Below are positions 1 through 64,000 of a DNA stretch of 64,000 nucleotides, piece after piece (position 1 is the first letter of the stretch; each line of letters opens with the position of its first letter). The DNA is taken from the NCBI RefSeq assembly GCF_036588685.1, contig NC_086373.1, positions 90,458,001-90,522,000 of the forward strand. The letters run 5' to 3'. This DNA is from Mytilus trossulus. Its lineage: Eukaryota. Under the pieces are notes generated by a model. It did no database searches, was not told the DNA's origin, and saw only the letters and a list, made by a program, of their open reading frames with translations. A program made the translations under genes and the position numbers.

Positions 1-283
1 TCCAATTGCTCAAACTTTTGATTTCTGAACTTGTTAGTCTTTTCATTTTTTTTGTTTTTTTGTCATGGTGTTGTCAGCTTTTATTTGACTTGTAAGTTTT
101 GTTTGTCCAGTTGGTATCTTCTGCCTCTTAATGAGCAAATTAATGTCATACAAAATTTATTAGGTCAAAAACTTTTGCACTGAAGTATTCGTTCTTTATT
201 AGCATTAATATTCACAGAATTAAAACCTATTATAAAAGTTATTGTTCATAAGGTAAGACCTCATTTCTTTCCCCTTGACTAAT

Positions 284-770
284 AAAAGAGGGATGAAAGA
301 TACCAGAGGGACAGTCAAACTCATAAATCGAAAATAAACCGACATCGCCATGGCTAAAAAAAAGGGAAAAAAACAGACAGACAAACAATAGTAAACATGA
401 TACAACATTGAAAACTAAAGAATAAGCAACATAAACACCACCAAAAACAAGGGATGATCTAAGGTGCTCCGGAAGGGTAAGCGGATCCTGCTCCACATGT
501 AGCACCCATCCTGTTGCTTATGTGATAACAAATCCAGTAAATAGTCTAATTCGGTAGGTCACATTCATGAAAGGGAAGGGGATTGTAGTTACAACGTAAG
601 GAAATATATCCAATATTTGTGAAACGGTTATTTTATAATGGTCAACCAACTCGTGATGGCAACCATAAAATTTAGGAAGGGATGATTTCAACTTTACCAT
701 TTGGAACTCTTGGTTTAGTAGCTTCCTTGTGAGCAGCAACCTTCTATCAAGAAAATCATGATAGGAAATT
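284..770 (-). mobile_element. 3' fragment of an abundant retroelement (Penelope-like RT C-terminus plus 3' UTR)
   Basis: Encodes LLTRKLLNQEFQMVKLKSSL.KFYG.HHELVD.Y; homologous copies at 6248, 38915, 51097 and 62801 in this window. Confidence 0.7.
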
Positions 771-793
771 TACCGTAATAAATTACAACATAC

Positions 794-966
794 CCTGTCA
801 GATCGTTGTTTGTCAGGTCAAGTCTTTGAAGTCCAGTCAGCACAACAATTTCATCTGGTATAACAGATACTTTATTGTCCCTTATATCCAGTACACTGAG
901 GGTTTCCAAGTGATTTAAATGTTCTGCTGTTAATTCTTTCAGCTGGTTATTACCAAGATGTAACTC
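794..966 (-). CDS. LRRC40: LRRC40 coding exon 7 (ELHLGNNQLKELTAEHLNHLETLSVLDIRDNK...LDLTNNDLTG); gene continues beyond the window start
   Basis: AG/GT-bounded, 173 nt. AEHL.HL and VLD.RDNK...PDEI match LRRC40. Confidence 0.93.
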
Positions 967-1719
967 CTAAACAATCAGTAATCAAGCCAATGCAAGTAGA
1001 AAAAAGATTTATAAAAAATTACAATAAAAAATAGTAATATCCAACTATAAACTTATTTAACTTTATAAAACAGATGTACCATGCGTAACTCATGATATTC
1101 GTGTACCTTTATTTCAACTACATGTCTAAAAGTTTGAGCATCAAATATAAAATGTGATCACTGAAACTGATTCAAGGTTAAATCAAACTTGTCAGAAAGA
1201 TGAAGTGTTACTAAATATGTAATGAATCCATTTATTTTATCTCAATCCATCATATACATCTCTGACAAACAGATCTGTACTTGGTAAGCAGAAAGTGTAA
1301 ATGTATAACATGACTTGAAGCTTGAAACCAAATTTCACAAAGCTGTATTTTTGTTCCTAGGAATTTGACAAAAAAATCATGGGATTGGGCAGATGGATAA
1401 ACAGAACCACAGATATATACCAGTTTACACCCTTCATTTGGAGTGAAGTATCAGAGACAAATTTCAGTGAACCCAACATGTGTATACAGGTATCATAAAA
1501 CACCATACTGACAACAAGTGTATACAAATTTCTAAATTGGTTAAGTTTATGAATTTTGGTTCCTTTTATAAGCTGAGAAACCAACCTTGGTATAAAAAAT
1601 ATCTACTGATTTAAATTATGTTGTAACCTAAAAAGAAGAATCTTTTCAAAATGATGTGTGCCTTTCACTGTGAAAGGTTTCATTTTGAGGGACCATTGCT
1701 TTGGAAAACAAAACAAAAA

Positions 1720-2927
1720 CAGTGTTCTCCCCAGGATTTTTGGATAGCACCAGGGTAACGCGTGACGAAATGAATTTTACAGTATTTTGTGTCGCGTTGC
1801 GTCGCTTATTTTTTTCTTGTTACTTTTTGTCAATACCTGTTTGCCTTTGTTTTTTTTACTGTGGTACTGTGTTGTAGGACTTTGGGTCAGAAAATTATTG
1901 GTAGAAAAAGTAAATCAATAAACAGTTTGTATACTTTAATATCTTTGAAGAATAAATAAAAGAAAGCACAATTAGTCTTTAAGCTAAAGTCACTTCTTAT
2001 ATTTTTATCAAGCCATTTTGTCCCGATACTTGTAGGTACACTACACATTCCCCATAACAATGAACTTTTTGATACAGAACCTTCAGTAAATTAAAAACTA
2101 TTTTCCATAGTTTTAGACAACAACATATTTGTTTTTATGATTAATAATTTGTTACAGACATGGAGAGTGCTTTATAAGAGTTATCTTTTTACAAAGTTCA
2201 TTCCTATTTTAAGTGTTGCATGGGAATGTATTACATTTGTAGCAGTAGGCTTTTAAGACCTGTTACAGTAGAAATTTCATCACTAATAAAAAATACCCAT
2301 TAATTATAATATGTCTGTGCATCAATAATGGTATGATTCTCAAAAATAATTTGCAAAACATTTTTGTTGATATGTTCTAAGAATGTTTTTATCCTTAATG
2401 TAACATTCTAATATAATTTTGCATTCAATTTGTACTTTATTTTTGTTTGCAATGAGAAATTATATGTAAGGAGCATTTATTTGTAATTAGCAAAATCAGG
2501 GGAAGTAACTCCACAATTAATTCCTAAAAGGCAAATTATTTTGACTTGAGACTGGCGTAATAGGGTTCATTAACAAATGTCTGCTTGTCCCTCACAAGTC
2601 TTTTATTAAAATAATGATCTCTTAATTAATTAAAACACAAAAGAATCATGTACATGGATTAAATCCAATCATCAAGGTTAACCTCAACAGGTAAATCAAT
2701 CACGTGGTGTAAACAATCTACTTGTCAATACTGGATTAAACTGGTTAACACTGGTCAATTTTGATGTAAAGTTGAAGTTATCTGTAAACCGATTTTAATA
2801 CGATTTTTTTACCGAAAACTTTTGCACCACGGAGAAAAATTATACATCGCGGCAAGAACGATACCACCGCGGCAGAAAATTATACATCGCGGGCCCGTGG
2901 TCCTTTAAGGGCCTGGGGAGAACACTG
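1720..2927. mobile_element. Non-autonomous DNA transposon in an LRRC40 intron, hAT-like ends
   Basis: Perfect 16-bp TIR CAGTGTTCTCCCCAGG/CCTGGGGAGAACACTG and subterminal CGCGG repeats. TSD ambiguous in A-rich flanks; no transposase. Confidence 0.75.
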
Positions 2928-3435
2928 AAAAACAAACAAAAAAACAATTGTTACTGTATTAAGTGCCAGTCTGCCTATTAGAATCAGGCAGTGGTGAAAA
3001 CATGACCAAAAAAACCCACCCAATTTGACATTGATTTCAGTTCATGATATGTAGCTATGCACAAAAATAACGTTCATTTCGATTTTCTGTTGTGGTAATA
3101 GAAGATACAATTTGGTTGAAATGCACTAGAAATTAATGAATAAGGGGGATAACTCTGTAATTTGCTATCATTCTAACCATTTTTCTAACCAAGTTATTTG
3201 ATATTTCCAGACACACACAAACAAAAGACTAATACTTTATAACTCAGGATGATGGTTAGTATTACATAGTATGATTAGCTGGGTGTTTTTTTTTTCTAAT
3301 CATGTTTTAATTTTTACCTAAATTGCCTGATTCTTACAAAGACTGGCACTTAAATAATCTTCTCAAAGGGAGATAATCAATATATTTGAATAAAAATAAA
3401 GCATTGGTATTAATATCTTCAGACATGGCAATTAC

Positions 3436-3578
3436 CTTCAAATTTTGACATTTTGACAGTAGTGGGAAATACTGCAGTTTATTATGTCGTAAATACAGTT
3501 GTTCAAGATGCATCAGATTACCAAAGTCTGAAGGCAACACAGATATCTGATTATGTGTAGCATCAAAAAATCTTAAGC
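3436..3578 (-). CDS. LRRC40: LRRC40 coding exon 6 (GLRFFDATHNQISVLPSDFGNLMHLEQLYLRHNKLQYFPLLSKCQNLK)
   Basis: AG/GT-bounded, 143 nt, with the LYLRxNKL motif of LRRC40. Confidence 0.92.
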
Positions 3579-4030
3579 CTGAAATAATAAAAAAAAATCC
3601 ATAAATTAATATTCAAATAATCTTATGGTACATGTATCATAAACTTCCTGACATATTATTACAATAAAAGAAAATGTTTATGTCCATTCCAAATTGTTCA
3701 TGCTGATTTAAACACTCAGTAAATTTCTTAAAAACAATAGTTTCAGAGAATTATCATCACCAGTATTAAATTATAAAAAGTCAAGTGACTTGATTGTTTT
3801 ACATTTTGTCATGTCCAGGCCTCATATATTTCTCCTCCATAGCTTGCTATGCTGTATGGGTTGTGCTCATTGTTTGAAGTCCCTATGGTGACCTGTAGTT
3901 GGTAACTTATATGTCATTTAGTCTCTAATGAATAGTTGTCTCATTGGAAATCAATTCATATTCTGCTAAAGCAACAACTATCAAAACACCCTAACATTCA
4001 TAGGGATATGGAAATAAAATAATAACTCAC

Positions 4031-4154
4031 CATCCATGCATCCTAGTTCTGGTGGTAAACTTTGAAACTTGTTATTGGAAACATTAAGTCTGCTAACTTT
4101 AGTAAGGTACCCTATTTCTGGTGGCAAATTTGTTAACTGGTTATTAGATATATC
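4031..4154 (-). CDS. LRRC40: LRRC40 coding exon 5 (DISNNQLTNLPPEIGYLTKVSRLNVSNNKFQSLPPELGCMD)
   Basis: AG/GT-bounded, 124 nt, inside ORF 3981..4172. Confidence 0.92.
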
Positions 4155-4536
4155 CTGTAAAAGATATTGCATTACAGAAAGATATATTTGTTTAAGAAGA
4201 AGAGTTACTTGTTCTCAGATACTGGTCAAAGGATGATAATTTAAGTTTATGAAAGTGTACAATTCAATATGTTTTCTCAAAATATTTTGGCCTTGATGTT
4301 GTTTGTACTCAAATGACTTTAATGATTTTGTTTGTACTCAAATGACTTTAATGATTTTGTTTTCACTTCATTAATGTTAGAAAGTAAAATTCATAATCAT
4401 CACATTAAAACTACATTTATAAGCCTATTTGTTCAAAATTAAAACTCTTTGACTGCATTACATCTCTTAGAATGAACCTTACAAAAGATATTTGGAATCT
4501 GAGCACAAATATACCAGTTTATTTTTATGTACCTAC

Positions 4537-4666
4537 CAACTCCTCAAGTTTCCTCAGGTCACCGATTTCAGGACCAATATGAATGAGTTCATTGTGTTCA
4601 ATGTGAAAACTGACCAGGCTGTGACATTGGCTTACACAGGCTGGAAATTCTTTAAGACGATTTCGA
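4537..4666 (-). CDS. LRRC40: LRRC40 coding exon 4 (RNRLKEFPACVSQCHSLVSFHIEHNELIHIGPEIGDLRKLEEL)
   Basis: AG/GT-bounded, 130 nt, LRR consensus, in frame. Confidence 0.92.
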
Positions 4667-4983
4667 CTGAAATCAAACATTACTTAGAATGTTACCAAGA
4701 ATTTGTGTACTATACAAATCCTTGATGTTACCAATACAATTTTTATGAATAAAATGCACACTGAAAGAACTGTATACAGTAAATGATATATTTAATGTTA
4801 AAAAAAATAACATAGATCAAATTAACTCTTATAAATATTTTAATAAAAGAACATAATCTTTGTTAACTATTATAAATTATAAATTATTCTGAACATAGAT
4901 TTGATAAACCCTTTTCTTTATGAATTGCAAGCAACTTAAAATAAACTGGAGACCCTAATTGTCTTTTTATTACAAGTACTAAC

Positions 4984-5057
4984 CTGACATCAAGTTTTAC
5001 CAAATTACTTAATGAACGTATCGCTTGTGGTAGACTTTCTAATCTGTTATCATGAAT
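4984..5057 (-). CDS. LRRC40: LRRC40 coding exon 3 (IHDNRLESLPQAIRSLSNLVKLDVS)
   Basis: AG/GT-bounded, 74 nt, LRR consensus, in frame. Confidence 0.92.
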
Positions 5058-5629
5058 CTGCAAATAAAAATGACATGCAAAAAAATTACACTATAAAAAA
5101 AAAGATAAATATAATAAACATTTACCAGAGCAGCTTGTTGACACTGTGTACTGACAAATATTTCTTTCAATTTCATGAATATGTAAAAAAATGAATGAAA
5201 TAATGTTTCAGTATATAAATAATTCTAAATTTGTTATATTGTAATGTAGTCTTTATAACATCTGTCAATTAAAGACGCCATGTAACTAGAAAAGCTCTGC
5301 GACCATGACATTTATCATATCTTTAAAAATAGAAAGAGCTATACTACATGCAGTTTATATTTTGGCAAGGTAAAAACTATATTAATAAAATTCTATACTC
5401 TTTTATTTACCCACCCGCATAGGTTTGTTCTTAATAAAAAGATGTGTGACATATGCAAAATATATTCTGGGCAGAACACTGTTCTGGAGATGCATTTGTT
5501 CATAAAATTTAAATTCTGTCAAAAATAGCTAGGTGTGTAGTATTTACATTACCAGAAGTCTAAAGATCTAAAAGATACTCTATTACTTATAAAAGGAAGA
5601 TTAATAATGCATAACATTGTTTTACTAAC

Positions 5630-5811
5630 ATCCAGGACACTTAAGGCCGATAATTCTTTAATGTCCTCTGATAGCTCTGTCAACCAATTAGAGGCCAGAA
5701 TCAATTTCGTCAAATCGGTCTGTTCCCACCATCTGTCATCAGTGTTGTCAAGGGATACAGTCTTAGATTCCTCTGGTACATCGATGTTAATTCTCCATAC
5801 TTCATCTGGAA
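5630..5811 (-). CDS. LRRC40: LRRC40 coding exon 2 (VPDEVWRINIDVPEE...RWWEQTDLTKLILASN...LSVLD)
   Basis: AG/GT-bounded, 182 nt, phase consistent with exon 1. VWRIN and RWWEQTDLTKL are LRRC40 signature motifs. Confidence 0.95.
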
Positions 5812-6247
5812 CTAAAATCAGAATTTTTTTTAAATTCTATTATCAAATACTCGAAGGCAATACTTACCATGTTTAGTATACTGTTGAACTTGCACAATTT
5901 ATTCATTAAATATTTTTTACCATTATAAAAAGAAGGTTGTAATAAGGGTACCTTCATGGCGAATGATGGTAAAAATTCTTGACAAATGACGTAAGCAGTA
6001 ATTTTTGGTGCATGACAACTGACTTAAACAAATCATGGTAATTTCTTTCCAGAAATAACAGTAATGATAATTATTTGAGATAAATCATGATAGGAATATA
6101 TAATGGATTATGGTAAAATTTTGAACAATTTGGCACTAGCGGTAGCCGAAAATGACCTTTTGACGCCTGATGATAAAGACCATTCCTACTTAAAAAAAAA
6201 AAATGTCAATTCTTTATTAACCAAATGTTTTACAACATATAGGTACA

Positions 6248-6847
6248 AATTATGTAGCAACATTCCAGCAGCGCCTGCATACAGAGTATATATCTCACAA
6301 TTGATACTATATTAAGAGCTTGTTTTACCTATCATGATTTCCTTGATAGAGGATTGCTGCTCACAAGGAAGCTATTAACTAAGAGTTCCAAATGGTGAAG
6401 TTAAAATCATCTCTTCGTAAATTTCACAAACGCCATCAGGTGTTGGTTCACAGTTATGGAATAACTGTTTCACTGATGACATCTGATATGTTCCTTATGT
6501 CATAACTACCATATATACACCTTATCGCTAATCCCGGCTGACCTGGCCGCTTGAACTTTTGACATCAACAACAATCACTTTTCCATTGTGGCGTCAGATA
6601 TTTTGTTTTATGACGTCAAAATTTTACGGGAACTTGTGTGATATCCAGTAATGATGGACAAATAGCGATAAGGTGTATACCCTTACCTTTTCACAGGTGT
6701 GATCTACCGAATAAGATTATTTACCGGATTTGCAATAAAATAAGCAACACGACAGGTGCCACATGTGGAGCAGGATCTGCTTACCCTTCTGAAGCACCTG
6801 AGATCACTCCACCCCCGCCATGAAGTTGTCAGTTTATTTTCAATCTA
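6248..6847 (+). mobile_element. Copy of the same Penelope-like 3' fragment, interrupted by a MITE
   Basis: Encodes LCSNIPAAPAY.VYISQLI.Y and shares sequence with 284..770. Confidence 0.7.
6518..6675. mobile_element. 158-bp TA-flanked MITE
   Basis: TIR CACCTTATCGCTA/TAGCGATAAGGTG with TATA on both sides; cleanly interrupts the surrounding retroelement fragment. Confidence 0.8.
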
Positions 6848-7772
6848 CATCTACATCTACATTCTAAGTTGATCTGTCAAACTTGACCAATAGTCAATGC
6901 TTCCGGTGGGTGCAAGAAAAAGAGTAATTTTAAAAGATAACCAAAGAATATATAAGCGAGTATAAAGTTTATAAAAAAATAAATAATAATAAAGCAATGT
7001 ATAAAATGGGGGAGGGGGGTTCCCATTTGCTTTTCATTCATCTGGCCTGAAACAATCTGGCTTCCGTGGCAGTACCATGAAAAATAATCCCCGCCAGCAC
7101 AGCTCCAGTCCATCATTTGACTATTTTGATAATCTATGAGTTTGACTGTCCCTCTTTTACTTTTAGCTACAAAATGAGGTTTGACGATTGTGATAAAAAA
7201 AAAACTAAGGCTCATTTGATGCTAACCATATCGAAAAACGGACCTTTGACATTAAAGGGCATTACTTTACTGATAATTTACACAGACGACGGATAGAAAC
7301 AATTTTCTATGCGCCTTCAGTTCATTGGCGGTTTGATAGATTTTGTCCTAACCAATTCCTCGTTATTTCCTAAGACGTATTTTGCCAAGGAATTTGTGGG
7401 GCATCCGGGGTGACCCTCTCCCATTTAAAACACACAGATATTAAAAAACAATATTTGATACATAGAAAAAATACACTTTTTATACTTTGAGGACTGAGCG
7501 AATCAGGTAAGTGTGTGAGTTCGTCATATTTTATTATGTTAAGGGATGGTTAACTTTCTGGTAATAAGACCCGTCATGGCCTGGCTGGGGAATTGGGTAG
7601 GCAAATGCTCACATTAATCTGTACCGATACAGGCTCCAAATGCTGCCTTTATACGCCATAATATATGGTGGTGATCCTTATAGAGGATGCTTCTACGGAG
7701 ACAAGAAGAAGACATACATGTATGATGTAGTCATAAATAAAGGTGTCCTGTAGTTTCATTTGTTATCCACAC

Positions 7773-7917
7773 CTTTTGTTAGTGATCTTCCAGATAAATT
7801 TAATTGTCCACTCTTTCTTGCTTGTTTAAAAATACTTGGGTGAACTGTTTTAGAGTTATCATCACGAGTTTGCTGAAATCCGAATTTTGGATTTCTTGCC
7901 GGTTTTCTAGATGCCAT
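7773..7917 (-). CDS. LRRC40: LRRC40 coding exon 1 (MASRKPARNPKFGFQQTRDDNSKTVHPSIFKQARKSGQLNLSGRSLTK)
   Basis: ATG at 7917 and GT donor after 7773 (phase 1). KQARKSGQLNLSGR matches the characteristic LRRC40 N-terminus. Missed by the ORF track. Confidence 0.93.
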
Positions 7918-10900
7918 TCTTCGCTATTGGGTCACTTCGCCCCACAGTATGTTCGGCCCAAGTATCGTTCGTCCTTGAAGTGCGTTAGTTTTAATTTTAA
8001 CAATATTATTTTTTTAATGGAATTCGCTCTCTATTTCGTTCCTGTTAATTCAAAGAGAATTATGAATAAAAGGCGATATAAGTTATAAAATTAAGGTCTT
8101 AAGTGCAAATTTATTATTATGGTGTTCATTGCAAGGCTTAAAAAGATGCTTGTCTGAGATTGGTAGAATTCCACTTAAAAATAAAATTGCATTTTCAAGC
8201 ATAAAATGTCATCAGAAAATACACTTGTAATATCAAATTTTCTGTGCAACAAGATTTTCAAATCTCTGGATCATAAAAAAAAATAAGTGCATTTAACAAG
8301 TTAGAATATTCATATCTTGTTGAAAAAAAGTTGTTTAACAATTAAAGCAGCACTTGAGACAAGCAAAACAAAGAATTTATGATCAGTGCTTTTAAAATCA
8401 ATATGCAAAAATACAGGAATCTTCTAAGCTCAGTTTCTTCGTCAAGTCTACAAAATGGGTCAAATAATTTCCGATATGTTTTAAAACAATTTAAATGATA
8501 TATAGCAGCAATATTTAATATGCACATTCTTTCATGCTTGAAAGGGGAAGACATCTTAACAATCCTAGAGATGAAAGATACTGTTCTGGAAATTGAGGAT
8601 GGACAACATTTCTTATTACAACTTTAGGTGGCCTTTCATTTTAATTTCGCAAATTGTTCCCCTAAACTCAGTAAAAATAGATTGTAACGAGTCATAAAGC
8701 AGAATAAAGCGTAAAAAAATCTTACTTTACCGCAATCTTAATCGAACTCTGGTTTATAACTATTTTAAATATATTTTAGTCGCTTTTTATTGAAATAAAA
8801 CAAAAATTTAACCAGTGGTGGATTCTGAGGAGTTTTATTGCAAAAAGGGAAAAGGCCAAAAAATGTGCGATACTCAACTGCCTCCACTACTCAGGGTAGG
8901 AAAAATATACGGCCCTACCGTGAAACATACAAACAAAACATAGACACAACACCATAAAGGTATTCAAATTGGTGGTTGATAGTAAAGTATAGTTAAACAT
9001 AATGAAATATACACCGTATATAAATAAAATGAAAACAACACTTTTAAAATTCAATTCATGCATTCGAATTGCACATCTGGATTCATCCCCATTAGGAACA
9101 CACAAAGCCAAAAACCTTGCAGATGGATGTACAAATACCGATCCACGTCAAAAGTCATACGATCAAAAGGAACAAATGAATACACATCGACATATATATA
9201 CAAGAAAACTACAAAGTGCATAGAATGATGCACATTGCAATGTCAGCACCTATATAATTTTTAGCTCAATGCTATCCTGTATTGAACTATAATCGTGAAG
9301 CTGACACCATTTATTCATTTATAAGGTTTTAATTATGTGAGAGAGAAAATGATGAGACGGTCTTTGACAAAACCCTGGCTCTTTATCGAGTCCGATGACA
9401 ATTTACCCTGGAATTTAATTCTAGTAAAATGTCTAGAATTTAGCGTTTTTTTTTTAATTTCCAGTATAATGGTATAATGGGACACAATCATAAACGTTTT
9501 GGATTGTTAGCGGAGAGAACTTCTTCAATTGTATTCATGCTGCATGCATGTGAAATAAAATTATCTAGACTAGTTTATTTGATCTTCTTGTTTTTACAAG
9601 TGTCTGAGTGTCTGAAGGAACTCCGACAAATATGAAAATAAGAAGAGGTCGGCTAGGAAAGGTGCTCAGTTGGTTCTCGGTAACCTGCTGGAAAATTCTA
9701 CCTTCTCTATCATTTTTATGGAGGGAAGTATTGTGAAAGATTTCTTTTAGATGAAGCATTTTCTTAGCTGAATGAACTTTTAATATTTCATTTCCATGTA
9801 ATAACAAATGTGGTTTTTTTCTGTGACAAATCACAATGCATAGTTTTCTGTGTATACATGTCATGCTTTTCACTAATCGCCGGTTAGAATAATAATAAAT
9901 ACTCTTATTCTCTGCTTTTGCGGATACTCTCTGTGCTGGATGTGACACAGTTTCTCTGCTCAGTGACGACAGATGTGTTACAGATTAGCAGATCACTTTA
10001 AATGATAAGAAAGTTGATTACCTTTGGTAGAGACATATAGTGGAGGATCCAAAACGTTTTATAATGGGGACTGGACTGACATAAAGGGGGGTGCTCCAGT
10101 CATGCTTCATTGAATACCTATTACAATCAGCCAATTTTCTCCAGCATTCCCTTAGATCCGCCTCTACCATGTAACATAATAAGCTCTGTACAACCATGCA
10201 TGACTCTTCCATTATAATAAAAGATCGGACGTGTATTTTAATTATATTTTGGTGGGTTTAAAACTTTTAAAAGGAGTTTTACTGTGATTATTGGTGTGTG
10301 TTTATTTATTCTGCATTAACCAGACGTATATGAGAGAGTTGATATCATTTAAAACATGTTTTACCCGTCGCATTTTCCAAGCCTGTAGTCTTTGTTAGTC
10401 TCATGTCGGTTGTTTTTGTTTTGAATTTTAGTTCATTTATGTTTTGGAGTTTAGTATATGGGGTCCATTTTCACTGAAATAGTACAGATTTTTATAGGAG
10501 GCCCTCCTTTAGGTGTGGGATTTTCTCTCTGTGTTGAAGATACATTGGTGGCATTCGGTTGTTATCTGCTCTTTGATCGGGTTGTTTCCCATTTCAATTC
10601 TCAATTTTATAGTCCAACACCCTTCAATCGCGTCAGAATTGTAGAACTGGCTCTGCATATAAATATAGCATAAATAGACAGGAAATGTGTGATGTCTTTA
10701 AGGTGTACATGATCGTTGTTTCAGTTGTTGTTGTGTTGCTGTTTCGTTGATGTTAACCCTTCATATCATATAAATATTTCTGTATTACTCTGGGTTGTTT
10801 CAAACACCATCTTATTGACAAATTATAGAAGTCTCAGACTATATGGACTAAAATGGATCTTGCTTGAAAATATAGTAAATATGTTGACTAACTTTTTTTT

Positions 10901-11491
10901 ATTAAAGACCCAACACGTAAATTTAGATACAATACAAATAAATATAATTCTGAAAGATAAGAACTTTGCATACCGGTATTGTCTCTAATGTCTATAAGGG
11001 AGTAACTGCGAATACTGAACTAGATAGGTACATTATGCTTTTGGTGGTTTTTTTTGTTAGGTTTTATTGTGTTCTTAAATTCGATTTAATGAGCCAAGAG
11101 TTTTTTCAGCTCAGTGAATTTTATAGTTTGGTCTTATACACTGGCCATGCAGGTTGTGAGAGGGTTGTGTGCTTATCAAAATGTTAGGAGCCTGTACTGT
11201 AGTGATTGTCTTTGGTTGTTGCTTTATTTGTATTTCGCTTGTTGTTTTAGTGCATCATGATAGAAAACTATCATGTTGTGTAGTGGAATCAAATCATAGC
11301 CTTATGCGGAAAGCACCGTTATGTTCAATTTTCTACTTTTAATATGAAAGCAAGGACGATCAACTTCTACGGGAATATTTTGAATCAAGAAAAGACGAGA
11401 CTGAAAATCAAATTTGAATAAGACGAGTTATCTATCCAAAGGAATAGAAAAATGATATAATTAAGATATGCAAGCAACTCAGTATATATAT

Positions 11492-12060
11492 AACAAGCAT
11501 TATGTGAGTATTGCATAGCAATACATAGTCCCCTACCGGTTAAAAAAATCAGCGTAATGGAGCTTTTAACCTACCACTAAATTCTTCAACCAATTTACTA
11601 TAGAAAAGAAGAGAATCCAAAATGTCATTTATCTTGATACAATGTATCTTTAAATAAATGAGTTATATCCTTTGAACAGAAATATAGTAATAAATAAGTA
11701 TTTCATTAAAAATTAAATTCTGGGGAAAGTGAAAAATAAATGAGTGAGTTATTTCCCTTTAAACAGAAATCTAGTAATTATAGGTATTTCTTCATAAATT
11801 TAATTCTAAGTAAAGGGCTTTAACTGAACAAGGAGAAAAGCTTAAATCGTGAAATCGAACTTGACCTGAAACGTGTCATGATAAAACAATACACCAAATA
11901 ATATCAAATCAATATCTTCAAGCTTAAAGAACAAATCAATATATTCAAGCTTAAAGAAAAAAAGTCCGGAAAACTGATCGTCCGGACTGACGGATGGACG
12001 GATAGTCAGACAGAGTGCACACCTAAAGTCACCTTCGACTTCGTCAGAAGAACACTTTAA
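11492..12060 (-). mobile_element. Degenerate HINE/CvA-type element
   Basis: AACAAG...GTCCCCTACCGG end, internal duplicated AAATGAGTTATxTCCxTTxAACAGAAATxTAGTAAT, GACG/GGAC microsatellite and a terminal hairpin. Confidence 0.5.
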
Positions 12061-13914
12061 AAAGATATCTTTTAATGCGGTCCAATGCTTTAGGTACATG
12101 TTAGAAAAGGCCACACTGAATGAGAATTAACAAAATTTTCCTCGAAATTCATGGCGATAGCGCGTGGTTGCCAATATGGCAGAAAAATATAAAAATGTTC
12201 AGAAGAATATTACAAGATGTGCAGAATGTACATATTAAAAATTCCATGTTCAGTCTAAATATGATTGTTCATGCTTGAAAGGAACCCGTTGCTGCTTGTC
12301 GTTCAAGCATGCAATTGGCATTCTACAAGAAATATATAATTCTGGCGAATGAGGACAAAAAAAGAAAGCATACTTCTTGTAACGTTCTAGGCCTTCATAT
12401 TAGAACAACTCTTACAAATTTTAATCTCTATATTTCTACTGTATGCGATCCAAAAGCGGGTCCCTATCAAGCTGCTGTCAAGAATATTGTACCATGCACT
12501 ACTCGTATTATATCTATCTATTTTTTACGAGAAAATGCGTGCATGAGACATCTTTGTCACTGGTAAAGAATCCAAAGTTAATTATTTAAGAGACAATTAC
12601 ACGGAGAAGGAAATGACACAAGCGTGAAGAGACGCCCCTTATGATAATAAAGTTAGACTGTAGGTGCAAACGTCGATTACTTTTGCCGTGTGGATTCGTT
12701 GTTCCTTCTCACAAGGACGTTTCATTATAAGTCCGGTATAAGCTTACCAGCTTTATGTATAATTTTTTAAATTGTTGTTCAAAAGTTTACAAATCATTTA
12801 TAAGCGGCTGTGTCATTCATTTCTCGGTATAAAAAAACCAAACACAGTATATCATTCAAGCATGCTATATATTAGCGAATGGAGTGGAATTCCTGCTCAT
12901 GTCTGTCAGGTGCAGAAAAACAAACAGAAATGTAAAAAAAAGTACATGTGTATTCACAGCAAATAAAATATACTGTAGTAGTAGGAATTGAGAATAGTTC
13001 GTATAAGTTTCCTGCAATAACACAAAGGGGCACTGCTCAAGGAGCTGTGTTATTTACACAGTCCTCTTCGTGTCTGAATCGGACAAGAAAGCCAAATACT
13101 CAAACAAGTTTTTGAAATAAAATTTATCAGCAGCAGTGACTGATACGTGACTTATCATGCTTCTGTGTTCATAAGCCAGCTTATCTCTTGCGTTAGGAGA
13201 ATCTTAAGAGTTATATGTATGATCATAATCATGATTGATTGACATTAGGTTATTTTCTATTACATTTAATAAACTATGATTTTACTATGAGGTGTGGTGA
13301 ACAAAGGGTCCAGAGTAACAGACGATGGGTCATATTATATATTTTTTATTATTACAAATTTCTTACTTGGTTTACTTTGATATCTAGTATTAATCAATTT
13401 AATCAAAATCAATCATAGTATGTACTTTATTTAAACTATTTTAAATTTACTTTATATTATGTTTGCAAGTTGTATTGTTATTATTCTGCTCATTTTGGGC
13501 ACCGTGATAGACAAATCATAGTAAAATGATTTGTTTGTTTGTTTTTGTTATTAAAAAAATGGGACAACTTTTGAGTTATTTCTTGAAGTAGGCGAACGAG
13601 GTCATCATTAAAGTTAAAACATTAGAATAGTAAATAATATTCATCCTCGAAACCTTCGGAGTTACAACGAGTACAATTCTGTCATTTAGGAGAGTACCCT
13701 GATACCTTACGCACTCAAATCTTTTAAAGTGGTGTGATGAAATTCTGATCTTAGCTTCGTCTGTTCAAAATTCTCCCTAATGGAAAAATATTTTATTTTT
13801 CTCTTACAAACCAAAAATTGATTTAAATGTAACAAAATTTCTAAGATTACCATCTGAATTTGAAAACGGGGGAGGTGGTCTATGCCCCATAATGTCAACA
13901 GGGAATACATTGAC

Positions 13915-14430
13915 GAGGGTGCTAACGAGGGGTACTGAACACGGAAACACGTGAAATAAAAATCGCAAAAACGTTGCACGAAAAAGAAAAATCGTGAAAA
14001 CGAAGCACAAGAAGGAAAAAAGTACCAGAAAGTCATGATCACTCAGTCGTTCTTGGAGATCGTGTAGCCTTTATTTATGGACATAGTGACCTTAAATTGC
14101 GGTCAACTTTTAGCGTCCGCTACTTGCATCTTTAATAGTTAAAAAAAATATTATTCATAGTAATTCATTGATACAATATACATATTGCAAAAGTAGAATG
14201 GTAACAACATACATAAATTTCTATTAGATTACACAAATTTAATTCGAATGCGGCACATGCACGAGAAATTAAGAGCACAGACACGAAACACATAAATAGA
14301 TATGGGGAAACACAAAGCACGCAAATCAAGCTAAACACGAGAAAACGAGAAATAAAACGTAAAAACACGAAAATACGGGAAATAAAAAGGCCGAAAACGG
14401 TACACGAAAATAACCCTTTACCACCCTCAT
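13915..14430. mobile_element. Probable MITE with imperfect GAGGGTG termini and internal AAAAC(A)CG periodic repeats
   Basis: ACGAGGGTGCTAA at the left end versus TTACCACCCTCAT at the right end; CpG-rich A-tract repeats inside; TSD unclear. Confidence 0.4.
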
Positions 14431-15033
14431 TGGTACTATAAAGTTCAATTGTTGTGTATTATGGTGCTATTATAAAGCGGCCCTACTTGGGAAATGAGTT
14501 GACCCAATGATTTAAGTAAGAAAATACCGAGTCTATACCCATACCAGAGTTTGTATTTTAGTATACAAATCCTTGCTATCTTCAAACAGTGAATGTCTCG
14601 AATTATCAGACAAAATTATTTTTTTATGATTACCTTAGTCCTACATATCCGTATGATTAAACTAAAAATCCTAAAAGGTCTAAATAAACTCTAAAAACTA
14701 CAACAAATATTGGCGTAAATTTAAATTGTCAACAAAGTTGTATATATATGATAATATACAATCTAAAAATAAACTCAGTATAGTGTCAACTAGTATGTGA
14801 TATGCCCCTCGAGATAGGCCGATAGATTGATGAATATCAGTACTAATTTTAATATAAACATTTATATAGTGAAACGCTCCTTATATCACGTTCAGGTAAT
14901 TTTCCAACGGTCTCCATGTATATGGAAGGTAACATTATGTATTTCTTTTCTCCGTTTGATTTCCAATCATTCTAAAACCACCTTAAGACGTGCTGCAATA
15001 CACATCATCTTAACAGAATAAACACTAAAAATC

Positions 15034-15139
15034 CACGTGCAAGATCATCTGAATACAGTCATGGAATGCATGATCACTTGCATCTGATTGGTCAACACTC
15101 AGAAAATAGAGTTTTTCATTGGCTTAGAAATCCCCGCCC
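15034..15139 (+). promoter_or_regulatory. Proximal promoter of the KLF10/11-like gene: E-box, two inverted CCAAT boxes, GC box
   Basis: CACGTG 15034-15039, ATTGG at 15087-15091 and 15118-15122, CCCCGCCC 15132-15139. Followed by a strong donor AAG|GTAAGC at 15253/15254 (probable end of a 5' exon). Confidence 0.6.
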
Positions 15140-16483
15140 TCACCCAAATAATGTGTTTTGGAAATAATTGTATATTCACAACGAAGGAAGGCTTGTGTAT
15201 TCCTCATAATTCTTACATCAGAAAATAATTCTAAGACACATTCGATGTTAAAGGTAAGCGACGTTCATATACTAAAACTTATTTTATTATCTTTCTTAAA
15301 AAAAAACCAAATGCGACTTCTGTTCTGCTGTTTTTCTCTGTTTTCGTCTGTTTCATGATCTGGTTTTGTTTCAGTGTAAATAATGAATGTGCACGATTGT
15401 TTTATTATGTATTAACATGTTATCTGTCGAAAATAACATTTTTTTAATATATTCGAAATAAATGAACGAAAGACTCTTGTTATGAAAGGTCTTCATTGTT
15501 TATTATGAGGAGTTATTTCCCTTACTGATCATGATTTTGACAGCTGATCGATCAAAGTGCAGTTCGACACAATCATCATATTATGGCTCTTTACAACTGA
15601 AAATAATTTGCATTCAAAGTAATCTTTTAACATAGTGAATATTTTGTTATTTGCTGGCGAAATAATTAAGTTTTTTTAAGGAAACATGCTTATCCAGGTT
15701 AGGGGGTGTGTCATTGACCTAATTGTGAACATTTCGGTCATGAACCAGTTTCACCCATTTTCAGCGTAAATTTATAAAAACACGACACACAGCGTTTGGA
15801 ATACTGATAGTGTTCTATAATAACTTGATTTAATGAGATATAAATTGATTTATCATCAGAAAAAGCATTGTGTATAATATGCTATATTGACGAGAAAGCA
15901 TTAGACGGTGTCACGTGATAGAATACCTTTTGGGGAAAACTTAGTATATAAATAGAAACATGTGTGTTTATTATAAATAGAAATTAAAAAATAACAAAAT
16001 TTGATAAATGGAATTTAAATGCCATTTCTGTTTTAGAAGGTTATAAACTATACTGGAATTAGCTTGCATTTTTTTCCAGATTGCATAAGATGGTAAATAA
16101 ATACACAAGAAACTCAATTATTACATTTAATGGGAAACATCTTTCTTTGTTTTGGTATTGTAGCTTCTGCAAAGATGAAAAAGAACATGTGCCAGAAGCT
16201 AAATCAATTTTTGTTTCTAATATTCATTAACAAAGTTGCATCTGATTTTTATTATCTTGGTTCTGCAATGCATTGAAACTTTTCCAGGTGTGCACACTAC
16301 ATAGTACTAGGTCTGAAATTTGGGGTGCTAATTAGTCCATTTTTGTCGACTGGTAAAGGCAAAACCTTCAATAGATAAGTGTCTTACAGTTTAATTGTCT
16401 ATATCAAGTTTGAATTACATTTGAAAAAAAAGATGTTTTAGCATTTTATTTGCATATCTTTCTCACATATTTTCAGACTAAAA

Positions 16484-16687
16484 ATGTGTATTCAATGTAC
16501 CTTGAAGCAGCGCATTGATGAATGCAGTAATACAGTAGAGAAGGAAGCTATAGAGACACTTTTATCAATAGGCAATGTTCTCAATTCTAAAGACTACTGT
16601 GAAGTGTACAAGGCACGTCAAACAGGTTCTATGAAGACATGCATACAACCAACTCCTTCACCCAAAAAAGAATCTAAGCTTGCCATG
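16484..16687 (+). CDS. KLF10/11: KLF10/KLF11 (TIEG/cabut)-like transcription factor, coding exon 1, with Sin3-interaction-like motif EAIETLLSIG
   Basis: Acceptor tttcag at 16476, ATG at 16484, donor ATG|GTAAGT at 16687; phase 0 join to 17178. Confidence 0.85.
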
Positions 16688-17177
16688 GTAAGTTCATACA
16701 AAACATTTAATTCAGGAAAAGCTCTGAATTTTCTAATGAAGAAACAGGTTTGCTGTTTAATCATATGGGCTAAATAATCTGTTACTGGTTAACTTTAAAT
16801 TTAAAATAATTCCTTCAAGATGACCAATCAAATTTCATTTTGATACTAAATGTTTGTTCAAAATCACTCTTTGATTGCCATTTATTTAAAAACCAAAATG
16901 TTTATTCCCCTCACTGAGAAATACATCTATGATGAATTGTGTTCATGGGTGGTTTATCTGATTGTACATGTAATTAATCACCTCCAATCAATTGATTCAC
17001 TATAATTCACTAAATAACATTAAAGAGTGATTTTTAACTGAATCATTTTGTGTTGTATTAAACCAATGAAAGACAAATGTTTTCAAGGTGTAATGATTTC
17101 TAAAATCGTTTTGATACTCCCGATTTTTAGAACAGAAATCTATAGATTGCTAAAATGATGTAATATTTTGCTTTCAG

Positions 17178-17676
17178 CTTTTGAAGGAAGGAAAAATAAA
17201 TGACAACGAACTTCCATTTAATTGTCCAAGTCTTGTACCGAAAATAGTAAACAGTGCCGTAAGTGAGACAGGAAATTCCAAGATATCTGAGGTGACAAAC
17301 AATGGATATGCATTGAATTCTCAGTCAGTGCTGAACAACAACATTTTAAGAAATAGTCCACTTAACATTAATACATTGAGTACTAATCTACCCAAAAAAT
17401 CAACAGTCATCAATAATAGTTCTTCACAGCCACTTGTTCAGGTCATTCTCATTAACAACAATACAGTTCAGCCACTGCAGCAAGCCATGACATGTAAAGC
17501 CTGGTTAGATAAACTTTGTCCTATTGCACCAGCTCCACCTCCAGGAAACATGACTGTGGATGATATCATTAATTCTAACACTGGTAGAAGGAGGAATTAT
17601 GCATGTACATATGATAGTTGTGGGAAAACATACTTCAAGAGCTCACATCTCAAAGCCCACCATCGGACACACACAG
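17178..17676 (+). CDS. KLF10/11: KLF10/11-like coding exon 2: repression-region motifs ([17 protein letters not shown]) and zinc finger 1
   Basis: RRRNY..C...[19 protein letters not shown] is typical of the KLF10/11 subfamily; AG/GT-bounded. Confidence 0.93.
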
Positions 17677-17990
17677 GTAATTCACTTTATTATATGCAAC
17701 TTTAATAGCATGCACTAAAAATTACAAAATGGACATGCACTCAAACCCATTGAATGAAAAAAAGGTAAAAACTCCGTTTGGCTATTGATACCTTTATTAT
17801 CATTTTGTTCATTTTACAACTATACAAATTGTGTTAACTTTGATGATAGTGATGAACGACTTTTAAATTCCAGCAGCAAATTGAATGCATATTGAGGACA
17901 AGAACATTTTATTAAAACTTGTTTGACCCTGCTTATGCTGAGTCAGATTTTTTACTTGGTAGTTTATAAGGTGACAGTCTGCAGGAAGAT

Positions 17991-18213
17991 CAAAAGATCG
18001 ATGTAGGATAAAAAAAAACTTAAATCAAATAGTTGGGGGGGGGGGGGGGGTCAACATTGCTGCAAGTTTTGTTAATCCAAAATCAATTTTACATATATAT
18101 CCCTATTGGTCAATCTTTCCCAAATTAAGTTAAGAAGGGAAAGGGGGGGGGGGGGGGGTTCAGTGAAAAAACTATGTGAATTAAGTTTTATTTTATCCTA
18201 CATTGAACTTTTG
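17991..18213. mobile_element. MITE with two poly-G tracts, nested in a SINE-like remnant in the last KLF intron
   Basis: Imperfect ~33-bp TIR CAAAAGATCGATGTAGGATAAAA...CTTAA / TTAAG...TTTTATCCTACATTGAACTTTTG with AT on both sides. Confidence 0.65.
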
Positions 18214-18381
18214 ATGTTGTCCCTAACTAGACGCATTATTCTGACTCGGACAAGTCTTTGCTCTTATTCCTGAAGATAGGAGGCTTTAATACACACATTG
18301 AATATCAAACTTCCTTTAAATAATGTTTTAGTATAGTACAAATGTATATAAAACCATTATAATTATGTGTTATTATTTTAG

Positions 18382-18788
18382 GTGAGAAGCCTTTTGAGTG
18401 TGATTGGGAGTCCTGCAATAGAAGATTTGCAAGGTCTGATGAACGTTCTCGACATCGCAGAACACATACAGGAGAGAAAAAATTCACATGTGAACACTGT
18501 GAAAGGCGATTTATGAGAAGTGATCATTTGGCTAAACATTTACGCAGACATGCAAGTAAAAAAGGATCAATATCATCAGACAATAGTTCAGCTTCACTTA
18601 TGTCATGGAGCTCATCTAGATCATCCACCAGGACATGGCATTCATCTGTATCAGAGGAGAGTTCAGGGTCATGGCAAAATGATGAGGATAGGTCAGATGA
18701 TAACCAATCAGTTGATTCATATGATTCCTCATCAGTAGGAAGTGGGTGTGGTGACATTATTGTAACCCCCATGGAAGTGACTGTGTAG
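18382..18788 (+). CDS. KLF10/11: KLF10/11-like terminal coding exon: zinc fingers 2-3 and a Ser-rich tail
   Basis: [56 protein letters not shown], then TAG at 18786-18788. Total CDS 1110 nt (369 aa). Confidence 0.93.
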
Positions 18789-21700
18789 CACGCTGTGTAG
18801 CAATGATCATTTAGGTCTTTAATAACTATCCCAGTGAAAACAAGCAATATTTTTTGTATAAATAATTTGTGAATGTTTGATTATATTAACAAACTTTTTG
18901 TGAAAAGTTGATTTGTTTTAAACAAAACTAAAAAGTTATTATTTATGGCATACAATGTATATTCCCATGACAGAGAATACGGGCATGTTTAACATGTTTA
19001 ACGTGAAATTTGTGTAAATGTTAATGTGCATTCTTTGGTGTTTCAATTGTTGGCATGAGGAACAACATCTAATAATTTGATATTTAAAAACTGACAGAAA
19101 TAAGTTCATGTACCTGTTCAGGTAATGATGTATTGCCAGAGGCAGGTAATAGTTTTGTCATATGACTGATAAAATATTAAACTAAAATGTCAGAAATGTT
19201 AATTGTTTAGATTTAATCTAAAGGAAAATCTTGTATTGAAACTTTTTTATCAATTTATAATTAGTAAACATTGTAAAATGTAATATTTTCAAAAATGAAA
19301 TGCCACATTTTAGAGGCATTAATATCAAAAAGTTTACCTGTATCAGGTGTAACCATAAATGAACTTCCTGTAAGGAAGTAAAGGAATACATTTATTGGAA
19401 AAGAACCAAGATACATATATAAAATTAATAGTGCTTTCATTGCTGTTCCCACAACTTTGTATTTGGAATTTTTTACACTAGAATTGAATCCTCATAGATT
19501 TATTAAAGGACCAAGATACTTAATAAAAGTTCCATCAGAAAAAAAAAATCTGTTGACCATTTTGATGTACTAAATAGTCTAAGCATGAAAGTTTTTTGTA
19601 CTTTTTACCTAGACTAAATGGAATTAGTTGTTGAGTGAGATTTGTGTGTATGTAAGGTTGTTAGATGGTTGTATATTTGTATAATTATATTATAAATATT
19701 GTGTAATATAAAATACTGAATTCTACAATTAGATCGTTTATAAAATTTAAATTTACAAAATGTTTATGCCCTAGAAGTATTCAAGGCGGAAGCCGTAATG
19801 GTTTATGTTAAGTGCAACGCAAATGGCAATGAAGTTAAACTGAATGAAAGTAAACTATGGCTTTTTAATTTATGGCAAATTTTCAGTTCTATGAATGTTG
19901 TGAACTAATCACAGTTGATAAGATTAATTTTTTTGACATTTTTTTTGGTGTAAAATTTTAATGGCCACCGACATATCTCTTCCTTTAATATGTTTTTTTT
20001 ACTTGCGTGTTTCTCATAATTTTTTATTTGATTTTCATATTAATTGATGGTGCTATCGATATATCATTCCCATTACTTTTTCAGAAGTATAAACTTCAAA
20101 CTAGTATGTTTCTTTTTTTTTTATCAGTATAACTAGACTAGGGCTAGAAACAGAATAAATGAAATAATGTAAATACATAAATTTGTAAGTGCTCTGGACA
20201 CCCTAACAGACACTGTACTGTGTTTAATGTGAGCATTTATTGTTGCATCTCTTTGACAGGTATAAATAATGTTATTCCTGAACATGTTGAAGTAGAAAAT
20301 AAACAGCAAAAATACAACTTTTAGTATGTTATGTCAGTCCGTTCAGAGGTTGCCTAATATTAAAACATTTAATTTTACGGAGTTTCTGAATTTACAGAAA
20401 TGATAACTTTTAAAAAGATCTTGTAAAATTTTTTCAATACATGATGAGTTTGAGAAAAGATGAATGTTTATAAAATACTTTATACTGTTTCAGGATGTTG
20501 TCATTATATATCGTTTGTATGTAGTACTCGTGTTTTCTTAAAACTCAGGAACTCATTCAGAAGTTCAATTTTTAGTTTATGTAACGTCAGTGTAAAAAAA
20601 TTTGTGAAGTACATTGACATAAAATGTATATAGTATCCATGCATTTCTAGTCCCTCTGAGCAAAATTTTTGTCAAGTTTTTATATTTTCTGTAAGGTATC
20701 TTGATGATTAAAATTTTTACAAGTAATACTAGGTATATGGGTTGCTTTTGCTTAAGCATTTGAGTTTCAACCAGAATGCAATGCTCTTTTCCATAAGATA
20801 AATGGATGTTTTGTCAAATATCAAGTTTACTAACTTAACGCATTTACGAAAAAATAATTGCAACATGTATTTGGATTAGCATTTATGCATGTTAATTGCA
20901 CATATTCTAGAAGGCTTACTTCTCCTTCAAAATTCAGCAACTTGCATGTAAAAGAAATTGCTTAGGCCAACAAATATAGTTTTCTTGGGTTTCCTGCCTC
21001 CATACAAAACACTGAATTTTAATGCCTACCCTAAACATTAATTGGACAGTTTTGGTTAAGCACTGTGTATGTCAGTTTTTGGTTGAGAACCCTGAGCATC
21101 CCTATAAACATTGACAAATGATTGATATAGTGATTAGTTAAAAAAATAATTGAAATAAGAATAGAGGTAGTACTCTGTTTTTGTCGTTTCCATGATCATA
21201 TCAATGCAATGTTTAGATTTAGGTCCCATTTTGAAGTTATCTGGTCTCGTGTTCATGTTGATTTTTATTGTGTGTTTGTAAAAGATATATGTTATTTATT
21301 AATTTGATGCAATGCAAACTATTTATTATTTTTCTTTAATTAAATTGATTACATTTTTACCAGTTGTGTTGTGTTTTTAGCTTTACCAATGATGCCTCTA
21401 TAAAATCCATTAAACATATTCCCGCAAGAAGTATTTATATACATTGGTCAAACAGCGCAGTGTAGTAAAACAAATGAAAATCTTTCTGCCTTCAAGATTT
21501 GCTAAGCAAGAAATATTATAGAATACATATCAAGGTCAAAACTAGTATGTTTCTAGTCAACATGAAAGAACACACCACCTCTTGCACTGTTGAAGTGAAA
21601 AGGTGATGAACTGGTATTTATACATCTGGAAAAAGGAAACAGGATAAAACACAACTCTTACAACACTGAAGAACAACCATAGAGTGCTACACAATTCCCA

Positions 21701-22091
21701 CTTGTACAAGATTGTCTGAAAATATTTGTCATGTCATTTGAACTATTAAATTAAACCTTGAATGGTACAGTCAAAGACATTATCCCATATTATGGCATAT
21801 ACTATTATCTGTTCCTGCCACTGGTACAATGTGGAAAGACAGAACTATTATAATTTCTTTAATGGAAAAGTTAAACCATCTAGGATTAACACTACTCTGT
21901 TTAGATATGTCAATTTGTAAAGAAATATGTTTCTAAAACTATTCTGTTCCATATTTTAAGGTAGCTGCCTTGAACAATAATACTAAATAGATCTTTCTCT
22001 GAAAAAAAAATCCCATGTATTTAAAATAACACAAGGTACCTACAAATCTACATATAGTTGAAAAATCAATGACAACTGGTCGGGAACACCC

Positions 22092-23134
22092 TTTATTGTT
22101 GAGCCTTCGACTTTAGTCGAAAAAGCGAGACTAAGCGATCCTACTTTCCGTCGTCGGCGGCGGCGTCCACAAATATTCACTCTGTGGTTAAAGTTTTTGA
22201 AATTTTAATAACTTTCTTAAACTATACTGGATTTCTACCAAACTTGGACAGAAGCTTGTTTATGATCATAAGATGTATCCAGAAGTAAATTTTGTAAAAA
22301 TAAAATTCCATTTTTTCCGTATTTTACTTATAAATGGACTTAGTTTTTTCTGCAGAGAAACATTACATTCACTCTGTGGTTAAAGTTTTTAGAATTTTAA
22401 TAACTTTCTTAAACTATCCTTGGTTTGTACCAAACTTGAACAGAAGCTTGTTTATGATCATAAGAAAGTATCCAGACCTGAGTTTTGTAAAAATAAAATT
22501 CCATTTTTTCGGTATTTTACTTATAAATAGACTTAGTTTTTTCTGCGGGGAAACATTACATTCACTCTCTGGTTAAAGTTTTTAGAATTTTAATAACTTT
22601 CTTAAACTATCCTTGGTTTGTACCAAACTTGGACAGAAGCTTGTTTATGATCATAAGATAGTATCCAGAAGTAAATTTTGTAAAAAAATAAATCCATTTT
22701 TTCTGTATTTTGCTTTTAAATGGACTTAGTTTTTCTGCGGGGAAACATAACATTCACTCTGTGGTTTTAGAATTTTAATAACTTTCTTAAACTATACTGG
22801 GTTTGTACCAAACTTGGACTTATGATCATAAGATAGTATCCAGAAGTAAATTTTGTAAAAAGAGAACTCCATTTTTTCTGTATTTTACTTTTAAATGGAC
22901 TTAGATTTTCTTCCAGTTAACATTACATACAGTCTGCAGTTAAAGTTTTCAAAACATTTATTAGATTCATTAACTATCCTAAATTTTTACCAAACTTGGA
23001 CAGAAGCTACTTACAATCAAAAGATAATATTAAGAGGAATATTTTTATTGATTTTTGTCCTCATTTTTGCTGAGCCTGCGATTTACAGCAATAGTAGGCG
23101 AGACACTGGGTTCCGCGGAACCCTTACAAATTTT
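22092..23134 (+). mobile_element. HINE-type (Helentron-associated) element with about 4.5 copies of a 192-193 bp tandem unit
   Basis: 5' hairpin TTCGACTTTAGTCGAA, (GTC/GGC)n microsatellite, ATTCACTCT anchors at 22175, 22367, 22560 and 22752, 3' hairpin GGGTTCCGCGGAACCC before a T-run. Confidence 0.75.
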
Positions 23135-23361
23135 TAAAGTATAGAATTTTTATCCAGAGACATTTGCCTTTGTTCTTCGAGTGAAGACTAATTTTTTTTT
23201 CTCATCAGGGACTTTCTATACTAACTTTAGTATAGATAGTCCCTGTTCTCAAAAGCTTGCAGAAAAAAATTCTCGCGAAAGTTTTAGAATTTGAAATGCT
23301 TTCAAATTTGTGCATGTCATTATTATACCAAGAATTTATATGGATTTATAAAGTAAAAATC

Positions 23362-24421
23362 TTATTGTCGAGCCTGCAACTTTTGTTGCAAAAAGCTCGA
23401 CATAGGGATAGTGATCCGGTGGTGGCGGCAGCGGCAGTGTTAGCTCACTTCCTAAAAGGTTTATATTTTAGAAGGTGAAAGACCTGGATGCTTCATACTT
23501 TGTATATAGATGCCTCATGTTACAAAGTTTCCGTCAGTCACATGTCTAATGTCCTTGACCTCATTTTCATGGTTCAGTGACCACTTGAAAAAAAAGTTCA
23601 GAATTTTTATAATGTTGAATTCTCTCTTATAAGTAAAAGGATAACTATATTTGGTATGTGCATACCTTGCAAGGTCCTCATGCCTGTCAGACAGTTTTCA
23701 CTTGACCTCCACCTCGTTTCATGGATCAGTGAACAAGGTTAAGTTTTGGTGGTCAAGTCTATATCTCAGATACTATAAGCAATAGGGCTAGTATATTAGG
23801 TGTATGGAAGGACTGTAAGGTGTACATGTCCAACTGGCAGGTGTCACCTGACCTTGACCTCATTTTCATGGTTCAGTGGTTATAGTTAAGTTTTTGTGTT
23901 TTGGTCTGTTTTTCTCATACTTTATGTAATAGGTCTACTATATTTGTTGTATGGAATGATTGTAAGGTGTACATGTCTAGTGGGCAGATGTGATCTGACC
24001 TTGACCTCATTTTCATGGTTCAATGGTCAAAGTTAATTTTTTAAGTTTTGATCTTTTTATCTTATAGTATATGCCAAAGGTCAACTGTATTTGGTGTACT
24101 GAAATATATTATGATCTAAATGTCAGTTCCGCAGGTTTTATTTGACCATGACCTTAATTTCACGGTTCATTGCACAGTGTTAAGTTTTTGTGTTTTGATC
24201 TATTTTTCTAAAACTTTAAGTAGTAGGTCAACTATAGTTGTTGTATGGAAGCATTGTTAGCTGTACATGTCTGCCTGGCATGGTTCATCTGACCCTGACC
24301 TCATTTTCATGGTTAATTGGTCTTTGTATAGCTATCGTGGTTAATGTTATACTTTGGACTATCAACATAATATCAATGACTAGTAAAGAAGGCGAGACAT
24401 TTTAGAATGTGCAATCGTGTT
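23362..24421 (+). mobile_element. HINE-type element with about 6 diverged ~147-bp tandem units
   Basis: 5' hairpin GTCGAGC..TGCAAC...GTTGCA..GCTCGAC, (GGC)n, recurring GACCTTGACCTCATTTTCATGGTTCA, 3' GGCGAGACA end. Confidence 0.7.
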
Positions 24422-25577
24422 ATATAAATCCTTGGTTTTAAAAGACTGAATTTCTACTCCGTAATCGACTTCTTTAGCTTGAAAAGAAAAGAATCGTAAC
24501 AATAATGGAAGTTGTATGTATATGTCTGCAATTCTTGTCGTCTCTGTGTAGCTATTATTGGGTAATTATATTGTCTCGGTCGTTATATATTAAACGTTCA
24601 CAAGTATTTATGCTCATAGCCCCCGAGTCTCAACCTTTCTCTTCAGTCTCTCGGTCTGCGTATATCTTATCTGACCACGCAGTAAGATTCCTGAAATATC
24701 TGAATATTAACTTTCATAAGATGTCATAACACTTGTTCAAAGGTCAAGTTGTTAAAGGGTAACATTCATACTACAGTGTGACACTGTTTATCTAGATCGT
24801 GTATATGTCAAATATTTCCTTGTAGACTACCGTGACCTCGTCATTTCCTAAGTGTGTCAGATGACTTCTCTCAAAAGGATTAATCATTGTCCAATAATCT
24901 TGTGTTTATCTTGTGCTTATCTTATCATCTGTTTGAAAATATTTTATTCAAACAAATGTACAGTTCCTGATAAAGACGCGTATCTAGCCATTTTGAAAAG
25001 GGTGGTTCAAACTATCAGAACACAATGAAATGTCCAAATAGTAATAAAAAAAGATAAAAAAAAAATAGGGGGTGGGGAGGTTAAACCCTCGGAACACCCA
25101 CAAGATTCTCCAGTTCGGTTGATGGCATATATAAAATTCAGTTTCAAAACAGCAAAGAATATAAAACGTTACAAAAATTATTTAAGTACAATTAAGACAT
25201 AATAAACATTATATGTACATAGCATTTAGCTGTTGAACCCACTCTCATGGACTACCACGACTTCAAATTTAATGAATTGGGCAACATACTGTATTATTGA
25301 CAGACACCAACATGGTGTCCGGCGGAACACACCGGCTTGCCAGACCAACTATTTTGTGTTTATCTGCTCGATTTGATTACTCAGATATTCATTTGCAAAT
25401 TATTTGCATGTTACTTAGCAGCTCTAGAAGAGTTGATAACAGATAAAGATACTGTATATTTTTAAATTTAAAAAAAAACAAAAAAAACGCGACTATACCA
25501 TTAACTTTCGCGACCTCCGACAGTGTCGGCCTTCAGAGTCGGTCTCGAATATCATAGTTATCAGCAAATGTGGGTTA

Positions 25578-27005
25578 TACGGGGCGCCGAATGGGACTCT
25601 TGTGGTTTTGTACAAAATTCAATTCTGTCATAACAAAATCATTTTTGTCTTACAAAACTATGTGCTACAGACTTGTTTTGTGAGAACTTCAATTTTGTGA
25701 TGACAAAATTCATTTGTGTAGACAAAATTCATTTTTGTCATGACAAAATTCATTTTTGTAGACAAAATTCATATTTGTCATGACAAAAGTCAATTTTGTC
25801 TTAAAGGTATGCAAATATAAACATATTTGCATACAAAATTGACTTTTGTTACCTGATATGGAAATTAAATCACAAAAGTCAATTGTGTACGGTAAGATTC
25901 AATTTTGTGAGACAAAATTGACTTTTGTGAAACAAAATTAACTTTTGTGAGACAAAATTGACTTTTGTGAGACAAAATTGACTTTTGTGAGACAAAATTG
26001 ACTTTTGTGAGACAAAATTCAATTTTGTCATTTTTGTTGAGACAAAATTCAATTTTGTCATTTTTGTTGAGACAAAAATCAATTTTGTCATTTTTGTTGA
26101 TACAATAGTCAATTTTGTTAATTTTGTTGAGACAAAAGTCAATTTTGTAAATTTTGTTGAGACAAAAGTCAATTTTGTTAATTTTGTTGAGACAAAAGTC
26201 AATTTTGTCAATTTTGTTGAGACAAAAGTCAATTTTGTCAATTTTGTTGAGACAAAAGTCAATTTTGTGACGACAAAATTCATTTTTATGAGACAAAATT
26301 GACTTTCGTGAGACAAAATTGACTTTCGTGAGACAAAATTGACTTTCGTGAGACAAAAATCAATTTTGTTGAGACAAAATTCAATTTTGTTAATTTTGTT
26401 GAGACAAAATTCAATTTTGTTAATTTTGTTGAGACAAAATTCAATTTTGTTAATTTTGTTGAGACAAAATTCAATTTTATCAATTTTGTTGAGACAAAAT
26501 TCAATTTTGTCAATTTTGTTGAGACAAAAGTCAATTTTGTCAATTTTGTCTCACAAAAGTCAATTTTGTGTAACAAAAGTTAATTTTGTGTAACAAAAGT
26601 CAATTTTGTGTAACAAAAGTCAATTTTGTGTAACAAAAGTCAATTTTGTGTAACAAAAGTAATTTTTGTGTAACAAAAGTCAATTTTGTGTAACAAAAGT
26701 CGATTTTGTATGCAAATTAGTTCACAGAAACCAAACTAAACTAATTTAAATACAAAATTGACTTTTGTCGCTCAATTTTCAAATTAGGTAACAAAAGTCA
26801 AGTCTGTGTAACAAAAATGAATTTTGTCATGACAAAAGTGACTTTTGTCCGCTGATAGATAATTTTGTATGACAAAATTTCAAATTTGTAGTATGATACA
26901 AATTTTGTTAAACTGAGCTCATTTTTGTTGAACAAAAGTCACTTTTGTCCGTACAAAATTGAATTTTGAGTACAAAACCACAAGAGTCCCATTCGGCGCC
27001 CCGTA
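25578..27005. mobile_element. Foldback-like non-autonomous DNA transposon with internal 20/30-bp minisatellites
   Basis: 35-bp perfect TIR TACGGGGCGCCGAATGGGACTCTTGTGGTTTTGTA; 5-bp TSD GGTTA (25573-25577 and 27006-27010). Confidence 0.9.
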
Positions 27006-28374
27006 GGTTATAGTATACAGGAAACAGTAAGCCAATTCAGTAACCAGTATGTCAAAGGAATAGCGCTTTTACTGCTGTTTTGTAGGCTTACACGCTTGTA
27101 TATCACAGATTACGTGTTGGAGAGAGTTAAGCACCAATTTACACATTACACATCTTGTTTTCCTTTCAAAAATAAGTATCGATTGTTGTCTGGTTTTGAA
27201 CCTGGTTTTTTTACCTACTTTATGTTAGATTATAAATCCTTGGAATAATAAATAATATATTTTAACGTTTTCCCACATACGATTTGCAAGATACCCGATT
27301 CCATGATTTTTTGTTACTATAGCAATATAGTAAGCATATCAATGTGAGATTTTATCTCGACTATCTAGCAGAACCATTAGTGGGAAATATATGTCTAAAT
27401 AATGAGAAAGATCCGTCCAAGAAACTGTTGGGGTAAGGGCTTGCTTATTGTTGAATGCGGACAGTGACTTATAGTTGTTTATTTCTGTGTCATTAGGTTT
27501 CCCGTGTGAAGAGTTGTCTCATTTGCAATCATACCACATCTTCTCTTTTATATTCTCGAATCACGAATAATGACAGAAAGCCAACAGCTGTCTTTGTCGT
27601 TACTTACTAGTTAGAAATTTTGAAAGAATCCTACTATATATAATTCTAAATCGAAGGTTGTGGTCACAAGACGAAAATCAAGATTGTACAACATGTATAA
27701 ATTTATACATTAAATAACATTTACATTTTCCATTCCTGAATTCCTGATGTAGATATCATTACCGAAGAGTAAAATGTCTAAATGTAGATTTTGTAATGGG
27801 TGTAAGGTATGTAATCGTAATATTTTCAGAAATCACTGTGATACATGTATTTTCTTTAAATGTTGCATCAACTGTTCTTTTTTATATCACATTTTCTTAT
27901 AAATTGTTACTTGGATTGAGGATTGTCTCATTAGCACTCATACCACATCTTCCTATATGTAAAAACCAATTAATTTGCAAAATAAGTAACTATGATTTAA
28001 TAATACGACCATCTTTTGTCCGCATTGGTCATTATTTTATACTTTTATATTGTGTGAATTTATGTATCAATCTTTCTCTATTTGATAGATATAAACTTGC
28101 GATATAATTTTTTTTTAAAGAAAATGTAAATTGACTTAAAGTCGACGTCGTCATTCAAACAGTCAAATATTTTAAGGTGAATCAGTGGTTAGGCAAGCCC
28201 GAGGTGACACATGTGATTTACTTACGCCCTCATAACACTGTATATTATATTTACGACTTAATATAACTTGAATGACACTATAAATTATGAAACCTTATAC
28301 GAAACGTCTTGTGTCCATTGAGATGTGCTGTACGAAAATTCTGGTTTGAAATGTCATGTATTCAATAATATAAT

Positions 28375-29458
28375 GATTATATACTAGAAAAAGTCTTTGG
28401 TCAGGATTCTTCTGACAAATCTCACACCAAATTTATGAAATACATTCTTGGTGTAAACAGAAAGTCAAGTAATATAGCTGTAATGTCAGAGCTTGGTAGA
28501 TTTCCTATGTATTTTACTATAATTTTATCAATGTTAAAATATTGTCATAGACTGGAACATTTAACAGAAGGACTATTATATGATGCGTTTATATGTTGTA
28601 AACAGTTACATAGCTCTAATGTAAATACATGGTATTCTAGTATAGATTATATTCAGAGAGAAATTGAATTACCAAATTTTGACCAATCAATTGGTTCTTT
28701 ATGTCAGTATGTTAAAAATAAACTATGTAAAAGTTATGTCACTTTTTGGCAAAAACTGAAATATCAAACAATTAACTCTGAAAAAGGGAAGCTTGGTACT
28801 TATTTTTCCATAAAAAATTGTTTTAAAAAAGAAAAATATTTAGAATTGCAGGACTTCCAAAAAAGGCAGTCAATTTGTAAATTAAGAATAAGTGCTCACT
28901 CTTTAAAAATTGAGACAGACAGATATTCAAAAAAGCATATAGAAAGATCTGAGCGTCTTTGTACTAATTGCTCACTTGGTAAAGTTGAAGATGAGCTTCA
29001 TTTTTTATTAGAATGCCCTCTTTATGATATTCAAAGGGACGATTTTTTTCAAGACATTTCTAACAATTGTTATAATTTTATAAACTTAAATAAATCTTCT
29101 AAATTTTTATGGCTCTTGACCCAAGAAAATGTTACTCTTATGGAAAAACTGGGTTGTTATATTTGTGACTGTTTTGAATTAAGGAGATCAGGCATGAACA
29201 CTGACATTTAGTCAAGTAAATAATTTGAAAATAAATACATATGCATGTATAATGTAATTTTATTATTCTTTTATTCACAATATATATATGTGGGTTTTAG
29301 CTTGATTCTGACCAATGCTTATATTCCAATTATATATGTATATGCCTCTATTATTGCTGTTGTTACTAATTATGTAAATCAATTGTATCTGATTTTATGC
29401 CCTTTATGGGCCCTGTAATTTGGGAAATAAAAATATTCTATTCTATTCTATTCTATTC
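28375..29458 (+). mobile_element. 5'-truncated non-LTR retrotransposon 3' end, RTEX-like
   Basis: ORF 28435..29211 with K.ILGV...N.AV..ELGR.P, LRISAH.L.IET.RY and the Cys/His motif ERLC..C....EDE.HFLL.CP.Y; AATAAA then a (TATTC)n tail. No TSD identified. Confidence 0.8.
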
Positions 29459-29642
29459 ACAAAAATCTTACATTTGTGGAAACATAAACAAGCTAGTGTC
29501 GCCAATAAAGTATGGCAAATTAAGATTGACTGGAAATACAAAAAAAAGTAGGTAGTATATTTTTAATGCTATGTTTTTTCCCGACTTTTAAAACAATCTC
29601 AGCAGCGGGGTAAAGTTTTACTATAGTCTATATCATTTTTAA

Positions 29643-30237
29643 GGTGGTATGGGTGTCTTCCTCCTTCTTGGATTGAAAAAAAACAGAGAACCAAAGGTCT
29701 AGATTTTCTATTAAGTTAGCAAAATTTGATGCAGGAATGCAAATATTTAATGTGAAATTTCACTTAAAAGAACCAATTTATAAGAATATAACTTATAAAT
29801 ATAAATATTTATGCAAATATTAATTATTTTTGGTTGTTTTTATTTATTTTTTAAATTGTCATTTTAAGGGGAGGTAACTCTAAAACAGTTCATTTTCTGA
29901 AGGATTCTGTTAGAAATTTTCCTATTTTGTATTTTAGCGGGGAAAAACGTACGGTGACCCTATCTTTTCTTTTGATATTCTCAAAGCATTGTCTGAAAGC
30001 TACCTTTTCCATAAGTATTTAACAATTCTATCATTTTGTTTAGTTTCTAATCACAAAATTGTGTTTTTTCCTGTACAATCCATACAAAATTTGTCATTTT
30101 GTCACGTTCTGTAGCTTGAAAAAATGTGCGGTGACCTATCATTTTTATTACATTTTTCAACCTATATCAATAGATACTACGTTTTGGCAAAGTATGAACA
30201 AATTCTATCATTTTTATTTTAGACTCCCATAGTCCAC
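29643..30237. mobile_element. Degenerate MITE, Kolobok-like
   Basis: TTAA then GGTGGTATGGGTGTCT on the left; AGACTCCCATAGTCCAC on the right (imperfect TIR). Confidence 0.4.
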
Positions 30238-30810
30238 ATCATATTAAAGCTTTCAAAACTCAAGACCATTGCCGAACTAAATAACGTTCATCAAGCCTAA
30301 CAAAAAATAGTCAACTCTCGGATCCATAGGCTATTAGGTATATTTTCTGTAAGCAATTTATTGTGTATAAAAGGAAAACATGTACCACTTTCGAATCTGA
30401 ATTGTTTCCCTTTATACACTACAAAACTGAAATGATTTTAAGGTAAAAATAGCTCTTTTTAATAATGGTATTTCTTTACTAAAATCGCTATTTTAATGGC
30501 ATTTCTTTACTAAAATAGCTCTTTTAATGATATTTCTTTACTCATTTAAAGTTAACAGTGCATATACTGACTTTTGATGGTTAGATATGTAAAAAGGACC
30601 TAATCTGTTTCAGCACTGCATGTACAAAGGATGTTGAAATTTTATTTTTTGATTCGCTCGTCATGTCGCAGATTTCCACTTATTGATAACAATAATTTTG
30701 GATTCAAGATGATCTATTGGGGTTTGATAACCAATATCTACGGTGGCCGGATACATTACACTTATACGACTGACTGTCATGGGTATAATAAATTTTAAAA
30801 AGATGATTAT

Positions 30811-31206
30811 GGGAAGAAGCATTAGATATATACTTAGTTGTATGGTGGCCGGATGCGGCCATTTCGTCTTTTCGCGTTTTCGCGTTTTCTCCTTTCACTT
30901 TCACACGAAATCGCGAAATCGCGAAATCGGGAAATCGGGAAATCGAGAAAGCAAAAATGCGAAAACGCGAAATGAAATAGATTTCTCGATTTCGCGTTTT
31001 CGCTTTCTCAATTTCGCGTTTTCGCTTTCTCGATTTCGCGTTTTCGCTTTCTCAATTTCGCGTTTTCGCTTTCTCGATTTCGCGTTTTCGCTTTCTCGAT
31101 TTCCCGATTTCGCGTGAAAGTGAAAGGAGAAAACGCGAAAGAGCGAAAAGACGAATGGCCGCATCCGGCCACCATACAACTAAGTATATATCTAATGCTT
31201 CTTCCC
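30811..31206. repeat. ~400-bp inverted repeat: CpG-rich MITE core 30841..31176 plus 30-bp inverted flanks
   Basis: Arms begin GGGAAGAAGCATTAGATATATACTTAGTTGTATGGTGGCCGGATGCGGCCATT; internal TTTCGCG repeats. Confidence 0.9.
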
Positions 31207-31217
31207 CAATCTAATTT

Positions 31218-31302
31218 AAATATAGATCTCCGATTTCGTTATACTACGTTACTACATATGATATGTAGTAACGTAGTATAACGAAATCGGAGATCTATAT
31301 TT
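31218..31302. repeat. Perfect palindrome, 42-bp arms with a 1-nt spacer
   Basis: 31218-31259 is the exact reverse complement of 31261-31302. Confidence 0.95.
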
Positions 31303-31935
31303 TAATGATAACCATTTATCAGTAAAATACGGAGAGGGGGATCAAATTTCTTATGTATATGATATTCTCTATAGTTCTTGATGAAAGTTAAGCTTCTGTC
31401 CAAGTTGACGTTTTAAAAAAAAATAATGATCCCAAACTGTATGCAAATGCTAACTGCATACAAACAGCTTAGTTCAACAATCAGTATATATTATAAAAAA
31501 GTGAGAAAAAAATATCTTCAACAGCCTACGTCGATATGTAATGTCGCTTTAATAATACATGTACACTTTTGGTAATAAATTAGAAAAAATGTACAGATTC
31601 AAATAAAAGTGGTGAAAGTGCCGCGGTTTGATTTTAGAAGTAAAATATCAAAAATACCGAACTCAAAAAATAATTTAAATCGGAAAGCCCCTTATCAAAT
31701 GGCAAAATCAAAAGCTCAAACATATATAAAACAATCGGGAAACACCTGTCATATTCAAGACTTGGTACACGCACTTGCCTATGTATGTTGAAAATGATTG
31801 ATTGAAACTGGTTTTACAGCTACCTTAATCTCTCACTTGTACATCTTTATTTTCATGTATAATTTGAAATATTTATTTCAGCATTTCTATAAATTTTTTC
31901 CCGTCAAATATTTACTTAACGCTATTTTTCGTGGT

Positions 31936-32160
31936 AGTGTTAGTGGTGTTTGTTCCACAGGGTTATGTTATGCGTCTAGTGCGGTAGAACTATTTATATG
32001 GTTCTTATTGCCGCTGGCTAGCATATTTTATGTGAAAAGGAAGCCGAGTGTGTAAGTCTTTCCTGCCAGTATACAGCCTCTACATTACCAAGACTCCAGC
32101 AGTATCCTCCTCGTTGGTAACACTGGTAACTGACATCTTTCGAAGTCAGGCTGAACTGCT
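31936..32160 (+). ncRNA. HDV-like self-cleaving ribozyme in the RTE 5' end
   Basis: P2 AGCAGU (32098-32103)/ACUGCU (32155-32160); L3 UCCUCGU (32108-32114); P1 3' strand UAACACU (32118-32124) complementary to AGUGUUA (31936-31942) or GGUGUU (31945-31950); GG 32125-32126; P4 CUGAC/GUCAG; J4/2 G-CUGA. P3 is imperfect. Confidence 0.75.
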
Positions 32161-35100
32161 TGGGGATCTCGGAGCAGCCAGGGTCCTAGAGATGCAGTGT
32201 GTAGGCCCATCGATGTGTGGACATGCCCTTGCACTCATCAACCTTGCTCCAGCTATGGATAAATAGTTGGCTAGATAGGAGTCATAAGCCCAGTAAGGCA
32301 ACCTATCTAAGAGAGACAACTCGAACAAAACCGGACAGATCATGATTCGTAAGCCTTGGTTTGGCAACTGATCTAGAGGACTGGAACCTTAACACGAAAT
32401 CCACTGGCCCTCCAGGTTGGAGTTTGAGCACAAGACCAACTATCTCGTCTCATAAAAAAAATGCAGTTACGGAAACAAGGACAAGAAAAAATTTAACTCA
32501 TCTCGTATTAAGATCAGAGTACCAGCAGACATCTGCAAGTATGAATGATGTCAGTGAAAGCCTAATGGAAGCTGACAACATGAAAAGTATTTTGAGCACG
32601 AGAACAAAACTAAAAATTGGATGTTGGAACGTAAGAACAATGTATGAAACAGGAAAACAAGCGCAAGTCATCAGAGAAATGAGAGCATACAAACTCCACC
32701 TGCTAGGTATAAGTGAATGTCGATGGACTGGATGTGGTAAAAAATCTACAAGTACAGGTGAAACAATTGTGTATTCTGGTAGAAAAGACGAAAAACATCA
32801 AGCAGGAGTAGCAATTATAATGAGCAGAAACGTAACAAAGGCCTTGATAGAGTATGCCCCTGTAAACGAAAGAATAATAAGAGCTCGCTTCCAAGCAAGG
32901 CAGGGAAAACTAACCATCATTCAATGCTATGCTCCAACAAATGAAGCAGAGGATGATGTGAAAACTGATTTCTATCTAGCTCTACAATCTGAGATAGAAA
33001 AAGTACCAAAACATGATGTTACAATAGTGATGGGTGATTTGAACGCCAAAGTTGGAAATGATAACACCGGGAATGAAAGAGTAATGGGAAAATATGGGTG
33101 TGGCAAGATCAACGACAATGGAGAACGTTTAGTGGACTTATGTGGTGCTAATAACTTAGTAATAGGGGGTACTACCTTCCCTCATAGAGATATACATAAG
33201 CTGACATGGACTTCTCCAAATGGTAGAGACAAAAACCAAATAGACCATATTATCATCAATGGAAAGTGGAAAAGATCGCTGCAAGATGTACGCGTTATGA
33301 GGGGTGCAGATGTTGCTAGTGACCACCATCTAGTAATTGCAAACATCAAACTGAAACTTAAAAAGTTGTCTACTTATGTAAACGTGTCAAGGAAATTTGA
33401 TGTTGGTAAATTACAAGATCCAAAAATCCAGCAAGAGTTTAAACTGGAAATAAAGAACAGATTTCAGCTATTAGACAACCTAGCAACTGACAACACAATC
33501 ACAATATCAGTCAATGATGAATGGCAGCACATACATGAAATATACACTCAAGCCAGTAAAAAGGTACTAGGATTCAAAAGACAAGTACACAAAGAATGGA
33601 TAACACCTGAAACTTGGAATTTGATAGATGAAAGGAAAGAAGTGAACAACAAAATTTGCCAAACACGTTCTGAGAGAATTAAGGAAAAGCTAAGAACAAA
33701 GTATACAGAATGCAACAAGAAGGTAAAAACAGCAACAAGAAAGAACAAGAGAGATTTTATGGAAGACCTAGCAAAAGAAGCAGAAAGAGCAGCTTCAAAT
33801 CAGAGAATGGGACAGATTTACCAAGTAACTAAACAACTAAGTGGTAAAAGTGCCAAGATAAATATGCCTATTAAAGACAAAAACAACAATATGCTAACAA
33901 CAGAACGAGACCAATATCTGAGATGGAAGGAACATTTTCAAGAGGTTCTTAATCGAAAAGATCCAGATAATATAGCAATTATTCCTGAGGCATCATAAGA
34001 CCTTGAAATAGATACTGATCCACCTTCAAAACAAGAAATACAGAAAGCCATTAAAAGCTTGAAAACTGACAAAAAGGCACCTGGCATGGACCAACTGAAT
34101 GCAGAACTTTTTAAGATAGATCCAGTTCTGGCAGCGGATACTTTACATCCAGTATTCCAGAAAATATGGGAACAAGCTATTATCCCTAACAGTTGGTCTG
34201 AAGGCAACATCATTACAATACCAAAATCAGGAGACCTAACTAACTGCAACAACTGGAGAGGAATCACCTTACTATCCATTCCAAGTAAGGTCTTCTGCAT
34301 AATTTTGATTTCAAGAATAACAGAGGCTGTGGATAAGAAACTACGACAAGAACAAGCTGGTTTCAGAAAAGGTAGAGGCTGCATCGACCACATATTTGTC
34401 CTACGTAACATCTTGGAACAGTGTCATGAGTGGCAGAGGAAACTACTGGTAAATTTTGTAGACTTTGAGAAAGCGTTTGACAGCTTACACCGGGAAAGTC
34501 TTTGGGAAATTCTGAGAAACTATGGTATACCAAGTAAGATAGTGCAACTCATCAAGCAGTTCTATACAAATTTCTCATGTACCATCAACTCTGAAGCTGA
34601 CTCTACTTTCCTCGTAAAATCTGGAGTAAGACAGGGATGTGTTATGTCATCTGTGCTGTTTATAATTGCTATTGACTGGGTAATGAGAACAACCCTAGCA
34701 GAAAGAAACACCGGACTGAGATGGACACTTTGTACTACGCTTGAGGACACAGACTATGCTGATGATTTAGCTCTTTTATCCCATACCGAAGACCATATGC
34801 AGGAGAAGACCAAAAAGCTAGAAGAAACAGCTAAAATGATTGGACTTAAGAGCAATGCCAAAAAGACAAAGCTAATGTACCTCAATACAGAGAAACATCC
34901 TGCCATATTTGTAGAAGGGAAACAGCTTGAAACAGTAGAGTCATTTAATTACCTAGGCAGTTGTATAACAACAGAAGGTGGTGCTGAGAGAGACATAAAG
35001 ATCAGAATAGGAAAAGCTAGATCTGCATTCATTAGATTAGGCAACATCTGGAAAACAACAGCCTTTTCAAAGAAGACCAAGCTCAGACTATATAACAGCT

Positions 35101-35544
35101 GTGTACTCTCATTACTCCTATATGGCTCAGAGTACTGGAGAATGACTGACAAAGACATCTAGACTCTCCAGCTTCCATAACACATGTCTACGAAAGATAA
35201 TGAAAATATTCTGGCCAGACAAAATCTCCAACAAAGACCTTCATGAGATGACGAATACCAAAGACATGGAGACTTTGCTCATACAAAAAAGATGGAGGTG
35301 GCTTGGTCATGTTATACGCAAACCATCTGATGACATGACCAAGGTAGCCCTTAGATGGACACCAGAGGGGAAGAGAAAGAGAGGCCGACCTAAAACAACA
35401 TGGAGACGCACTGTAGAAAATGAGCTAAAGGAAAGAGGATATACCTGGGGTACAGTTGAAAGAACAGCAAACAACAGAGAAGAGTGGAGGAAACTTGTCC
35501 TTGCCCTATGTGCCACTAGGCATAGCAAGGACTAAGTAAGTAAG
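31938..35544 (+). mobile_element. Full-length RTE-clade non-LTR retrotransposon
   Basis: Perfect 15-bp TSD TATTTTTCGTGGTAG (31923-31937 and 35545-35559); (TAAG)3 tail overlapping the stop codon; APE endonuclease plus RT; C-terminal WTPEGKRKRGRPKTTW typical of RTE. Confidence 0.95.
32541..35535 (+). pseudogene. RTE APE-RT ORF with two disabling lesions
   Basis: APE motifs (GCWNVRT, GDLNAKVG, IDHI, SDH) and RT motifs (QQAGFR-like QEQAGFRKGR, GVRQG, YADD). In-frame TAA at 33996-33998; frameshift at about 35160 (RLSSFHNTCLRKI resumes in another frame). Confidence 0.92.
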
Positions 35545-38500
35545 TATTTTTCGTGGTAGCAGCAATATCTAACGTTGCGTCATCATGACGGTCACATAAC
35601 GTACCATTATATATTGGCAACGATGTGTGAACAAATCAAATGCGTGTCCTGGATAACAAATCTACAGACGCAAACCTCTTAATTTCCTTAAATAAATCAT
35701 TTATTTTTTTAGATTTTCTAGATTCATTTAATACTTCTTCAGGTCCCACTACTTTACAATTCTGCATAATTTAATTTTTGATAACGTTGTTAGATCCTCA
35801 TCCTTTCGTTGCCTTGGTCTCAGTTAGATAGGGTTCTCACTGGTAATCACACCATAATTCCCCATGTTTATATTATAAAACTGTTTTTAAAAAACGTTTA
35901 CACCTACACTCTCTGGTTTTATTTTCCGATCCTGATTATCAATATCGAATTTATCTAAAATGCCTACCAGCGAAGAAAAAATCTAAACAGAAACTGTCAA
36001 AAGAACACAAGTGCGTAATCCTGAGATAAATCATATTTAAAGTATTGAAACCAATTTAACTTGTCAAATATTTCATTCTATTTTTCTGTAATGGCCTAAT
36101 AATGATAAAAATCTTTAAATAAAGGAGAAATTGATTCACCGGGAAATCTATTCCTCTGTAAGTTCAATTGTGTATATAAATTGATCAAACACTATCAAAA
36201 GACCTAGGACTTGATTTTTTTAACAATTTATAATTATTTTCCTACATTTACTAAGTGGTTTTTAATTTTCGAGGTTATTAAGTGTGACAAAGACGATAAT
36301 TTCAGATTTATTTCTGAAGTGCAACTATATTTTAACAAATGACTCGAATATGCATAAGTTTGATAAAATTATCTTTACCCCATGTCCACTTTTTATTGTA
36401 TTACACCAAAGAGGATTGTACTGCATTCTTAGGTTCAATGATATAATGTCTTTGTACTTGTGATATTTCATAAAATTGTATTTTACACCTGATAAGATCA
36501 ACTTATGTCTGCTTTAAGCATATGGCGTTTAATATTAAATGCAAAAAAGATTTAAGAGTCCTTTGTTTCAAAATATGTGTTGACATCTATTTATTTTTTT
36601 AAATACTGGATCTTTGGAGCAAATTTATGTACATGTATTCCACTTTCATGCAATTACACCAGCTGGTTGACTTTTATGTTGTGGCTCCTACTATCATTAT
36701 TAACATGAGTTCATATTAGATATATTAAAATAAGAAGGTGTTATGATTAACAATGAGATACTTTCCAACAGAGACTAAAGAAGAGGAAGTTAACAACTTT
36801 AGTTCAGCATAGGTCTGTGCAAAAAAAATAAAACGAGAACAGAACAAAAAAAAACGGGAAAAAAAACAAATATGGTATACAGCAAAAACGACCACCTCTA
36901 GATTGAAGGATCCAGGCGGTGACAGACACAAGCGAAATGCGGCTGGGTTGAATTAATGAATACTTGATCTTTCTCCCTATCCTCGGACTGGTGTCACAGA
37001 ACATCAAAACAAACTATACAATTCAGCTGAAAAGGGTATCGCATAGCTCATCAGATTGATACAAAGCAACAAAAATATGTCACTTATTCGACAATTAAGG
37101 TCTTCTGATCACACTAGGTCAAATCTCAATATACTACATAATGTTAACTAAAAAAAAGATAATATTGATCACGATAAGATCACAGAGATTCAGTTTGCTT
37201 GTGTCCACGTCACGTGAAATGAACTCTGGTTGATAGTTGGATCATTGGTAATCATACTATATCTCCTTTATTTTGAGTTCATTAGAGATTCGATAAGACT
37301 CCTTAATTCATATACTAGTAGAATAAAATAACCACAGGGACACAGATCTATTGTAATCCATTTTAAGTTTTTCTTTTAACTATCGATTTCCTGTCCAACT
37401 TATATTAAATTACTATATATAGTAGAAATAATAGTATCTATATGCATGTTATTAAAACTTAATGGTTGAGTGTTCTAAACTGATCAAAATACACAAGTCA
37501 ATTTCATTTATGCCTTTTCCAATGTGTTTTTAAGAAAATAAAATATGCTTAAACTTAACCTGGAGGTTAACTGCAAGATTATCTGTATGTAGCTGCGAGA
37601 ACTCTCAGATCTTTCATATACGTCTTTTTGTTGTTGGATGTATAGATACGCTGCCAAGACCGGTCTGTGTTTTCGTTTCTATAGATGGGTTTTTTTGTTG
37701 TATCGATCTGATGAGTTCAGCACTTTCAACTGGTTTTATAGTTTGTTTGCATGTTGTAGTGTTACAAACAGGGAGGGTTTGGCGCAAGGAAGCCCCACAT
37801 TCTATATGTGCCTATCCCAAACCTGGATCCTATATTTCAGTGGTGGTCATAAAAAAAAATCGCAATTTTTTTGTTAAAAATCATGCCGTTAGTACGAATT
37901 GTTTCATATTTTTCATATCGGGGCTTTTTAATGCCGACTGTACGGTAGGGTTTCTCATTGTTGAAGGTTAAGTTGCCTTTTATTGCTCCCAGTCACTTCA
38001 TTTGAACTTCGGTGGCAATCATATACCCCATCTTCTTATTGTTATAATGGTCAAATCGGATCATGTAGCATTGTCATATAACCATCTTACACTGTCGTGA
38101 GTGGAGATTCTGCTCTGGCAACATTTGATCTGGGAAAGCCTTTGAAAACAATTTGGACAGACAATATAGACAATTGTACTAGTACTTACGCAAGCTTGTA
38201 TGTTAAAAACTCACACAATGCCGTACACTAAAATACCAGGGCGTAATAAGGTCAAACAAGATTTTTTTTATTAAAACAGCTAACATAAAACACTTGACAT
38301 AGAACCGAACGACAATCACTGACATACAGATTGTTGATTTTAGACTTGCACATACTACTTTGGCGGAGTAAAATGTTTCTTCGCACACACCCTTCCCCCT
38401 AAAAACTGTTTTTGCCACACCACAAAAAACAGTTTTGAAAAAAACAAAAGAAACAAAGAACCAATGAGTACTCAATGTTACACTAGAAATAGTTCAGTCT

Positions 38501-38914
38501 TATTGCAATTAGCAATTAGATCATATCCTCCAACCAATACTTGATAATCAACCAGTACATAACCAATGGATTTAGTGAAAATTTGTCATACAGTCTGTGA
38601 AAAGCATACCTATGTGCAATGCCAAAACATAAGTATTTTAGTCCCATAAGTATAAACATAAGGAGATGTGGCGTATTTTTTTATTGCTGTTTTCTTCGTG
38701 ATGATTATGGTACAGATGTAAACTTATTGTCACTTGTGGACGTAGGTGTCATCATTCTCCAGGTGCCTATTAATTTCAGAAGAAGTTGCATATAACCTAT
38801 ATATGTGCAAACGAAAATGTAAAAGAATTTCGCTGATAAATGTCATAGTGCACATCCAACTTTACAAGAATTTTAAATTTCTCTAAGCATAAAAGAGCAG
38901 TCATTTAAGATGAT

Positions 38915-39251
38915 ATCGAATATGTTTCTTACGTTGTAACTACAATCCCTTTCCCTTTTCTTGAATGTGACCTACCGAATTAAGACTATTTACCGAATTT
39001 GCACTTAATAAGATGAGCAACACGACGGGTGCCAAATGTGGAGCATGATCTGCTTTCCTTTCATGAGCACATGATATCACCCATAGTATTTGGTGGGATA
39101 CGTGTTGCTACAGTCTTTATAGTTTTCTATAATATTTTTTGTGTACTATTATTTGTCTACAGTTTGCCTTTTCAGTTTTAGCCATGTCGTTGTCATTTTA
39201 TTTTCGATTTACGAGTTTTATTGTTCCTCTGGTATCGTTAGCCCCTCTTTT
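38915..39251 (+). mobile_element. 3' UTR fragment of the Penelope-like family
   Basis: Shares GAATGTGACCTACCGAATT, GAGCAACACGACGGGTGCC and the 3' end with the other copies. Confidence 0.65.
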
Positions 39252-40242
39252 AGTGCACTGTGCTTGGGCAATCACCTAAATAAGACTGCCTCTGTCGAGT
39301 TTTCTGTACTCAATCACTTTTCAATTATTGATACCGAGTTCTGTGATACAATGAGGAAAACGTTTAGCTTGAAGCGGCCTTTTTGTATATGAATGACTTA
39401 ATGTCATACCATCATACTGGGATAACTTGGGTGCAACTATATTTCAAAATTTCCACTCTACCCGTGAAGTTGTTCCAATGGTAAATAATTATAAGGGTGC
39501 ATTTTGCTCAGGCATTTTGGCACACGATTGTTTTCTGTATGAGGATTAGTTCTTAGTTTCGAACAACACAAACAAAGGACTGTGCCATGTAATGTTTTTT
39601 GAACTGAAGGTGTTCTGGGCTCTTAAGATCGAATAAAGGACAGGTGGCTTTATTTTTCAACCTTGCTTGTAGACAAATCTTGTTTATTTGTAGTTATTGT
39701 TGTTTTGTTTTGACGTACATAATTGTTTAACTTTTAATTCCATCGTAAACCTTAAGATTTAAGTAGCTTATGTGCAATGTTGTTTACAAACATATTTGTT
39801 TCAATTATTGAACTTTTGATTTAAAACTAATCGACCCTTCACATCACCAAAATAGACATTTAACATGTTTTATTTGTGATTCATATCACTTTTATAGCCA
39901 CCCATACCAACCAAAGTGATAAAATTACTAATTTACTTACAGTTTTAATATATGTTGCTTAAACAAAAAATAAATTGACAAGTCATTCAAAAATTTATTA
40001 CAGGTAGAATACATTTTACTAAATAAATATCATTATCATAAGATATGAAACGCATCAACCTAAATCATGGTTGAACAGATATCTCAGTTTTGGGATTTAA
40101 AAAGCAAGATAAATCTAAAAATTGACGAACGAAATGAATCATTCATGTATATCTGTTTTATTTGGCCATAAGATTGGACTCTGAACAGATTTTGAAAAGA
40201 AAAAAACATATAGTTCCATTTATGTTTATGCCTTGTATATAA

Positions 40243-40592
40243 AAATAAGAAGATGTGGTATGATGACCAATGAGACAACTCTCCACAAAAGAACAAATGA
40301 CACAAACATTAAAAACTATAGGTCGCCATACGGCCTTAAAAATGAACAAAGCCGAAAAATGCGTAGTCAGCTATAGAATGCCCAGAAAGACGAATGTAAA
40401 ACAATTCGAACGAGAAAACTATTGGCCTAATCTATGTACAAAATAATAATCGAAAAACAATTATGTTACATAGCAACAAACGACAACCACTGAATAACAG
40501 GCTCCGGACTGGGGACAGGCACATATAAAAAATGGCGGGGCTATACTGACTAATCAGTTGAACGAAAATTAACTCATCAGAGGAATAAAGAT
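40243..40592 (+). repeat. Abundant unclassified interspersed repeat (ATAAGAAGATGTGGTATGAT..CAATGAGACAACTCTCC family)
   Basis: Homologous fragments at about 3800-3965, 27440-27552, 27910-27960, 36728-37070, 37570-38045 and 51010-51095. Confidence 0.7.
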
Positions 40593-41055
40593 ATCAAATG
40601 CATCAAAGAAAACACAAAAACGCACACTTGACATTTATAACATTGCATTGGTCGTCTAGAACATGCATGGAATATTTGCCACCGGACGCAATCTTTGCTC
40701 TTAACTTAGGTATAGTTCTCTGGTGTTGCTGATGTTGTAATTCATTTTTTTGCTTTATAAAAACTATCTCTGTATTCGTAATTTGCAAAAATCAGCTGTT
40801 TTTATCAGTTCATATCAGAGGCGAACATCATGAAAAATATATACAATGTTCATTCTATAGTATATATACATTCTACATATAAAAAAAACAGATATCCGAT
40901 CTATTTTCTTGGCCATATTGGCACTCTCATACCTAAAATACATATTTAAAGTTCTATCCGTTTATAAATAAAGTAAAAAATATGAAAGTAAAAAATGTAA
41001 GTTTAAGAAGTTTAAGAATATTATTATATATGTATATATGAATTATGAGCAAAGT

Positions 41056-41883
41056 TTACCAACTATTACCAGACGAAGCACTACTGCGCGTCGTTAGATT
41101 TCCCATGTCCCGAGTTAGATATTTGTCAATTGCATTCATTCCAAGACGACACACCTCTATTGGTGGACGAACAAGTGGATTACCTTCCAGTAACGAGGAA
41201 ATATATCTCCAGTCCCAGTCAATATTCCTCAGCTGACCAAAGTTCTTAGGCAGAGATTGTAACAAATTGTTCCCAAGCCACAAACATCGTAACTCGGTCA
41301 TTTGACAGATACTGTCGGGAAGTGTTCGTAAGCGGTTAAAGCACAGAAGCAATGTATGAAGATTCTTTAGGTTAGAAATCTGATGAGGAAGTTCTTCTAG
41401 CATATTGTCACACATATCTAGAAATTCTAAATTTTCCAGATCACAAAGTTCGAGGGGAAATTCTTCAAATTCGTTGTTCGACAAATGTAGACTTTTAAGA
41501 TTTGTTAGATTTTTAAATCCATTTGGTAAGCTAGACAAATGGTTATTGCTCAGAGCAAGTCTTTCCAAACTAACCAATAATGTTACTTCTGTTGCCAAAG
41601 TTTGCATTTCATTGGTATCAAGAATAAGCACTTTCAAGTTGATCAATTTTCCAATCGCCGGAGGAAGTTTTGGAAGTTTAAAATCAAGGCATGCCTCTCG
41701 CTCCGGACTAAGTTCCAAAACTTCTAATTCCAAAATACTGAATATAGATCTGGGCAACTCGTTTAGATCTCTTCCTCTAATTTTCAATTTTTTCATTCCA
41801 TAATAAATTGGATCCTCTGTTTCTATAAGCCTTCTGAGTGATCTTGCATCACTGAGATTACGTGGTGTACAAATATAAGCCAT
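41056..41883 (-). CDS. Intracellular LRR-only protein, 275 aa, single coding exon, with a C-terminal GNPL..PP.EV...G..AI..YL cap
   Basis: About 7-8 regular 23-aa LRRs, aacATGG start context, in-frame upstream TAA, splice acceptor at 41962-41963 in the 5' UTR. Orthology not assignable by eye. Confidence 0.9.
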   Translation of the reverse strand: MAYICTPRNLSDARSLRRLIETEDPIYYGMKKLKIRGRDLNELPRSIFSILELEVLELSPEREACLDFKLPKLPPAIGKLINLKVLILDTNEMQTLATEVTLLVSLERLALSNNHLSSLPNGFKNLTNLKSLHLSNNEFEEFPLELCDLENLEFLDMCDNMLEELPHQISNLKNLHTLLLCFNRLRTLPDSICQMTELRCLWLGNNLLQSLPKNFGQLRNIDWDWRYISSLLEGNPLVRPPIEVCRLGMNAIDKYLTRDMGNLTTRSSASSGNSW

Positions 41884-44800
41884 GTTGAAGACTGATTAAA
41901 AATTAATTGTTCCTTTAATATAGGTTTTTCCTCTCCATACCAACTCCAATCAATATAAATTCTACAACAAAATTTAAGATAATAATATGAATTTCTTTTA
42001 TTGAATTTGATTAAATATTAACGCCCCATTGTGAAATATTTGTATTTTAACTAAGACATGCTTTAAAATCAATATCATTATTTACCTCCTGTAATTTGAG
42101 CTGCTTTCTACCTGCCTTCCTACACCTGTATCAAGCTTCCCAGGTGTATACAGCTTACTTTAAAGTTCCCTCATTCCTACGTAGACATGTTACGTTTTAA
42201 ATCCGTTCTAACCATTAACTTTTATAAACGTATCAATTCTTTTGTTAATTCTTTTCATAAAACCGAATGTTTACGTTGACCGACGAATTAAACGGGGTTG
42301 AAATTTGTAATGTAAATTCGTGCTTTAAATTGCTTTGATCTTATGTTGCAATTGGTTTCTATATTAGCAGGGACTAAAACTATATCCATAAAATAAGTTT
42401 TGATATTTGTTTTTCAACAAAAAAGTACATATCTCAAAAGCCCTTAACTGGTAAAAATGATTAAATTATTCGTCATTCTGGAAAAGAAAAAGAAACAAAA
42501 ACAAAAACCTTAAAAGAAGCATTACAAACTTTGTCATACTATTAATAGTCAATTACATCCGTACATAGCATACTTATATACTGAACGGCTTTAGAAACGC
42601 AACACTCATTTTGTTGATTTTTTTTACCAAATCTTGTTTGATTTTCTTACAACTACTTTGCATGCTTATCCTTCTTTCTCCGTACAAAAATATCAAATCT
42701 TACTTACCTGTGGTTATTGAACATACCGAATTTTTGAAGTCGCACGAATTTCTTAAAGCGAAATTTTGGACCCTTGAAGGATTGTTTCAGTTGTTTTGCT
42801 CTGTGAAACAGTTCTTTCAATCCTTTGCCTCACTTAAACCAGTTTAAAAATGTTGCATCTCTATTTTGCCAAGACTGAGAAACAAAAAACTGAATTACCC
42901 CTTAAGAATACTGCAAACGTTAAAACATAAACATGCTGCAACCATATTGTATGACTACAGAAACTCGTCTTACTGTCTTTCCGACAACGATACAAGTAGA
43001 CACGATGTGTTGCTGACCATCAATGAACAGATAAACGTTTAGAGACAATGAAACGTCAACAAAATTTGATTACGCAACGTCATTTGCCAGACATGTTTAC
43101 GGCTGCAACGTCAACTGCTAATCAAATTGCCGAGTGCCATTGGGTACAGATTCATGACATAAATGTTTCCCATCAACTGAATTGCCAAAGAATCGACTGG
43201 AGGAAAACTTTAAAAGCCACTAAGTTCCAACCGCATAAATGCCAAAACCAATGAATGGGTTGAACACATGCAAAACCGGAAGGTGTAAAACAGAACCCAA
43301 AACATGTCAGACAGAATTTGTTGACCTTTCTGGCAATTATTTTGGCGTTTATAACATGCAGCGATCGCTTTTGACGGGAACACATTCATTCAAAAATAAC
43401 ACAAAAATAATCCAGTGTTGCGTTTCAAAAGCCGTTCAGTATAGATTTTATATATTGCACATTGCAAATTAAAAAAAATAGTTATCAAAATTAAGTTTTT
43501 TTTTTTTTGTTTTTTTTTATTAAAAACACATATATAGACAGCATTCTCGAAAAATTACGGTTATCAATAATGATTTTTTTTTGTTTTTTCTTGTTCTTGA
43601 ATACACACTAGCTAAGAGTTAAGGTTATCGATGTTTCAGTTTTAAAGCTTATGAGCTTATTTCACCTCTAAAACCACTACTGCTGAAATTAGAAAAATAA
43701 ATGCAATTATACCAAATACTTAACTGCTGTTTTGCAATGCAGCAACCAGTACACTTCGATATCTGTATCATATAAAAATCGATATTGCTCATTTCAATTA
43801 CTAGTACTGGTACACAAATTACTTGAATTTAAACTAAAGTCCATTACATCTGTGTTTTTTTTCTTCATGAAATAAACAATAGGGTCAAAATGAACCAATA
43901 AAATAGTATACTTTATATAATATTTCAGATTTAAATTTCGACATGGATCCTTCAGAGCGAGAGAAAAAGAAAAAGCGAAATCCTCTTTGCTGTTTTATGT
44001 ATAACTAGCCTTTCTGAAGCGAAACAATTGGACTAAGATTTGTTATCATGTCCTCTTAATGGGGACAATACACTTGTATTATCTGAATCTCTACAAACCA
44101 TGTGAGCTTCATCGTCGTTATCGCCTAAAAAAAACTTAAATGGTCAAAGTACGACCGAACTCTATCCGACATTGACACAAAGCCAAAGAATGCTAGCTTG
44201 TTTGTTCAGTATACACCACAATATTGAATGTTTATTTTCGTAGTGATCAGTTGTAATAAAAATACATGTACATTACATATATTCGTTATTTAAAATCAAA
44301 ACCTTTCGACAAAAAAATAATTGTTTAAACTTAAATGCCGATATCAAAACTGACATCCTGGTTTGACGTAGGCAAGAAAACATTTAATCAACTTATTATA
44401 TTATATAGTAAAACTTTAGTACATATATATAGCGATACACACAAGTATTAAAATAAATTAAAAGTACTTTTTTTTACGGTGCGAAAAGTATACGTTTATA
44501 GTGAAACGTCCTTTTGAATATTGATGAATATTAACGGTAACTTAATGATGCTATTTAAAATATTGCACATTCCATAAAAAATAGGCACAATTTGTAGAGG
44601 AATGAGGTATATTTTGTTACTTTCAAAACGGCAGATTAATATACCGAAACAATCTCACTTGTCGCACAAACTAGGCAACCGTAAATATTACATAACCATT
44701 TTAATGCACCGTGGTTTTGTTTATTTTAGCTTAGCAGAATAACGATACGACCATTATAATGATGCCTATATAAGAAATGTATAACATTACTAAAGCCAAA

Positions 44801-45643
44801 GCTAAGGGATTTGACTATTCTTTATCTTTAAAATACTTAAGACCCTTAATCATATGAATTTACATGTATAAATTGATATGAGAGAGGGATGGCCTAATAC
44901 TATATTTAGACCCAATATACTGGTTAGGTTTGAACTTACGTCCACCAGCTTGAACATCCCAACTAATATTTGTTGTACAGTTTAATTTGAATCAGCCCAG
45001 TTTATAACAATATAAGTGTTGTTATCTCAAAGCTAACTGCAAATTATTCTTTGTAATATACTTTTTAGAAAAGATGTTGATGAACTGTTCATCCAGAAGC
45101 ATGCATTGAAGAAGAGATCTGCATCGGACCCATTGTTGTCAATAGAATGGAATTTCATGCGACTCTCATACAAGTGAGAGGTTTAGCTAGATATAAACAG
45201 ATTTAATCTACCATTTTCTATACATATGGAAATGCATTTACCAATCAGGAATACGACAGTTGATTTCTATTCGTTTGATGAGTTTGGGCTCTTGATAAGT
45301 GACTGTCCGTTTTGAATTTCTTTGGAGTTCGTTAATATTTTCCATTACACAGAAGTTTCTCATACTCTCTTTGTTTTGCTTTTATATATTAACTAATAAA
45401 GAACAAAATAGAACAGCAAAAATATACAACGCTCGAGATGTGATTGCCCATTTATATTTCTTGTCTTGTAAGTGTTACATGACCATCACATGTTCTTATG
45501 ATGCATGTCAATATTGACTGCGGATGTACAGTTTATCGCAGCAAAACATAATATTCTCATTACAAATGGAAAGAAAACACCATAATACTTTTTTCCCAAT
45601 TTGATGGAGTAACTGAAAAGACGACATGCTTCTGTATTATCCA

Positions 45644-47006
45644 TTTTTAGCTCACCTTGCCTAAAAGGTCATGTGAGCTTTTCTCATCACTTGGCGTCCG
45701 TCGTCGTCGTCGTCGCCGTCGGTCGTCGTTAACAATTTTTCAAACATCTTCTCCTCTGAAACTACTGAATGGATTTAAATGAAACTTAGCATGATTGTTC
45801 CTTAGATTATCCTGCACAAAGTATGTGCTTCGATTTTTGATCCGTCAAAAAACATGGCCGCTGTTACTTAAAATAGAACGTAGGGGTCAAATGCAGTTTT
45901 TGGCTTATATCTCAAAAACAAAAGCATTTAGAGCAAATCTGACATGGGGAAAAAAATGTTCATTAGGTCAATATCTATCAGCTCTGAAATTTTCAGATGA
46001 ATCAAACAACCCATTGTTCGGTTGCTGCCACTTAATTGGTAATTTTAAGGAAATTTTGCAGTTTTTGGTCATTATCTTGAATATTATTATAGATAAAGAT
46101 AAACTGTAAACAGCAAAAATGATCAGCAAAGTAAGATCTACAAATAAGTTAATATGACCAAAATTGTCAATTGACCCCTTAAGGGGTTATTGTCCTTTAA
46201 TGACAATTTTTCACAATTTGTTCATCATATTTGCTAACTTTAAAAAATCTTCTCCTCTAAAACTACTCAACCAAATTCAACCAAACTTCAACTGAATGAT
46301 CAGTAAGGTGTATAAAATAAAGTGTGTGCGTTAAAAAAAAACATGGCCGTCATGGCTAAAAATAGAACACAGGGTAAAATGCAGTTTTTGGCTTATATCT
46401 CAAAAACTCCAGCATTTAGAGCAAATATGACAAGAAGTTAAAGTATTTATTAGGTCAAGGCCTACCTGTCCTGAAATTTTCAGCCGAATTGGGTAACTGG
46501 TTTTTCAGGTATAATGCCCCTGAATTGATGATTTTAAAGAAATTTTGCAGTTTTTGGTATTATCTTGAATATTATTATAGATAAAGATAAACTGTTAAAA
46601 GCAAAAATGTTGAGCAAAGTAATGATCTACAAATAAGTCAATATGACCAAAATTGTCAATTGACCCCTTAAGGAGTTATTGCCCTTTAAAGACTTTTTTC
46701 ACAATTTGTTCATCATGTTGACTTACTTTAAAAAATCTTCTCCTTTGATACTGCTGTATCAATTTCAGCCAAACTTAGGCTAAATGAGTTTAAGAGTATC
46801 TAGTATAAATTTTATATTTCATTTCCTTGTTATGTCAAGAAACATAGCTCCTATGGCTAAAATAGAACATAGGAGAAAATGATTTTTTTTGCTTTTGAAG
46901 AAAAAAGGACAATTCAAAGAACATTTAAATAAATTGAAAAGTCAAAATAATCATTGATGAAAAAAAATTAAGGTGAGCGATTCAGGCTCTTGAGAGCCTC
47001 TTGTTT
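45644..47006 (+). mobile_element. HINE-type element with ~490-bp internal tandem units
   Basis: TTTTTAGCTCACCT start, (GTC)n microsatellite, subterminal inverted repeat AGGTGAGC at 46971, 3' hairpin AGGCTCTTGAGAGCCT, T-rich insertion site. Confidence 0.85.
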
Positions 47007-50000
47007 AAATGTATTGGGGGTACTCGTTTTTTTTTCTTCATCTATATATTTTTGGCATTTTAAAATTCTTGTATAAAAGGAGGTCTTTAATAGTACAGAT
47101 AATACGTTTAACGCAAGTTGTCAGTTATAACTGCTATAACATAACTTGAAGTAGTGATCTATGCGCGACAAGTTTAAAGCAATATTATAGCACGAATGTC
47201 ATCAAAGAACAAAAGACATCAACATTAGACTATCTTAGACATAAGAGTTAAACAAACTGTTCAAACAAGTAAGATTTTTCAAATCAAAAGAAGCAAACAG
47301 CTAACTGAACAAATATTTGTTTTGCACTTCCATTTTTTTCATACTGTTTGTATCATGTTTGTAATCTGTTTGTCGTTCATGGCGGTTAACGTTTTAAATT
47401 TGTATTTTCTGAATAAATTTGTGTCACTAACAAACTACGACTTTGATTTAAAAAAAATAGAATATACCTTGTGGTCGATTAAACTCCATAATTCAGAAGG
47501 ATAGACAATAACAGTCCACGAAACACTACATAGCATAATATTGAGCAGCGTTAAATATTGCGTAGAAAAGTCTAATCGATTTTAATAAAGGTCTACAGCG
47601 GAGACAGATATCTGTTTTAACACATTGTTACTGTTAAATTATTCTTCATAGTCAATGCTGTATCTTGTAACAGGATATCGGAGGCATTCATGATGTTTCA
47701 TTTTGAATAAAAACTACATATAAATCAATGAAATTTTAATTTTAGTTTCATTAGTGTTGCCATTGACACACGTACAGAGAAGTCGATTTATTGGATGAAT
47801 GAGTTTAATCATTGATTTTAATAAATAATAAGAATTTCAAAAATGGATTTGTAAAACTTGAAATACTTAATATTTTTTTCAAAGAATTGCCTTTCAGGTC
47901 GCCTACCCAAAAGCATTAATTGGAGGCAATGCGCAGTAACCTTTAAATTTTCGTTTTAAAATGTTATGCAGGTTGTTATTTTTGCAGTGTTGTTTGAATG
48001 TACCGAAATGGTAATTTTGCATATCAAGATAATCAAAGTCAATCTTGTGTTCAATTGGACGGAGGGAGGGCAGTTGCTAAAGACTATTGTCCAAGATTGA
48101 TCTGGTGACCTTTATAAGATCTTCAGTGGTCAGTCGTCAAAAAGACAGATAATCTGGATTATTCTGAGAGGTGCCTTTACCATGCATGTAACTTTTTTTT
48201 TAAGGTCTTTATAACATTGAAATAACTACGAAATCTTCCCTGACTTTTGACGGTGGCATATTTAAAATTAGCTTCTACAGTGAAATCTACAAGCTAAATT
48301 ACAACCCTTGTAGAAATAAACTGACAAATATGACTCTAATGTATGGCACGTTCTCTGCAATGAAGCAAAAGTGATTATAAATTTTAAAGATTGATCGATT
48401 GTTGAATACATAACGTCCAGTGGCAGTTAATTCATGCCGCATTTTCATGACAAAACGTTTCATTCTGCAAGGTTGGACGACATGGATAAAGGGTGGGAAA
48501 TGTGGACTGTAAAAAACAAAGTTATGTTGGATAGGGACATACATTTTGCCTTGAAATCTTTGAACAACTAGTTGTTGCAAGGATTTTTGAATAGTTACTC
48601 TCTCTCTCTCTACGGGAGGGATCTGACCAAAGGTATCCGATACTTCATGTATACAGTAAAATAGACTTCCCACTTGGCAAGGTTTTTTCCCCCAGTCGGA
48701 AGTTGACCATGTTTCTATACCTAAAATACTCCTGTAATTAAATTCAGAAGCCGGCGTTCTAGTTAATATAGTAAGGATGGAAATAAATCAACATGCAAAT
48801 AAAGTTATCATTTCTCTCTCATTCTTGCAAATGGTTTGAACAGCATGCTGTATGAGTTTTGTGTAAAATTGGTTAATAATGTTGCTATGGGAATCACGTA
48901 CTGGTCTTTAATTATTTGTCTATTGCCTAGACGTAAGTGTAAAAGTGAGACATGCAGAATTCTGAGGGGAAAAACATTTTTCTAGATAAACGAACAAGAC
49001 AGAGAAAAAAATCATCTTTCTTACAGATTATGCTAAATTTTAAGATCCTATCTATTTGTTTGAATCATTTCCTTCTTCAACAGTATTTTATTTTATTACA
49101 CTTGTTCACGTATGCTGTAACCAAATAAAGAAATAAACAAAGTAGCAACAAACCTGTCAATTGTGAATATTAAAACCAATATTTCATTTACTAGTAATAG
49201 TCTGCCTTCAAATGTCGTTCCTCGATGTTATGTATATATAATAAAACCAATATTTCAAATTAATAATTCACTGAGGCGTTTAGCACTTATCAAACTCGAT
49301 AACTAGTGATTTATGTTGTCATCGAATGGAGACATATTATTACAATGTAGATATCTAATTGAAGAGACTGGGATTGCTTCATAAACACAATTTCAAAAAC
49401 AGCAGCAAATAGATTCCCGTAAACAACAATTTGGAATTCTAATGAGGAATAAACATATCTGAACACACCACGAAAAACATTTGCTCTACACAACTTATAT
49501 TTGTCTCCTATAGCACAGGATCTTGTCTCAGAGAAAAAAAATCATAAATATCTTAATAAAACACTATTTAAGGTACCGGTATTATATAGGAAAATAAATT
49601 CTGAAACAAGTGCCTGTGTCCCAGAGGGAGAAACAAAACCGTACACCCCGTTTCTTTCTTACCTGATAGATACTACTGACAACGAATTTCATAGTACTAG
49701 TAGTTGCCAAAAAAATAATTATGTAACACCAACTTACTTTTACATTATCAGGTACAATATCTGTATGTTAAAGATCCTTTCAGCATTTCTTGCTAATTTC
49801 GACGTATTTCCGTACATAAATGGACCAACATGCAACCGTTGATAATTTGTCAGTATTGTCTTATTCTATATGACTACTATATTACCTTCTGATCGTCTAA
49901 TACTTTCATAGAAAATGCATACTCTTTCATGAACTATCAAGCTGTCATATTAATGTATTAGCATTAAATGAACAAATACATTAATTAAATAGCTTTGAAG

Positions 50001-51096
50001 AAAACTGCGTGTGTAGATCATATTAAATGAAAGGAGTGTTTGATATTGGCTCATATACAATTTATTATTCATTTTGTAAGTGTTACACTTGATCTGTTAT
50101 TAGTTTAGAAATTGATAAAAATTGCGCAATATATATTTAAATTCAATGTAAACCTTTAAATACAAAATGAAACCACTAATGGCAATCTTGAGACTATAAT
50201 TATATTTAAAGCCAAGGTTAAAAATAAGAGATAAAAAAGTAGAAAATTCAAATTCAAATGATATAGAAGTTAGCTGGATCTAGCTATTTACCCCATGTGT
50301 TCTTTTAATTCCCGTCCCTGTTTTGGTTCAAGAACTTTCTATGCTGCTAAACTTCAAATCAGTATGACATTAATTTACGGTTTCAAAAGATTAAATGATT
50401 TTGTTAAAATGAAAACAGCACTTTGCAGAATTTAGAATATAACACTCAGAGTATTCAATTATTCATTATTACAAAACAATTTGACAGAAATTAAAAAAAA
50501 AAAACTTATTAAAGATAAAATGTGTTGCTAGTTCCACTACATACTATCACGGGGTCGATCAAACTGCTTGCTGACACTACAAGTCCCTTCATGGTAGCCT
50601 TACATCATGCACTGTTCATAAACAGTAAGATTTCCCGCCATTGTTCAAACTCCAATTCATCTAGGAGATTGCTGCTGTATTGTTGGTATTTGCTTCACAT
50701 ATGCAAAACTGAAAATTCTGTTTTTGAAAGATATCAATTCCAACAAATCCCTTTTTCTTACCAAAATATATATCCTGGTTAGTCTCAATCAAAGAAATAC
50801 TTACATATTTACCAATTGTATGTGCACTGCAAGGAAAAGTGACATAAATTCGATGCAAACCATTGCATTTACACATGCTTTGTTACAAATATAACATGCT
50901 GAATTTATCTACTAAAAATAACGTATTATAGTTTAAATGTATAATGTATACTTATTGGTTGAATCAAGGATTTGTAGTTGTTAATTGAACTTGCGATAAA
51001 GGTTAATAGATATAGGAAGATGTGGTGTGAGTGTAAATGAGATACTCTCCATCCAAATAACAATTCATAAAAGTAAACCATTATAGGTCAAGGTAA

Positions 51097-51522
51097 GTCT
51101 GCCTCATATCTTGACTTGCATCTAGAAATTGACAAAGGGTCGATAGATAACAAAATTCATCTTCCCAATTGTGAACTTTCTATTTCTATGCAGCTACATT
51201 CCAGCAGCGCATGTAAACGGAGTAAATATCTCCTAGTTGATACAATATTCCAGGGCTTGTATTTTCTATCATAATTTCCTTGGTAGAGGGTTGCTGCTCA
51301 CAAAAAAGCTATACACTAGTTCTAAGTGGTGAAGACAAAATTTTCCCTTCGTAAGTTTTACGAACGCCATCACGAGTTGGTTAACCATTATGCAATATCC
51401 ATTTCACGGATTTCGTAACTGCAACCCCGTCCCCTATTCCCAAATGCGACTGCTACTGAATAAGACTTATAAACGGGTTTGTACTAACATGGGCAACACG
51501 AAGAATATCACATGTGACGCAG
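51097..51522 (+). mobile_element. Degenerate Penelope-like RT fragment
   Basis: Decayed SASYLDLHLEID...FPIVNF.FLCS.IPAA...YSRAC; homologous to 6248..6847. Confidence 0.65.
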
Positions 51523-52234
51523 GTGAGTTGAAAAATAACCTATTAAAAACCGCCAATAAAATATAAAGGTTATGTTGATAAACGATCGTCTAGATCAACT
51601 TACTATAGACACATTCCCCATTTCCTTTCTCAATGTTATTATTGTACAAGTACATGCTTATTTTACTGGTCATTGCATTATTGGATCGCTTTTCTATTCA
51701 TATTTACTTTCAATCATATGGTACATTTAAAAAGTACATTTTAAACTATTGTACTTTTACTTATGAAAACCATTATTTATATGTGTTGCTTGGTATCAAA
51801 AGAGGATAAATAAGGCATTTCAAAGAATGATCAGTCAACTAATATTTACTAACTATTTGTAAATACAATAAACCTATAATATCAAAATGCATTTCAAATG
51901 AGTAAACAATCAGTCTTTATTAAACCAATGATGATTTTCCAAACCTAGAGAGAAAATAACTTTATTGTACAGGTAACTGTTCTTAGTTAATATACTTAAT
52001 TTACTTTTACATTCAATATTTGAAATATCTATGCTACAGGGACTCGGTTAATTTTACTTTCCATATTTCCAACCTAGATTTAGTACATTATAGCTGATTA
52101 CACAGACGTTCAATGTGTGGTTCTATAATAAATCCATATAATAAATAAAATCTCAATATTATCGTACATTGATAATAAATAAAACAGAAGACATACGATG
52201 GTTAAACAAATTGTATCCACTATCCGATATAAAA

Positions 52235-54347
52235 AACTAGAGGCTCTCAAGAGCCTGTATCGCTCACCTGACTCTACTTGGTTTTTTGAAATCATATAAA
52301 ATTTGGCTACAAAGTAACAACACTTGGCCAGCACCTCATAAGGAAAGGACTATTCATGCTATGTTTGATTTCATTCAATTCCATGGTTCTCTAGAAGAAG
52401 ACTTTTGTATGCACTTCCCATAGGGTCCTATGTTAAACTATGTCCCCAGCTGGCGGCCATCTTGGATGATGGATCGGATACAAAGTAACAACACTTGGTC
52501 AGCACGTGATAAGGAACATTCATGCAATGTTTGGTTTCATTCCATTCAGTGGTTCTCTAGAAGAAGTCATTTGTATGCATTTCCCATAGGGTCCTATGTT
52601 AAACTAAGTCCCCCGCTTGCAGCCATCTTGGATTATGGATCGGCTACAAAGTAACAACACTTGGTCAGCACCTCATAAGGAACATTCATGCTATGTTTGG
52701 TTTCATTCCATTCAATGGTTCTCTAGAAGAAGTCATTTGTATGCATTTCCCATAGGGTCCTATGTTAAACTAAGTCCCCCGCTGGCGGCCATCTTGAATG
52801 ATGGATCAGCTACAAAGTAACAACACTTGGTCAGCACCTCATAAGGAACATTCAAGCTATGTTTGGTTTTATTCCATTCAGTGGTTCTCTAAAAGAAGTC
52901 ATTTGTATGCATTTCCCATAGGGTCCTATGTTAAACTAAGTCCTCCGCTGGCAGCCATCTTAGATGATGGATCGGCTACAAAGTAACAACACTTGGTCAG
53001 CACCTCATAAGAAACATTCATGCTATGTTTGGTTTCATTCCATTCAGTGGTTCTCTAGAAGAAGTCATTTGTATGCATTTCCCATAGGGTCCTATGTTAA
53101 ACTAATTCCCCCGCTGGCGGCCATCTTGGATGATGGATTGGCTACAAAGTAACAACACTTGGTCAGCACCTCATAAGGAACATTCATGCCATGTTTAGTT
53201 CCATTCCATTCAGTGGTTCTCTAGAAGAAGTCATTTGTATGCATTTCCCATAGGGTCCTATGTTAAACTAAGTCCCCCGCTGGCAGCCATCTTGGATGAT
53301 GAATCGGCTACAAAGTAACAACACTTGGTCAACACCTCATAAGGAACATTCATGCTATGTTTGGTTTCATTCCATTCAGTGGTTCTCTAGAAGAAGTCAT
53401 TTGTATGCATTTCCCATAGGGTCCTATGTTAAACTAATTCCCCCGCTGGCGGCCATCTTGGATGATGGATTGGCTACAAAGTAACAACACTTGGTCAGCA
53501 CCTCATAAGGAACATTCATGCCATGTTTAGTTCCATTCCATTCAGTGGTTCTCTAGAAGAAGTCATTTGTATGCATTTCCCATAGGGTCATATGTTAAAC
53601 TAAGTCCCCCGCTGGCAGCCATCTTGGATGATGGATCGGCTACAAAGTAACAACACTTGGTCAACACCTCATAAGGATCATTCATGCTATGTTTGGTTTC
53701 ATTCCATTCAGTGGTTCTCTAGAAGAAGTCATTTGTATGCATTTCCCATAGGGTCCTATGTTAAACTAATTCCCCCGCTGGCGGCCATCTTGGATGATGG
53801 ATTGGCTACAAAGTAACAACACTTGGTCAGCACCTCATAAGGAACATTCATGCCATGTTTAGTTCCATTCCATTCAGTGGTTCTCTAGAAGAAGTCATTT
53901 GTATGCATTTCCCATAGGGTCATATGTTAAACTAAGTCCCCCGCTGGCAGCCATCTTGGATGATGGATCGGCTACAAAGTAACAACACTTGGTCAACACC
54001 TCATAAGGATCATTCATGCTATGTTTGGTTTCATTCCATTCAGTGGTTCTCTAGAAGAAGTCATTTGTATGCATTTCCAATAGGGTCCTATGTTAAACTA
54101 ATCCCCCCGCTGGCGGCCATCTTGGATGATGGATCGGTTACAAAGTAACAACACTTGGTCAGCACCTCATAAGGAACATTCATGCCATGTTTGGTTCCAT
54201 TCCATTCAGTGGTTCTCTAGAAGAAGTTCAAAATGTAAATTGTTTACGACGACGACGACGGACGACGACGGACGACGACGACGACGGACGACGGACGCCA
54301 AGTGGTGAGAAAAGCTCACTTGGCCCTTCGGGCCAGGTGAGCTAAAA
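52235..54347 (-). mobile_element. HINE-type element carrying a 166-bp satellite array
   Basis: Same termini as 45644..47006 in reverse orientation; (GAC)n at 54246-54297. Confidence 0.88.
52302..54226. repeat. Tandem array, 166-bp monomer, about 11.6 copies
   Basis: AAACTAA anchors at 52435, 52601, 52767 and so on to 54095, with exact 166-bp spacing. Confidence 0.95.
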
Positions 54348-54897
54348 AAGAAGAGTATCTTTTTACTACAAGTTTCATTATAAGTCAAAGTGTCTTCAAT
54401 ATGAAAACAGAAGATAATTATAATTATGATTTAAAGGGGCACTAACGAGATATAAAAATAATAAAATAAAATTTTGTTTTGTTCAATCATTAATGAAGTT
54501 AAATAGTATAATAATAATTTGTTTTTTAAAACAAATTCAATGAAAAAAATAAATCAGCAAAGAAATATCGCTGATGAATTAGTCACTTGCTAGTGATTAA
54601 TTTGACCTCATTGAATTCGTGAACTTCAATTAAACTCTTAAGCTAGAAATGAGTTACGCATGAATTAGGCGTGTTAAGTTAAAGAAATGAATGTCAACAT
54701 TGAAAGTAAAACAAGGGTGATTTGATTAACTGATTCTATCCGTAAAAACTCATTCTTATACAAGTGAAAACGATATATTTTAAAACTATAATATGAAATC
54801 AAACAGACCTACAAAACCACAATTGCACGAGTTCTCTATCTATTTATATATATATTATAAAGTGCCTAGAAAATCAACCTAACTTCTCTCTCTCTAT

Positions 54898-54935
<38 letters not shown>

Positions 54936-55420
54936 GTATAAATGAGTCAAAATTGAAAACTACGTTCAAACCTATGATTGCGTTGGATAAAAACCGCAAT
55001 TTTTATACGTGTGCATGTAAAACAAATTTCGTTGTAGAAGGGTCTAAAAAATAGCACAAACAACATTTTCCAAAAAAGACCAAAAAAGTGAAAAAGTATA
55101 TTTAAACAAAACGCATTTGACTAACAGGTCGAACAACTGATGTTCTTTAACCCTGCTGACTGCCATTGCCAAATAAAATTGATCACAAGATATAACAAAA
55201 TGGATGAAATATAAATTTAATCTAAACAGAAAACAATTTTTTTACTTGTAGCCACGATGTTATGCCACCAACATACGGTGTCAATAATTTGTTAGTACAC
55301 CAGATCCGGATTTCGACAATAAATGTCTCTTCAGTGATGTTAGGGATCGAAACGGTATTTGGAAGGCCATATAAAAAGTACTCTCATTTTTAGAAAAAAA
55401 GTACCCTCATTTTTAGATAA
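54936..55420 (-). mobile_element. Probable Penelope-like pseudo-LTR fragment next to a (TA)n tract, nested in an older MITE that begins TTAAAGGGGCACTA at about 54431
   Basis: Contains the minimal hammerhead typical of PLE terminal repeats; bordered by (CT)n(TA)n on the left and (CT)n on the right; boundaries approximate. Confidence 0.55.
55297..55340 (-). ncRNA. Minimal type I hammerhead ribozyme
   Basis: Minus strand reads ACAUCA-CUGAAGA-GACA UUUAU UGUC-GAAA-UCCGGA-UC-UGGUGU: full catalytic core, 6-bp stem I, 4-bp stem II, palindromic stem III. Confidence 0.85.
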
Positions 55421-55659
55421 ACTCTCTCTCTTTATATGTATCTTATACATGTTTATATAGGGTTATATGTCCGTCGGCTGTCTCCAGAGGTTATCACGTC
55501 TAGACTAAAATACACACGAAATGTTGATACATTTTATCGAGCCTATGCATTTTAAATTGTTTATTTAGACTTTCTATAAATTGGATATTAGTTTTAGTAT
55601 GTTATAAATCAAATATCATAATAAAAGTCAAATCGGTGAATATGAATTTGACAGCTGGA

Positions 55660-55774
55660 AATTGGATTTCCTTGACGGTGCTTGCATAAGGCATAGGGGT
55701 TGATTTCAATTTGCGGGTTTACTATCCCTACAAACCCCTGTGCCTTATTTAAACACCGTCAAAGAAATCCAATT
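55660..55774. repeat. 115-bp hairpin / miniature foldback element
   Basis: AATTGGATTTCCTTGACGGTG...ATAAGGCATAGGGGTT pairs with AACCCCTGTGCCTTAT...CACCGTCAAAGAAATCCAATT. Confidence 0.8.
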
Positions 55775-56710
55775 ATTGATGATGCAATGTTGTGTATACA
55801 TTTATCAAATAAAATACCTTAAGGTCTATACGTTAATGCTAATAAAACTACAGAATCAGGAAGCATTACCATTTTCTGGCTTCATGCAATGAAATAATGA
55901 ATTAATCAAAATGACTACATTCAAGTGTAATGTACCAGTTGTTTATTCTTGTCATGTTGCAGTTGTAGTATTGATCTAGTGCTTTTTTTATATTTTGTTA
56001 TTGAAATTCCTTGTATTTTACATCAATTATAGGTAGCATTATAAAATGGCAAACATAAGGCATTGAACAGGATTATGTGATTAATTTAATGAACTTTGTC
56101 TTACTCAGAAGGTAACAAACAATGAAGGTAATTTTGAAATACACACATGACACAGACAAATACCTTTATGTAAAATAAATCAATCAATGTTTTCAAATCT
56201 TAATTTCTACAACCAATGATGATACGGCCATTCTACGGCTTATGATACATATTTCAGCTTGAAAGGACTACTTTCATGATATAACTTGATTTTCACTTTA
56301 CTGCAACGGAAATTATAGAATCATAATAGATAACTTGAGCTCCCCATAGGGCTTGCGGTAAATTCAGACTTTGAAACAATAACACTCTTGTGGTTCTTGC
56401 TTGCACAGACTGCATACTGAGAAATAACACGACAATGGTTGGTTCAAGGAGGTCATATAACCTCCTTGGTTGGTTCAAATCATTAATTGCGATAAAACAT
56501 ATATATATATAAGTAATTACTTTAAGTTAATCGCAGGGCCATGTCTCTGAAAAAAGTGTTAAATTATGGTATATAGGGTATTTTTTTTCAAATACAAGTG
56601 CCTGTGATTTAGAATAGAAAAGGAAGCTGATGGACCTATGAATACTATGCATTAATGTATTATGTCACAGGATTTGAAACTTGTGAAAATTCAAAAGTGA
56701 TTTTAATTAA

Positions 56711-57375
56711 GGTAGCAATACACAGTTAGGAAAAAAACTTAAAATTGACACTCATAATTTTTAAACACCCCCTTTCCCCTCCTGTCTAACAAAGAAGGCT
56801 TTATATGTGTGTTATGCATGTATATACTTGTAGAAAGAGAATCTTCCATAGATTTGATTTCTAATGGTCATAAGGGTGAAAAATAATCCCTTTTGGGTGT
56901 AACCATGGCAACAATCTGCATTTCTTAGATACAAAATATAGCAAAAAAGGGGGGTGAACATGTCACAAAAGTCTCCAAAATTTGGTCTAAAGGAAAATTT
57001 CAATGAATTACAGTGATACCTTTCCTGAATCCATAGGTTTATATCTATCAAGTGGTCCAAAAAAAATCATATGTCTTCCTGCTCGTTTTTCCATAAAATT
57101 GAATTGAAAAGATCGAGCGCAAAATCTTTGTTGATAAACACTACAATAATTTATGGACCTATGAACGGTACGGATAGGAAAATACGGACTGTCAATCATT
57201 GAAATGGCCTATAAAACATGTTAAAATCAATCTAAATGTTCATATAAACCCACTAAGAAGGCTATATTATTCTTCAATTACCGAAAAATCAATTTTATTG
57301 TACAAAAACTTTCATATTTAAAAAATTCACAGGGGCCATAATGCGAAACTAAACTTCTAACTGTGTATTGCTACC
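56711..57375. mobile_element. MITE, Kolobok-like
   Basis: Perfect 19-bp TIR GGTAGCAATACACAGTTAG/CTAACTGTGTATTGCTACC; TTAA on the left and TAAA on the right. Confidence 0.75.
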
Positions 57376-59162
57376 TAAATCGGAAACCTTCTATACCTAT
57401 CAAATACATCAACTGCAAAACCGGGTCCTGTTTGACCGTTATATGTGATGTTGCTGATAAAATTGAGGAATAGAACCAGAACGGCATGGATACAGTGTGC
57501 CTTCTAAACATTTTGGGGCATACTATCAAGTTTTGAGGTATTGTGTGTGAACAAAAAGTGTACATTTATTTGAAAACAAAGTGAGTTTGAATGAATAAAT
57601 TATGGGGTGAAACTGTTTAAAGATTGAATTAAAGCAGTATTTGAAAGATTGTATTGCTGTTTGCCTCTTTCGCTTGATCTAAGCAAAAGTAACACTCAAA
57701 AGTCAGTACAAAGTATTTTCTTTAAATTTAGGTAACATTTTATTGAATCATATTCAATTTGTTGTAAAATAATTCACGGCATACATAATTCTGAAGCCCA
57801 AACGTTTAAATTTCTATTAGGAAAATAAAAAGTAGAATAAAACCCGAACGTTTTACAGCTTTATAGGTGATACATTAATATTTAAAGAAAAACTATCAAT
57901 ATATATTTGTTTATGCAAATTACATGTTTTTCGTCTCTAGTGAAGTCCTTCAAATTATACTACATTTTTATAGGATTAAAATGAAAGTATACATGTAGTT
58001 TGACAATGTTCAACCGAGTTCAAGACGATATTACAACACAAGCCATTAAATTCTATTCCTTCGAAAACGTCAAAATAGATCTCATAAAAATACGTCTGAT
58101 AAAAAACTGAATTGAATGAGGCTAAAGTAGTGTCTTTTTTAAATCCGGTTGATGATGGTATGGTTAAAACACAAACATGGATTTTTATATTTCAGATAAT
58201 CTTCTGAAAATGAAACTGTGAATCTAGGAAATATTAAAACCAAATGAAATATTTCCCATTTTTAAATTAAGATTTCAAGATAGTAGAATGATAAATATAT
58301 AAATTTAGGCCTATACGGTTTCAAAGTAAGCTACTAGTATTACCTTTAACGACAAAGATGTGGCCTATTTATTCACAAATACCCAGTTAATTCAAAAGTC
58401 CTTATATTGCTGTTTTTTAAAAGCGTATATACAACAAAATAGTTAATAAATAAATACATGCCTCGATAAGAAGTACTGTATGCGATTCGGATGGAGTGCA
58501 TTGATTTAAGACTGAAACTTAATTTCAATGAACAAACTGTATGACAAAAAGGGAGAGATAGAGAGTATGTAGAAGCACAATAAAACAAAAGAATTTGTGC
58601 TACAGTCCCTCATTGAAAACCCCTTATAAGCCCAGGGAAACTGACGGCCTTCATGTAGAATATATAAGCAAGCACGATAAGTCAACTTTCGTTGAGGTCT
58701 GTATTTGTATATATTCCAAATAACATAAATTAAAAAAGAAATCAAAAGTAATTGATACATGAATATATTGTTATTGATTTTCTGTTATAATCTTATGTCC
58801 ATTATGTGTGTTGTTCAGTGGACCGTTGATACGGAAGAAAAATTGCAAGTTGTGATATCAGTGTATAAGAGAACAAAACAAGCTGCGACGAATAACGCTT
58901 GATTAAAATAAAAGTATGTAGCGTTCAAATGTTCCCCGCCGATGCACATTTTTCAACTGTCAATGGGCAATAACTCCAATATATTTTGGGGGTTTCTTTC
59001 AGTCTTGAACAACCTTCATCCAAGGAGGTTATCTGATATAACCTCCTTGCTTCATCCAAGTTATTCACATATATGGCCTGGGATATTTATTTCATTAAAA
59101 CTAGTAGTAACTTTGACAAGACTTTGCACACACACGTGAGAGCGCAAATAACAAAAGACGGC

Positions 59163-59410
59163 AGGGGCGGATCCAGCCATTTTAAAAAGGGGGTTCCCAA
59201 CCAAGGACAAAAGGGGGGATGTTCCAACTATATGTCCCCATTCAAATGCATTGATCAGCCAAAAAAAGGGGGGTGTCAATATTCTCTTCCCCGAAACGTG
59301 ATGCGGGACAATAAGGAGATGTTATTATAATTATCAACAAGACAACAGTGACCAAAGGCCATTATGCTAGCAAAGTGAAAATTTTGCCCCCCCCCCCTAA
59401 ATCCGCCTAT
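59163..59410. mobile_element. Short MITE with GGCGGAT termini (related remnants at about 10039-10165 and 24975-25095)
   Basis: AGGGGCGGATCCAG...CCCCTAAATCCGCCTATG; Harbinger-like ends by resemblance only. Confidence 0.55.
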
Positions 59411-59964
59411 GCCGATGGTGTTGTCTGTTTTTATTCAACCATAGATTTGTACAGTAATGATCCTTCTTCCATATTTTGTTCAGACAACTATCTGGTGTAT
59501 TTTTGAACTGTATTTCCTTGGTTCATATCGGGTGAGTTAAAATTGTCCGACCTTCATACATTGGGCTTCAGCTAACACATTCTGAGTTATTTAAGCACAC
59601 ACTATCAAACATTAAGCATACTTATTGGACTCCGCTCTGTTGACGGTAGCACTTGTTAAATTCGGGTAGAAATCACAACAGATCTATAAAGTTCTGATAT
59701 CGAAGGTTTAGTTTTATAGATTTATAGAAACCCGAGTAAGTAAAGTTAACTCGAGAGTTTGAAGTGAACTCGGCCCTAATGTCTAAGGTAAGGCCCTGAC
59801 TAAGCATGACAAATAATATTTTCTCATTGATTTGACGTCAGGCATTCAAGAGTTTCTCGAGTTTAACCCTGGCTCGGTGAGGGTTGGAACCAGGGTACGA
59901 GGGGTTAACTCGAGTGGTTCAAGTTAAATCGTCGGTGTTTGTTGAAACCGGATGCACTCTACTT

Positions 59965-60082
59965 CTAGGGATTGTCAGGTTTTCTCCGCCGGGCACTCTG
60001 GCTTCATCCACCAATTAAAACTGGCCGCCACGTATTAGCCTGCAGCGGTGCATAAAGGAGGCGTTAAAAGCACAGAAAATCG
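59965..60082 (+). mobile_element. SINE remnant with a V-domain-like core
   Basis: GGTTTTCTCC..GGGCACTCTGGCTTC.TCCACCAAT...GGCGTTAAA resembles the V/Meta-domain SINEs of bivalves. Confidence 0.5.
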
Positions 60083-60166
60083 AAACTTATACTGTGTAGC
60101 AACCTTGGCATTCTCTTCCGTGCGGGCATCCCCGCAGTATGTCCGTCATTTGTCAAACTTTTAGAC

Positions 60167-60176
60167 ACCGGAAGTG
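60167..60176 (+). promoter_or_regulatory. ETS-family site ACCGGAAGTG upstream of the DUF442-like gene; a palindromic CRE TGACGTCA lies at 59833-59840
   Basis: Exact consensus matches about 260 and 600 bp upstream of the ATG; motif match only. Confidence 0.4.
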
Positions 60177-60433
60177 GATGCCACGATTCCCAAACAAGCG
60201 TCTGCACTTTCTAGAAAATCAAGTTTCACACACATGAAGACAGGTTGACAATTACTAATCAATAGAGAACTATATTTTAATGACAGTTAGTTGATCATGT
60301 AGATAATTTAAATGACTCTGTATACCTTCCTGGCAGAGTATGGCCCCAACATATTTTGTTCCGAATCGTGACTTCATTATCTCTGGTTTGTGATTACGTG
60401 TTCCTCTGTGATAACCGGCAGTTAAATGTAAAC

Positions 60434-61532
60434 ATGGATCCATTCACTAAGAGTAGGGACATTTGTCGATGGTTTCAGCAAATAGGCATTCTTATTTTAT
60501 TTACACAGCTTTTCTTATGTCAAAGTACTTGTGATGTTGAACTTGACACTTTGCAAAAAAGAAGTGCACCTGGCCTTAAAGCTCCCAAAAAACTTTGGTG
60601 GGCCAAAGAATTAACTCCAGATTTACATGTTGCTGGAGGTTTGATTGAAAGACAAATAAAATATGCAGCTGAGGCTGGATTTAAAAGCATTATTTCACTA
60701 TTTAATGACTTGCGTGCTGGAGATTTTGGTGGGGAATACTTACCAACTGCATTTGAGGCAAGTCACATAGCTAAAATTGCTGGACTTCAATATCTTGCAG
60801 TATTAGAAGAAGATGAAGAATTTGCTTCTGAAGATGCAATAAGAAAATTGACTGAAGCTATTTCACAAGTAGAGAAACCAATTCTGCTACATTGTAATCG
60901 TGCATTTACAATAGCATATACAACATTGTTGTATTTGGCAAATCAATCAAGACATGATCCTAATTTTGTTCCACATGTTGACAGTGAAAAATTTTACAAA
61001 ATGAGTGCACTTATGGGCAAAGATTTTACCTCAAATCATACCTTAAAAGCTGTGGTCGCAAAAGTCACTGGTGAACCAATTGTAGAAAATCCACCAAAAC
61101 CAGAAACTGAGCCAGATGACTGGCTTGATTTCTGGCTGGCTCATCCTGTGTACAGAAACTGGTATACTGCTGGACAGATTAGAAAAGGACATTTACAGGA
61201 ACTTGAGTTCATAGGCTTTAAATCTGTCATTAATATGAGACTTGATACAACACATAATGGAAAACCATCACAAGAAACTGTTACACTTCTCAATGTCCTA
61301 GATGGTACACCAACATATGACAAGGATTATAAACCTTTACGACAAACACATTCACATATAAAAAACATAATTCTTGATGCTTCAAAACAGAACCATTATA
61401 TCTCTCCAACTTCACCAGTCAATTATGAACATCGACATTATGAAGAATATGGGGATGAGATTGGCTACAATGAAGATCTTCAGAGTGAACACATTAAAGA
61501 ATTTGATCTCGACTACTACCTTTTACCCATAG
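60434..61532 (+). CDS. Exon 1 of a signal-peptide protein with tandem DUF442/TIGR01244-like domains
   Basis: aacATGG at 60434; hydrophobic stretch IGILILFTQLFL; motifs ELTPDLHVAG...AAEAGFKSIISL...AGLQY...KPILLHC, and a second copy WYTAGQI...GFKSVINMR; donor G|GTAGGT. Confidence 0.9.
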
Positions 61533-62391
61533 GTAGGTTCTTTATTCATATCATTTCAGTATCATAACAAAACCCTTTCTTTTAGAGGCAGGTACTAAAA
61601 ACAAATGTAGTTGCAGTGTTCCTGGCATGGCATATGATTTTAATAACAAAAAGATGTACAGCTCTTTTTGAGCTTGCTTCTGATACATGTACATGCAAAG
61701 TATGAAATCACTTCAATTGTTACTTTTGTACAGACTACAGTGTTACATGTACATATACATGTATATGATACTATGTAATTGTTGTACATTGTAGTTCTAT
61801 ATTATTGAATTGTTATATACTGCAAATGCAGGAGGTTGTTTTTCATTTGAATTACAGTAAAGTGATTTTGGAGAACTCATTGAATCAGATTATGTTCCAA
61901 GAGTTACCTCTGAAATAAGAGGTCATCTTACATGCACATTGTTATAACACTTAACAGTCAAATTTTTAAGAGAAACATATACCTGCACCTTATCACATTA
62001 AGCACGTTTTAAAAGTAAGCATACATGTAATGAAACAACATTTGTGTGATACATTTTCCTTTTTTTTTTAAATTCTATATCCTTGAAAGGCAAAAAAAAA
62101 TAATCAGTCTTTCAATAGTATACATGTACATTGTACCTGCAAATTTGATTTTTGTTAGGCCTTACATGATGTATGACATTTCTATTCTTTTAACATGGTT
62201 AAGGAACTGAAAAAAGGCATATTTCTCTTTCTCTTTCTCATATTCAATGACTTTTTCCTACTCCCAACCTTTTTTTGTAAAATGTACAGAATGCAATTAG
62301 TGTTATTGTGCCATCCACTATTAGTTTATCAGGTAAATGAGTATGCACCAATGTAAAGAATAAACTAAATGTTCTTATTATTTATCAATAG

Positions 62392-62502
62392 AGTCAACTG
62401 GAAAGTATAGTAAAGAATTATTTGCAAAGTATAAAGATAAACTGCTAGAGATTGGAAAACAAGGTCCTGTGTTAGTTCATTGTGCCAGTGGAAAGAGAGT
62501 TG
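62392..62502 (+). CDS. Exon 2 of the tandem DUF442-like protein (ESTGKYSKELFAKYKDKLLEIGKQGPVLVHCASGKRV)
   Basis: AG/GT-bounded, 111 nt, phase 1-1; carries the GPVLVHCxSGxR active-site loop. Confidence 0.88.
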
Positions 62503-62800
62503 GTAAGGTTTTTGCTTATAGACACTAACAAATTTTGATTACCTATCTTTGTCAATATCATAGTAAAAGTGACAATAATTTTTAAAAAAGTCCTGCTTTT
62601 AGTGCTTAATATGATTAGGGTAATGCAGATAAAATTGAGAATGGAAATGGGGAATATGTCAAAGAGACAACAACCCGACCATAGAAAAAACAACAGCAGA
62701 AGGTCACTAACAGGTTTTCAATGTAGCGAGAAATTCCTGCACCCGGAGGCAACGTTCAGCAGGTATGCCTATGTCTGTATTTGTGTCAATTTATTCCAAA

Positions 62801-63038
62801 AGAGGGACAAATGAAACTGGAAGGACAGTCAAACTCATACATGTAGATTGAAAATAAACTAACAACACCATGGATAAAAATTAAAAGACAAACAGACAAA
62901 TAATAGTACAAAAGTCACAACATAGAAAACTAAAGACTAAAGCAACACGAACCCCACCCTGGGTTGATCTCAAGTCCACCGGAAGGGTAAGCAGATCCTG
63001 CTCCACATGTGGCACTCGTCATGTTGCTTTTGTTATTA
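62801..63038 (-). mobile_element. 3' UTR fragment of the Penelope-like family in intron 2 of the DUF442-like gene
   Basis: GGAAGGGTAAGCAGATCCTGCTCCACATGT and GGACAGTCAAACTCATA shared with 284..770. Confidence 0.65.
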
Positions 63039-63410
63039 AGTTTGTTCAAAAGTTTGCAATTAGGAATACACAATCCCTATATGTAATAAAACAATTCAAT
63101 GTAATAAACATCAAAATACAGATATAAAGGTGTTATTTTGCCTCACTTTACTTTTACAAAATAAAAAACAATAAAATGTACCATTTCATATTTATATCCC
63201 TTTATTAGGTATGTGTCTAGATGATAGATAAAAAAAGTGAATAAATAAAATATTTAATGAATGATTACAATAAGGCTAATAAAAACCATGTTGAGTTTGA
63301 TTTTTTCATTGTTTTTTTAAATTGTGTGCCATTTGTAATAACTATTTATTACGAAACTAATGATGTGGTCTAAAAAGAGACTAAAAGTAAATTTCAAGCA
63401 TATTTTTCAG

Positions 63411-63580
63411 CATTTATGGCAGTCCTCGCAGCAGCCTTACAACATGAGAAAGATTTTAAGTGGGCACTAAAAAGAATCAATGAACTAGGATTTGAAGTGA
63501 GTCGAACCAAGAACAGAGATGTTTATGAGATGTACTCTGCTTGGCTAAATCCAGATCATGGTAATAAAACAGAGTTATGA
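63411..63580 (+). CDS. Terminal exon 3 of the tandem DUF442-like protein, ending ...HGNKTEL*
   Basis: Acceptor tttttcag at 63410, open in phase 1 to TGA 63578-63580. Total CDS 1380 nt (459 aa). Confidence 0.87.
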
Positions 63581-63743
63581 TGAAAAAAAGACTAACAATA
63601 CATTTTACATGTTTCTATTGCTCACATAACATATGACTTGTTACTGTTAAGTTTATTTTTATGTTTTTTTCATAAATGTCACCTCTAGGGAAGACTTCAT
63701 GACTTGATGATAGTACTTGAAGAATCATAAGCTTACCAAAAAA

Positions 63744-64000
63744 TTTTCATTTTTGTTCGACAAAGGACAGAGCCAATCTTTTTACTTTCTAGATATAAAA
63801 ATTTATAAATATAAATAACCCACCACATTATTAGTGCTATTTAAAATGTAACTAATAATATTATAACATATTTTAAAGAATTATTTTCATTTTTGTTGAC
63901 AAAGGACAGAGCCAATCTTTTTACTTTCTAGATATAAAAATTTATAAATATAAATAACCCACCACATTATTAGTGCTATTTAAAATGTAACTAATAATAT
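63744..64000. repeat. Near-identical ~139-bp tandem duplication running off the window end
   Basis: CAAAGGACAGAGCCAATC at 63761 and 63900. Confidence 0.9.

What the first reader, a model, noticed from the sequence alone, without database searches (positions are those of the whole stretch)
60434..63580. Candidate ER-resident enzyme with two bacterial-type DUF442 (sulfurtransferase/phosphatase-fold) domains in an animal
Seen: the spliced 459-aa product has an N-terminal hydrophobic signal-like segment, two repeats of the pattern (L.VAG/YTAGQI...GFKS.I...L.Y...P.L.HC), and ends in KTEL. The last two exons and the KTEL are invisible in the ORF track. Established: this motif order is that of DUF442/TIGR01244 domains. 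They are mainly prokaryotic and act as rhodanese-like sulfurtransferases fused to sulfide:quinone oxidoreductase or to the BLH persulfide dioxygenase. KTEL is a functional KDEL-receptor ligand, as in AGR2. Inference: a luminal ER persulfide/sulfane-sulfur transferase or atypical Cys-phosphatase, possibly of horizontal origin. I know of no described ER-luminal enzyme of this family. It could link sulfide exposure to ER redox or protein folding.
Basis: partly seen in the sequence, partly recalled or inferred. Interest (0 to 1): 0.88.

Follow-up and report, generated by a model that had tools for sequence, protein, structure and literature searches.

The report
ER-targeted tandem DUF442 enzyme in mussels
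A three-exon mussel gene encodes an uncharacterised protein with a signal sequence, two bacterial-type DUF442 cysteine-enzyme domains and a conserved ER-retrieval tail. It probably puts a sulfur-transferring (or phosphatase-like) enzyme inside the endoplasmic reticulum of molluscs, where none of this family has been described.

Summary
Window 60434-63580 (+) holds a three-exon gene of 459 aa. All three exon translations are 100% identical to Mytilus trossulus XP_063406225.1, annotated "uncharacterized protein". The two halves are homologous (hhalign E 2.5e-13), and both model as PTP/DSP folds closest to DUF442 structures. Pfam PF04273 scores 40 bits against a cutoff of 26.1. Domain 2 carries an H-C-X4-R loop that is invariant in the 26-sequence alignment. 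This short loop is the DUF442 hallmark; bacterial DUF442 domains with measured activity are robust sulfurtransferases and, in the one case tested, a feeble phosphatase. A K/R/H-x-E-L end closes 44 of 58 complete homologue clusters, across bivalves and gastropods. All 44 also keep an N-glycosylation sequon that three independently derived signal-less paralogue lineages have lost. The family is vertically inherited in molluscs and also occurs in annelids and hemichordates, so recent horizontal transfer is not supported. ER localisation is well supported in silico. Sulfurtransferase chemistry is the best guess, not shown. Direct RNA-seq mapping could not be run, and no paper on this animal family was found. 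The scan had already noted this gene (s1-830370, s1-827209) and its paralogue (s1-826699).

The parts
60434..61532 (+). Exon 1 (residues 1-366 plus the first base of codon 367): signal sequence, conserved WWAKE linker, domain 1, and the first part of domain 2 with its insertion
   Evidence: ATG at 60434, GT donor at 61533. The translation is 366/366 identical to P0090.
60434..60526 (+). Predicted signal sequence (residues 1 to about 31): basic n-region, hydrophobic core about 13-29, small residues at C29/S31
   Evidence: Orthologues have classical signal peptides with a 9-residue Kyte-Doolittle maximum of 2.0-4.2 within the first 45 residues. The model shows a helix at 3-30. SignalP was not available.
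60581..61129 (+). Domain 1 (residues about 50-232), DUF442-like PTP fold
   Evidence: PF04273 at residues 59-155, 30 bits alone. VIA Z 12.3 to NMA1982 (2f46) over 55-212.
60893..60895 (+). Codon of Cys154, the domain-1 loop cysteine (H-C-N-R-A-F-T)
   Evidence: Kept in 42 of 44 xxEL-type clusters. Lost in all three signal-less derivative lineages.
60941..60949 (+). N170-Q-S N-glycosylation sequon
   Evidence: Present in 44 of 44 xxEL-type clusters and 2 of 14 others.
61130..61532 (+). Domain 2, first part (residues 233-366), including the conserved insertion of about 65-90 residues (about 61241-61507) that domain 1 lacks
   Evidence: The hhalign register shows the insertion. Invariant residues N287, R303, Q304, S327, N330, E338, G340, D341 and G344 lie in it.
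61533..62391 (+). Intron 1 (phase 1, GT..AG)
   Evidence: The same position is used in the two paralogues of this genome. Exon-1-only ORFs of other bivalves end by reading into it.
62392..62502 (+). Exon 2 (residues 367-404): strand plus P-loop H396-C397-A-S-G-K-R402
   Evidence: H396, C397 and R402 are invariant in all 26 aligned sequences. Cys and Arg are present in 58 of 58 complete clusters.
62481..62498 (+). Codons of the C-X4-R catalytic loop (Cys397 at 62481-83, Arg402 at 62496-98)
   Evidence: The loop has the same length as the NMA1982 C95-R-T-G-T-R100 loop (PMC10716126).
62503..63410 (+). Intron 2 (phase 1, GT..AG)
63411..63580 (+). Exon 3 (residues 404-459 plus stop): C-terminal helices of domain 2, N455-K-T sequon, KTEL (63566-63577), TGA
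   Evidence: 55/55 identical to P0090.

Best explanation
This is a Mytilus trossulus gene for a soluble protein of the ER lumen. The protein has a cleavable signal sequence, an N-glycan site, two homologous DUF442-type PTP-fold domains from an internal duplication, and a C-terminal KTEL retrieved by KDEL receptors.

Domain 2 is the conserved catalytic unit. It has His-Cys-X4-Arg at the strand-helix junction and carries a large conserved insertion that probably forms the substrate site. Domain 1 holds a second loop cysteine (C-[DN]-R-[GA]-[YF]-T) that is kept in nearly all ER-type forms.

Most likely chemistry, inferred by analogy with the assayed bacterial DUF442 domains: a rhodanese-like ping-pong sulfurtransferase. 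Cys397 would take sulfane sulfur from thiosulfate, polysulfide, or glutathione or protein persulfides, forming a Cys-SSH intermediate. It would then pass the sulfur to a thiol or sulfite acceptor, possibly via Cys154. That would clear persulfides and trisulfides that H2S generates in the oxidising ER.

Shown here: the gene model, homology, fold, motif conservation and targeting signals. Inferred: cleavage of the signal, ER residence, the substrates and the relay.
For: Gene and product:
- Gene model verified and identical to a RefSeq protein.
- Intron-less contigs of 1659-2166 nt carry the full ORF.

Homology and fold:
- PF04273 scores 40 bits (E 5e-10) against a gathering score of 26.1. Domain 1 alone, by window reference, scores 30 bits.
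- The AF2 model has pLDDT 89 and pTM 0.86.
- Foldseek's top hit is the DUF442 structure 3gxh (E 9e-7), with NMA1982 (2f46) also listed.
- VIA gives Z 12.3 for domain 1 against 2f46 and Z 12.9 for domain 2 against Tk-PTP.
- Internal duplication: hhalign E 2.5e-13.

Chemistry:
- H396/C397/R402 are invariant with C-X4-R spacing.
- Assayed C-X4-R DUF442 domains behave as follows. The Blh domain is a sulfurtransferase with Vmax 18 umol/min/mg (PMC5823870). The SQR-fused DUF442 is a rhodanese (PMC9163753). NMA1982 phosphatase kcat is only 4.4e-5 per s (PMC10716126).
- There is no conserved general-acid Asp: D at aligned position 367 in 20 of 58 clusters. Ser/Thr after the Arg occurs in only 10 of 58.

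ER targeting:
- 44 of 58 complete clusters end in [KRHN]-x-[ED]-L, across bivalves and gastropods. All 44 keep the N170 sequon.
- KTEL is ER-localising in human proteins, and position -3 tolerates any residue but Pro (PMC2140024).
- Three independent lineages that lost the signal and xxEL also lost the sequon and Cys154.
Against: - No experiment exists on any animal member.
- SignalP could not be run. The Mytilus hydrophobic core is long (about 17 residues, with Gln and Thr inside), so it could be a signal anchor.
- KTEL is reported as a weaker retrieval signal, and AGR2, which carries it, is partly secreted (PMC4940162, abstract seen).
- The TIGR01244 model is far below its cutoff (31 against 85.85 bits), so this is not an equivalog of the bacterial sulfurtransferases.
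- NMA1982 shows that a C-X4-R DUF442 can hydrolyse phosphoesters by the PTP mechanism. The invariant E338/D341 of the insertion could supply a general acid.
- The closest structural neighbours of domain 2 are true phosphatases.
- No fusion partner or gene-neighbourhood clue to sulfur metabolism was found.
- Freshwater snails and mussels also have the gene, so a simple tie to sulfidic habitats is not evident.
Confidence: 0.5

Rival explanations
1. It is an ER-luminal cysteine phosphatase. Cys397 attacks a phosphate ester on a secretory protein, glycan, lipid or nucleotide in the lumen, by the PTP mechanism, with an acid supplied by the conserved insertion.
For: - PTP/DSP fold, with Z 11-13 to archaeal PTPs, SEX4, laforin, PTPMT1 and the RNA triphosphatase domain of capping enzyme.
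- The profile search of PDB sequences gives TpbA and VH1 as best hits.
- NMA1982, a DUF442 with C-X4-R, uses a PTP mechanism.
- Invariant acidic residues E338 and D341 lie in the insertion.
Against: - The loop is one residue shorter than C-X5-R in every member.
- DSPc Pfam scores 15 bits against a cutoff of 33.5.
- The canonical general-acid position is not conserved, and the hydroxyl residue after the Arg is mostly V or A.
- The only measured phosphatase rate for a C-X4-R DUF442 is negligible, whereas sulfurtransferase rates are robust.
Confidence: 0.3
2. It is a catalytically quiet binding protein or redox-sensing module of the early secretory pathway. The conserved cysteines would serve for mixed-disulfide retention or sensing rather than turnover.
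For: - Tandem PTP-fold proteins often contain an inactive domain; Cdc14, RPTP D2 and the tandem PTP-like phytase all appear among the hits.
- The domain-1 loop lacks the Arg.
- Owenia's KQEL form has Ser in place of the domain-2 Cys.
Against: H-C-X4-R is kept in 58 of 58 complete clusters of the set (molluscs and Ptychodera), including the paralogues that lost ER signals. This is typical of a working active site.
Confidence: 0.1
3. It is a recent horizontal acquisition from bacteria, or bacterial contamination of the assembly.
For: - PF04273 is mainly bacterial.
- The nearest large ESM Atlas clusters are bacterial.
- Among named genomes found in these searches the family occurs only in molluscs, annelids and hemichordates.
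Against: - Two GT-AG phase-1 introns, shared with paralogues and with other bivalves.
- AT-rich animal sequence context.
- The locus lies at 90.5 Mb on contig C1 of the 1.30-Gb assembly; the annotated M. trossulus gene sits on a 113-Mb record.
- The molluscan clade has 100/100 support.
- The closest non-animal relatives carry eukaryote-style signal and hydrophobic-tail architecture and come from marine eukaryote metatranscriptomes.
- An ancient transfer into early eukaryotes or bilaterians cannot be excluded.
Confidence: 0.03

Closest known systems
DUF442 (PF04273) sulfurtransferase domain of Xylella/Agrobacterium Blh, and of Cupriavidus pinatubonensis SQR
   Same: Pfam family above the gathering score; PTP-like fold; a catalytic Cys at the strand-helix junction. 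The Mytilus domain-2 loop has the C-X4-R spacing reported for the DUF442 protein NMA1982; I did not inspect the Blh or SQR loops. This is the best-characterised biochemistry of the family: thiosulfate/GSSH/polysulfide transfer (PMC5823870, PMC9163753).
   Different: The bacterial domains are single, cytoplasmic, and fused or adjacent to persulfide dioxygenase or SQR. The mussel protein is a tandem of two diverged domains with an insertion of about 65-90 residues, a signal sequence, an N-glycan site and KTEL, and no dioxygenase or SQR partner. TIGR01244 scores far below its cutoff (31 against 85.85 bits).
NMA1982 of Neisseria meningitidis (PDB 2f46), a DUF442 protein
   Same: C-X4-R loop of the same length (C-R-T-G-T-R against C-A-S-G-K-R); structural match to domain 1 at Z 12.3; exported from the cytoplasm (NMA1982 is secreted).
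   Different: Single domain of 156 residues. It was described as a PTP with very low kcat and has a WPD-like Asp71; the aligned position is not conserved in the mussel family.
Tandem rhodaneses (TST, MPST)
   Same: Two homologous domains from a duplication, with one fully conserved catalytic Cys loop of six residues. The domain-1 loop C-D/N-R-G/A-Y/F-T resembles what I recall of the bovine rhodanese active-site loop (from memory, not checked here). There is a weak Pfam Rhodanese match at 366-415 (19.2 bits, cutoff 22.2).
   Different: A different fold (rhodanese/Cdc25, not PTP/DSP). These enzymes are mitochondrial or cytosolic, not ER. The resemblance is convergent at the loop level only.
Cdc14, receptor-PTP D1-D2 and the tandem PTP-like phytase (3f41)
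   Same: Tandem PTP-fold architecture in which the two domains have unequal active sites. They appear as full-length Foldseek hits.
   Different: C-X5-R loops and true phosphatase activity. They are cytosolic, nuclear or bacterial, have no KDEL signal, and show only about 10% identity.
AGR2, CDNF and other KTEL-ended ER proteins
   Same: The same retrieval tetrapeptide on a soluble secretory-pathway protein. KTEL was shown to be ER-localising (PMC2140024).
   Different: Unrelated folds (thioredoxin-like, saposin-like). They share only the sorting signal.

Membership tests
DUF442 / BLH_phosphatase (PF04273) | Match to the Pfam HMM at or above the gathering score (26.1 bits) | tested here: met
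   Exon 1 by window reference: 30 bits, E 7e-7, residues 59-155. Full-length P0090: 40 bits, E 5.4e-10. In Owenia, Ptychodera and several metatranscriptome relatives the best PF04273 stretch falls in domain 2; only Owenia P0113 (29.9 bits) and P0188 (29 bits) pass 26.1.
DUF442 / BLH_phosphatase (PF04273) | PTP/DSP-type alpha/beta fold most similar to solved DUF442 structures | tested here: met
   Foldseek top hit is 3gxh (E 9e-7), with 2f46 also listed. VIA Z 12.3 (2f46) and 11.7 (3gxh) for domain 1. Other PTP folds score equally well for domain 2.
DUF442 / BLH_phosphatase (PF04273) | Shortened C-X4-R active-site loop (one residue fewer than the PTP C-X5-R) | tested here: met
   Domain 2 has H396-C-A-S-G-K-R402, invariant in 26/26 and with Cys and Arg in 58/58. 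NMA1982 reference loop from PMC10716126. Domain 1 lacks the Arg and does not meet this.
DUF442 / BLH_phosphatase (PF04273) | Sulfurtransferase (rhodanese-type) activity dependent on the loop Cys | not testable with these tools
   Known for the Blh and SQR-fused domains. No assay exists for any animal member.
TIGR01244 family sulfur transferase (NCBIfam) | Score above the curated cutoff (85.85 bits) | tested here: not met
   31 bits, E 2e-7, two stretches. It is a relative, not a member of this bacterial subfamily.
Classical dual-specificity phosphatases (PF00782 DSPc) | Pfam gathering score, C-X5-R loop, conserved general-acid Asp, Ser/Thr after the Arg | tested here: not met
   DSPc scores 15.3 bits against 33.5. 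The loop is C-X4-R. Asp sits at the aligned acid position in 20/58, and S/T follows the Arg in 10/58.
Rhodanese (PF00581) | Pfam gathering score and rhodanese fold | tested here: not met
   19.2 bits against 22.2 at residues 366-415. The fold is PTP-like, not rhodanese.
Soluble ER-resident proteins retrieved by KDEL receptors | C-terminal tetrapeptide accepted by KDEL receptors | tested here: met
   KTEL at 63566-63577. It is ER-localising on AGR2, PCYOX1 and KTELC1, and the -3 position is permissive (PMC2140024). 44 of 58 homologue clusters end in [KRHN]-x-[ED]-L.
Soluble ER-resident proteins retrieved by KDEL receptors | Cleavable N-terminal signal peptide | tested here: inconclusive
   A hydrophobic N-terminus is seen in all xxEL forms whose N-terminus is complete, and several orthologues have classical signal peptides. 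No SignalP-type predictor was available. The conserved N170 sequon, found only in these forms, is indirect support.
Soluble ER-resident proteins retrieved by KDEL receptors | Experimentally observed ER localisation | not testable with these tools
   Needs tagged expression with and without KTEL.

The most novel reading that the evidence does not exclude
Molluscs, and in related form annelids, keep a dedicated sulfane-sulfur transferase inside the ER lumen. It strips persulfides and trisulfides from folding proteins or from glutathione, so oxidative protein folding stays insulated from environmental and metabolic H2S. The same enzyme has been re-targeted away from the ER at least three times independently, probably to mitochondria. 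Each time it lost the domain-1 cysteine and the glycan site. This would be a previously unrecognised compartment of animal sulfide metabolism.
Probability: 0.3. Interest if true: 0.85.

Novelty: new variant of a known kind. Interest (0 to 1): 0.62.

Why it matters
Animal sulfide detoxification, as I know it, is a mitochondrial pathway (SQR, ETHE1, rhodanese). My searches found no luminal ER enzyme that handles sulfane sulfur. Yet H2S diffuses freely, and in my reading it should react with the disulfides and sulfenic acids that the ER makes. A conserved ER-targeted DUF442 enzyme in molluscs gives a concrete, clonable candidate for that missing function. Alternatively, it would be an ER-luminal cysteine phosphatase, which would also be unusual. 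The repeated ER-to-non-ER retargeting, with correlated loss of one cysteine, offers a natural experiment on what each domain does. The animals concerned include aquaculture species and vent or seep taxa (Solemya, Gigantopelta, Lamellibrachia). The claim remains computational.

Tried and rejected
**Could not be run**
There is no direct RNA-seq check of the junctions.
- Model coordinates are not exposed. I could not measure the Cys154-Cys397 distance or see whether E338/D341 reach the active site.
- No signal-peptide or mitochondrial-targeting predictor was available; I used hydropathy and motif heuristics only.

**Run, but uninformative**
- A six-frame PF04273 search of the 1.3-Gb genome found nothing at genome-wide E-values. 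This is a sensitivity limit, not absence, since the protein itself passes the Pfam cutoff.
- Longer relatives from metatranscriptomes were scanned for fusion partners that might reveal the substrate; none was found.
- Searches for DUF442, 'beta-lactamase hydrolase-like' and ER persulfide sulfurtransferases found no paper on an animal member.
- The Rfam gathering scan of the window gave 0 hits.

**How the full-length steps were done**
Exons were searched one by one by window reference. All full-length steps used public protein records returned by the tools (P0001, P0090), which match the exon translations.

**Considered and rejected**
- Contamination or recent HGT, because of the introns, the chromosome context and the vertical tree.
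- An ordinary eukaryotic DSP, because DSPc is far below its cutoff and the loop is C-X4-R.
- I did not attempt a domain tree with bacterial DUF442. At about 110 residues and 15-20% identity it would not resolve the origin.
Full report
**Gene model**

- An ATG at 60434 opens a frame that runs to a GT donor at 61533.
- Exon 2 is 62392-62502, with AG at 62390-91 and GT at 62503.
- Exon 3 is 63411-63580, with AG at 63409-10 and TGA at 63578-80.
- Both introns are phase 1.

Each exon was searched by reference. The first protein search returned a 459-aa RefSeq protein of Mytilus galloprovincialis, 98% identical to exon 1.

The cluster listing and a script then showed that P0090 matches all three exon translations at 100%. 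P0090 is M. trossulus XP_063406225.1 (LOC134690175, "uncharacterized protein"). It has the residues expected from the two split codons, E367 and A404. The window is therefore most probably M. trossulus, and the gene model is already in RefSeq, unnamed.

However, three Logan contigs of only 1659-2166 nt encode whole 459-aa ORFs, 94-99% identical to the exon translations, with the same junction residues and KTEL. The genomic gene spans 3147 nt. These contigs therefore lack the introns, and I read them as transcript assemblies.

**Domains**

Pfam places residues 59-155 in PF04273 (BLH_phosphatase, formerly DUF442). The score is 30 bits for exon 1 alone and 40 bits (E 5e-10) for the whole protein, against a gathering score of 26.1. 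DSPc, Y_phosphatase3 and Rhodanese give only sub-threshold matches around the exon-2 loop. NCBIfam TIGR01244 matches twice but far below its cutoff.

I sliced a 26-sequence alignment (A1) at the domain boundary and compared the halves with hhalign. The result is 98% probability, E 2.5e-13, over 141 aligned columns. The two halves are therefore true repeats. Domain 2 carries about 65-90 extra residues between its second strand and the Y-Y-x-x-P motif. That insertion contains many invariant residues: N287, R303, Q304, S327, N330, E338, G340, D341 and G344.

AlphaFold2 on A1 gives a confident model, with pLDDT 89 and pTM 0.86.
- Foldseek's best PDB hit is the Shewanella DUF442 structure 3gxh (E 9e-7). 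NMA1982 (2f46) and tandem PTP-fold proteins (the PTP-like phytase 3f41, Cdc14, RPTP D1-D2) also appear.
- VIA-align assigns domain 1 to 2f46 (Z 12.3, 140 residues) and 3gxh (Z 11.7).
- It assigns domain 2 to small archaeal and dual-specificity PTP folds (Z 12-13).

**Active sites**

In domain 2, H396, C397 and R402 are invariant in all 26 aligned sequences. Cys and Arg are present in 58 of 58 complete clusters, always with C-X4-R spacing. This is one residue shorter than the PTP signature C-X5-R. It is also the peculiarity reported for the DUF442 protein NMA1982, whose loop is C95-R-T-G-T-R100 (PMC10716126).

Two further PTP catalytic features are not conserved. The residue at the aligned general-acid position (367) is Asp in only 20 of 58 clusters. 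The residue after the Arg is Val or Ala in 46 of 58 and Ser or Thr in 10.

Domain 1 has a different loop, H-C-[DN]-R-[GA]-[YF]-T, without the Arg at +5. Its Cys154 is present in 42 of 44 ER-type clusters but in only 4 of the other 14.

**Targeting signals**

Among complete homologue clusters from the first search, 44 of 58 end in [KRHN]-x-[ED]-L. The counts include KDEL 15, KEEL 7, REEL 4, RVEL 4 and KTEL 3, plus single cases such as HDEL, HNEL and KNEL. They span bivalves and gastropods, while the residues just upstream vary freely in length and sequence.

Raykhel et al. tested such variants experimentally. They found KTEL to be ER-localising on human proteins, and found that the -3 position accepts any residue except Pro (PMC2140024).

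Every xxEL form with a complete N-terminus begins with a hydrophobic segment, and many have textbook signal peptides.

An independent line of support is the N-x-S/T sequon at N170. It is present in 44 of 44 xxEL forms and in only 2 of the other 14. The sequon is kept wherever the secretory signals are kept and is lost with them, as expected if it is glycosylated in the ER lumen.

**Evolution**

An exhaustive profile search found 1160 relatives at E<=1e-3 and 101 at E<=1e-30.
- Named members are molluscs (bivalves and gastropods, including Patella), annelids (Owenia, Capitella, Lamellibrachia) and hemichordates (Ptychodera, Saccoglossus, Glandiceps).
- Unnamed members come from marine eukaryote metatranscriptomes. 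They carry signal peptides and hydrophobic C-terminal tails.
- No vertebrate, arthropod, nematode, echinoderm or cnidarian name appeared. The searches cannot prove absence.

A maximum-likelihood tree recovers a molluscan clade with 100/100 support, in which xxEL is the general state.

Signal-less, xxEL-less forms arose separately inside mytilids (100/99, sister to the window's gene) and inside oysters (100/99). Patella's only copy is of the same kind. All three lost Cys154 and the N170 sequon.

In this genome the mytilid derivative lies 34 kb downstream of the window's gene, with a further copy on contig C6. Both share the same two intron positions. Their N-termini are basic and free of acidic residues, which is compatible with a mitochondrial presequence. 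I could not test that.

Many exon-1-only ORFs from other bivalves end by reading into the same phase-1 intron, so intron 1 is old. Recent horizontal transfer or contamination is therefore rejected. An ancient bacterial origin of the domain remains possible and was not tested.

**Likely function**

The biochemistry available for C-X4-R DUF442 domains points one way.
- The Blh DUF442 domain transfers sulfane sulfur from thiosulfate to cyanide or GSH, with Vmax about 18 umol/min/mg (PMC5823870).
- The DUF442 domain of C. pinatubonensis SQR is a functional rhodanese whose Cys94 controls sulfane-sulfur flux (PMC9163753).
- The phosphatase activity of NMA1982 has kcat 4.4e-5 per s.

Together with the missing general acid and the missing hydroxyl residue, I judge a rhodanese-like ping-pong sulfurtransferase at Cys397 the most likely mechanism, at about 0.45-0.5. 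Cys154 could be a second, ER-specific relay or acceptor site.

A luminal phosphatase is the serious rival, at about 0.3. The fold neighbours are phosphatases, and the conserved insertion could supply the acid.

The physiological idea is that the enzyme clears persulfides or trisulfides formed when H2S meets the oxidising ER. That is inference only.

**Novelty and verdict**

The parts are known: the DUF442 domain and KDEL-type retrieval. The combination has no description in the literature I could search. It comprises a tandem DUF442 with a conserved insertion, ER targeting conserved across Mollusca, and repeated retargeting with correlated loss of a cysteine. I class it as a new variant of a known kind.

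The horizontal-origin suggestion is not supported. The sulfur chemistry is plausible but unproven.

Earlier notes of this scan cover the same gene (s1-830370, s1-827209) and its downstream paralogue (s1-826699).

Noticed in passing
window 63563-63571 (N455-K-T), just before KTEL at 63566-63577: An N-x-S/T sequon sits within the last 12 residues, next to or overlapping the retrieval tetrapeptide, in 19 of 44 xxEL-type clusters (for example NSTKDEL, NKTGREEL, NRTDKDEL). A glycan there might mask KDEL-receptor binding and allow regulated escape from the ER. This is speculative.
   Followed up: partly
G000:C1:90552918-90559913 (34 kb beyond the gene, outside the window) and G000:C6:38610666-38615421: Two paralogues (55% identity) share the same intron positions. 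They have a basic, non-hydrophobic N-terminus (MVVRIAKRN...), no xxEL, no domain-1 Cys and no N170 sequon. They are probably retargeted, possibly to mitochondria. The same kind of derivative arose independently in oysters and in Patella.
   Followed up: partly
G000:C1:81335832-81364383 (minus strand): A second, inverted copy of both the ER-type gene and its tandem paralogue lies about 9 Mb away on the same contig. It is 98.2% identical over 1949 nt, intron included. RefSeq also annotates two loci in M. trossulus. It is either a recent segmental duplication or an uncollapsed haplotype.
   Followed up: partly
window 63751-63861 and 63890-64000: A 111-nt direct repeat (97% identical, spacing 139 nt) lies downstream of the stop codon, in the 3' UTR or flank. 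The second copy is cut by the window end.
   Followed up: no
window 62640-63010 (intron 2): A stretch that looks less AT-rich than the rest of the intron and may be an interspersed repeat or SINE-type insertion. Not analysed.
   Followed up: no
whole window, including 55297-55340 and 31936-32160: An Rfam scan at gathering thresholds found no RNA family anywhere in the window. The hammerhead and HDV-like ribozymes proposed in earlier scan notes are therefore not confirmed at that threshold. Permissive thresholds were not tried.
   Followed up: partly
P0113 (Owenia fusiformis), P0112, P0085, P0087, P0110: Outside molluscs most animal homologues end in a hydrophobic tail (GPI-signal or TM-like) instead of xxEL. 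One Owenia copy ends in KQEL but has Ser in place of the domain-2 Cys. The ancestral location may have been the cell surface rather than the ER.
   Followed up: no
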